From Thermoplasmata archaeon (GTDB lineage: Archaea; Thermoplasmatota; Thermoplasmata; Thermoplasmatales; ARK-15): DNA of 45,361 nt. The notes below the pieces were generated by a model, which was given only the letters and a program-made list of their open reading frames with translations, was not told where the DNA came from and made no database searches. Shown piece after piece: positions 1 through 45,361 of the stretch. The stretch is from contig JBAMMA010000003.1 in NCBI GenBank assembly GCA_039794005.1, positions 1 through 45,361 of the forward strand, read 5' to 3'. How positions within the stretch are numbered: the first letter of the stretch is position 1; each line of letters begins with the position of its first letter. The position numbers and the translations under genes are program-made.

Positions 1-1
1 G

Positions 2-352
2 ATGAAGGATGAGCAACCCGTAATCTACGGTGATGGTAAACAGAGGAGGGATTTCATATACGTGGACGATGTTGTCAATGCCCTTGAACTTGCAATGAAA
101 TCAAAAAACAATGGCATTTACAATGTTGGAACGGGCAAATCATATTCACTCAATGAGATGCTCGATATACTCAAAAAAATCATAGGCAAGGATGTCAGGC
201 CAAAATACATCGAGAATCCAATGAAAAACTATGTGATGGTAACCCAGGCCAGCACTGAAAAGGCAAAAAAGGAACTGGGATTCGAGGCGAAAATTTCACT
301 TGAGGAAGGGATAAGAAAAATTTATGAATATTACTCTAATGTAAATTTGTGA
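2..352 (+). CDS. NAD-dependent epimerase/dehydratase (extended SDR), C-terminal part; truncated by window edge
   Basis: PVIYGDGKQRRDFIYVDD and YNVGTG motifs typical of the C-terminal half of nucleotide-sugar epimerases. Confidence 0.85.
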   Translation: MKDEQPVIYGDGKQRRDFIYVDDVVNALELAMKSKNNGIYNVGTGKSYSLNEMLDILKKIIGKDVRPKYIENPMKNYVMVTQASTEKAKKELGFEAKISLEEGIRKIYEYYSNVNL

Positions 353-1241
353 GTTCTTCCAAAATTTTTCTTACACCTTTTCGTATATCGTATTCTGGCT
401 CAAAGCCCAGGTCCCTTTTTGATTTTGTAATATCCGCCTGAGTGAACATCTGGTAGCTTTTCAGTGGGTTTGGAATATATATGGGATCTTTATCAAAATT
501 CATTTCCTCTTTAATTATATTAAATACTGTGTTAAAATCGGTTGAAACACCCGTGCCCACATTGTAAACCTCTCCATTCCTTCCCCTCTCCATCGCAAGT
601 ATTGATGCCCTTGCTGAATCCTCAACATAAATAAAATCCCTTCTCTGGGTACCATCACCATATATTACCGGAACCCTGCCGTTCATTATGTCATCTATGA
701 ATTTCCATATCACGCTTGCATAGCTACCCTTGGTATTTTCCCCTATGCCGTATGTGTTGAAATATCTCAGTGATACTGTTTCAAGGCCATAGTTCGTGAA
801 CACCTTTGCCGTAAGTTCATTTATCCTCTTGCTTGCGGGATAAAAATTCAAATAGTTTTCAGGAATTGCATCCTCAACGGAAACACTTTTTGAATTACCG
901 TAAACAGATGATGAAGATGCAATTATTATCCTTTTAACATTATTTTTTACCGCTGCCGCCATGACGTTATAGGTACCAATGACATTTGTTTCAAAACCTT
1001 CTGAGAGAAGATCTTCAAATTCCGGAGGCGATGTTACAGCCGCGAGGTGAAAAATAACATCTGTATTTTCAGTAACTTTCAGCATCAATTTTATATTTCT
1101 CACATCCCCTTTTATATGTTCATCAGAAACTGAATTCTTATCCTTTAAATCCAGAGTGATAACATAATGCCCCTTTTCCTTCAATTTTCTGACTATATTC
1201 CTTCCAATAAATCCCGATCCTCCAGTTACAAGAATATTCAT
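336..1241 (-). CDS. NAD-dependent epimerase/dehydratase (UDP-sugar 4-epimerase-like)
   Basis: ILVTGGSGFIG Rossmann motif, HLAA, SSSSVYG, YxxxK (YPASK), LRYFNTYG, GDGTQRRDFIYV. Confidence 0.9.
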   Translation of the reverse strand: MNILVTGGSGFIGRNIVRKLKEKGHYVITLDLKDKNSVSDEHIKGDVRNIKLMLKVTENTDVIFHLAAVTSPPEFEDLLSEGFETNVIGTYNVMAAAVKNNVKRIIIASSSSVYGNSKSVSVEDAIPENYLNFYPASKRINELTAKVFTNYGLETVSLRYFNTYGIGENTKGSYASVIWKFIDDIMNGRVPVIYGDGTQRRDFIYVEDSARASILAMERGRNGEVYNVGTGVSTDFNTVFNIIKEEMNFDKDPIYIPNPLKSYQMFTQADITKSKRDLGFEPEYDIRKGVRKILEELTNLH

Positions 1242-1266
1242 GTAAATAGATGAATATTAAAAGATA

Positions 1267-1896
1267 TTAATTTTTTTCATTATCGTTCAGTGAGCTTACA
1301 ATGTTATCCATACGTTCAAAATCTATTATTATGAGTATATTATTCCCTTTTAAATTTTCCCTTATTTTTTCGGTCATGTATTTTTCCCTTTCCATTTCGA
1401 GCTTTTTATATCCTCCGCGGTTAACAATCCTGTCCCATTCAAGTGAAAATTCCTCGGGTGTTTTTGATCTGAACCTTCTTTTCAGAATCCTGTTTTTTCT
1501 AAGAGAATGTCTCAGAAGATCAAAAAATGATACATTTTTCGTAAAAGCATTTGCATAATCCTCATCGTTCATATCTATTGCTATCACATCAATATTGTTT
1601 TTCATTGCATAAACAAGAGCATGATAATAAGAAGGAACTGGCAATTTTACCTTTGTCAGTTCCTTCAATTTTAATCCCCATATCAATTCATAATCTGTTA
1701 AATCAATGTCAAAGGGTTTTTCAATATATTTTTTCAATCCATCTAGCTCTTCAGGTGAAATACCAAGAAGTATAATTTCAATTTTATTTTCTGAAAATAT
1801 TCTATCCAATTCTTCTATTTCATAAGCTACTCCCCTCACCGTGCCAAAAAAAATTATTCTTTTTCCCTCGATATTTTTCACGAGAACCTTTTCCAT
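1267..1896 (-). CDS. Hypothetical protein, possibly TraB/PrgY-like fold
   Basis: Long ORF (ATG 1896, or TTG 1908); GTV, A..A..NNIDVIAID and EREKYM spacing recalls the TraB family; weak. Confidence 0.5.
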   Translation of the reverse strand: MEKVLVKNIEGKRIIFFGTVRGVAYEIEELDRIFSENKIEIILLGISPEELDGLKKYIEKPFDIDLTDYELIWGLKLKELTKVKLPVPSYYHALVYAMKNNIDVIAIDMNDEDYANAFTKNVSFFDLLRHSLRKNRILKRRFRSKTPEEFSLEWDRIVNRGGYKKLEMEREKYMTEKIRENLKGNNILIIIDFERMDNIVSSLNDNEKN

Positions 1897-2030
1897 TTTA
1901 TTGTTCAAAATATAATATTATTATTAATTTTTTGATATTATTTTTCAAAAATTAATATAAATATGTAATTAAATAATTAATGTTAGAAAAAAATTTTTAT
2001 CCAATAATGAAATGTTGGCATGGTGATTAT

Positions 2031-2264
2031 ATGACTATAGATACGGCTACGGCACTTTATGCAATTGCGGCAGCAATATCCATGGCAGGAGGTTTAATAG
2101 GCACCGGGTTGGCACAAATGGGCATCGGTGCTGCTGGTATGGGTGTTGTTGCTGAGAAGCCTGAAAAGATGGGTCAGGTATTATTCTTCTTGGTTATACC
2201 GGAGACACTCTTCATATTTGGTTTTGTTTTCGGTCTAATACTGCTCATGCACATACTAGGTTGA
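2031..2264 (+). CDS. atpK: A-type ATP synthase subunit K (c, proteolipid), single hairpin
   Basis: Gly-rich hydrophobic hairpin with AQ...PET ion-binding Glu; GGTGA SD at 2022-2026 favours ATG 2031 over 1980. Confidence 0.93.
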   Translation: MTIDTATALYAIAAAISMAGGLIGTGLAQMGIGAAGMGVVAEKPEKMGQVLFFLVIPETLFIFGFVFGLILLMHILG

Positions 2265-2268
2265 AAAG

Positions 2269-2844
2269 ATGGCCATTGAAGATATTGTCAATGGGATATT
2301 AGAGAAAGGCAACATTGAAATAGAGAACATCAGAAAAAATACTGAAGAGCAGGTCAAAAAAATTATCAAGGAAGCAGAAGAGAAGGCAGAAAAATACAAG
2401 AAAGAAATGCAGAGCCATATAGACAAAGAAATTGAAATGGAAATATCAAGGGCGATATCGCAGAAGAATCTGGAAATGAAAAAGATATACCTAGAAAAGG
2501 TAAATGAAATAATAGAAATCTATTTTAGCCAGATAAAGGATACCTTGAGAAAGCTAAGGGGCACACAGTCATATATTTCATATATTCAAAGATCATATAA
2601 AGATGCCTTAAACGAAATGGGACTCGATGAAAATTCCGTTATAATAGAAATATCAGAAAAGGACAAGGTCCTATTCCAAAAAAATAAAAACGTTGCTTTC
2701 AATCAAGAATTAAATGATCTTGGTGGAATAATAGTAAAATCAAAGGATGGAAAAAGGATATTCGATAGATCATTGAACAGGTTATTGGAGGACACGGAGC
2801 ATGAAATTAAATCAGAAATATATTCGCTTTTAAAGGGTGAATAA
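2269..2844 (+). CDS. atpE: A-type ATP synthase subunit E
   Basis: N-terminal coiled coil, C-terminal GGIIVKSKDGKRIFDRSL motif, operon position. Confidence 0.9.
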   Translation: MAIEDIVNGILEKGNIEIENIRKNTEEQVKKIIKEAEEKAEKYKKEMQSHIDKEIEMEISRAISQKNLEMKKIYLEKVNEIIEIYFSQIKDTLRKLRGTQSYISYIQRSYKDALNEMGLDENSVIIEISEKDKVLFQKNKNVAFNQELNDLGGIIVKSKDGKRIFDRSLNRLLEDTEHEIKSEIYSLLKGE

Positions 2845-2847
2845 AGT

Positions 2848-3918
2848 TTGGAAAATTTCATTTTATATTCATATCCATATGCGAGGGCAAGAGCGATAGA
2901 ATCACTGTTGTTAAAACATGATTTTTATGAAAAACTCATAAGTTCAAGGGATATAAATGAAATAATTTCACATTTAATGGAAACACACTATAGAGAATAC
3001 CTAAACACCTTCGGTTCAAAATATTCAGGAATTGATTTGGTTGAAATATCTGTAAATTCTTACATCACAAGGATATCAAGGATAATATTAAATATGACCC
3101 CCAGGATGAGTTTGGATGCCGTCAGGGCATATATTGCAAAATATGATATTTCAAACATCAAAGTTATACTGTCATCAAAAGTTTTAGGCAAACCTATCAA
3201 GGAATCGGAGATGTTTTTGTTATCCGAAAATGACATTCCTGTTGGCATAGTAGCCGGTACATTAAGCAATGAGGATTTCAAGATATTGATGAACGAAGAC
3301 ATTGAAGGTGCTATCAAATATCTTTTAAAATTTCCATACGGAAGGGTATTAATGGAAGGGATGGAATCCTTCAAGAAGAGCAATGATATAGGTGAATTGT
3401 TAATATCATTAGATCTATTTTATTATAAGAATTTAAAGGAAAAGGTAAGGATATTCATGGGTAATGAATTGCCCGTTATTAATCTGATTGAAAACATAAT
3501 AGATTCAAGAAATATTATGACGATATTAAGGGCATTTTCTCTTGGAATTCCTCAAAATGAGATAAAGAACTATTTGCTGGATGGAGGTTCCCTAAATCAG
3601 CAGAAGATTGAGGATTTAACGAGATCAAACAGCATAGATGAGGTAGTCGAAAAACTGAGGGAAAAATTTGACCTGACACATGCATTAGAAGCGTACAAGA
3701 ATGAAAATGATTTGAAAGAGTTTGAAATACAGCTAGATAAATATATAATAGAAAAAAATATACCGAGTTTTAGAATAGCATCCCCTGGATTGTCATCAAT
3801 AATAGGTTTAATGCTTATGTTTGAAACCGAGAGGGAAAATATTAGAAAGATAGCATATTCAAAATTATATAACCTATCAAATGAAAGGATAAAGTCAATG
3901 TTGGTGAAAGTGATATGA
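2848..3918 (+). CDS. atpC: A-type ATP synthase subunit C
   Basis: YPYARARA N-terminus, YDISNIK, ERENIRKI; TTG start after GGTGA SD. Confidence 0.92.
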   Translation: MENFILYSYPYARARAIESLLLKHDFYEKLISSRDINEIISHLMETHYREYLNTFGSKYSGIDLVEISVNSYITRISRIILNMTPRMSLDAVRAYIAKYDISNIKVILSSKVLGKPIKESEMFLLSENDIPVGIVAGTLSNEDFKILMNEDIEGAIKYLLKFPYGRVLMEGMESFKKSNDIGELLISLDLFYYKNLKEKVRIFMGNELPVINLIENIIDSRNIMTILRAFSLGIPQNEIKNYLLDGGSLNQQKIEDLTRSNSIDEVVEKLREKFDLTHALEAYKNENDLKEFEIQLDKYIIEKNIPSFRIASPGLSSIIGLMLMFETERENIRKIAYSKLYNLSNERIKSMLVKVI

Positions 3919-4247
3919 AAGATGAATTTTACAACATTGTTGTCATCGGGGAAAGGGAATTGGTACTGGGGTACAAGATGATAGGATGCGATGAATCATA
4001 CGTTGTGGAAAATGAAATTGAAGGGGCAAAGAAGTTGATTTCTATATTCAACAGGAATGATGTAGGTCTAATAATAGCTTCAGATTTCATAAGAAATGGT
4101 TTAAATGAAAGTGAGATTGACAAGATTCAAATGTCGGTGAGGCCATTGGTAGTTTTTGTTCCATCGGAAAGGATGAAGGGTAAAAAGGAGGAGGAAGTCT
4201 TAAGGGAAGTTATAAAGAGGGTTCTTGGAATAGATTTGGAGGTGTAA
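3915..4247 (+). CDS. atpF: A-type ATP synthase subunit F
   Basis: [17 protein letters not shown] and IKRVLGIDL motifs, 110 aa. Confidence 0.92.
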
Positions 4248-4249
4248 AC

Positions 4250-5992
4250 ATGGGTGTAATATATAGGGTATCTGGTCCAGTAGTCGTAGCAAAGGACGTT
4301 GAAAATGCAAAGATGTACGATGTAGTATATGTTGGAGAGGAAAAGCTCATTGGTGAAATAATTAGAATCATAGGAAACAATTCAACGATTCAGGTTTATG
4401 AAGACACAAGCGGTTTGAGGCCTGGAGAACCTGTTGTTAATACTTCAAAACCGTTATCGGTTGAGCTAGGTCCAGGCCTCTTAAGAAGTATATACGATGG
4501 TATCCAGAGACCATTACCTGTATTAAAGGAAAAGAGTGGTGATTTCATAAAGAGGGGAATATTTGCAAATGCATTGGATGAAAAGGTACTATGGGAATTC
4601 ATACCAGTTTTAAAACCGGGTGATGTGGTAAATCCCGGCACAATTATAGGATATGTAAAAGAATCAAAAACAATTAATACCAAAATAATGGTCCCAATGG
4701 GTGTAAGTGGAGCAATAAAGGAAATTTACAGCGGCAAATTCACGGTAAATGATACGGTTGCGGTTATAAACACGGTCAATGGTGAAGTAAAACTCACAAT
4801 GAAAGAATATTGGAGTGTCAGGTTTCCGAGGCCCTTCAAGGAAAAGCTCCGCCCTCAACTACCTATGATAACTGGTCAGAGGGTAATAGACACGTTTTTC
4901 ACGATTGCAAAAGGAGGCACCGCGTGCGTTATAGGTCCATTCGGTTCAGGTAAAACCGTTATACAACACCAGCTTGCAAAATGGTCCGATACTGATGTCG
5001 TAGTTTATGTTGGTTGTGGTGAAAGGGGAAATGAGATGACCGAGGTTTTGGTGACATTCCCAGAATTAATAGATCCGAAAACAAAGGGTCCTTTAATGGA
5101 CAGAACGGTATTAATAGCAAACACATCAAACATGCCAGTTGCGGCAAGGGAGGCAAGCGTTTATACTGCAATAACAATTGCAGAATATTTCAGAGACATG
5201 GGTTACGATGTGTCCCTGATGGCCGACAGTACAAGCAGGTGGGCAGAGGCGATGAGAGAGATATCTGGAAGGTTAGAGGAAATGCCCGGTGAGGAGGGTT
5301 ATCCGGCATATTTGAGCAGAAGACTTGCTGAATTTTATGAAAGGGCTGGAAGGGTAATAACACTAAATGGACAGTATGGTTCTGTTACGGTTGTAGGGGC
5401 AGTATCTCCTCCGGGTGGAGATACCTCGGAGCCCGTTTCTCAGGGTACATTGAGACTTACAAAGGTTTTCTGGGCCCTCGATGCATCATTGGCAAACAGA
5501 AGGCATTTCCCATCCGTTAACTGGCTTATCAGCTATTCACAATATCACGATTCCATGCAGGAATGGTTTGAGAAAAATGTTTCAAAGGAATGGAATGTTT
5601 TGAGAGATAGGGCCATGGCCATCTTGCAACAGGAGGAAGAGCTGCAGCAGATAGTCCAGCTTGTAGGGCCTGATGCGCTACCGGACAAGGAAAGGATTAT
5701 ATTGGATACTGCAAAAATGTTGAGAGAAGATTATCTGCAGCAGAGTGCCTTTGATGAAGTTGATACATACTGTTCATTGAAAAAGCAATATTTGATGTTA
5801 AAAACGATATTGAATTACCATGACATGTCCATGAAAGGTGTATCATCTGGAGTATCTCTGAAATCAATATTTTCCATGAAGGTAAGGGATAAAATATCAA
5901 GGATGAAGGAAATTAAAGAAGAGAATCTGGGTGATATCGAAAATCTAAATAAAGAGATTGTTGACGAATTTAAAAGTTTGGGGGTGTCATGA
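4250..5992 (+). CDS. atpA: A-type ATP synthase catalytic subunit A (no intein)
   Basis: P-loop [40 protein letters not shown]. Confidence 0.98.
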
Positions 5993-7369
5993 ATGTTAGA
6001 ATTTAAAACAGTTTCACAGATTGCAGGACCTCTCCTGTTCGTTGAGAATGTAGAAAATGCAGGATATAACGAGGTGGTTGAGATAACGCTTCCAAATGGG
6101 GAAAAGAAGAGCGGCCAAGTCTTGGATACAAGAAAGGGTTTAGCAATTGTTCAGGTATTTGGCCCTACAACAGGAATAGATGTTCCAAACACAACCGTTA
6201 GGTTTAAAGGGGATATTGTCAGGATACCAGTTTCAGATGAGATGCTAGGTAGAATATTTGATGGTTTGGGAAATCCAAGGGATGGAGGAGGGCCCTTATT
6301 ATCAAAGGAAAAGCACGAAATTGTGGGATATGCTATAAATCCATATTCAAGGGAAGAACCATCAGAATTCATACAGACTGGAATATCAGCCATTGACGGA
6401 ATGAATACTCTCGTAAGGGGTCAAAAACTGCCAATTTTCTCAGGCTCTGGTCTACCACACAACTATATTGCCGCACAGATCGCCAGGCAATCAAAGGTTT
6501 TGGGTGAAGGAGAAAATTTTGCCGTTGTATTTGCCGCCATGGGTATTACTACTGAAGAGGCTCATTTCTTCATAAACGATTTTAGGAATACGGGAGCATT
6601 TGAAAGGACCGTAATGTTTTTAAGTCTTGCATCGGATCCAAGTATGGAAAGAATATTAACGCCAAGGATGGCATTAACTGTAGCAGAATATCTTGCATTT
6701 GAAAAGGATATGCATGTCCTTGTCATATTAACCGACATGACGAATTATTGTGAAGCTCTGAGGGAAATATCGGCTTCAAGAGAAGAGGTTCCTGGAAGGA
6801 GAGGATATCCGGGATATATGTATACGGATTTAGCGACAATATATGAAAGGGCTGGAAAGATTAAGGGGAAAGGAGGGTCCGTAACACAGTTCCCGATCCT
6901 TACAATGCCAGGAGATGATATAACGCATCCAATTCCAGATTTAACAGGATATATTACAGAAGGCCAGATTGTATTGTCCAGGGACCTTTTCCATAAGAAT
7001 ATATATCCTCCGATAGATGTTTTAATGAGCCTTTCAAGGCTCATGAACCAGGGTATTGGTAAGGGCAAGACAAGGGAAGACCACAGGGGTGTTGCAGACC
7101 AGCTTTATTCTGCATATGCCAGAGGTAGGGATTTAAGAAACCTGAGTGCAATTGTTGGAGAAGGTGCCCTGACCATGGAAGATAGGCAATTCTTAAAATT
7201 TGCCGATGAGTTTGAAAAGATTTTTATTGGTCAAGGGCAGAATGAGGACAGGTCAATAATAGAAACACTAGACCTAGGATGGCAATTGTTGGCCATGATA
7301 CCAGAGGGTGAATTAAAGAGAGTTAAGAAAGAATTTATTGAAAAATATGGAAGGAGGTTCAGGCAGTAG
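5993..7369 (+). CDS. atpB: A-type ATP synthase subunit B
   Basis: [46 protein letters not shown]. Confidence 0.98.
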
Positions 7370-8020
7370 ATGCTTCAGAAGGTAAAACCTACCAGGATGG
7401 AACTTCTGCGATTGAAAAAAAGGATAACCATTGCAAGAAAGGGTCTGGATCTATTAAAATTGAAGAGGGCAGCATTGATAATTGAATTCATGAAATATGT
7501 TCATAAATCAAAGGATCTGAGAGAACAACTGGAAAAAATAACAAAAAAGGCATATGAAGATGTAAAAATAGCAGAAATATACCATGGAACCATAGGCATA
7601 GAAAGTGCAACGATGATGGTAAAGAAAATGGCAAAACTGAATATAAAGACAAAAAATGTCATGGGAATAAATCTTCCCATACTTGGAAGGGAAAGATTTG
7701 AAGATATCGTTAATACCAGATATAGATTAGTTGGATTTTCAGCAAAGATTGATCAAATAATAAACGATTTTGAAAAGTATCATAATCTGATATTAGAAAT
7801 TGCAGAGGTGGAAAATTCTATCAGAAAACTATTGCAAGAGATTGAGAAGACTAACAGGAGGTCCAATGCAATAGAAAAGATTCTGATACCGGAGTTAGAA
7901 AAACAGGCTTCATATTTAAAAATGAAATTTGAAGAGATGGAAAGGGATACTTTCGTCACGCTTAAGAAGATAAAAAGTAATTTGAGCAAGAGGGAAAATG
8001 CTGAAGCTATGGTTGATTAA
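7370..8020 (+). CDS. atpD: A-type ATP synthase subunit D
   Basis: PTRMEL, GLDLLKLKR, EIEKTNRRSNAIE, EEMERDTF. Confidence 0.96.
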   Translation: MLQKVKPTRMELLRLKKRITIARKGLDLLKLKRAALIIEFMKYVHKSKDLREQLEKITKKAYEDVKIAEIYHGTIGIESATMMVKKMAKLNIKTKNVMGINLPILGRERFEDIVNTRYRLVGFSAKIDQIINDFEKYHNLILEIAEVENSIRKLLQEIEKTNRRSNAIEKILIPELEKQASYLKMKFEEMERDTFVTLKKIKSNLSKRENAEAMVD

Positions 8021-8102
8021 AAACCTCTGGAAATTAAACATTGGTGTTGGGATAATGATTATCGCTATGGCGATAATATGGATGGTGATGGGAAATGGCT
8101 GA
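7998..8102 (+). CDS. Putative 34-aa single-pass membrane microprotein (MLKLWLIKNLWKLNIGVGIMIIAMAIIWMVMGNG)
   Basis: Hand-translated; fills the atpD-atpH gap and overlaps both genes; GAGGG 4 nt upstream of the ATG; about 19-residue hydrophobic stretch. Confidence 0.5.
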   Translation: MLKLWLIKNLWKLNIGVGIMIIAMAIIWMVMGNG

Positions 8103-8433
8103 TGTAAATGAATATTTAAAAAAGATCAAAGAGGCTGAGGAAAAAGTTTCAAACATGATAAAGGAGGAGAATGAAAAGGCACAGAAGATTATAGAAGAGG
8201 CAAAGAAGAAATATGAGGAAATAATGAAGAATGCTGAAATGGAAATAAAAAATTATAAAGAGAGAAAGGAGAATGAAATGAAAATTTTAATTGAAAAAAG
8301 AATCAAAGAGATTGAGCAGGAGTGGAATCAGAAAATCGATGAAATATCAAGTAAAACAATCAATGAAAATAAAATACTGGAATTATCCAAGATGATATTG
8401 GAGGGTGGTAAGCTTGGCCCTTCGTCCAGTTAA
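8095..8433 (+). CDS. atpH: A-type ATP synthase subunit H (G-like peripheral stalk)
   Basis: LKKIKEAEE N-terminus, charged coiled coil, directly before subunit I, GGTGA SD. Confidence 0.88.
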   Translation: MADVNEYLKKIKEAEEKVSNMIKEENEKAQKIIEEAKKKYEEIMKNAEMEIKNYKERKENEMKILIEKRIKEIEQEWNQKIDEISSKTINENKILELSKMILEGGKLGPSSS

Positions 8434-10372
8434 GCTTACCAAAATTTTGATAATTTCGACAAACGATAATAAGGAAAAGGTTATTGAGTCCATACATGAT
8501 TTTGGGATGGTTCAGATTGAAAATGTTGATCCAAAATTAATAGAATCTTTGGGTCAAGGTAAGTTTCCAGAAGATTATAAAAGGATCAACGAGCTGCTAT
8601 TGAATTTTAAAAGTTTGGAAAAGGCCTTAGTACCTTTTAATAATGGAAAAAAATACAAATTTAAGAATTTTGATGATCTGATGGAAAAGATAAACTCTCT
8701 AAAAATATCTGAAAAGGTATTTAAAATAAAGGATGAATTGGATAGTATTAAGACCAGAAGAAGATATTTGGAAAACGAGATTGATAGCTTAAAAATACTA
8801 AGGAAATTTAATATAGATGCCGAAGATTTGATATCACAAACAATATCATTTTTCATTTTCAGGATAGATGAATCAAATTTTGATAATGTAATAAAAGAAT
8901 TTTCGAAGTTTGATGATATATCTTTTAAATATTCCGAGGATGAAATATACGATTTTATTGTAATATTCCCTAAATCAAAAGAACTGGATATTGTAGAAAT
9001 AATAAACAAAAATAAAGGCATAATATTGTCCTTAAATGAAATGGATGGAAAAACTGAAAATCTGTTAAAGAAACATGAAGATGAATTGAAAAGTCTCATG
9101 GAGATCGAAAAAAATCTTAAAAATGAGTTACTTGAAATATCCAGAGAATATTATAATTTTGTTGCTGCCATATCGGAGGAATTGGAAATACTCGCAAAGA
9201 AAAGGGAAATAATGCAAAGATTTGCAGATTCAGGAAACGTTTTTGCAGTATCAGGATGGATACCCGAGAGGGATAAAAATAAATTGGAAGATATAATAAA
9301 AAAGGTCACAGATTCCAGATATATCCTGATTGATGAAGGTGTAACTGAAGATCCTCCCACACTGTTGGAAAATCCAAAGACCTTTAAGTTCTTTGAATTT
9401 TTCATCAAGTTTTATTCTCTACCTCATTCATTAGAACTGGATCCAACAATTATCTTTGCAATAGTATTCCCAATATTTTTTGGCCTGATGGTAGGTGACG
9501 TGGGATATGCCATTGTTATATTAATGTTCAGTGTATGGCTTTATAGAAGGGTAACAAGACCACCAAAAAAGAGTATGATGCCGAAATTTTTGAGAAATTT
9601 TGGCAGAAGCATGATGTCTAACTGGTCTTGGTCAATGCTCGCTAGGGCAATGATATTTGGCTCAATATGGGGTATAATATTCGGAATTATCTTCAACGAT
9701 TATTTTGGAAAGCAATTGCCATACAATCCAATACTGGACCCAATAAACCAGGCTTCAAAACTATTACTGTTGACTGCATGGATAGGTGTAATATATGTTA
9801 ATTATGGATTGATATTGGGTGCAATCAATCATTATACTTATTATAAAGTTTACAAGGACAATGAGGAGGGAAAGAAACATTTAAGGGAAATGGTTGGCAG
9901 GATAGGTTGGATAATATTGTCATGGGGATTTACATTCTTCGGTCTATGGTTATTGAGATGGTCAATATTCAACTCTTTTACATTTGAAATCACAGGTATT
10001 TTATTCATAATTCTGGGAGCAGTTGTAATTTTATACGGAGAGGGTGTATACGCAGTAATGGAAATGGCTTCAATAATAAGTCACATATTGTCTTTTACAA
10101 GAATTATGGGTGTTTTATTAGCGGGGGTAATACTTTCATTTGTTCTCGATGAAATATTCACAAAGGCATGGAACCATGGAATTTTGCTGCACATAATATT
10201 TGCATTTATTGTGTTAATAATAGGCCATTCTGTGAATATATTGATTGCCATATTCGAGCCCGGAATTCAGGGAGCAAGGTTGCATTACGTTGAATTCTTC
10301 TCAAAATTCTTTAGGGGAAATGGAAAGCCATTCCAGCCATTCACATCAATTAGAAAATATACGGAGAAGTAA
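8405..10372 (+). CDS. atpI: A-type ATP synthase subunit I (a)
   Basis: GWIP, PPTLLENP, FFGLMVGDVGY, essential Arg in SFTRI, RLHYVEFFSKF; start may be TTG 8414. Confidence 0.96.
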   Translation: MVSLALRPVKLTKILIISTNDNKEKVIESIHDFGMVQIENVDPKLIESLGQGKFPEDYKRINELLLNFKSLEKALVPFNNGKKYKFKNFDDLMEKINSLKISEKVFKIKDELDSIKTRRRYLENEIDSLKILRKFNIDAEDLISQTISFFIFRIDESNFDNVIKEFSKFDDISFKYSEDEIYDFIVIFPKSKELDIVEIINKNKGIILSLNEMDGKTENLLKKHEDELKSLMEIEKNLKNELLEISREYYNFVAAISEELEILAKKREIMQRFADSGNVFAVSGWIPERDKNKLEDIIKKVTDSRYILIDEGVTEDPPTLLENPKTFKFFEFFIKFYSLPHSLELDPTIIFAIVFPIFFGLMVGDVGYAIVILMFSVWLYRRVTRPPKKSMMPKFLRNFGRSMMSNWSWSMLARAMIFGSIWGIIFGIIFNDYFGKQLPYNPILDPINQASKLLLLTAWIGVIYVNYGLILGAINHYTYYKVYKDNEEGKKHLREMVGRIGWIILSWGFTFFGLWLLRWSIFNSFTFEITGILFIILGAVVILYGEGVYAVMEMASIISHILSFTRIMGVLLAGVILSFVLDEIFTKAWNHGILLHIIFAFIVLIIGHSVNILIAIFEPGIQGARLHYVEFFSKFFRGNGKPFQPFTSIRKYTEK

Positions 10373-10373
10373 A

Positions 10374-11033
10374 ATGATATTAAAAATACTGAACGACAAC
10401 CAGCCCGGAAAGGGTTACAAGAATGGGTGGGGGCTATCAATTTTCATAGAATCTGGAGAAAAGAGAATATTGTTTGACACTGGTCCTGAAGAATCAATAC
10501 TAAAATATAATTCAGAAAAATTGGATGTGGATTTGAACAGTTTAGATTTTATATTTATTTCTCACAATCACTGGGATCATGTTGGAGGTGCTGGAGCAAT
10601 AAACAATAAAAATATTAGAGTATATACACCAGAAATATCGAAAGATATTGAAAATTTAGGATTCAAGCAGATAAAATTAGATACATTTTACAGAATATCA
10701 GAATACATCTATTCAACAGGGTCTTTTAAAAATGGCAAGATTCCAGAACAATCCTTGATAATAATTGAGAATGGTAAATTGTTCCTATTTGTTGGATGCA
10801 GTCATCCAGGAATCAGAAACATTGTTAAATTTGTTTTTGAAAAATTTGGAAGAATATACTATTTAATTGGTGGTTTTCATTCACCCCCAATATCTGAAAT
10901 TGAGGATTTAATCAATTTTCTTGATTATATATCGCCATGCCATTGCAGTGGCGATGAAACAAAGAACTATTTCAAGAAAAATTATCCCGAAAGATATATT
11001 GAAATAGATACCGGAAAAGTTTTGAAATTTTAA
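10374..11033 (+). CDS. MBL-fold metallo-hydrolase (COG1237/MJ0301-like)
   Basis: WGLSIFIE, LFDTG, SHNHWDHVGG, GCSHPG, GGFH, PCHCSG; ATG 10374. Confidence 0.88.
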   Translation: MILKILNDNQPGKGYKNGWGLSIFIESGEKRILFDTGPEESILKYNSEKLDVDLNSLDFIFISHNHWDHVGGAGAINNKNIRVYTPEISKDIENLGFKQIKLDTFYRISEYIYSTGSFKNGKIPEQSLIIIENGKLFLFVGCSHPGIRNIVKFVFEKFGRIYYLIGGFHSPPISEIEDLINFLDYISPCHCSGDETKNYFKKNYPERYIEIDTGKVLKF

Positions 11034-11998
11034 ATATTAATATGGAAATAATTGTGTATAAATGTACCCAGTATTAACGTAGCAAGAGCTGCAAAGAATG
11101 TCATGGAAGCATTCTCTATTGCGGACTTCAGAATTGAATTGTTTGTTAATAAAGCAATTATGGAACCTAAAATCGCCTCTGTAATTATAACAAGTGTAAA
11201 TGATACTATTATCGCTGTTATTCCGGAATAAAAGAAATAGGACAAAATTGGTATCGATGCACCTATTATGTAGAAAATTCCCGTGTAAAGGGCAGATTTG
11301 ATGGGATTTGCCACATTTTGCTCCTCGTGGCTTTTCCCGATAATCTTTTTGGTCCTTATTTTTGAATCGTTGTAATTTTTTTCAGCCTTGGAAGATAAAT
11401 ATGCGCCCAGGGACATGGATAGCGTTCCTGAAATTCCCACCAAAAATCCCCCAATTGCAACAAATATATGGTTTATTATAACGGGTGCGAGACCTGAAAC
11501 GCTTGCTAATACTTCTACCAGGCCATCCGATATTCCATAGACGGAATCCTTTATTCTATCGGTTCTTTCCTTTACTTCATAAGAACTTTGTTCAAAAAAA
11601 TCTTCATGCTCTGCCTCATCTTCGATGATTTTTTTCATTATTTCTCTTTCTTCATTTTCCAAATATCCAGAATCCAATATTTCATAATAATCACTTACTG
11701 TTCTGTTTTCAGATCTTTCAAAATATTTCAAGGTCAGATTAAGGCCGAATATTTTCCTAAATATTTTAGCTTTTTTAATTATTAAATTCGAAGATTTTAC
11801 TGGAATTTCAGCATTTCTCTTTTTTAAGAGATTTTTATAAAATTCTGCATGGTATTTTTCCATCATCGATAGGTTTTTCAATTTTTCAGAAAATGTCCTA
11901 TTTTTTTCGTTTTTTGCAAGCTCCTCGTAAATCTCTGAATCGTTTAGTTCTCCAATGTAATACTTTTTTATTTTCTTGATAAATTCATCATAATTCAT
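11030..11998 (-). CDS. Rubrerythrin/ferritin-like domain fused to a VIT1/CCC1 transporter (MbfA-like Fe/Mn exporter)
   Basis: N-terminal ExxH pairs (EKYH, EAEHE); C-terminal YGISDGLV and SMSLGAYLS VIT1 motifs; GGTGA SD before ATG 11998. Confidence 0.9.
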   Translation of the reverse strand: MNYDEFIKKIKKYYIGELNDSEIYEELAKNEKNRTFSEKLKNLSMMEKYHAEFYKNLLKKRNAEIPVKSSNLIIKKAKIFRKIFGLNLTLKYFERSENRTVSDYYEILDSGYLENEEREIMKKIIEDEAEHEDFFEQSSYEVKERTDRIKDSVYGISDGLVEVLASVSGLAPVIINHIFVAIGGFLVGISGTLSMSLGAYLSSKAEKNYNDSKIRTKKIIGKSHEEQNVANPIKSALYTGIFYIIGASIPILSYFFYSGITAIIVSFTLVIITEAILGSIIALLTNNSILKSAIENASMTFFAALATLILGTFIHNYFHINI

Positions 11999-12506
11999 TT
12001 TTATCACCTAAAAACAGTTCTAAATATGTTTTATTTTCTTTTTCCTTCAAATCGAGAATATTTACCAATTTTTCTATATCCTGTAAATAATTTTCATCAA
12101 AAATTTCCAATTCAATAAAATTTCCAAGATTTTCGACATGATCCAAGAGTATGTTCACATTCCAAATTCTATATTTTTTCCTTCTTTTTATAATATTTGC
12201 AATTTCCTTGAAATTCAACTTCTTTAATATATCAAATATATTTTCATCCACAATTGTTTCTATCTCCTCTCTGATCTTATAATCTGATTTTTTCCTGGGT
12301 CCTTTATACGTTAATAAAATTCCCCTTTCATATTTTCTAATCCTAATGGCCTCATCGGTTTTTGAAAAATCCTTACAAGGATGATTATAATAGAAATCGC
12401 TTTCAATAACCTCGCCTAAATATTCTGCTCCTAATTCAACGATCTTTTTTTCCAAATCGTCTATATTCTTTATTCTATATTTTACTTCTATTTCCATGTT
12501 TTTCAT
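11988..12506 (-). CDS. CYTH / class IV adenylate cyclase-like triphosphate tunnel metalloenzyme
   Basis: EIEVK N-terminal motif, LTYKGPR, REEIET, LGNFIELE, C-terminal TYLEL. Confidence 0.9.
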   Translation of the reverse strand: MKNMEIEVKYRIKNIDDLEKKIVELGAEYLGEVIESDFYYNHPCKDFSKTDEAIRIRKYERGILLTYKGPRKKSDYKIREEIETIVDENIFDILKKLNFKEIANIIKRRKKYRIWNVNILLDHVENLGNFIELEIFDENYLQDIEKLVNILDLKEKENKTYLELFLGDKNEL

Positions 12507-12987
12507 CTTCCCTCTTCTTTATTTCTGAAATCATTTTATCAATTTGATTAAGTCTTTCCTGAAGTGACCTGGCAAAGAATCTTATTAATAATGTTAATAT
12601 AATGCTAATTGCCAAAGCTATTATTATGGTTTCAATATTTAAATAGTTCATCCCAAAATATATTTTTTCAATTAATAAAATATCAATGAAATACATCAAA
12701 AATATTAAGACTGAAATAAAAAATGTAAGGAAAATAAAAATCATATATAATGCAACTGAATATATGAACAAGTATAGATAAGATTGTGAATATCCGAAAA
12801 ATGCAATAAATAGTCCGAGATAAGTTAAGAATGAAACGAATAAACCGGTTCCGATAATCCTTAGACTTTTAACATACACGCTAAATTCAAATGAAATTAA
12901 TATGGTCAATACAAGTAAAAAAATCACTATGGATGGTTGATTATTTATATAATTCAAATAATTTGATAAATCAAAATTGGATAACAT
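12475..12987 (-). CDS. Hypothetical multi-pass membrane protein
   Basis: About 4-5 hydrophobic segments and a charged C-terminal tail; overlaps both neighbours. Confidence 0.65.
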   Translation of the reverse strand: MLSNFDLSNYLNYINNQPSIVIFLLVLTILISFEFSVYVKSLRIIGTGLFVSFLTYLGLFIAFFGYSQSYLYLFIYSVALYMIFIFLTFFISVLIFLMYFIDILLIEKIYFGMNYLNIETIIIALAISIILTLLIRFFARSLQERLNQIDKMISEIKKREDEKHGNRSKI

Positions 12988-13460
12988 TATACTTCCTCCT
13001 TGATTATAATGCTTTTAAGCTTCAATTTCAATATTAAAAAGAATGTGATGATTGAAAATATAAATATTATTATAATAAAAATAGATGCAAAAATTGGATT
13101 GAAAATAACATTTTCAAAGAATTTGTAAAAAATCAGGGCGTATCCAAACATCATTATATTAACTATGGTTATTGAAAATGAATATTTAAACCCAAAGTAA
13201 AGGAATGGCATGAACACTAAAAATGCAATGATCATTATAACTTGCAATTTAATACCAAGATTTTGCATAATTCCAAGGAATATAAAAATTAAAATCAGGT
13301 ATCCCAATAAAAAGATCTGTGTAAAATATCTAGAAAATAATAACATGATAATTGCAATTATTATTATAATAATACCAAATATAAGGTCTCCATTTGAAAT
13401 AATATTAATCAAATAATTCAAGGCCATTGGCAATTTGCTATTTATTCCACTAAATATCAT
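12987..13460 (-). CDS. Hypothetical multi-pass membrane protein
   Basis: About 5 hydrophobic segments; TAATG stop/start overlap with the downstream ORF. Confidence 0.65.
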   Translation of the reverse strand: MIFSGINSKLPMALNYLINIISNGDLIFGIIIIIIAIIMLLFSRYFTQIFLLGYLILIFIFLGIMQNLGIKLQVIMIIAFLVFMPFLYFGFKYSFSITIVNIMMFGYALIFYKFFENVIFNPIFASIFIIIIFIFSIITFFLILKLKLKSIIIKEEV

Positions 13461-13504
13461 TAATATAAATAAATCAATTCTCCGATATATACTTTAAAGT
13501 AAAA

Positions 13505-13529
13505 TTTATAATTAATGTTACCACTAATT
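13505..13529 (+). promoter_or_regulatory. Candidate TATA box (TTTATAA) followed by an imperfect palindrome AATTAATG-TTAC-CACTAATT, putative DtxR/MntR operator
   Basis: 7/8 arm match, lying between the TATA box and the ATG of the metal regulator. Confidence 0.4.
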
Positions 13530-13535
13530 TAAAAT

Positions 13536-14183
13536 ATGGGTCACATTAATTATGTATTTGAAGATTATATTCTGACTATTTTTGAGCTCCAGGAAAGTTT
13601 TGGTGTTGCAAATATATCAAAAATTGGAGAAATTTTGAACATAACCCCTGGAGCTGTAAACGATGAAATAAAGAGGTTAGAAAAGGAAGGTATAATCATA
13701 AGAATACCCAGGAAGGGGATAATGTTAACCCAAAAGGGTTATAACATATCTAAGGATGTTGTCAGGAGACACAGGATTGCTGAAGCTTATCTATACTATT
13801 TTTTGAATGTTCCATGGGAGGAATGCCATAGATTGTCGCATCAATTTGAGCATGTTATAAAGGATGAAATAGAAAAATACATAATGGAAAAGATGAGTGA
13901 AATTAAATCATGCCCACATGGTAACAAATTTAATATAGATGAAAAAGGGAGTAATTTAAAATTGAATGAGGCTGAGACAAACAGGAAATATATTGTGGAA
14001 AGGATAACGTTTGAAGAAAAGGACATACTTTATAAATTTAAATCCATTGGCATTTTTCCCGGAAAATCAATTGAAATAGTTCAAAAGTTTGAGGATTATT
14101 CAATCGTAAAGACAGATAATGGAAAATTTCCAATCGATAATAGGGATTTAATGGTTATCAGGGTGGTACAATTATATGAATAG
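13536..14183 (+). CDS. DtxR/MntR-family metal-dependent transcriptional regulator with C-terminal FeoA domain
   Basis: EDY, winged HTH, RRHRIAE, FEH, CPHG, FeoA-like GIFPGKSIEI. Confidence 0.93.
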   Translation: MGHINYVFEDYILTIFELQESFGVANISKIGEILNITPGAVNDEIKRLEKEGIIIRIPRKGIMLTQKGYNISKDVVRRHRIAEAYLYYFLNVPWEECHRLSHQFEHVIKDEIEKYIMEKMSEIKSCPHGNKFNIDEKGSNLKLNEAETNRKYIVERITFEEKDILYKFKSIGIFPGKSIEIVQKFEDYSIVKTDNGKFPIDNRDLMVIRVVQLYE

Positions 14184-15381
14184 GCTATTAAAATATCTTT
14201 CACTCTTTGGCCCCGGCTGGATTGTTATGACTGCAGATGTAGATTTCCCCAGTGTCATAACAGCCCTTGTCTCTGGAGCTTCTTTCGGTCTCTCATTCAT
14301 ATGGGTAATGCTAATTCTGATAATTCCTCTATATTTTGTTCAAGAAAGCGTTGCCAGGATTGGGATTGCAACCAAAAAGGGTTTTATAAATATAGTTAAA
14401 GAAAATTACTCAAAAAATCAGATAAAGATCCTTACGCTAATATTTTCAATAATAAATGTCATAGGATTCGTTGGAGAATTCGCAGGTATATCATTTGCCC
14501 TGAGCTTTTTTGGAATACCTATTATAATATCTTTGTTATTTGTTATAATATTTCATACCATATTGATTTTAATGGGATCGTATAAAAAGGTTGAAAATTC
14601 CCTATTATTTATCACATTACTGTTGTTTTCATTTATAGTAATATCATTCTTTGTAAAACCATCACTTAAAATTCTTGATACAATTTTATCATTCAACTCA
14701 ATATTTTCCTATAGCTATTTATCTTTAATCGTTGCAAACATAGGTGCAGTAATAATGCCCTGGATGATATTTTACCAGGAATATGCAGTTATAGATAAAA
14801 ATCTTAAAAGAGAGGATCTTGAAATTGAAAGAAAAGAGACTTTGATAGGTGCTATCGTAAGCCAAATTTTAATGATTTCCATTATATATACATCTACAAT
14901 TTTATTTTATCCAGCAAAGGATTTCAACATTTCCGTTTCAAATTTTATAACTGTATTTAATAGGGCGAAGTTGGCAATATTTCCATACTTATTTTCGATA
15001 GGCATTGTTGGTGCGGGATTTCTATCAGGAGTTGTAATTTCACTATCTTCAGCATGGTCCATGGCGGATTTACTTGATTTTCCCGGAAGCTTAAATTTAC
15101 ACGTTAAGAAGGCAAAATTTTTTTATGGCATCTATTTCATAGAAATTATTCCAGCATCCATTATAATTCTACTATATCCAAAGTTTATTGATGTTATGGT
15201 GGATTCAATGATACTCAATACAGTATTGCTGCCAATACCTTTGTATTATACGATAAAGATATCATCAGACAAAAGCATCATGGGAGAACTGGTAAATTCA
15301 AAGCGCAGAGAATATGTGCTGTGGATAATATTCATTTCAATTAATATGAGCATAATATTTATGTTATTATCTATTATTTAA
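14176..15381 (+). CDS. NRAMP-family divalent metal transporter
   Basis: GPG...D in TM1, QE..ARIG, GAVIMPWM in TM6, about 11 TM segments, MGELVN C-terminus. Confidence 0.88.
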   Translation: MNRLLKYLSLFGPGWIVMTADVDFPSVITALVSGASFGLSFIWVMLILIIPLYFVQESVARIGIATKKGFINIVKENYSKNQIKILTLIFSIINVIGFVGEFAGISFALSFFGIPIIISLLFVIIFHTILILMGSYKKVENSLLFITLLLFSFIVISFFVKPSLKILDTILSFNSIFSYSYLSLIVANIGAVIMPWMIFYQEYAVIDKNLKREDLEIERKETLIGAIVSQILMISIIYTSTILFYPAKDFNISVSNFITVFNRAKLAIFPYLFSIGIVGAGFLSGVVISLSSAWSMADLLDFPGSLNLHVKKAKFFYGIYFIEIIPASIIILLYPKFIDVMVDSMILNTVLLPIPLYYTIKISSDKSIMGELVNSKRREYVLWIIFISINMSIIFMLLSII

Positions 15382-15425
15382 GAAATAACAAAATTTTAGT
15401 ATTTTAAATTAATAAAAAATAATGA

Positions 15426-15500
15426 GGGCGCATGGCCTAGCATGGATAGGGCGGCAGCCTCCTAAGCTGTAGGTCGGGGGTTCAAATCCCCCTGCGCCCG
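15426..15500 (+). tRNA. tRNA-Arg (CCT), no intron, CCA not encoded
   Basis: Acceptor GGGCGCA/TGCGCCC; anticodon arm GCAGC-CTCCTAA-GCTGT; T arm GGGGG-TTCAAAT-CCCCC. Confidence 0.96.
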
Positions 15501-15504
15501 TTAT

Positions 15505-15903
15505 ATGTATGAAATTGTAGAACATACGGCGGATATTGGATTGAAAATAAAATCTGACAGTCTTGAGAATGCTTTTAGGGAAGCTGCATTGGGGATGTTA
15601 TCCTTAATGATAGACATAGAAAAGGTAGAAAAAAAATTCAGTGTGGATGTAAATATAAAAGCAGACAATTTAGAATCTTTGCTGGTCAGATTTTTGACCG
15701 AAATTTTATATATATTTGAGGTGGAAAGGTTCGTATATTCAGATCTCAAGGTTGAAATAAAAGATAATTCTTTAAATGCGGAGCTTTTTGGTGAAAGTTA
15801 TAACAGATCTAAACACGGTTCTAAGCTGCTTATTAAAGCGGTAACATATCATATGATAAGCGTAAAGGAGAATGGTGAAATTTTTATTATCTTTGATATT
15901 TAA
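15505..15903 (+). CDS. Archease (RtcB tRNA ligase cofactor)
   Basis: EHTADIG N-terminal motif, IKAVTYH, C-terminal FDI. Confidence 0.95.
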   Translation: MYEIVEHTADIGLKIKSDSLENAFREAALGMLSLMIDIEKVEKKFSVDVNIKADNLESLLVRFLTEILYIFEVERFVYSDLKVEIKDNSLNAELFGESYNRSKHGSKLLIKAVTYHMISVKENGEIFIIFDI

Positions 15904-15904
15904 G

Positions 15905-16204
15905 TTACAATCCTAAAAGCTTTCTCGCCTCTTCACTTATCATATCGACGGACCATGGAGGATCCCAGACTAAATCGATCTTAACATTTTTTACACCCGG
16001 AAGAGATCTCAGCTTATTTTCTGCATCTGCTAAAATCCATGCGGTCAATGGGCATCCTGGCGTTGTCATTGTCATTTTTATGTATATTTCATCATCCTCT
16101 ATTTTAATTTCATAAACAAGACCCAGGTTGATTACGTCAAGCCCTATCTCAGGGTCTATGACAGTTTTTAATACATTCACTACATCATCCTTTGTTATCA
16201 TCAT
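15905..16204 (-). CDS. DUF59/SufT-like metal-sulfur cluster assembly factor
   Basis: DPEIGLDVINLGLVY, TMTTPGCP, VWDPPW; start moved to ATG 16204. Confidence 0.93.
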   Translation of the reverse strand: MMITKDDVVNVLKTVIDPEIGLDVINLGLVYEIKIEDDEIYIKMTMTTPGCPLTAWILADAENKLRSLPGVKNVKIDLVWDPPWSVDMISEEARKLLGL

Positions 16205-16348
16205 CGATATCAATTGTTTTATAAAATAATAAATTTTTGTCATTTTGAAGATTATAATAATAAATTTGGTATTTTATGACAAAAATTTAAATATTGGCTT
16301 ATGAATATAATATAATTGGCATACATAAAACTGACACGGTGATAAATT

Positions 16349-19300
16349 ATGTATTTAAAAAGATTGGAAATGGAAAATTTCAAGAGTTTTGGCAGAAAAA
16401 CGGTTATAGAATTTAAAAAAGGATTCACTGGTGTCAGTGGCCCAAATGGTTCAGGTAAAAGTAATATTTCAGATGCAATATTATTTGTTTTAGGGCCCAG
16501 GAGCAGCAAGGTATTAAGGGCCCAAAAGCTAACGGATTTAATTTTCAATGGTGGAAAGGAGAAAAATCCGGCAGATTATTGTAAAGTTTCTCTGGTTTTT
16601 GACAATAAAGATAGAGAGATACCCATAGAATCGGATGAGGTAAAATTTACCAGAATTATAAAAAAAGAGAGTGAAGATGATTACGTTAGTTATTTTTACA
16701 TAAATGAAGAAAAAGCAAGACTTCAAGATTTTACAAACCTATTGTCAAAGGCAAAGATATTTGCGGATGGGTATAACATCGTACAGCAAGGTGATATTAC
16801 AAGGATTGTTGAAATGTCTCCAATTGAGAGAAGGAAGATTCTTGAAGAGATATCTGGTATAACAAAATATGATGAGGAGATTGCCCAGGCAGAAAGGAAA
16901 AAGATTGAGGTGGATGAAAATATATCAAAATTGGATGTTTTAATAAAAGAGATTAAAGATAGACTTGAAATTTTAGAAAGGGATAGAAACGTTGCATTAA
17001 GGTATATTGAATTAAAAAAGCAATTGGAATATGCAAGGGCTGCATTGGCATATAGGAAAATCAAGGATTTAAAGGCTCAAATCGAGGGGGATGAGAATGA
17101 GATAATAACAATTCAAAATGAAATTAACAGTATTAAAAATGAATATGAAAGTCTATTAAAAGAAGAGGAAGAAAAGAAAAAGAGAATCAGTACGATTGAT
17201 GAAAATTTAAAAAAAGGTGGTGGAGAGGAGCAGATTAAAATTAAAAATAGGATAGATGAACTAAAATTGCAAAATGGAAAGCTAAACATAAGAAGAGAAG
17301 ATTTGCAGACGAGATTAGATGAAATAAAAGAGGAAAAGAAGATTTTAGAATCTAAGAAAAAGGAATTAAGAGATAAGAAATCGGAATTGGAAAAAGAATA
17401 TAATAAAAACCTAGGAATTAAGAATGAACTTCAAAGTGAAATTGAAAGAATAAAAAAGGAATTGGAAAATCACGAAAATAAAATGTCCACATCTTCAAAT
17501 GACATGATTATTTTACAAAAGGAGTATGTTAAAAAGCAGAACGAGCTAAATGAAATACTTAACGATTTATCAATTAAACAATCCTATTTATCATCACTCA
17601 GGGAAAAATATTCTTCCATAATTGATAAAATTGCTTCATTGGAAGAGGATGAGAAGAAATATGAATTGGAAATAAAAGATGCTGAATGGAGGCTAGACGA
17701 TATAAAGGACAGGGAAAAAAACAGGAAAAGCAAATATGAAGAACTTTCAAAGGAATATTATACACTGAAAAATAGAGAGAATGAATTGAGGAAAAGAATG
17801 AAGGAATTGGATGAAAGAATAATGACATTATCAAGAATTTATGAAAAGAATAAGGCAAAATTTGAAGCCATGCATGGGCAGGATGCAATAAATGAAATTC
17901 TGGAATTGAGGGATAAAAACATAATAAAAGGAATTATCGGCACAGCAAAGGAAATTATAGATGTACCGAAAGATCTAGACCTGGCTATATATGTTGCCGG
18001 TGGTAATAGATTGGACTCAATTATTGTTGAAGACGACTCAGTTGCGGCGCAGTGCATTGAACATCTTAAAAAGACTGGAAGAGGAATTGCAACATTTTTA
18101 CCATTGAATAAATTAACGATTGGCAGACCGAGGGGAAAGGCGTTGCTGGCATTAAACGATCCAGATACGGTAGGTCTTATTTTGGATCTAATAAAATATG
18201 ACAAAAAGTACGAATCTGCATTATGGTATGTGTTTTCAGATACAATCATTGTTAAAAATCTGGACGCCGCCAGGAGATTAATGGGCGGTGTGAGGATCGT
18301 AACTAAGGATGGCCAACTCATAGAAGCAAGTGGTGCAATGATAGGTGGTTATGTTCAAAAACCTGAAAAGGTATCCATACAAAGTGATATTGAAAAAATA
18401 TCAAAGGAATTAAGGGAATTAACAATTGAAAGGGAAAATGTTGATAATGAATTGAAAGAGGTAAATCAAAGGATTGACAAAATAACAAGGGAGATACAGG
18501 AATTGTCCTCTGAAAAGATTGAAGATTCTTCAATATATGAAAAAATAATAAAGGAAAACGCTGAAAAATTGAACAGGATAAAGAACGAACTTTCATCAAT
18601 TTACAAACAGAAAGGAGAGCTTGAAACAAAGATTTCAGAATATGAAAATGAATTAAAATCTATAGAAGAGAAGAAGGTATATATGCAAAAAGACATTGAA
18701 AACATTAGAATTAAGATCGACTCCTTTGCTCCAATGGATATACAGAAAAAGGTGAAAGAATTAAAGAATGAGCTTGAAAATATTAACAGCAAATATTCTG
18801 CAATAATTATTTTGATTAAGGATGAAGAAAATAGCATAAAGAGCATTGATGAAAACCTAAAATCGATTGAAGAAAGAATAAAAAGGTTGAATGAAGAATT
18901 TACATCAAAACAGGAAGAGATCAATAAAATAACAAGGGAAGTGGAATCCATACATTTGGAAATAAACAAGTTGAATGAAATAAACATGATATATGAAGAG
19001 AATGCCAAAAAGTTGTGGAATGAAAGGGAAAAGCTTGTAAACGATATACAGAAGATCGAAAATGAAATTTCATTAAAAAATAACGATCTCTCAAGGAAAA
19101 ACGATTTCATAATAACCCTAAAAACCAGGATCGCATCAAATAAAAAGGAACTTGAAAATGCTTTGAATGAATATAACATGATGAATATAAATGTGACAGA
19201 ACCTATTCCTGGTGTAAATGAACTAAAGAAAACTATAGATTATTCTGAAGAAACGATGAAATCATTGGAGCCTGTAAATATGAAAAGCATAGAAGAATAT

Positions 19301-19882
19301 GAATCTGAAAAATCAAGGTTGGATGGAATACTGAAAGATTATGAGAATCTTCAGAATGAGAAGAAGAATCTCATATCATTGATGGAAGAATTAAATGTAA
19401 AGAAAAAGGAAGGATTTTTGGATGTATACAGGTCAATAAGGGAGAATTTCATAAACATATATTCAAGGATAACCGATGGTGGAGAGGCAATAATGTATTT
19501 GGAGAATGAGGATGACCCGTTTGCAGGAGGGCTTGTCATAAAAGCAAAACCCAAGGGAAAGAAGATGATAAGGCTTGAGGCATTAAGTGGTGGAGAAAAA
19601 AGCTTGACGGCCTTGACATTCATTTTGGCAATACAGCAGTATACTCCATCTCCATTCTATTTATTTGATGAAAGCGATATGTTTTTAGATGCTTTCAATG
19701 CTGAAAATGTTGCCAGAATATTGAAGGAAAATTCATCAAGGGCACAGTTTATTGTTGTTTCACTGAGAAGGGTTGTACTGAAGTATGCAGACCACGTAAT
19801 AGGCGTAACATTGTCTCCAGATGGAATATCCAAGATTTATGAAGAAACTTATCAAGAAGAGGTGGTTGAATATGGACAATAG
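16349..19882 (+). CDS. smc: Chromosome segregation protein Smc
   Basis: Walker A GPNGSGKSN, Q-loop VQQG, hinge ASGAMIGG, signature LSGGEKS, Walker B LFDE, long coiled coils. Confidence 0.97.
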   Translation: MYLKRLEMENFKSFGRKTVIEFKKGFTGVSGPNGSGKSNISDAILFVLGPRSSKVLRAQKLTDLIFNGGKEKNPADYCKVSLVFDNKDREIPIESDEVKFTRIIKKESEDDYVSYFYINEEKARLQDFTNLLSKAKIFADGYNIVQQGDITRIVEMSPIERRKILEEISGITKYDEEIAQAERKKIEVDENISKLDVLIKEIKDRLEILERDRNVALRYIELKKQLEYARAALAYRKIKDLKAQIEGDENEIITIQNEINSIKNEYESLLKEEEEKKKRISTIDENLKKGGGEEQIKIKNRIDELKLQNGKLNIRREDLQTRLDEIKEEKKILESKKKELRDKKSELEKEYNKNLGIKNELQSEIERIKKELENHENKMSTSSNDMIILQKEYVKKQNELNEILNDLSIKQSYLSSLREKYSSIIDKIASLEEDEKKYELEIKDAEWRLDDIKDREKNRKSKYEELSKEYYTLKNRENELRKRMKELDERIMTLSRIYEKNKAKFEAMHGQDAINEILELRDKNIIKGIIGTAKEIIDVPKDLDLAIYVAGGNRLDSIIVEDDSVAAQCIEHLKKTGRGIATFLPLNKLTIGRPRGKALLALNDPDTVGLILDLIKYDKKYESALWYVFSDTIIVKNLDAARRLMGGVRIVTKDGQLIEASGAMIGGYVQKPEKVSIQSDIEKISKELRELTIERENVDNELKEVNQRIDKITREIQELSSEKIEDSSIYEKIIKENAEKLNRIKNELSSIYKQKGELETKISEYENELKSIEEKKVYMQKDIENIRIKIDSFAPMDIQKKVKELKNELENINSKYSAIIILIKDEENSIKSIDENLKSIEERIKRLNEEFTSKQEEINKITREVESIHLEINKLNEINMIYEENAKKLWNEREKLVNDIQKIENEISLKNNDLSRKNDFIITLKTRIASNKKELENALNEYNMMNINVTEPIPGVNELKKTIDYSEETMKSLEPVNMKSIEEYESEKSRLDGILKDYENLQNEKKNLISLMEELNVKKKEGFLDVYRSIRENFINIYSRITDGGEAIMYLENEDDPFAGGLVIKAKPKGKKMIRLEALSGGEKSLTALTFILAIQQYTPSPFYLFDESDMFLDAFNAENVARILKENSSRAQFIVVSLRRVVLKYADHVIGVTLSPDGISKIYEETYQEEVVEYGQ

Positions 19883-20729
19883 TAAATTATTGGAGATTTT
19901 GAACGTTAATAAAGATAATCCAGACATTATAAATATAATGAAAAAGATTGAAAATGAAGAGAAAGAGTATGCATTTGAATCAGACCCTGGAATAAGGGCA
20001 ATAATGGCAGCTTTTAAATTAGTAATTGAGGAAAATTTTGATCCAATGAACATTGACTTAGTTAGATTTACGAAATTGTATCTTGAAAAATTAAAAAATG
20101 AGCATATACTGGACTTTATATCAGCGGGAATATTAATAGAGCTTGCATGGGAAATACTGTTCAAAAAGAGCCAGGTCCTGCTCGACAGGGTAATGGGAAC
20201 AAACACGGACTACTATGATCTCTGGGAGCCTGTCGATTTCAAGCAACCTGAAGATTTTTATGATGAATTTGACTACGGTGAATTCCTTGCGGATAATATT
20301 CCAATTTCTGAACCCATAAGAAGAAATGAGGAACGGCCTGTAACAATTGTGGAATTAATTAACGCTCTTGACGAGGCATTAAAAGAATCGGAGAATAGGA
20401 AAAAGAAGATTGAAAATAAGAAGCAGTTGGAGAAATATAAAATAGATATAATGGAGAGGGTCCACAAAGAGAGCATAGAGGAAGAAATAGAAGATATTTG
20501 GAATAGGATAAAAGAGATGGATGATGAATTTTATAAGGGTGAAATTGAAGACGGTACAAAGGAAGATTCAATAAAGGTATTGATGGCATTATTATTTTTG
20601 GAACTTGAAAATAAAGTATCGATGGAACAGGAGATACCATTTGGACCGATTAGGGTAACTGTAAAGGTTCCAAAAGAACAGAGAAAATATTATGGAAAGT
20701 ATCAGGTTGTTGCCGATATAGGAAAATGA
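19872..20729 (+). CDS. scpA: Kleisin ScpA (segregation/condensation protein A)
   Basis: FDPMNIDL, RPVTIVELINAL, ALLFL...QEIPFGPI winged-helix end; overlaps the smc stop. Confidence 0.88.
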   Translation: MDNSKLLEILNVNKDNPDIINIMKKIENEEKEYAFESDPGIRAIMAAFKLVIEENFDPMNIDLVRFTKLYLEKLKNEHILDFISAGILIELAWEILFKKSQVLLDRVMGTNTDYYDLWEPVDFKQPEDFYDEFDYGEFLADNIPISEPIRRNEERPVTIVELINALDEALKESENRKKKIENKKQLEKYKIDIMERVHKESIEEEIEDIWNRIKEMDDEFYKGEIEDGTKEDSIKVLMALLFLELENKVSMEQEIPFGPIRVTVKVPKEQRKYYGKYQVVADIGK

Positions 20730-20731
20730 AT

Positions 20732-21019
20732 TTATGGTAGCACCTTGTTCAATTCATTTTCAAGGTCTTCAAAATATTTAGCCATTTTCCTCAATGCTCT
20801 TTTTAATGCGGCCTGTGGTTTTCCTTCCTTTACCTTTATATATATAATAGGATTTGTGATCGTTGGGTGATCTATATAATATTTACTTTCAACAACCATA
20901 GGATCCCTTGATATTTCTTCAACAAGTGGTCTTATGATTGTATTATCTGAATTTATTACTTCAGCCTCAATATAATCTTTCCCCTTTGAAATGATCTTGA
21001 AATTTATTTCTTGAACCAT
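20732..21019 (-). CDS. rpoL: DNA-directed RNA polymerase subunit L (Rpo11)
   Basis: 95 aa; D.T...L, Y.IDHP...P.I.I pattern, C-terminal helix. Confidence 0.85.
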   Translation of the reverse strand: MVQEINFKIISKGKDYIEAEVINSDNTIIRPLVEEISRDPMVVESKYYIDHPTITNPIIYIKVKEGKPQAALKRALRKMAKYFEDLENELNKVLP

Positions 21020-21148
21020 TGTTGTTAATAATTGTAAAAATTATTTAATTTTTTTGTTTTTAGACTTTTAATTTTTTAATCCTTAAAAATAACAATCTGG
21101 AGAGAGTTTAAATAAATTTTTGTTTTAATGAAAAATGGTAAGACGATC

Positions 21149-21838
21149 ATGGCCAAAGTATACATCATCGGTGTTGGACCCGGAAATTCAAAATATCTCA
21201 CAGAAATTTCAAAGGAAATTATAAGTAAATCTGATATAGTTTTAGGCTGGGATCTGGATTTATATCCTGTAATGGATATTATTAAAGGAAAGGAAATTCA
21301 TCTGCAAAATCTTAATAATTATATCGAAAAGGCCATAGAAGTAGCAAATAAGTATAAAAACACTGAAAAAACGGTTGTTATTTTGAGGATAGGAGACCCA
21401 TGCATATCATCTGGCCTAGATAGGCTTTTAAAAATATTTGATGATTTTGAAATTGAAATAATCCCGGGCATAAGCTCAGTGCAGCTGGCAGCCTCGCTTG
21501 CAAATATAAATATTGATGAATCAGTGATAATTTCATTTCATGATGGAGGAGAAATAGAGAAAAAGAAAGAATTCATGCTAAAATCATTCAGGGATTTTTT
21601 TAGAAACATAATAATGTTGGTCGGACCGGAATTTTTACCACATAATGCAGCAGAATATTTAATATCAAACGGGATCGATGAAAAAATTGAAGCAATAGTA
21701 TTTGAAAAGCTTTCATTTCCTGATCAAAAAGTAATTAAAACAACTTTAGAAAAATTAACAAAATTGGATCAATTTTACTGGCTGAGCGTTCTTGTTATTA
21801 TAAATCCAAAATATAAAGAGAGGTACAATAATGAATGA
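21149..21838 (+). CDS. CbiE-like SAM-dependent tetrapyrrole methyltransferase
   Basis: IIGVGPG, GDP..SG, IPGISSVQLAA, SFH, E.L..P.Q; start ATG 21149 or 21128. Confidence 0.85.
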   Translation: MAKVYIIGVGPGNSKYLTEISKEIISKSDIVLGWDLDLYPVMDIIKGKEIHLQNLNNYIEKAIEVANKYKNTEKTVVILRIGDPCISSGLDRLLKIFDDFEIEIIPGISSVQLAASLANINIDESVIISFHDGGEIEKKKEFMLKSFRDFFRNIIMLVGPEFLPHNAAEYLISNGIDEKIEAIVFEKLSFPDQKVIKTTLEKLTKLDQFYWLSVLVIINPKYKERYNNE

Positions 21839-22496
21839 AATATACATTATAGGTGTTGGTCCTGGCGATCCTGATTTTATTACTATTCATGGCAAAAATA
21901 TATTAAACAATGCCGATTGTGTTGCTGGTTTTAATTCTGCTATAAATGTTGTGGAAAAATATATCAGGGGACAAAAAATCATAATTAATTATAAAAATGA
22001 AACTGAAATGTTAAAATTTATCTCTGAGGAGGCAAGAAAAGGAATCAAGTGTGTTATTGTTTGTTACGGCGATCCAAATTTTTCCGATATTCAGTTTATT
22101 CAGAAAATAAAATCTTTTTATAATAATATTAAGATAATTCCCGGAATAAGTTCAATTCAAATTGCATTATCCAAATCTGGAATACCTTTTGAAGAATCTA
22201 TATTCATAACATTTCATAAAAGTGGTACACTAGAATATGAAAAGGAGGAATTGTTGAAATATGTCAGAGAAGGAAATAGAAATGTGATTTTATTACCAAG
22301 GCCATGGGATTTTATGCCAAAAGAAATTGCTGAATATCTCATTTTAAATGGAATATCGGAAAATATAGAAGTCATAATATATGAAAATCTCACCTTAAAG
22401 GATGAAAAAACATACAATATCTATTTAGGAGATCTAAGAATAATGGATAAAAGGTTTAGTGATTTAACAATTTTAATCATTAAAAGAAGAAATTAA
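21831..22496 (+). CDS. Second CbiE-like tetrapyrrole methyltransferase
   Basis: IIGVGPGDP, GDPNFSD, IPGISSIQ, TFHKSG, LPRPWDFMP, ENLTLKDE. Confidence 0.85.
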   Translation: MNEIYIIGVGPGDPDFITIHGKNILNNADCVAGFNSAINVVEKYIRGQKIIINYKNETEMLKFISEEARKGIKCVIVCYGDPNFSDIQFIQKIKSFYNNIKIIPGISSIQIALSKSGIPFEESIFITFHKSGTLEYEKEELLKYVREGNRNVILLPRPWDFMPKEIAEYLILNGISENIEVIIYENLTLKDEKTYNIYLGDLRIMDKRFSDLTILIIKRRN

Positions 22497-22509
22497 TAAT
22501 ATCAAAAAA

Positions 22510-24462
22510 TCAGGAATATCTAACAACCATCTCTTTTATGATATCCCCCACATCATCACATCTGTCCGTAATTTTTTCCATATTTTCCGCAATCTCCTTT
22601 ATTGTTAAAAATTTCTTGATATCTGTTTCCTTAATTAATTCTTTCAGATATGCATCCACTATATCATCCGTCATATTTTCAAGTCTGTGGACTTCATTAC
22701 ATATGTTTAAAATTTCTTCATATTCTCCAAGTTTAATTTTGAAAACGTTTTTAACGGCATTAGTGATCTCGCTCACGGATTTATTGTTTATTTCTGCTAA
22801 GGCAATTATATTGGGATTATTTTTTTCCAATCCATAAATGTATATTTTTTTACTTGTTGATTCAATTGCATCCATTATGTCATCCAGGGAAGAAACCAAA
22901 TAGAATATGTCATTCCTCTCGATTGGCATCCTTACCTTCCTGTTTAATTTTCTATATACTTCTCCTGAAATTTTATCATTTTCATGCTCTAATTCCTTTA
23001 TCAATTTGACATTCTCAATATTTTTTTCAGAATCTACAGATAATTCATACAATAATTTTGATGCTTTATTTAAGTTTTCAATCATTGTATATACTGGTTT
23101 CGAGAATTCTTTAAACACGCTTGATGATTCTTCCAATGTAAGATCTTTTGTTTCTTCACCAAATAATACTGTAAACAGTAAACCAAAGATTAAAAGTGCA
23201 GAAATTATCATTATCGTGTAATAAATATTCAAATAAGATTTCAGGATAGGTAAAATCAGCACACCTGTAATTGCTCCTAGTCTGGATATGGCAGTAGAAG
23301 AACCCTGTGCAGTGGCCCTCAATCTTGTTGGGAAAAGTTCCAGAGGAACTAACCATGTTGTAGTATTCGGTCCTCCATTTTGAGATATTTCAAACAATGC
23401 AAAAAATATTAACGTAAAAATGAAATTAACATTTATCAAAATGGAAATCAAAATAAGTGAAATTATCATCCCCAAAAATCCAAATATTTGAAGTTTTAAT
23501 CTTCCATATCTGTCTATTAAAAATATTGCCAGTATGAATCCTATAATTCCAAAGAAATAAGAGATTGAGGCTCCAAGTATTGAATACTTATCCGTAAAAC
23601 CCAGATTTTGCAATATTATTGGTTGAAATATGTTTATTCCATAAACACCTATATCCATGAAAAACCAGGGCAGCCATGAAAATAATGTCCTTCTTATGAA
23701 CAGTGGAGACAACATATCTTTGAATGAATAAATTTCCTCAGAATTATCCACATTTAAATCTCCTTCAGCTTCAACGTTCAACGTTTTCAATATTTTTATT
23801 GCCTCTTCATTTTTACCCTTAGAAACAAGCCATCTGGGTGATTCAGGCATCAATGATCTAAATATTATCACAACTATTGCTGGAAATATACCAGTTAACA
23901 AAATTAGCCTCCAGGTATCCCACCCTAATGGTTGTAAAGAATAAAGTATGTATCCAACGATAGATGCTGAAAATGCACCTATGCCCCAAAACATAAATGT
24001 TTTTGCAATCATTTGACCCCTAACATTTTTTGGTGAAAATTCACTAACATATGTAGAGCTTATCGGATAATCTGCGCCAATACCAAATCCTAAAAGAAAT
24101 CTAAAAACTATTAATTGTATTAAATTTTGAGAAAGGGCTGATAAAATTGCAAAAAGCACAAAAAATATTAGATCAATTAAATACATGAATTTCCTACCCA
24201 TTCTGTCTGTAAAATGGCCAAAAATCAGTGCACCAAAGAACATGCCTATCAATGCAGAGGATGCGAGTAATCCAGTATATAATCCCCTCATATTTGGAGG
24301 ATATTCATTTATCCATGGTGTTATGTATAAAAGTACGATACTTATAATAAAAAGATCGTATCCATCAAGAAATACACCTGCAGCAGATAATAAAAATACC
24401 TTTCTATGAAATGATGAATATTCCATATTATCTATTTTTTCCGTGATATTATTCAACATCAT
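22510..24462 (-). CDS. MFS phosphate:H+ symporter-like transporter (Pho84/PHT1 type) fused to a C-terminal DUF47/PhoU-like domain
   Basis: DGYDLF, GADYPISSTYVSE, WFFMD..VYG, GPNTTT...ELFPTRLR in about the first 450 aa; then LEHEND, PIERNDI..L...LDDIMD, LENMTD and EKITDRCDD. Confidence 0.88.
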   Translation of the reverse strand: MMLNNITEKIDNMEYSSFHRKVFLLSAAGVFLDGYDLFIISIVLLYITPWINEYPPNMRGLYTGLLASSALIGMFFGALIFGHFTDRMGRKFMYLIDLIFFVLFAILSALSQNLIQLIVFRFLLGFGIGADYPISSTYVSEFSPKNVRGQMIAKTFMFWGIGAFSASIVGYILYSLQPLGWDTWRLILLTGIFPAIVVIIFRSLMPESPRWLVSKGKNEEAIKILKTLNVEAEGDLNVDNSEEIYSFKDMLSPLFIRRTLFSWLPWFFMDIGVYGINIFQPIILQNLGFTDKYSILGASISYFFGIIGFILAIFLIDRYGRLKLQIFGFLGMIISLILISILINVNFIFTLIFFALFEISQNGGPNTTTWLVPLELFPTRLRATAQGSSTAISRLGAITGVLILPILKSYLNIYYTIMIISALLIFGLLFTVLFGEETKDLTLEESSSVFKEFSKPVYTMIENLNKASKLLYELSVDSEKNIENVKLIKELEHENDKISGEVYRKLNRKVRMPIERNDIFYLVSSLDDIMDAIESTSKKIYIYGLEKNNPNIIALAEINNKSVSEITNAVKNVFKIKLGEYEEILNICNEVHRLENMTDDIVDAYLKELIKETDIKKFLTIKEIAENMEKITDRCDDVGDIIKEMVVRYS

Positions 24463-24517
24463 AATAGTAAAATAATACAATTCATATAACTTTTTTTTAT
24501 AATCTCAGATGAATTGA

Positions 24518-24832
24518 ATGAAAAATAAGAAAAACATTTCAATAAAGATGTGGAAAGTTAATGGTGAATTTGTTTTGGCAGCATGCGATTCTGAATTATT
24601 GGGCAAGGAGTTTAAAGAGGGTGAACTAACATTAAGTGTTTATGAAAGTTTTTACCATGAAAGATATGTTGACAAGGAGGAATTTATATCATATCTGAAA
24701 AGTGCAACAATAATAAATCTCGTCGGTAAGAGAGTCATAAATATTGCAATTGAAGAAGGTATCGTGGATAAAAATAATATATTGTATATAAATAAAATAC
24801 CCCATGCACAGGCTGTACTTATGTTAAAATAA
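24518..24832 (+). CDS. DUF424 family protein
   Basis: LAACDSELLGK, FY, ATIINLVG, IPHAQ. Confidence 0.9.
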   Translation: MKNKKNISIKMWKVNGEFVLAACDSELLGKEFKEGELTLSVYESFYHERYVDKEEFISYLKSATIINLVGKRVINIAIEEGIVDKNNILYINKIPHAQAVLMLK

Positions 24833-24850
24833 ATAAAAAATTAAAAAAAT

Positions 24851-25540
24851 TTACTTTTTGACTGATAAAAACATTTTCGCCATTTTTACCTCATCTTCTG
24901 GAATTTCCTTGTATGTTATCCACCAATCATATCCCTTGTATTTTTTCAGAACCTCATCTGCTGATTTTACATCCTTAGGTGGTGAATTTAAGACCTTTTC
25001 TCCTATGATTTCATTTTCTGGCCAGTTTGCTGGTAAAGCTGCGGCATATTTATCCGATACCTGTAATCCCTTAATAATCCTTAGTATTTCATTGATATTT
25101 CTTCCCAATTCCATTGGGTAGTATAATATCAGCCTGATAATTGAACTATTGTCCACAACAAAGACGGCCCTTATGGTTGTTGTTTTAGATTCCGCATGTA
25201 TCATTCCGAGTGTTTTGGATACTTCCCCCATCGGGTCAGCAATAATTGGGAATGGTATCTCCATGTTAAGCTTTTCTTTTATCCATCTTACCCATTCAAT
25301 ATGGCTTATGTTAGAATCTACGCTTAGGCCTATCAATTCTGTGTTTAATTTTCTGAAATCTTCATACTTCTGAGCAAATGAATAGAATTCCGTTGTGCAT
25401 ACTGGAGTAAAATCTCCCGGATGACTGAACAAAACAAACCATTTTCCGGAAAAGTCCTCGGGCAATACCTTCTTCCCAAATGTTGTCATTACTTCCAGGT
25501 GTGGGAATTTTTCACCTATCAAAGGAAATTTTCCATCCAT
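24851..25540 (-). CDS. Peroxiredoxin (Prx6 subfamily, single Cys)
   Basis: [34 protein letters not shown]. Confidence 0.95.
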
Positions 25541-25663
25541 TTTAGATCACCTTAATAATATAATGTAATTTATCTATAAAAATTTTTCTTTTTTCTAATA
25601 TTTTTAGAATTTATTCAAAAATTATAGAAAAAATTTATTAATTAAAAGATTATTTATAATCAT

Positions 25664-26077
25664 ATGGTCGATGAACTGGATTTAAAAATTATTGATACGT
25701 TAATAAAAAATCCGAATGTGAAACTGGATGACATTTCAAACTATTTAAGAATACCAAGATCAACTGTTGCGATGAGGATCAAAAAACTCAAGGAATACGG
25801 TATTTTAAAAGAATGCTATTATGTTGAATCCTCATTAATTTCATATGATGACATTATAATAGGATTGGATATAAAACCCGAAAATCTTTTAGATGTTATA
25901 TCGGAACTTGAAAAAATGGAATACGTTAAAGAAATATACATGACAACTGGGGACCATGTTGCAATAATAAGAATTTTAATAGAGAGGGATAAAACAAAAG
26001 AGATCATTGATGGAATAAAGTCTATAGAAGGAATAAGAAACGTTTATCCAGCAATAGTACAAAAGAGAATTAAATAA
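25664..26077 (+). CDS. Lrp/AsnC-family transcriptional regulator (LrpA-like)
   Basis: DELDLKII HTH, RIKKL, RAM domain with TGDH. Confidence 0.9.
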   Translation: MVDELDLKIIDTLIKNPNVKLDDISNYLRIPRSTVAMRIKKLKEYGILKECYYVESSLISYDDIIIGLDIKPENLLDVISELEKMEYVKEIYMTTGDHVAIIRILIERDKTKEIIDGIKSIEGIRNVYPAIVQKRIK

Positions 26078-26119
26078 ATTTAGGTTAATTATTTATAATA
26101 TCTTATTATATTATTCACC

Positions 26120-26899
26120 ATGTTAGATGATTTAAAAAAGATGGCATTCAATGTAAAAAAGGTAGTTGAAGGATATTTGGAAAATAATTTTGAAAGTGCC
26201 GGAGAATTCGTAAAAATCGGTGAAGATGGAACACCTACAACAAATATTGACATTATTGCAGAAAATGAAGTTATTGAATATATAAAAGACAAAGATCTCC
26301 CTGTAAATTTATTAAGTGAAGAATATGGATTTATGAATAGAAATTATGAAAGAACATTAATATTGGACCCCATTGATGGATCATTTAATGCAGAAAATAA
26401 TATCCCTGTATTTTCAATATCTTTAGCGGTAGCAAAGGAAGGCCTTAACGATCTGGAATATGCCTTAATATTGAATATTACAAACGGGAAATATTATTGG
26501 GCAGAGAAGGGAAAAGGGGCCTATTTTATGGAAAATAGATTGCCTAGGATAAATTCAAATAAAGTAGTGAGTGCAATAAGACTGGGCAAAGAATCGGATG
26601 AAAAGGTATTTGAAATAATAAAAAATAGTAATAAGGTGAGATCATTGGGATGCAGTTCTTTAGAAATGGCCATGGTTGCGGAAGGTTCAATTTCATTCTT
26701 CTTGTATTATAAAAAAAATTATGGAATTTTGAGGATAACAGACATAGCTGCGTCAGTTTTAATATTGCGTGAAGCTGGTGGCCAAGTGTATGATCCGGAT
26801 ACTATGGAATTATTGAACATGAAATTAGATGTAAAAGAAAGGAAAAATGTTGTTGCATCACTAGATAGAAATATAATTAAAAGGTTGTGGGGGAAATAA
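26120..26899 (+). CDS. IMPase/FBPase-superfamily phosphatase (probable NADP(H) phosphatase)
   Basis: GEDGTPT, SEE, LDPIDGS, RSLG, RITDIAA; adjacent to NAD kinase. Confidence 0.85.
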   Translation: MLDDLKKMAFNVKKVVEGYLENNFESAGEFVKIGEDGTPTTNIDIIAENEVIEYIKDKDLPVNLLSEEYGFMNRNYERTLILDPIDGSFNAENNIPVFSISLAVAKEGLNDLEYALILNITNGKYYWAEKGKGAYFMENRLPRINSNKVVSAIRLGKESDEKVFEIIKNSNKVRSLGCSSLEMAMVAEGSISFFLYYKKNYGILRITDIAASVLILREAGGQVYDPDTMELLNMKLDVKERKNVVASLDRNIIKRLWGK

Positions 26900-26900
26900 T

Positions 26901-27707
26901 ATGAAAATAGGATTGGTGGCCAATAAGGATTTATCATTGGCATTAAAAGTTGCAAAAGAAGTATATAATTACTTATTAGAATCAAATCAAGAGATCATGG
27001 TGGAGGAATCATTATCAAAAATATTCAAAACAAATGGTGTTAAGATAGAAGATATGGATGTTGATATAATAATAACTGTGGGTGGAGATGGAACTGTTTT
27101 GCATACACTTATGAAAACTAATAAACCTATATTTTCAATAAATGCTGGGAGGCTTGGATTTTTAACGGAAATCCTGCCGGTTGATTTAGAATATTATTTG
27201 AATAAATTGATAAATAAAGAATACTTTATTGAGGACAGGAGAAAGTTAAAAGTTTTATTGAATGATGAAAGATTGCCAGATTGTACAAATGAAGTTGTTA
27301 TACATACCAATGAAATTTCAAAAATGAGAAGTTATGCCATATATATAGATAATGAATTAATGGATGAGGCCAGGGCCGATGGCATAATTGTATCTACAGC
27401 CACAGGATCTACATCATATTCCTTGAGCGTAGGTGGGCCCATAGTTGATCCAAGAATTAGCAGTATGATAATAAGTTTCATAGCTCCATTTAAACTTGCA
27501 GCTAGACCTCATGTAGTTCCAGGTAAATCAAAAATAGAAATACACATGCTCGATAAAAAGAAGAAAAGTTTGATAGTTCTTGACGGTCAGGTAAGGAAAA
27601 ACATAATCCCATCAGATATTGTACAAATTACAGAAAGTGAAAATACGGCAAAGTTTGTGAAATTTTCAAATAAATTTTATGAAAAATTGAGGGAAAAGAT
27701 GTTATGA
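26901..27707 (+). CDS. nadK: NAD(+) kinase
   Basis: GGDGTVL, GRLGFL, NE, ADGIIVSTATGSTSYSLSVGGP. Confidence 0.95.
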   Translation: MKIGLVANKDLSLALKVAKEVYNYLLESNQEIMVEESLSKIFKTNGVKIEDMDVDIIITVGGDGTVLHTLMKTNKPIFSINAGRLGFLTEILPVDLEYYLNKLINKEYFIEDRRKLKVLLNDERLPDCTNEVVIHTNEISKMRSYAIYIDNELMDEARADGIIVSTATGSTSYSLSVGGPIVDPRISSMIISFIAPFKLAARPHVVPGKSKIEIHMLDKKKKSLIVLDGQVRKNIIPSDIVQITESENTAKFVKFSNKFYEKLREKML

Positions 27708-28066
27708 ATTACAGAATAAAGAGAAAGGTCTTAGAACTTATAATGGAGAGTTCTAAAGATAGCATGCCAAATGAATTTGCAGCATTTTTGAGAGCTAGAA
27801 ATGGTATAATATATGAAATAGTAATGATACCAACAATATCTGGGAGAAGATCCGCAACTTATATGCTTTATATGAAGCCAATAGATTTTTCTATTGTTGG
27901 AACAGTTCATTCACATCCATCTGGAATTCTAATACCAAGTGAGGAAGATCTGCATTTATTTTCATTGACAGGTGAAATACATCTAATTGTAGGTTATCCA
28001 TTCAATTTGGAAAATTTTAGGGCCTTTAACAGGAATGGTAAACCTATTGAGGTTGAAATAATATGA
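27704..28066 (+). CDS. JAMM/MPN+ metalloprotease
   Basis: PNE...HSHPSG...PSEED catalytic motif. Confidence 0.92.
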   Translation: MNYRIKRKVLELIMESSKDSMPNEFAAFLRARNGIIYEIVMIPTISGRRSATYMLYMKPIDFSIVGTVHSHPSGILIPSEEDLHLFSLTGEIHLIVGYPFNLENFRAFNRNGKPIEVEII

Positions 28067-28701
28067 AAATCATAGATTCAAATAAATACGATATAATTTA
28101 TACCGAGAAAGCTGTTTTAATAGATGTTTTTAGGGCTACAACATCCATAGTAGTTATTCTGAGCAATGGTGCAGAAAAAATTATTCCCTTTCCGAATGAA
28201 GAATCTGCCAGGGAGTTTTATAAAAAAAATAGAGATATGATATTGGTTGGAGAAAGAAATGGCTACAAAATACCAGATTTTCATTTTGGAAATACACCTT
28301 ATTTATTGAGCAAGCATGATTTTCATGGGAAAAGCGTTATTTTTGTTTCAACCAATGGAACAAGGGTATTAAACAAAATCAAATCGAATCATGTTTATTT
28401 TGCTTCATTTCTGAATGCATCCTCAATTTTAAAAGTTCTGGATGAAAAAACGGATTTTATTTGTGCAAATAGATTAAATCTATTGTCGATTGAAGATTTT
28501 ATGTTAGCAGCCTATTTAAAAGCTAAGAAATTGAATATAAAGATTGATTACAATAGAATAAAAGATATAATATTGAAATCAAAGAGTGCCGATCGTGTGA
28601 GGAGCTTGAATGCAGAAGAAGATATCTATTTTTCATTAAATCTTGATTTATATGATATAATTCCATATTATGTTAATGGAGAAATAAAAGCATTAAAATA
28701 G
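28063..28701 (+). CDS. comB: 2-phosphosulfolactate phosphatase (ComB family)
   Basis: IDVFRATTSI, GERNG, FGNTP, STNGT, SIED. Confidence 0.9.
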   Translation: MKIIDSNKYDIIYTEKAVLIDVFRATTSIVVILSNGAEKIIPFPNEESAREFYKKNRDMILVGERNGYKIPDFHFGNTPYLLSKHDFHGKSVIFVSTNGTRVLNKIKSNHVYFASFLNASSILKVLDEKTDFICANRLNLLSIEDFMLAAYLKAKKLNIKIDYNRIKDIILKSKSADRVRSLNAEEDIYFSLNLDLYDIIPYYVNGEIKALK

Positions 28702-29080
28702 TCATGATTATCATTAATACTATTGTTAAAATGATTAAAATCTTTACATTCATTTCAGAATTTCCAAATATTATGGGGATTGGGCCGATCAAAATGATTC
28801 CACCGTATTCAGTCTTTTTATTTTTCTCAGTATTGCCATTTTCATAATTTTTGATTTCAATTCTCTCTACGTTTTCAAAATCATGGATAAATGATAAAAA
28901 GAACAAAAATAATCCAATAAATATGAGAATAAATGATAATGCCGCGTAAATACCTGAACCAACCATGAATGGAAATATTAAAAATAGTCCCACCTCTATA
29001 TATTTATTGATAATCCCTATGAAAATAAATATAATTGAAATAAATATAAGAAAAACTGATAAAATTCTTAATGTATTCAT
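28673..29080 (-). CDS. DUF131/TIGR00304-like membrane protein
   Basis: GGIILIGPIPIIFG motif; ATG 29080 overlaps the upstream TGA. Confidence 0.85.
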   Translation of the reverse strand: MNTLRILSVFLIFISIIFIFIGIINKYIEVGLFLIFPFMVGSGIYAALSFILIFIGLFLFFLSFIHDFENVERIEIKNYENGNTEKNKKTEYGGIILIGPIPIIFGNSEMNVKILIILTIVLMIIMTILMLLFLH

Positions 29081-30012
29081 ATTAACTTTGCCCCGCAATA
29101 TCTGCAAAATTTGTCCTCAGGTTTTGCCTCCCTTCCACATTTGGGACACTTTCTAGATTTCAAAGGATATCCACAATTCCAGCAGAATAAATCATCTGAT
29201 GAAATCTCTGATCCACAATTAGGACACTTCAATTTATTTTCTTCCCCTAAATTTAATTCATTTTCTTCATTTTCAATATTTTTATTTTCCTCCTCTGTTT
29301 TAGAAATTAATTTTATAGAACCTAAAGAATCCGATTCTTCATTCTTCAAGATTTTTTGTGTTTTAATAGAATATCTTAAAGATTCAAGGTATCTGCTTTC
29401 ATTGAAGGCTGTCCTTGCAAGTGTTAAATATTCTATAGCCAGCAATTTTTTGCTTTCCTCTGAATTCTGATACATACTTTCTGCCATTTCCAAAGTAAAT
29501 TTTGCAGCGAGGTAATTTTCTGGTAATGTTTTACTTAGTTTATAAGATGCTGATAAATTTTCATCTTCCTTATTTTGTACATTCTCTTTATATTGTGACA
29601 ATTCGTTTAAAGTTAAATTTGGTGTAGGAGGATTTACATTAAAATTTTTATCCTTTTCTTCCTTTTTCTGTATCGATAATTCCGGAGTTTCATTCCTCAA
29701 TGTATCCAAAGTTCTCTTTGCTTCATTGCAAAGTGAAATAACCGTTGGATAATCCCTATTATTGTATGCATCTTCAGCCTTATTTATTATTTCATCTATT
29801 GTCGAAGTGTTTATTCCTCTCTTTTTAAACATGTTAACAATAGCCTTCGTTTGCTGTAATACATTATAAGCATCATTTTCAGGATCCCTTTTCTCTTTGA
29901 AAATCGAAATTGAAACATTTTTCTTTCTCATGATATTCATTAATAGGGACAATCCTACAAATGCTAAAATGATAATTCCAATGATTAGGATTAGCAATAT
30001 ATTAGTATCCAT
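29077..30012 (-). CDS. Membrane-anchored protein with helical repeats and a C-terminal double zinc ribbon
   Basis: N-terminal TM helix; CPNCG..CWNCG..CPKCG..CRYCG. Confidence 0.8.
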   Translation of the reverse strand: MDTNILLILIIGIIILAFVGLSLLMNIMRKKNVSISIFKEKRDPENDAYNVLQQTKAIVNMFKKRGINTSTIDEIINKAEDAYNNRDYPTVISLCNEAKRTLDTLRNETPELSIQKKEEKDKNFNVNPPTPNLTLNELSQYKENVQNKEDENLSASYKLSKTLPENYLAAKFTLEMAESMYQNSEESKKLLAIEYLTLARTAFNESRYLESLRYSIKTQKILKNEESDSLGSIKLISKTEEENKNIENEENELNLGEENKLKCPNCGSEISSDDLFCWNCGYPLKSRKCPKCGREAKPEDKFCRYCGAKLI

Positions 30013-30152
30013 GGAAGATATTTTTATAAACTTTTTAATAAATTTTTCGAAAGGATATAATTATTTATTTTTTTTAATATAATTCCTTTATTTAACAAAA
30101 ATTAAATATTATTTCAATCTTAATGTTAGAGTAATATTGGGAAGGTGTATCT

Positions 30153-30614
30153 ATGTCAAGGATTCATTCAAGTAAAAGAGGAAGATCAGGTTCAAAACCT
30201 CCATATAGGACATCAGTTCCAGAATGGGCAAAATTGAAAGGAAAAGATGCAGAGGAAAAATTGTTAGATTTGATTAGACAGGGATATACCATGAGTCATG
30301 CTGGAATCATTTTAAGGGATATTTATGGAGTTCCGAAAATTAAATTTGTTACAGGTAAAAAGATGTTGAAAATATTAAAACAGTATAACCTTGAACCAAA
30401 GATTCCAGAGGATTTGATGGCCTTAATGAAGAGAGCAGTAAGGTTGAACAAGCACTTGCAGAAAAATCCAAAAGATCTTTCAAACATGAGAGGATTGAAA
30501 TTGGTTGAATCAAAGATTAATAGATTAATTAAATATTATAAAAGAATAGGGAGACTACCAGAGGATTGGAAGTATTCAATAGAAACTGCAGAGTTGCTTA
30601 CTAAATCAACATGA
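30153..30614 (+). CDS. rps15: 30S ribosomal protein uS15 (archaeal S15/S13e)
   Basis: MSRIHSSKRGRSGS, GIILRD.YG, IPEDL, ESKINRLIKYYK. Confidence 0.97.
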   Translation: MSRIHSSKRGRSGSKPPYRTSVPEWAKLKGKDAEEKLLDLIRQGYTMSHAGIILRDIYGVPKIKFVTGKKMLKILKQYNLEPKIPEDLMALMKRAVRLNKHLQKNPKDLSNMRGLKLVESKINRLIKYYKRIGRLPEDWKYSIETAELLTKST

Positions 30615-31966
30615 TTGAAATTCCAAAATGTTTAGAAAGTAGGTACAATGAGGCAATAAAAAGGGTAAAAGAATCCAAATTTGTTAGAATAATAGCCCAC
30701 TACGATGCGGATGGAATTTCATCGGGCGCATTAATTTATAAAACGTTAATAAAGGATAATAAAAAATTCCATATCTCTTTTAAAAGGGAATACAATAAAT
30801 CCGCAATCGAACAATATATGGATGGACCATACGATTGTTATATTTTTGTTGATATAGGCGCCTCTATGGTAAAATATCTTGAAGATTATGCTAAAAATGG
30901 AAAAAATATCATAATTTTGGATCATCATCAATCAAACGATGATTCTGATTTATTAATACACATCAATCCACATTTGTGTGGGATGGATGGAACATCCGAT
31001 GCGTGCGGTTCTACTTTGAGCTATATTTTCTCAGTTTTATACGATGAAAACAATTGGATTATGTATCCGTCATTTTTTGCAGGTGTTTTAGGTGATAGGC
31101 AAAATATTGATGGATACAAGGGAATAAATAAAATTTTAACAGAATATTTGGAAAACGTTAAAGGCCTTAAAAAGACTGTGACATTATCTTTAGAAGGTTC
31201 GAACGTTTTTGAAATGCTGATGTATGCTACAGATCCATTCATTTTAAATCTATCAGGTAAAGAGGATAAAATCAAACATGTTTTAAAAAGGCTTTCGATA
31301 AAGGAAGATGAAAAATTTGAGTCCCTTGACGAAAAAAGAAGGAATAATCTAATATCATATATTACATTGCAATTGATAAAGATTGGAGTTGATAATGAAA
31401 TAATAAAAGGCATAATAAGAGAAAAATATGATTTGATGTTAAGTTCTCAGATATATCTATCAGATGCCTCCTTGTCAAGCATAATAGATTCATGTGGGAA
31501 AGAAGAAAAGCATTCCGTTGGATTATTGTTCTTAAATTATCCAGAAAAATATATGGAAGAAGCAATAAAAATTTGGAAGTTCTATAAAATCAAAATGATT
31601 GAGGAATTGTATTATTCATATGAAAATAAAAAGGAATTGGAAAATATATATCTTTTACCAACTAGGGAGAGTGCATATACAGGGCCTATTGCCGGAATAT
31701 TGGTATCATATGCTCTCCCGGGCATGAAACCTGCCATAGGATATTCCATTTCTGATGGAAATGTAAAAATTTCAGCGAGAGCAACAAAAAAGATGGTTCA
31801 AAACGGTTTGAATTTAGGCACAATATTAAAAGAATGTTCAGAAAAATTTAATGGAAATGGTGGAGGCCATAATATAGCAGCTGGAGCATCCGTTCCAGAA
31901 AAATATTTCACGGAATTTGTTAAATGTTTAAATGATAAGGTAAAAGAATCATATGGAAATAAATGA
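30611..31966 (+). CDS. DHH/DHHA1 phosphoesterase (RecJ-like)
   Basis: HYDADG, DIG, LDHH, GGGHNIAAG; usual neighbour of rps15. Confidence 0.92.
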   Translation: MIEIPKCLESRYNEAIKRVKESKFVRIIAHYDADGISSGALIYKTLIKDNKKFHISFKREYNKSAIEQYMDGPYDCYIFVDIGASMVKYLEDYAKNGKNIIILDHHQSNDDSDLLIHINPHLCGMDGTSDACGSTLSYIFSVLYDENNWIMYPSFFAGVLGDRQNIDGYKGINKILTEYLENVKGLKKTVTLSLEGSNVFEMLMYATDPFILNLSGKEDKIKHVLKRLSIKEDEKFESLDEKRRNNLISYITLQLIKIGVDNEIIKGIIREKYDLMLSSQIYLSDASLSSIIDSCGKEEKHSVGLLFLNYPEKYMEEAIKIWKFYKIKMIEELYYSYENKKELENIYLLPTRESAYTGPIAGILVSYALPGMKPAIGYSISDGNVKISARATKKMVQNGLNLGTILKECSEKFNGNGGGHNIAAGASVPEKYFTEFVKCLNDKVKESYGNK

Positions 31967-31976
31967 GGGTGTTTTT

Positions 31977-32717
31977 ATGAATATTCCAAAGTCACATCCA
32001 AGGTATGAATCACTTTTAAAAAGAGAGAAAATTATAGAATATTTCAATAAAGGTATTGTTGCCACAGCAGGTCTTATTGCACATGGAAGAGGTGAAACAT
32101 TTGATTATTTAATAGGTGAAAAGTCCATGGATTTTGCAATAGAAGCCGAAAAGGCAGCTGTAGCAATGATTAAATTGGCAAAAAATCCTATAATATCTGT
32201 AAATGGCAATGTAACAGCGTTAGCATCTGAAGATGTAGTAAAATTATCGAGATTATTAAATGCAAAAATAGAGATTAGTCTGTTTTACAGGACCGAGGAT
32301 AGGGTGAAGAAGATTGCAGAGGAGTTCAGAAAATATGGCATCGAAATTTTAGGCCAAAATCCTGACGCCAGAATCCCCGGCATAGATCATATGAGGGCAT
32401 TATGTTCAAAGGAGGGAATATTTTCTGCAGATGTGGTATTAATCCCATTAGAGGATGGTGATAGGGCTAAGGCCCTGAAAGATATGGGAAAAAAGGTAAT
32501 AGCAATCGATTTAAATCCATTATCCAGGACATCACAGGTAGCAGATATATCAATTGTGGATGAATTAACAAGGGCGGTTAAAAACATGATGGAATTCGCA
32601 CCTCAAATTGATATCAATAAAGCAATAGAAATTCTAAATAATTATGATAACAAAAAAACATTATCCAATGTTTTAATTTATATTAAAAATAGAATGGAAG
32701 AGTTGTCAAAGATTTAA
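31977..32717 (+). CDS. Phosphopantothenate synthetase (4-phosphopantoate--beta-alanine ligase)
   Basis: IPKSHPRYESL, GLIAHGRGE.FDY, SVNGN, PLEDGDR, IDLNPLSRT; SD before ATG 31977. Confidence 0.95.
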   Translation: MNIPKSHPRYESLLKREKIIEYFNKGIVATAGLIAHGRGETFDYLIGEKSMDFAIEAEKAAVAMIKLAKNPIISVNGNVTALASEDVVKLSRLLNAKIEISLFYRTEDRVKKIAEEFRKYGIEILGQNPDARIPGIDHMRALCSKEGIFSADVVLIPLEDGDRAKALKDMGKKVIAIDLNPLSRTSQVADISIVDELTRAVKNMMEFAPQIDINKAIEILNNYDNKKTLSNVLIYIKNRMEELSKI

Positions 32718-33442
32718 CTTTTATTTTCATTTCCCTGGTCAAGTAATTCTGGATGCAGGACATAACCGCATGCATAGCACATTATAGCATCCTTGCTAAT
32801 CAATGTTCCACAGTTGGGACATGGTATTAAATCTTCTTCCTGTGGTTTTTCTGGTGTAGATACCGTTTGGACCGCTGTTTCTTTTACTTCTACCTTTTCC
32901 ACATTAACAGTCGGAACAGATACGCTCTGGTTCAACAGTGGAGTAATTTGATCTTTCATCTGGAATATTGAATTCAATGAATTTTTAACATCGTCATTCA
33001 TCTTGTTTAGATCATTCCTAACTCTATTATAATCATCTAAGAATTTTGAAATCATCTCCTCATTTTTCTTGTATTTTTCAAGATACATTCCAATGAGATC
33101 TGTAGTTTGCGTAGCTTTTGCCTCCAATTTGTCTAAGTTATCCAGAACCTTTGAAAGATTAGACTTTATATTTTCGATCTCTTGTGCTTTTTGTTTCAAA
33201 TCATTTTCTAATTTCTTTAATTCATCTATCTTTGAATTGATTTCATTTTCCTTATCATTCAATGATTTCTGCTTATCATTTAATTGGGATTCATAATTCT
33301 TTAACTGTGATTCCCATTGATTTAACTTATTTTCTTTATCGGTCAATTCCTGTTCCTTTCTCTTTAATTCTTCTGATTGTACCTTGATCTTCTTCAAGTA
33401 ACCTTCCACCTGGTCAAGAATTGATTCCTCGTTTTCTGCCAA
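32714..33442 (-). CDS. Long coiled-coil protein with C-terminal zinc ribbon
   Basis: Regular heptads over about 170 aa; CPNCG...CYACG; GAGGTGG SD before TTG 33442. Confidence 0.8.
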   Translation of the reverse strand: MAENEESILDQVEGYLKKIKVQSEELKRKEQELTDKENKLNQWESQLKNYESQLNDKQKSLNDKENEINSKIDELKKLENDLKQKAQEIENIKSNLSKVLDNLDKLEAKATQTTDLIGMYLEKYKKNEEMISKFLDDYNRVRNDLNKMNDDVKNSLNSIFQMKDQITPLLNQSVSVPTVNVEKVEVKETAVQTVSTPEKPQEEDLIPCPNCGTLISKDAIMCYACGYVLHPELLDQGNENKS

Positions 33443-33571
33443 AACTACCACCTCTATAAATTGTTATCTAATCTTTATAATTTAAATATTTCTATATCAC
33501 ATTATTATTATATAAAACTATAATATCTTTATAAAACAAATTTTTATATTTTTTGTTGGTTGTTAATATTA

Positions 33572-34243
33572 ATGATCGAGATAATGGAAAAAATAGCTGG
33601 AGAAATTGTTATGTCAGAAAACCCTGGAATAACCATGAGAAAATGGAGGGAATTGTTTGAACTAACACAAAGTGCATTGGCTGAAAAAATGAATATAAAT
33701 CCATCTGTTTTAAGCGATTATGAAAATGGTAAAAGGATACCGGGTTCACAATTCGTTAAAAGATTCGTTGAATCCTTGATAAACATAGATTATTCCAGGG
33801 GATCTCCCGTGCTGAAAAAGATAAATAAAAGTTATGGTAGTTCAGCAATTTTGGACATAAGGGAATTTATTAGGCCCGTAAAAAGGGAGGAAATAGTTTC
33901 AATAATAGATGGTAAAATTTTATACGGTTCAAAAATGGATAAAGAACTATTTGGATATACCATTGTAGATAGTATAAAGGCCATACTTGAATTTTCATCC
34001 AATGATTATTACAGGATATATGGATATTCAAATGAGAGGGCAATATTTTTTTCTGGAGTAAAATATGGAAGATCACCCATGGTTGCAGTAAGGGCACATC
34101 CTTTAAAACCCAATATGGTAATATTCATTCAGCCTGAAAATGTAGATTCTCTATCAATACGGCTTGCTGAAATTGAAGAAATTCCATTGATAATTTCCGA
34201 AATGGATGTAAAAAGTATAATAGAGAATTTAAGGAAAATCTAA
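33572..34243 (+). CDS. XRE-type HTH transcriptional regulator (archaeal COG1709-like)
   Basis: IAGEIVMSENPG..MRKWRE.F, SDYE.G.R, GYTIVDS.KAI, GRSPMVAVR. Confidence 0.9.
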   Translation: MIEIMEKIAGEIVMSENPGITMRKWRELFELTQSALAEKMNINPSVLSDYENGKRIPGSQFVKRFVESLINIDYSRGSPVLKKINKSYGSSAILDIREFIRPVKREEIVSIIDGKILYGSKMDKELFGYTIVDSIKAILEFSSNDYYRIYGYSNERAIFFSGVKYGRSPMVAVRAHPLKPNMVIFIQPENVDSLSIRLAEIEEIPLIISEMDVKSIIENLRKI

Positions 34244-35734
34244 GAATACACCATGATTTTCCAATTCTTTAATAATTTCGTTGTTTTTTATCAAATCGTT
34301 TAATTTTTCAATATCTGGATTTAATGGTCTGTCATTTTCCAATGGTTTAACATATCTTCTAATAAAATTATAAACGATTCTGTTATTTTCCGACATTTCG
34401 TACTTCCTAAACTCCAATGCTTGGGCAGCAGTCAATAATTCAATAGCTATAACGTATCTCGTATTCTTTAAAATTTGAAGTGCCTTAAATGAGGAAAACA
34501 TACCCATGCTCACATGATCCTCTTGGTTGGCACTAGTTGGAATCGAGTCTACCGAAGAAGGATGGCTAAGCACTTTATTTTCAGAAACCAAGGCAGCTGC
34601 AGTGTATTGAGGAATCATAAATCCTGAATTAATGCCTGGATCTTTTGTCAAAAATGGTGGAAGTCCTGAAAGTTTTGAATCAATCATCCTTGCAATTCTT
34701 CTCTCCGATATGTTTGCCATTTCCGAAAGGGCAATTCCCATAAAGTCCATGGCAAATGCGATATATTCCCCATGAAAATTTCCACCTGAATAAGACTTTT
34801 CAATGATAATTGGGTTATCTGTTACTGAATTTATTTCCTTTTCTACAATACTTTTTGAAAAATTAATGGTTTCATAAACAGGTCCAAGAACTTGTGGTGT
34901 ACATCTCAAAGAATATGCATCTTGAACCTTAATCTTTCTAGCATTTTCTATTATTTCACTACCTTTTATCATTTTCATTACATTTTTTCCTATAGTTATT
35001 TGGCCCATATGAGGTCTTAAGCTTAATATTTTTTCCAGGTAAGCTTCGTCTGTTGCATTTAATGCCTCTAAAGTTAGTGAAAATGCAACAATTGCATTTT
35101 TTAGCAGATTTATAGAATCGTATAAAATTATGCTAGATATTGATGATATAAATGAAGTACCATTTATTAATGCGACTCCCTCTTTTTCACTCAATGTTAA
35201 AGGTTCAACATCTATTTCTTTAATAGAATCATACAATTTTCCATTATAGAATATTTTTCCCTCTCCCATCATAGATAAAACGGTGTGTGCCAGAGGTGCA
35301 AGATCTCCACTAGCACCAACACTTCCTTTACTCGGTACGGCAGGTGTTATGTCCCTGTTTAAAAATTCCAAAATTTTTTCTATTGTTTCGTATTTTACGC
35401 CCGAGTAACCTTTTGCAAGAGTGTTTGCTCTAATTAACATAGCCCCTCTTACAATTTCTCTTTCAAAATATTCCCCTACACCAGATGAATGTGACCTAAT
35501 TAAATTCTTTTGCAATTCCATAATCTTTTCTTTGGATATTTTCAAATTTACTAAGTCTCCAAACCCTGTATTAACACCATAGATTGTAATTCCATTCTCT
35601 ATCAATTTTTCCAATTTTCTTCTATTTTCAATGATAATATCTTTTTGTTTTTCTGAAATCATTACCCTTTCATTGTTCCTTGCAACATTAATAACATCAT
35701 CAATCTTTAATGAATTTCCGTCAATAACTATCAT
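34229..35734 (-). CDS. hutH: Histidine ammonia-lyase
   Basis: YGVNTGFG, LIRSH, MIO-forming GASGDL, QDAYSLRC, SGGNFHG, NQEDHVSM. Confidence 0.95.
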   Translation of the reverse strand: MIVIDGNSLKIDDVINVARNNERVMISEKQKDIIIENRRKLEKLIENGITIYGVNTGFGDLVNLKISKEKIMELQKNLIRSHSSGVGEYFEREIVRGAMLIRANTLAKGYSGVKYETIEKILEFLNRDITPAVPSKGSVGASGDLAPLAHTVLSMMGEGKIFYNGKLYDSIKEIDVEPLTLSEKEGVALINGTSFISSISSIILYDSINLLKNAIVAFSLTLEALNATDEAYLEKILSLRPHMGQITIGKNVMKMIKGSEIIENARKIKVQDAYSLRCTPQVLGPVYETINFSKSIVEKEINSVTDNPIIIEKSYSGGNFHGEYIAFAMDFMGIALSEMANISERRIARMIDSKLSGLPPFLTKDPGINSGFMIPQYTAAALVSENKVLSHPSSVDSIPTSANQEDHVSMGMFSSFKALQILKNTRYVIAIELLTAAQALEFRKYEMSENNRIVYNFIRRYVKPLENDRPLNPDIEKLNDLIKNNEIIKELENHGVFLDFP

Positions 35735-35759
35735 GATATGTAAATGTCTTTATCAAATA

Positions 35760-36488
35760 TTATAATTTCTTTTCCAATTTTTTTAAAATTTTTGCAACTC
35801 CAGATCCATACTGCATAGCCTTTTTCTCTTTATTATAAATAGACTCTGGAAGATCCAGTATTTTCGCAACTTCTCTTAATATTACCTTTCTCACGCCATT
35901 ATCTATTTTAAAATTCAATGGAATTTCATGTGAAATTTTTAAAATTTCTTTTGTAATGTATGGATATTTCACAAATTTTCCTTGGAATTCAGATATTTTT
36001 CTTTCAATTAATAAATTATGTGTTAATAATTTTATTAAATCCTTTTTCATCAAATTTGGATTTTTCAAATATTTTTTATATCCTCCAAAAAGTTCGTCTG
36101 CCCCTTGGCCAACGTATACAACATCTTCCTTTATATTTTCCAATCCAATGTAGAAGGGGATTTCTATTGATAATTCTTTAAAGTTTAAATGATTAAAAAT
36201 CTTTAAAATATTCTTTTTGGCTCTAATTATGTCATTTTCATTAATTTCAATTAAAACCATCTCCCTGAAATTGATGTATTTAGAATTTTGTATTGCAGAA
36301 TTAATGTCATGTGATCCTTTTATTCCCACAGTATATGCAGTTACATCGTGATGTTTTGATAGAATATATCCAATTATTGATGAATCGAGGCCTCCAGAAT
36401 ATAATATTGAAACATTTCTCTTTTTCTCTTCAAGAATTTTTTGAGTCAAAGCATCTATAATTAATTTAGCAATTTCTCTCTTTTCCAT
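35760..36488 (-). CDS. Asparagine synthetase B C-terminal (synthetase) domain only
   Basis: SGGLDSS PP-loop, GQGADELFGGY, K.ILR, KKAMQYGSG; no Cys1 glutaminase domain. Confidence 0.88.
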   Translation of the reverse strand: MEKREIAKLIIDALTQKILEEKKRNVSILYSGGLDSSIIGYILSKHHDVTAYTVGIKGSHDINSAIQNSKYINFREMVLIEINENDIIRAKKNILKIFNHLNFKELSIEIPFYIGLENIKEDVVYVGQGADELFGGYKKYLKNPNLMKKDLIKLLTHNLLIERKISEFQGKFVKYPYITKEILKISHEIPLNFKIDNGVRKVILREVAKILDLPESIYNKEKKAMQYGSGVAKILKKLEKKL

Positions 36489-38134
36489 TTTTCAACACTT
36501 TCCAAAATATATTTTAAAGCTTCTTCGTAGTGCATTCTTACTTGTTTCGTTGTATCCCTATCTCTCAATGTGACCGTATTATCATTTAAAGTCTGATAAT
36601 CGATAGTTATTGCCCAAGGTGTTCCTATTTCGTCTGCCCTTGCATATCTCTTGCCTATTGAACCACTTTCATCATAATAACAGTCAATCCCCATACCTGA
36701 TGCCTTTAAATAAATATCATAAGCCAATTTATCCAAATTATCCTTTGGCATCAAGGGAAATATCGCAACCTTGAAGGGAGCGATATGAGGTTTTAATCTT
36801 AAAACCTTGTAATTCTTATCCTCCCTCTCATAATAACTATGCTCCAAGAGAGAGAGTATTATCCTGTCTATCCCAAATGACGGTTCAACAACCGCAGGGA
36901 TTATATCCTCAGTATATACAAATTCTTCATATTCCTCAATATCATAACATCCATCACATACGGGTATACCTTTATATAGAGGTACGGTATCTTTTACTTC
37001 TGCATTTAAAAGGAATTCATAAACATTTTTCCACTCATTTTTATAATATTCCTTTAATTTATCTTCATTAGGTTTATATTTTTTCTTTTTGATTTTAATT
37101 GGAGTTTCTAATTTCCTTTTAAAAACCAATGGTACCTTTGAATATTCTGAATGTTGTTTCAAATCGTATTGGTCTCTGTCAGCAATCCCAACTACTTCAA
37201 TCCAACCGTTATCGGTTAAAATTTCGCAATCCCAACAATCCTTTGAATAGTGTGCAAGTTCGTCTGGATTATGTTGTCTAAATCTAATTTTATTACTATC
37301 TATTCCAATATTAATCATGAACCTATTTACTAATCCTATGAAATATGCAATTGGCTGTAATTTTATTATTTTTTTATCATGTGCTTCTTTTAATTTTATC
37401 TTTATTTCCTGACCATTATTTGGTAATAGATTAACATCATCATTCCAAACATCTATCTTTCCATTCCAATTTAGATCAAATGGATCTAAAAATACTTCCA
37501 CCTCCGCCATGTTAAATTCCCTTAATCTTATCAATGTTTGTCTAGGGGCAATTTCGTTCCTAAAACCTTTTCCAACCTGGACAACACCGAATGGTATTTT
37601 CTCCCTAAAAAATCTATAATAATTCAAAAAATTTATAAATATGCCCTGTGCAGTTTCTGGTCTCAAATAGGAAATTTTACCCTTTCCCGGGCCTACTTTT
37701 GTTGATAACATTAAGTTAAATTTTTCTGGTTCTGTCAAATCACCACCACATTTTTTGCATTTTAAATTCAACTCTTTCATTTTTTTAACCATTGCATCAT
37801 AACCTGTAAATTCGAATTTAGGATCAAATTGTTTTATGTATTCATCAACTCTATAAGCCTCTCCGCAGACTTTACAATATGAAATATAATCTGTAAAAAC
37901 CTTTGTATGCCCTGATGCTTCTAATACTTCTTCCATGTTAATGTTAGGTGAATCTATAATTGCCATTCCCTCGATATTGATGAATAAATACTTGAATTGG
38001 TTTATAACATTATCTTTTATTTTTGTTCCAATGTGACCATAGTCGTAAAAACCGGATAATCCTCCATATATTTCAAAAGCCGGCCAAAAGATATTTCTTC
38101 TTTTTGCCAAATCAACAATTTTCTCGTATATCAA
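36461..38134 (-). CDS. glyS: Glycyl-tRNA synthetase (alpha2 type)
   Basis: YLRPETAQGIF, FRNEIAPR, RLREF..AE, EPSFGIDR, SIGKRYARADEIG. Confidence 0.97.
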   Translation of the reverse strand: MIYEKIVDLAKRRNIFWPAFEIYGGLSGFYDYGHIGTKIKDNVINQFKYLFINIEGMAIIDSPNINMEEVLEASGHTKVFTDYISYCKVCGEAYRVDEYIKQFDPKFEFTGYDAMVKKMKELNLKCKKCGGDLTEPEKFNLMLSTKVGPGKGKISYLRPETAQGIFINFLNYYRFFREKIPFGVVQVGKGFRNEIAPRQTLIRLREFNMAEVEVFLDPFDLNWNGKIDVWNDDVNLLPNNGQEIKIKLKEAHDKKIIKLQPIAYFIGLVNRFMINIGIDSNKIRFRQHNPDELAHYSKDCWDCEILTDNGWIEVVGIADRDQYDLKQHSEYSKVPLVFKRKLETPIKIKKKKYKPNEDKLKEYYKNEWKNVYEFLLNAEVKDTVPLYKGIPVCDGCYDIEEYEEFVYTEDIIPAVVEPSFGIDRIILSLLEHSYYEREDKNYKVLRLKPHIAPFKVAIFPLMPKDNLDKLAYDIYLKASGMGIDCYYDESGSIGKRYARADEIGTPWAITIDYQTLNDNTVTLRDRDTTKQVRMHYEEALKYILESVEKWKREKLLN

Positions 38135-38137
38135 TTT

Positions 38138-38989
38138 CTACTCCTCCATGAGTGAATCCAAAAGATCTATATCATATATCATTGCAACTATTTCTTCATT
38201 GGCATCTTTTACCGGAAGTTGTGAAAAATTATTGTCAACCATAATTTTTGCAGCTTTGTAAATTGGAGTTTTTAACAAAATACTTGTTGGATTTTTCGCC
38301 ATTATCTTCTCTACTGGAACCTTAGGGAATACTATTTTTTCTTCTTTATACTCAATATTTAATATGTTTCTCATACCTTCCCAAGTCCAGGCATCTTCAT
38401 CTTCTCCCAGACCTATTGTGCTTTCAGTACTTTTTATTTCGATTCTTGCATTATCTATTAAATCTTTATCTGTAACAACACCAATAAGATTTGAATCATC
38501 GTCAACTATAGGGAATGCATTTAACTTTGTCAATGTAATAATTTTGTATACTATTTTAACAGGTGTTTTATAGTAAATTAATATACATGGACTTTTTATA
38601 TAATTCTCCACAGGTTTGTTTGATTTTTTTCTCATCAATATTTTCAGGTAATCATAAGGTGTTATAATTCCAACTACCTTGTTTTCTTTGTTCAAAACGA
38701 CTATGTGTCTTCTCAATGTCTTTTTGAAAATTTCAATTGCTTTTTTAATATCATCATCCTCATATACAGTTGGTGCATCAGACCTTAAAAGCATAGCTAT
38801 TTGATCTTCATTTGGTTTTTCAAAAATATCCCTTCTAGTTATAATACCAACAAACTCCATTCTATCATTTATTATCGGTATTCCAGTTACATTATGCTTT
38901 TTCATCAATTTTAATGCATCACTTTTAGACGCTGGCAATTTTAACAATACTGGATTTTTTGTCATTATGTCTCCAATCTTTTCATTCAT
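38138..38989 (-). CDS. CBS domain protein (4 CBS repeats)
   Basis: Four CBS-type segments (VGIIT..D); GAGGTGA SD before ATG 38989. Confidence 0.9.
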   Translation of the reverse strand: MNEKIGDIMTKNPVLLKLPASKSDALKLMKKHNVTGIPIINDRMEFVGIITRRDIFEKPNEDQIAMLLRSDAPTVYEDDDIKKAIEIFKKTLRRHIVVLNKENKVVGIITPYDYLKILMRKKSNKPVENYIKSPCILIYYKTPVKIVYKIITLTKLNAFPIVDDDSNLIGVVTDKDLIDNARIEIKSTESTIGLGEDEDAWTWEGMRNILNIEYKEEKIVFPKVPVEKIMAKNPTSILLKTPIYKAAKIMVDNNFSQLPVKDANEEIVAMIYDIDLLDSLMEE

Positions 38990-39144
38990 TAAGATTGTCA
39001 CCTCTCCGTTCGTCTTGTTATTTATTAAGTTATATTAATTTATTTCTATCAACATAACAAATCTTGGTCTATTTAAAAATTTTGATAAAAAATATTGAAT
39101 AAAATGAAAATATTTTATATTGAATTTATTTAAATTTATAACAG

Positions 39145-39843
39145 ATGAAGGTAGGTACATGTGGGTTTTGTGAAAGTCATTCTTCATATTATAAAGATTT
39201 TGATGTAATCGAGTTGCAAAATACATTTTACGATTTTGTTAATGATAAATGGTTGGAAAAATTGAGAAATGAATCGCCCTCAAATTTTGAGTTTACAATT
39301 AAGGGAATACAAATAATCACCCATAAATACAATTCTCCAACATATAGAAGATTTAAATCAAGTTTTGGTGATAAATTGAATTATGGATTTTTTAGAAAAA
39401 CGGAAGAAGTATACAAATCCATGGAAAAAATGTTTTATTATGCAAATATCCTTAAATCAAATGTGATAATATTACAAGCTCCGCCAAATTTTAATGAAAA
39501 TGATGAAAATCTAAAAAATTTAAATGAATTTTTATATGAATTCACAAACAAAAATATTTTAATAGGACTAGAATTGCGAGGGAATTGGAATAAAGACACA
39601 ATTTTAGAAATGATAAAAAAATTTAATATAATACATGTTACAGACCCATTTAAAGAGGAAAATTTATCTTTAAATTTTAAATATTATAGGCTTCACGGGA
39701 TAGGCGGATATTCCTATAAATATAGTATTGATGATTTAAAGAAATTGATAAAAATCGCAAACAGTAAAGATTATATTTTATTTAACAACACATTTATGTG
39801 TGAAAATGCTAAACAGTTTAAAAATTTAATATTTAATAAATAA
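39145..39843 (+). CDS. DUF72 family protein
   Basis: VGTCGF, ELQNTFY, ITH, QAPPNF, ELRG, YRLHG, FNN. Confidence 0.92.
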   Translation: MKVGTCGFCESHSSYYKDFDVIELQNTFYDFVNDKWLEKLRNESPSNFEFTIKGIQIITHKYNSPTYRRFKSSFGDKLNYGFFRKTEEVYKSMEKMFYYANILKSNVIILQAPPNFNENDENLKNLNEFLYEFTNKNILIGLELRGNWNKDTILEMIKKFNIIHVTDPFKEENLSLNFKYYRLHGIGGYSYKYSIDDLKKLIKIANSKDYILFNNTFMCENAKQFKNLIFNK

Positions 39844-40068
39844 TCAAACATTTTTTATATAATTATATAGAAGAAATGAATTGAATTTACAAACTAAATA
39901 TTATGCACAAGTAATTTTTGCAATTTATTTTATTAAAGAAATTGGTCATTTATAGGATTGCATATTATTATTTGACTATTATTTCAATCATGATATTAAT
40001 TTGTTAGACTAGATCGTACTAATTAAATTAATATATAGTGTTTTCATAAATGTTATTTGTGATTAAAA

Positions 40069-40386
40069 ATGATGGTTAGTGATGAGGAGGAGCAGATAGT
40101 TTCGAACGTCCTTTCAGGCTTCATCACTGCAATTGTTAGTTTAAAGGTAAGTACTGAAAAAATTGATGATGTTGCTAAAAATTTAAAAGATTACGTTAAC
40201 GTAGAGGATCTCTTTTTGGTTACAGGAGATACAGACATAATAATGAAAGTTAAATTCTTAAACTACAAAGACTTAAAGGAATTTATAGTTGATAAAGTAG
40301 GGAAAATGGAAGGTGTTCAAGATACATCCACAATGATTGTTGTGGCATCCTACAAAGAAAAAGGAATTCTAATAACTGAAAAGTGA
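40069..40386 (+). CDS. Stand-alone Lrp/AsnC ligand-binding (RAM) domain protein
   Basis: VEDLFLVTGDTDIIMKV...GVQDTSTMIV; no HTH. Confidence 0.88.
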   Translation: MMVSDEEEQIVSNVLSGFITAIVSLKVSTEKIDDVAKNLKDYVNVEDLFLVTGDTDIIMKVKFLNYKDLKEFIVDKVGKMEGVQDTSTMIVVASYKEKGILITEK

Positions 40387-40402
40387 AAAAGGAGGTGAAA
40401 GA

Positions 40403-40666
40403 TTGTCATTCGAGGAGGATTTGAAAGCGGTAAATGAATTGCTCGATGACATAATAAATGATCAATCCATACCGAGAAATTTGAGAAAGAGTTTTATTGA
40501 AGCAAAGAAAAGACTAAACAATCAAAAAGAAAGCGCTGATTTAAGGATTGCAGGGGCCATTTTCATCATGGAAGAAGTGGTAAATGATTCCACATTGCCA
40601 ATACATGCAAGAAGCACAATATACAATATTATTGGAAAATTGGAAGCACTTTCCAACGAAATTTAA
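40403..40666 (+). CDS. UPF0147 family protein
   Basis: IINDQSIPRNLR, D..LPIHARS.IY..I..LE; strong GGAGGTGA SD before TTG. Confidence 0.9.
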   Translation: MSFEEDLKAVNELLDDIINDQSIPRNLRKSFIEAKKRLNNQKESADLRIAGAIFIMEEVVNDSTLPIHARSTIYNIIGKLEALSNEI

Positions 40667-41106
40667 TTTTTATCTTCAGCATTCTTGTTTAAATTATCTT
40701 TAATTTTAATATCTTTTTCCTTGCTTTCAAACATCAATATATAATTTGTTCTCAGTGATGTTAAAAATATGATTGTGGAAAATAATATAATCACGGGGTC
40801 AAGTGTTATCATGACTGCATCTTGCAGTGAAAAGTAATCTAACATATATTTTACAAATAACAATATAATGATTAAAACAGAAGAAAATATAAGATTGTTA
40901 TATGAATCTGAAAGGTCTACCTTTTTGTCTGAAGTTCGCAATAGTAAAATTATTCCACCTGAGAAAATTAAAATGAAATAAATAAATATTAATTTTACAA
41001 TCAAACTGTCATAGATTATCTTATAAAAATAATTAATTATTAAAAATAACAATAATGCAATAGAATTTAAAAATGGTATAAATTTTCTATTTATTTTAAT
41101 ATTCAT
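40663..41106 (-). CDS. Hypothetical 4-TM membrane protein
   Basis: Four hydrophobic segments and a charged tail. Confidence 0.6.
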   Translation of the reverse strand: MNIKINRKFIPFLNSIALLLFLIINYFYKIIYDSLIVKLIFIYFILIFSGGIILLLRTSDKKVDLSDSYNNLIFSSVLIIILLFVKYMLDYFSLQDAVMITLDPVIILFSTIIFLTSLRTNYILMFESKEKDIKIKDNLNKNAEDKN

Positions 41107-41108
41107 TG

Positions 41109-41282
41109 TTACATCTCTGTTAGGTTTTCAAATTCTTCGCTTAATTCAACCATTACATCCGATAATAAATCTTCAAAGTTACTACTTTTCAATTCCCTTA
41201 GCCCACCTAATTCACTTTTAATTCTTGCAATGAATCTTTTCTTATCCTGGTAAAATTCAATTGAACAAAGTAATTCCTCCAT
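41109..41282 (-). CDS. Small hypothetical protein, 57 aa (MEELLCSIEFYQDKKRFIARIKSELGGLRELKSSNFEDLLSDVMVELSEEFENLTEM)
   Basis: Hand-translated; GGTGA SD 6 nt upstream; stops 2 nt before the next ATG; absent from the ORF track. Confidence 0.75.
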   Translation of the reverse strand: MEELLCSIEFYQDKKRFIARIKSELGGLRELKSSNFEDLLSDVMVELSEEFENLTEM

Positions 41283-41342
41283 AAATTCTCACCAATTGAA
41301 AGTGAAAAAAGTATTATATTTTAATCTTTTCTTTTTAAGAAT

Positions 41343-41357
41343 GCAAAGTTATAAATA
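41343..41357 (+). promoter_or_regulatory. Candidate BRE/TATA promoter of tRNA-Ile
   Basis: GCAAAG-TTATAAATA about 27 nt upstream of the mature tRNA 5' end. Confidence 0.5.
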
Positions 41358-41383
41358 TTAATTTAATATTTTAAAATTAGTCC

Positions 41384-41458
41384 GGGGTCGTAGCTTAGCA
41401 TGGTTGGAGCATCCGGCTGATAACCGGAAGGTCGGCGGTTCAAATCCGCCCGGCCCCA
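41384..41458 (+). tRNA. tRNA-Ile (GAT), no intron, CCA not encoded
   Basis: Acceptor GGGGTCG/CGGCCCC; anticodon arm TCCGG-CTGATAA-CCGGA; T arm GGCGG-TTCAAAT-CCGCC. Confidence 0.96.
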
Positions 41459-41581
41459 TAGTTCATTGATTTTCAGCTTATTGATAAAATAACATCTCTT
41501 TTAATTTGACTGTCATCAATTAAGATAAAGTGAAAAATTAAAAATCATTTAGTCAAGGATATATTTAAAATAAATTGAATT

Positions 41582-42925
41582 TCAGATCTTATTTTCTTCT
41601 TCAACTTTTTTCAGAATTCTATCAATTAATTTCTGATACACCCCTAGATAACTATATGGATCCACAATTTTTTCAAGTTCCTCTTCATCCATAATTTTTT
41701 TAACATCATCATCGGCTAAAAATAAATCTTTGAATGAAATATTTTCTTTTATCGATTTAACGGCATTTCTCCTGACTATTTCATGTGCATCCTGTCTACT
41801 TAAACCTTTTGAAACTAAGTTAAGTATTATTTTTTCATCCATTATATAGTATTTTGATTTTTCTAAGTTTTCCTTCATTCTATTTTCATTAACTATGAGA
41901 TTGGATATAAGCCATGACATCTTGTTCATAATATCATCTATCAAAACTGCTGAATGTGGTAATGTGAATCTTTCACCAGCACTGTTCGTAAGGTCTCTTT
42001 CATGCCATAGTATATTATTTTCAAATGTGGGAATTATCATGGATCTCACTATTCTTGCAAGACTGCATATGTTTTCTGATGTTATTGGATTTATTTTATG
42101 AGCCATTGTGCTCGATCCAACCTGTTTTTCTACGTCAAAATATTCTTGCACTTCTCCTATTTCAGGTCTTTGAAGATTTCGAATTTCAGTAGCTATTTTT
42201 TCAAGTGTTGTTGAAAGATTCGATATAACCGAGATGAACTCTATGTACCTATCCCTTCCTATTATTTGAGTTGGTCCTTCTTCATAGTCTATGTTTAAAT
42301 ATTCCATGACCATTTTTTCAATTTCCAGAGCCTTTTCACCAAATCCTGCACCTGTTCCTACGGCACCCATCATTTTTCCTACCAGGACACGCTTTTTCGA
42401 TTCTCTAAACCTGATGTGCTGTCTATGTATCTCAGCCAAATAAACGGCAAGTTTTAGACCAAATGTTATGGGCAATGCATGTTGGCCGTGAGTACGCCCC
42501 AGCATTACAGTATCTTTATATCTCCTTATTTTATCTATGAATACATTTTCAAGCTCTATGAAATCATTCTCCATAACTTCATAAAATTGTTTTAATTGAA
42601 CGGCATTTGCAGTATCAATTATATCATTTGATGTAGCCCCTAAATGAACATACTTTCCACTTTCTCCGGCTTTTTCAGAAATTGCTTTTACGAGTGCCAT
42701 TACATCGTGTTTAATTTCATTTTCTATTTCTTTTACCCTCTGTATATTTATTTCTCTGCATGCCTTTTTTATATTTTCATAATCCCTTTCACTTATTTTA
42801 TTTACTTTAAAATTGGCATAAGCCAATGCTTCCTCAACTAGGGCCATTGTCTTAATTTTATTTTCTTCTGAAAATATATCTTTGACTACCTTTCTTCCAT
42901 ATCTATAGTCTAGTGGGCAAATCAT
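41582..42925 (-). CDS. purB: Adenylosuccinate lyase
   Basis: HDVMA, HLGATSND, GRTHGQHA, GSSTMAHKINP, WHERDL. Confidence 0.96.
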   Translation of the reverse strand: MICPLDYRYGRKVVKDIFSEENKIKTMALVEEALAYANFKVNKISERDYENIKKACREINIQRVKEIENEIKHDVMALVKAISEKAGESGKYVHLGATSNDIIDTANAVQLKQFYEVMENDFIELENVFIDKIRRYKDTVMLGRTHGQHALPITFGLKLAVYLAEIHRQHIRFRESKKRVLVGKMMGAVGTGAGFGEKALEIEKMVMEYLNIDYEEGPTQIIGRDRYIEFISVISNLSTTLEKIATEIRNLQRPEIGEVQEYFDVEKQVGSSTMAHKINPITSENICSLARIVRSMIIPTFENNILWHERDLTNSAGERFTLPHSAVLIDDIMNKMSWLISNLIVNENRMKENLEKSKYYIMDEKIILNLVSKGLSRQDAHEIVRRNAVKSIKENISFKDLFLADDDVKKIMDEEELEKIVDPYSYLGVYQKLIDRILKKVEEENKI

Positions 42926-43004
42926 ATTTCTGTTAATGTAAATTTATTAAAAATTTTATCTTAACATGAAATGTTTTATAAACAAGTAATTAATATATTG
43001 ATCA

Positions 43005-43622
43005 ATGACCGATATATTTGATTATGATGCATTATTGAAAAGGGCAATGGCACAAAAACCTAAGGAAGTTGATACTGGAGAAAGGTTCCAAATCCCTGAG
43101 CCAGAAATAATAGTGGAGGGTAAAAATACAATATTCAAGAATTTTAAAGAATTTTGTGAGAAATTGGATAGAGCACCGGAACATTTTTCAAAATTTTTAT
43201 TTTGGGAATTGGGGACAGCAGGTCAGATTCAAGGTGAAAGGTTGATATTTAAGGGGAAAGTATCTCCATTGGATATTAAAAATAGAATAAATGATTATAT
43301 CAAAACATATGTTTTATGTTATGAATGTGGCAGTCCAGACACCATATTAAAGAAAGAGGGAAGAATAGAATTGCTTGTTTGTAAAGCATGCGGTGCAATC
43401 AGGCCCGTAAATGCTAAAATAGAGATAAGAACACCGGAAGAAAAAATCGAGGAAAATAAAATCTATGAATTAGAAATAATAGATATAAACAAAGATGGGG
43501 ATGGCATTGCAAAGAAAGGAGAATACACAATTTATGTAAAAAATGCCAAAAAAGGTCAAAAAGTAAAGGTGAAAATAGAAAAAATTAAGAAAAATATAGC
43601 ATTTGGAGTTATTGTTCAATGA
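43005..43622 (+). CDS. Translation initiation factor aIF-2 beta with C-terminal TRAM domain
   Basis: ERFQIP, ELGTAG, CYECGSPDT...CKACGA zinc finger, GDGIAK TRAM domain. Confidence 0.95.
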   Translation: MTDIFDYDALLKRAMAQKPKEVDTGERFQIPEPEIIVEGKNTIFKNFKEFCEKLDRAPEHFSKFLFWELGTAGQIQGERLIFKGKVSPLDIKNRINDYIKTYVLCYECGSPDTILKKEGRIELLVCKACGAIRPVNAKIEIRTPEEKIEENKIYELEIIDINKDGDGIAKKGEYTIYVKNAKKGQKVKVKIEKIKKNIAFGVIVQ

Positions 43623-43634
43623 GAGGTATAGAAT

Positions 43635-44891
43635 ATGAAGCCGTTTTCAAATATAATAAATAAAGAAATTAAAAATCCATCTCCAATTAGGGAAATAATG
43701 AAAATGGCTGAGCCAAAAAATATTATAAATATGGGATTGGATCCTAAAGATGTTATTAGTTTTGGAGGTGGATGGGTAGATCATTACGCACCTGATGAAT
43801 TAATAGAATCTTACATTGAAATTGTATCTTCCAAGAATCTATTTCACCTCAGCGGTGGTTATTCTCCTACCTCAGGTTTTGAAGAAACAAAGGAATCTGT
43901 TAAAAAATTTGAAAAGACATTATTTAATCAAAAATTAAATTCCGAAAACATTATAATTGGAGGAAGTAGTTCTCAATTGACAATAGACCTTTTTAGAGTT
44001 TTATTAAATGATAATGATAAAATCTTATTGCCAGATCCTACATATGCGAATTACTTTGGTCAGTTGTCTTTTGTTTCTTCTAAATTAATAATTGAAAATC
44101 TAAAATTCTTAAACAAGGATACATGGAAATATCTAGAAAATAAGAAGGAATTGTTAGACATTATAACTGAAAAATTCAAAGAAGAGAATGTAAAAGCATT
44201 ATTGTTGGTATCTCCTGATAATCCAACGTCTCAAATATTGCCTGATGATTTTGTAGATAATTTATTAAAGGCTGCAGATGATACAGGCACCTATGTTATA
44301 TTCGATTTTGCATATAAAACACAGTATTTCTCAGATACGTATCCAAGATACTTCTCATATTCACCAACTGAACATCCATCAATGATCACAATAAATTCGA
44401 ATAGCAAATGGGGAAGAGGCCTTGGAAGAAGAATGGGCTGGGTAGAGGCAAACCAGGATGTAATAAATGCCATGGAAAGAATGCAGCAGGTATCAATTTT
44501 ATGTCCAGATACCTTACATCAAATGGCATTCTCTAAATTTGTTGAAAAAATGGGCAGTAAACTCTTAGATTATGTAAACAAAGTAAGAATGGAATACAAG
44601 AAATCCGCCGATTTAACGGTAAGGTCAATAGAGGACTATTTGGGTTTCAGATATCTAAAACCTATGGGTGGACTATATGTTGTTGCTGATGTTGGAATGG
44701 ATTCTGATAAGTTTGTTATAGATGTACTCAAAAATACAGGTGTAATATTCGTTCCAGGAAAAGGGTTTGGATCATCATTGACCAATGGAATTAGAATTTC
44801 ATATGGGCCACTTGTTAGAAATAACGAAAAAATTTTGGAGGGCATCGAGAGGGTTGGTAAATATATTAGATCATCCAAAAATCGTAATTGA
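43635..44891 (+). CDS. PLP-dependent aminotransferase, class I/II
   Basis: SFGGG, DPTY, PDNPT, D.AY, SNSKW...GRRMG, FVPG..FG, IRISY. Confidence 0.92.
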   Translation: MKPFSNIINKEIKNPSPIREIMKMAEPKNIINMGLDPKDVISFGGGWVDHYAPDELIESYIEIVSSKNLFHLSGGYSPTSGFEETKESVKKFEKTLFNQKLNSENIIIGGSSSQLTIDLFRVLLNDNDKILLPDPTYANYFGQLSFVSSKLIIENLKFLNKDTWKYLENKKELLDIITEKFKEENVKALLLVSPDNPTSQILPDDFVDNLLKAADDTGTYVIFDFAYKTQYFSDTYPRYFSYSPTEHPSMITINSNSKWGRGLGRRMGWVEANQDVINAMERMQQVSILCPDTLHQMAFSKFVEKMGSKLLDYVNKVRMEYKKSADLTVRSIEDYLGFRYLKPMGGLYVVADVGMDSDKFVIDVLKNTGVIFVPGKGFGSSLTNGIRISYGPLVRNNEKILEGIERVGKYIRSSKNRN

Positions 44892-45234
44892 TACCAACAT
44901 TTTTATATATATTTTTAAAAATAAAATATCAGTCGAGAGGGAATTATTTAATCTTCTTGGTACTTTTGAATTATATACAACAGATGGAGTTTTAAACGAA
45001 TTAAAAAGGTTGTCAAAAACGAAATGGGAAGCAAAAGCAGCCTTGCAGTATATAGAAATTAAAAAATTAAAAATTATTAAAACAAATAAAAATGGAGATG
45101 AATCAATTCTATTTGTTTCAAAAATGAAAGATACATATATATTAACAAACGATTTTAATTTAGCAAGAAAAATTAAAAGTTATGGTGGAAAAGTAATCAT
45201 AACAAAGGGATTTAAAAGATTAGATTTTTATTGA
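44854..45234 (+). CDS. PIN domain protein (Fcf1/Utp23-like); start uncertain
   Basis: IVIDTN, V..EL..L, GDESI, TND..L motifs. Confidence 0.82.
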   Translation: MVNILDHPKIVIDTNIFIYIFKNKISVERELFNLLGTFELYTTDGVLNELKRLSKTKWEAKAALQYIEIKKLKIIKTNKNGDESILFVSKMKDTYILTNDFNLARKIKSYGGKVIITKGFKRLDFY

Positions 45235-45314
45235 TTTGGAAAATTTTTAAAATAATTCCAATAATTCCAAGAAAAATTTAAATATTTTTGATTATTCTAG
45301 AACCTAGGTGAAAT

Positions 45315-45361
45315 ATGATGAGAATAATGAAGGTGGCAATGGTTGGTTTGGTTCTCTTAAT
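45315..45361 (+). CDS. N-terminus of a probable exported or membrane protein, truncated by window end
   Basis: GGTGA SD, then MMRIMKVAMVGLVLL (basic n-region plus hydrophobic h-region). Confidence 0.5.
   Translation, partial: MMRIMKVAMVGLVLL

Follow-up and report, generated by a model that had tools for sequence, protein, structure and literature searches.

Organization of the fused gene

The window, by which we mean the whole 45,361-nucleotide stretch of DNA that was analyzed, carries on its minus strand a coding sequence (22510–24462) for a 650-residue protein, with a TGA stop codon at 22510–22512. The protein consists of a carrier domain of the major facilitator superfamily (MFS; residues 1–444, 23131–24462), as delineated by Pfam Sugar_tr, alignments, an AF2 model and Foldseek, and a DUF47/PhoU_div domain (residues 445–650, 22513–23130), as delineated by Pfam, the match to 3L39 and the AF2 helices. 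The two parts meet at a junction (residues 435–448, 23119–23160; ETKDLTLEESSS) in which the end motif of the carrier runs into the first helix of DUF47. The frame is unbroken over 22510–24480 and yields 656 residues from a TTG codon at 24480 or 650 from the ATG at 24462, in agreement with the single frame of about 650 residues reported in the initial annotation. The ATG is the likelier start: the TTG lies only 3 nt past a TATA-like TTATAT hexamer and 10 nt past an A/T-rich, TATA-like stretch, and full-length relatives also start near this ATG. An open frame of 1.95 kb far exceeds chance expectation at the G+C content of the window DNA (about 30%).

A promoter-like A/T-rich stretch precedes the gene on the same strand (24478–24502), comprising TTATAAAAAAAA at 24491–24502 and TTATATGAATTG at 24478–24489, the last three letters of which form the alternative TTG start. 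The TATA-like hexamer TTATAT (24484–24489) is located 21 nt upstream of the ATG, and a sister genome retains TTATATGAAATG at the matching position, consistent with a putative promoter function. TTATATGAATTG occurs six times in the genome, compared with zero for a reversed control, and lies 15 nt before the ATG of the fused gene and 13 nt before that of a canonical paralog. A shared regulon motif was considered and rejected: the positions of the other four copies do not correspond, and in the sister genome the motif persists before the fused gene only. We take it to be either a TATA box or a chance occurrence. At the other end, a run of six T (22504–22509, minus strand), read from the sequence, directly follows the stop codon and is a possible archaeal terminator.

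The idea that two adjacent genes were merged by a sequencing or assembly error has practically no chance of being right and is already refuted. Contigs of four runs (three samples, two studies), one run probably being the source, bridge the region 23100–23160 without a gap; this is the region for which the initial annotation had asked for read coverage. The domains share a single frame in all 15 genomes of family f1 and all eight of family f3, both Pfam domains are present on 118 of the 120 homologs listed, and the residues of the junction are conserved. The one observation in favor of an error is a 1-base deletion at 24052 in one contig of run X2, which falls inside the carrier part and away from the junction. 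A relative about 93–94% identical covers 22300–24694, and its sole gap, an 8-base deletion at 22496, lies outside the gene. Among the 32 differences from this relative listed in 22576–23101, 28 are at third codon positions; this bias, together with the near-invariant length of the junction and the near-invariant motif residues of DUF47, indicates constraint on the fused protein. In 136 full-length fused proteins, Glu437 is conserved in 135, Leu443 in 136 and Ser447 in 135, while the spacing from Glu437 to Phe453 is 16 in 114 proteins and 22 in the remaining 22.

The carrier domain and its pocket

The AF2 model of the full-length protein (mean pLDDT 86.4, pTM 0.71) shows a twelve-helix carrier, a 10-residue coil (residues 435–444) and a bundle of six long helices, with pLDDT below 50 at residues 445–448. 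Additional cytoplasmic helices lie between TM6 and TM7 of the modeled carrier. Its Pfam scores (Sugar_tr, PF00083: 248.6 bits against a cut-off of 22.3, E = 1.6e-73; MFS_1: 132.1 bits against 33.4) and its fold of two six-helix halves place it in the sugar-porter-like branch of the MFS. Among proteins of solved structure, rice PHT1;11 (5.1e-52) is the closest in sequence, with PiPT at 8.2e-41; both are phosphate:H+ symporters. A structural comparison with PiPT, as suggested in the initial annotation, gave a Foldseek match to 7sp5_A at 7.8e-16; the TM-score (by target length) is 0.80 to PiPT, XylE and GLUT3, and by Foldseek rank phosphate carriers cannot be told apart from sugar or SV2 carriers. 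The carrier motifs noted earlier are all present, namely DGYD at residue 33, GADYP at 129, WFFMDIGVYG at 266, GPNTTT at 364 and ETKDLTLEE at 437.

The residues of PiPT given in the available part of PMC6761603 are Asp45, Asp48, Glu108, Arg139, Asp149, Tyr150, Phe174, Trp320, Asp324, Tyr328 and Asn431. They align, in this order, to Asp33, Asp36, Asp97, Arg121, Asp131, Tyr132, Phe156, Trp266, Asp270, Tyr274 and Asn366. The carrier thus keeps 11 of the 13 proton-path and phosphate-pocket residues. The proton path (PiPT Asp45, Asp48, Glu108, Arg139 and Asp149) is complete, with Asp97 in place of Glu108, a position that varies among Asp, Glu and Thr; Asp33, Asp36, Arg121 and Asp131 are invariant in a 35-row alignment. 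In the pocket, Tyr132, Phe156, Trp266, Asp270, Tyr274 and Asn366 are invariant in 35 fused proteins. The two exceptions are Gln177 and Lys459 of PiPT, which are replaced by Trp159 and Arg394 (hereafter the W/R form, as opposed to the Q/K form). Both belong to a set of 14 clade-specific columns, four of which fall in the stretch aligned to helix 11 of PiPT (386, 389, 393 and 394, where 394 is the Lys459 position).

The phosphate:H+ symporter equivalog TIGR00887 scores 209.2 bits against a cut-off of 610.3, no better than the aromatic-acid model TIGR00895 (216 bits), and both scores are far below the respective cut-offs. The TIGR00887 cut-off seems to be too high for archaeal members generally, since it is reached neither by the canonical paralog of the same genome (319 bits) nor by the fused relative with the highest score (444 bits). 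Some fused proteins, at 331–444 bits, nevertheless equal or surpass that paralog. The assignment to the Pho84/PHT1 phosphate carriers in the initial annotation therefore holds for kinship and for 11 of 13 residues, but is qualified by the derived W/R pocket and by the undiscriminating TIGR scores, which leave inorganic phosphate as a likely substrate.

The DUF47 domain, distribution and genomic setting

The C-terminal part matches Pfam PhoU_div (PF01865) with 74.8 bits against a cut-off of 24.4 (E = 8.1e-21) over profile positions 7–213 of 214, and 3L39 end to end (2.3e-21), reaching the last C-terminal residue. A genome-wide scan places DUF47 at 22522–23124. The initial annotation had put a complete DUF47 domain at about 22510–23125, on one chain with the carrier, and the profile matches bear out each point. 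The NCBIfam model TIGR00153 reaches 48.8 bits, below its cut-off of 104.3. The AF2 helices (residues 445–476, 478–509, 513–543, 550–571, 582–609 and 615–649, with a short one at 573–578) may be read as two three-helix bundles. The motifs noted earlier, LEHEND (491), LDDIMD (526), LENMTD (594) and TDRCDD (632), are found in the domain. Four E/DxxxD motifs are present (Glu492–Asp496, Asp527–Asp531, Glu595–Asp599 and Asp633–Asp637), supplemented by Asp640; the paired form of this motif is a hallmark of the family in the PhoU literature. The motif residues are conserved in 135–136 of 136 fused proteins. An HMM built from the fused domains recovers stand-alone DUF47 genes from the same class as the window genome at 1e-55 to 1e-66, and eight of ten such genes lie directly upstream of a PHO4/PiT gene. 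In sequence, the fused domain is closely related to PitR-type proteins that stand alone and have their genes next to PiT.

Retrieval yielded 143 protein clusters with the fusion, and all the named ones are archaeal; the fused gene constitutes a widespread archaeal family across several phyla and is neither rare nor odd. Database labels of its members are automatic, such as "MFS transporter" and "PHS family inorganic phosphate transporter-like". The sampling sites are hot springs for the records and acid mine drainage for relatives. Two loci were rejected as fusions: L094, with a match reported to residues 21–617, is an unfused 424-residue carrier, and L024 is a stand-alone DUF47 within a long open frame. 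When longer proteins were searched with the DUF47 sequence, four close kin only were returned, a result that is silent on other architectures. Among the 143 fused proteins, 76 have the Q/K pocket and 62 the W/R pocket. The W/R form occurs in the lineage of the window, families f1 and f3, and the other fused lineages retain all 13 PiPT residues. In a FastTree phylogeny, the W/R clade joins the fused Q/K clade of Nitrososphaerota with a support of 97, and forcing the two into one clade improves on the free IQ-TREE tree by 5.66 lnL (p-AU 0.594). In the free mixture-model IQ-TREE tree itself, the W/R clade sits next to unfused carriers from which Asn431, and often Asp324, has been lost (support 88), and clusters of the ESM Atlas automatically named "YaaU" and "NaiP family" are the next neighbors. 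Given the union of the W/R and Q/K fused clades, the altered pocket would most simply have arisen within an already fused, phosphate-type lineage. The tree of the DUF47 domains (47 rows, 199 columns) has support too weak for counting fusion events.

A fully canonical unfused paralog is present in all five genomes checked that contain the W/R fused form, so the fused copy may do something other than import phosphate. The divergent neighbor of this paralog is a PhoU-domain gene in eight of nine family-f1 genomes. Around the fused gene, no conserved phosphate genes were found in families f1 and f3; at one Thaumarchaeota locus, a PiT and PitR pair adjoins it. The window's genome, 87% complete, yielded no Pst system, and its PiT-like gene has no DUF47 neighbor, in departure from the PitR-type arrangement of a separate gene beside PiT/PitA. 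The genome also encodes an AbrB-PhoU protein on contig C1, unlinked to the fused gene on contig C3.

Possible roles of the fused protein

The nearest known relatives of the carrier are the PHS symporters (Pho84, PiPT and PHT1; TC 2.A.1.9), which share its fold and, of the proteins with solved structures, are closest to it in sequence. The window protein differs from them in the Gln177-to-Trp and Lys459-to-Arg replacements, a shorter central loop, the addition of a whole C-terminal DUF47 and an archaeal host. The plant vacuolar SPX-MFS transporters PHT5/VPT1 likewise combine an MFS phosphate carrier with a sensor of phosphate status, in their case an SPX domain at the N-terminus that responds to inositol pyrophosphates. 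The comparison with SPX-MFS proteins made in the initial annotation stands as an analogy of logic with independent origin, but SPX itself is absent among the four Pfam families that match the window protein at E up to 0.01. Carriers of the NptA type, to which E. coli YjbB with its C-terminal PhoU domain also belongs, have a different carrier fold (Na_Pi_cotrans there, MFS here) and a different regulator (PF01895 there, PF01865 here), and neither of these foreign families matched the window protein in Pfam at E up to 0.01. The resemblance to NptA lies in the joining of a phosphate carrier to a PhoU-superfamily regulator at its cytoplasmic end, where, according to the available text of PMC13170248, the PhoU domain works in cis.

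The same text, whose scope in the part available is bacteria and single-domain DUF47 proteins, describes three PhoU-like clades, each paired with one importer family, and the regulation of phosphate homeostasis by Staphylococcus aureus PitR with its carrier (PMC13170248). PitR belongs to the same domain family as the DUF47 of the window, and stand-alone members adjacent to PiT are close kin; PitR, however, is encoded by a separate gene and partners PiT, whereas the window DUF47 is fused and partners an MFS carrier. A two-hybrid assay in S. aureus detected no contact between PitR and PitA, as stated in the accessible part of PMC11705898, so a direct effect of DUF47 on carriers is so far a hypothesis in every system. 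In archaea, the "Pho84-like" carriers of Sulfolobales (Msed_0846 and others) are MFS proteins annotated as phosphate:H+ symporters and are of the same kind as the unfused paralog of the window's genome; they are set apart by their descriptions, since the available portions of PMC5859850 and PMC5328820 mention PhoU or DUF47 zero times. The initial annotation had called the architecture uncharacterized, and the literature searched indeed yielded no description of a carrier–DUF47 fusion, the supplements of PMC13170248 and PMC6761603 being sources that may bear on this and on the list of PiPT residues.

On balance, we lean toward reading the protein as an H+-coupled carrier of phosphate that is regulated in cis by its DUF47 domain. 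From the comparisons above, we infer what is transported and in which direction, what the domain senses and where it makes its gating contact, as follows. The carrier, proton-coupled and of the PHS lineage (Pho84/PHT1/PiPT) within the MFS, would move inorganic phosphate, or a very similar oxyanion, together with H+ through the membrane of an archaeon from a hot spring. A PitR-type DUF47 domain, joined to the cytoplasmic C-terminus of the carrier through a short junction of conserved length, would read a cytoplasmic signal, for example the phosphate or metal-phosphate state, and would throttle transport by acting on its own carrier from the cytoplasmic side. The self-regulation and metal-phosphate sensing proposed in the initial annotation would fit this scheme, which would form a cis counterpart of the bacterial control of Pst by PhoU, of PitA by PitR and of NptA by its PhoU domain. 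In its favor stand the two domains on one chain, the kinship of both halves, the full pocket of other fused lineages, the union of the fused clades, the bacterial precedents, the sequence constraint and the genome setting. The changes in the pocket, the TIGR scores, the position in the free tree, the coexisting canonical paralog, the negative two-hybrid result for PitR and PitA and the lack of conserved phosphate neighbors in families f1 and f3 count against it.

In a rival reading, possible but rather unlikely in our view, the pocket of families f1 and f3 has been adapted to a different small anion or a phosphorylated compound, such as an organophosphate, arsenate, pyrophosphate or a vitamin-like acid, and the canonical paralog imports phosphate; DUF47 would still couple carrier activity to phosphate status. 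The 14 clade-specific columns with two pocket positions and a remodeled helix 11, the paralog alongside in five of five genomes, and the equal TIGR00887 and TIGR00895 scores all agree with such a shift, as do the unfused W/R carriers beside which the free tree sets the clade and the unfused Bacillaceae relatives with the residue pattern DDDRDY[G/A]WW[A/D]YGR. However, the fused W/R clade retains the equivalents of Phe174, Asp324, Tyr328 and Asn431 that those unfused carriers have lost, the Lys-to-Arg change preserves the positive charge, and the AU test favors, rather than rejects, a clade with the fully canonical fused forms of Nitrososphaerota. Moreover, paralogous phosphate carriers that differ in affinity are common. 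An unlikely reading is that the protein is mainly a sensor, or "transceptor", in which the carrier reports external or translocated phosphate and DUF47 signals elsewhere, for example to the AbrB-PhoU regulator, without gating its own carrier. The retention of every proton-path residue argues for real transport, we know of no output activity of DUF47, no partner has been identified, and the AbrB-PhoU gene, although present in the genome, is unlinked. Canonical PHS-type carriers fused to GAF-GGDEF (P0209 and P0226), to an MCP signaling domain (P0258) and to GAF/PAS-GGDEF-EAL (P0240 and P0253) nevertheless lend it substance, together with the description of yeast Pho84 as a transceptor (PMC5159500, in part) and the control of the PhoPR response by bacterial PitR (PMC13170248, in the text available).

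A very unlikely possibility is that the carrier works mainly outward, exporting phosphate or metal-phosphate freed from polyphosphate during metal stress, with the metal motifs of DUF47 opening it when cytoplasmic metal-phosphate rises. The Pho84-like genes of Metallosphaera sedula are upregulated after copper shock, but the efflux role offered for them in the available parts of PMC5859850 and PMC5328820 is a proposal, and the zero mentions of PhoU or DUF47 there weigh against the connection. The hot-spring origin of the records, the acid-mine-drainage relatives and the binding of Mn/Mg by E. coli PhoU (PMC12301784, in the part available, citing Gardner 2014) are in line with export.

The favored reading, if true, adds a fourth pairing of a transporter with a PhoU-like protein to Pst–PhoU, PitA–PitR and NptA–PhoU. 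A natural fusion is a classic "Rosetta stone" argument for physical contact between its parts; for PitR and PitA, the two-hybrid result was negative (PMC11705898, as available). In the fused protein, contact, the DUF47 ligand and carrier gating are all open to structural and transport studies on a single chain. A broader proposal, which we doubt more than we believe, is that PHS-type MFS carriers serve as a general prokaryotic phosphate "transceptor" scaffold. Archaea would have added a PitR-like DUF47 in cis that docks on the cytoplasmic gate, bacteria would have added c-di-GMP and chemotaxis outputs, and in the thermoacidophile lineage of the window the Gln177-to-Trp and Lys459-to-Arg pocket would mark a second role, high-capacity uptake or metal-phosphate release, beside the canonical paralog. 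The protein would then represent the first PhoU-superfamily regulator and MFS-type transporter on one polypeptide, and DUF47 proteins would act through direct contact with their carriers. The finding bears on how acidophilic archaea, whose proton gradient is steep and which, in the genome studied here, showed no Pst system, avoid phosphate overload.

The fused gene, its start and its junction

The fused gene lies in a single uninterrupted open frame on the minus strand (22510..24480) and encodes 650 residues when read from the ATG at 24462, which is the likelier start over a TTG at 24480. A TATA-like, A/T-rich stretch can be read at 24491-24502 (minus strand), and a second TATA-like hexamer, TTATAT, at 24484-24489 (minus strand), 21 nt upstream of the ATG. 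From the hexamer to the alternative TTG, which directly follows it, there are 3 nt, and from the A/T-rich stretch 10 nt, a spacing that would favour the ATG. Six T directly follow the stop codon. The 12-mer TTATATGAATTG occurs at 24478-24489 and at C1:76148-76159 on another contig of the same genome, upstream of the start codons of both PHS-type (phosphate:H+ symporter-type) carriers, by 15 nt for the fused and 13 nt for the canonical one. The genome contains six copies, and none of the reversed control; a sister genome keeps the element with one change, before the fused gene only.

Three Pfam families exceed their cut-offs on this chain, namely Sugar_tr, MFS_1 and PhoU_div/DUF47. Sugar_tr covers residues 31-456 (1.6e-73) and PhoU_div/DUF47 residues 453-653 (8.1e-21; profile positions 7-213 of 214), both in 656-aa numbering. 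The initial annotation, which described one frame carrying both a carrier and a DUF47 domain, therefore stands, with both domains on one chain and all of its quoted motifs found in the protein. It had also proposed inspecting coverage across about 23100-23160. Contigs from four public runs (three samples from two studies, all labelled hot-springs metagenome; one run is probably the source) bridge this interval without a gap. A relative approximately 93-94% identical spans the entire gene and differs by substitutions only, and by manual count 28 of the 32 listed differences in the DUF47 part fall at third codon positions. The junction is sound. Within the carrier-coding part, one contig of run X2 (depth ~8.6) has a 1-base deletion at 24052, which reflects a strain whose copy is broken or else a misassembly.

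The carrier pocket and the history of the fusion

The closest sequence matches of the carrier among solved structures are rice PHT1;11 (5.1e-52), a bacterial glucose carrier (1.3e-41) and the fungal phosphate transporter PiPT (8.2e-41). AlphaFold2, supplied with 35 fused sequences, gave a model (mean pLDDT 86.4, pTM 0.71) with 12 membrane helices, a coil at 435-444, and six long helices plus a short one at 573-578. Foldseek confirmed the MFS fold, with PiPT among the top matches, in a ranking that does not separate substrate classes. For PiPT, PMC6761603 assigns Y150, F174, Q177, W320, D324, Y328, N431 and K459 to the pocket, and D45, D48, E108, R139 and D149 to the proton path. Counting along HMMER alignments places Y132, F156, W159, W266, D270, Y274, N366 and R394 at the pocket positions and D33, D36, D97, R121 and D131 along the proton path. 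The fused carrier thus keeps 11 of the 13 residues, one as E→D, the exceptions being Q177→W and K459→R. It scores 209 bits on the NCBIfam phosphate:H+ symporter model (cut-off 610) and 216 bits on the aromatic-acid model (cut-off 419), and these scores do not decide its family. Since the canonical paralogue of the same genome itself scores no more than 319 bits against the phosphate model, the cut-off of 610 says little for archaea. Neighbouring ESM Atlas clusters of the query are automatically named 'YaaU' and 'NaiP family'.

Among 143 fused proteins, 62 carry this W/R signature, 76 the full canonical one, and five are fragments. The W/R type is confined to the window's own family (f1) and family f3; in four other families of the class the fused proteins are canonical in every case. 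The two types are told apart by 14 alignment columns, every one of them within the carrier. Four, namely columns 386, 389, 393 and 394 (394 is the K459→R change), fall within the stretch aligned to PiPT helix 11.

FastTree analysis of 172 carrier domains recovered the W/R clade with support 99 and the Nitrososphaerota fused clade as its sister (joint support 97); eight other fused proteins are scattered among unfused canonical carriers, including the paralogue of the window genome. An IQ-TREE mixture-model analysis of 64 rows recovered a canonical clade of 13 unfused and six fused proteins (support 100), and its free search placed the W/R clade beside unfused W/R carriers (support 88). A tree constrained to unite the W/R and Nitrososphaerota fused clades was 5.66 lnL better than the free one (AU test, p-AU 0.594), so that a single fused ancestor would explain both clades at least equally well. 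For the family as a whole, the starred branches require the fusion to have been gained or lost four times or more. Unfused bacterial relatives, mostly Bacillaceae (loci L045, L048-L051, L062, L071, L072 and others) retain the proton-path residues and show F174→G/A, Q177→W, D324→A, N431→G and K459→R. They make up a large PHS-derived family that has probably moved from phosphate to another substrate.

The DUF47 half, its distribution and its genomic setting

The fused DUF47 domain matches the solved DUF47 protein 3L39 (2.3e-21), aligned down to the last residue. In the 136 full-length fused proteins, E492, H493, D496, D531, E595, D599, D633 and D637 are invariant, and D527, N596 and D640 are each kept in 135. 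The junction is similarly constrained: L443 is present in all 136 and E437 and S447 in 135 each, F453 follows E437 at a distance of 16 residues in 114 proteins and of 22 in the other 22, and E437 and E492 lie exactly 55 residues apart in 61 of 61 W-type proteins. On an HMM of the fused domains, ten stand-alone DUF47 genes found elsewhere in the class, in other genomes, score between 1e-55 and 1e-66. A PHO4/PiT gene directly follows in eight of the ten, an arrangement typical of classical PitR-PitA pairs. A small, weakly supported tree places the stand-alone proteins among the fused domains. The architecture and its conservation are established, as are the relatedness of each half to its family, the residues kept and the constraint on the junction.

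The architecture is conserved well beyond this genome. PF00083 and PF01865 co-occur in 118 of the 120 best homologues listed by a word-indexed search; where named, these belong to Thermoplasmata/Thermoplasmatales, Thaumarchaeota/Nitrososphaerota or 'archaeon', and a further search adds Thermoprotei. JGI names for some are 'PHS family inorganic phosphate transporter-like MFS transporter' and 'predicted phosphate transport protein (TIGR00153 family)'. An exhaustive search of 1.84 billion cluster representatives yielded nine fused proteins among the best 150. Among named genomes, 13 of the 80 kept loci hold the fused gene, in Thermoplasmatota (including an Aciduliprofundum MAG and 'I-plasma'), Thaumarchaeota/Nitrososphaerota, Micrarchaeota, Marsarchaeota and one unassigned archaeon; the unfused carrier relatives include many bacteria. 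Two fused ESM Atlas clusters, of 64 and 145 members, are archaeal throughout. Among 40 relatives of the window genome, the fused form occurs in 15/15 f1 and 8/8 f3 genomes and was not found with the same query in families f2, f4, f5, f6 and f7. In a 401-genome sample of the class, at least 52 of the 150 DUF47 matches listed lie in open frames of at least 650 aa, from 51 genomes (50 without genome G129, flagged unpublished). Eight of these frames were checked; seven encode carrier plus DUF47, and one is a stand-alone DUF47 in a long open frame.

The window genome (1.10 Mb, 20 contigs, 87% complete) contains no PstB, PstC or PstS above cut-off. Its only PiT-like gene (contig C12; L003 1477-2376; 299 aa, weak PHO4 match of 84 bits) has no DUF47 neighbour and adjoins an FAD-dependent oxidoreductase gene. 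The only stand-alone DUF47 (contig C18; L002 778-2145) has diverged strongly, matching the fused-domain HMM at 3.7e-12, and has a glycerophosphodiester phosphodiesterase gene as its immediate neighbour. The canonical unfused carrier (466 aa, 13/13 PiPT signature residues) and a divergently transcribed partner occupy C1:74734-77245 (L019 2735-5246). The partner (328 aa) combines an AbrB-like (MazE_antitoxin) N-terminus with a PhoU domain and may be a transcription regulator of this carrier. The pairing recurs in eight of nine f1 genomes with the paralogue listed and in none of the seven f3 genomes listed. Given this neighbour and the fused DUF47, each PHS-type carrier in f1 has a PhoU-superfamily companion.

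No conserved phosphate operon surrounds the fused gene in the neighbourhoods compared. In the window it is flanked by two tetrapyrrole methylase genes on one side and by DUF424, peroxiredoxin and Lrp-type regulator genes on the other. A conserved cluster of Inositol_P, NAD kinase, Prok-JAB and 2-phosphosulfolactate phosphatase (ComB) genes occupies window 26120-28701, L028 7981-10552 and L030 7988-10579. In two other f1 genera the fused gene lies directly upstream of this cluster on the same strand; in the window it is inverted and 1.6 kb away, with the DUF424, peroxiredoxin and Lrp/AsnC genes between. The fused gene is immediately preceded by a DUF84 (NTPase_I-T) gene on the same strand in all three Thaumarchaeota/Nitrososphaerota loci (L036 3341-3955, overlapping; L040 5382-5909; L054 3056-3688). 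In L040, a convergent pair of PHO4 and stand-alone PhoU_div genes (PiT plus PitR) follows immediately downstream. Elsewhere in the canonical PHS clade of the carrier tree, five cluster representatives (P0209, P0226, P0258, P0240 and P0253) have canonical-pocket carriers fused to GAF-GGDEF, an MCP signalling domain or GAF/PAS-GGDEF-EAL; they resemble phosphate-carrier-type sensors with an output to c-di-GMP or chemotaxis signalling.

Proposed function

By analogy with known pairings, we lean, with a little better than even confidence, towards an H+-coupled phosphate carrier whose PitR-like regulator works in cis, such that the DUF47 domain would act on its own carrier. In bacteria, according to one study, each of three importers has its PhoU-like partner: PhoU for Pst, PitR for PitA and a fused PhoU domain for NptA (PMC13170248). 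The regulator-carrier logic derives from these pairings. Escherichia coli PhoU binds Mn/Mg and changes shape (PMC12301784, citing Gardner 2014). Against the regulated phosphate carrier stand the two pocket changes, the ambiguous HMM scores and the coexisting canonical paralogue, present in five of five W/R-type genomes checked, as well as a negative two-hybrid result for Staphylococcus aureus PitR-PitA, reported in PMC11705898. A changed substrate would accommodate the altered pocket of a carrier that otherwise keeps 11 PiPT residues; we consider it a real but clearly less probable alternative. A mainly signalling role, as suggested for the GGDEF and MCP fusions, appears unlikely for a protein with these retained residues, and mainly outward transport of phosphate or metal-phosphate slightly more so. 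With four runs bridging the junction and the same architecture recurring across archaea, it is extremely improbable that the fusion is an artefact.

The initial annotation knew of no characterised example of this architecture, and full-text literature searches, with subscription journals outside their coverage, likewise returned no description of an MFS-DUF47 fusion. A 2026 study of PhoU-like clades covers bacterial, single-domain PhoU_div proteins only (PMC13170248), and passages of two papers on archaeal Pho84-like genes (PMC5859850, PMC5328820) mention neither PhoU nor DUF47. Public databases already contain the fused proteins, with automatic annotation of the two domains; the fusion is therefore a widespread but uncharacterised architecture, a variation on a known theme that introduces no new principle. 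As for the regulated phosphate carrier, under the steep proton gradient of acidic hot springs an H+/phosphate symporter lacking control would endanger the cell, so that a built-in brake would be rewarded.
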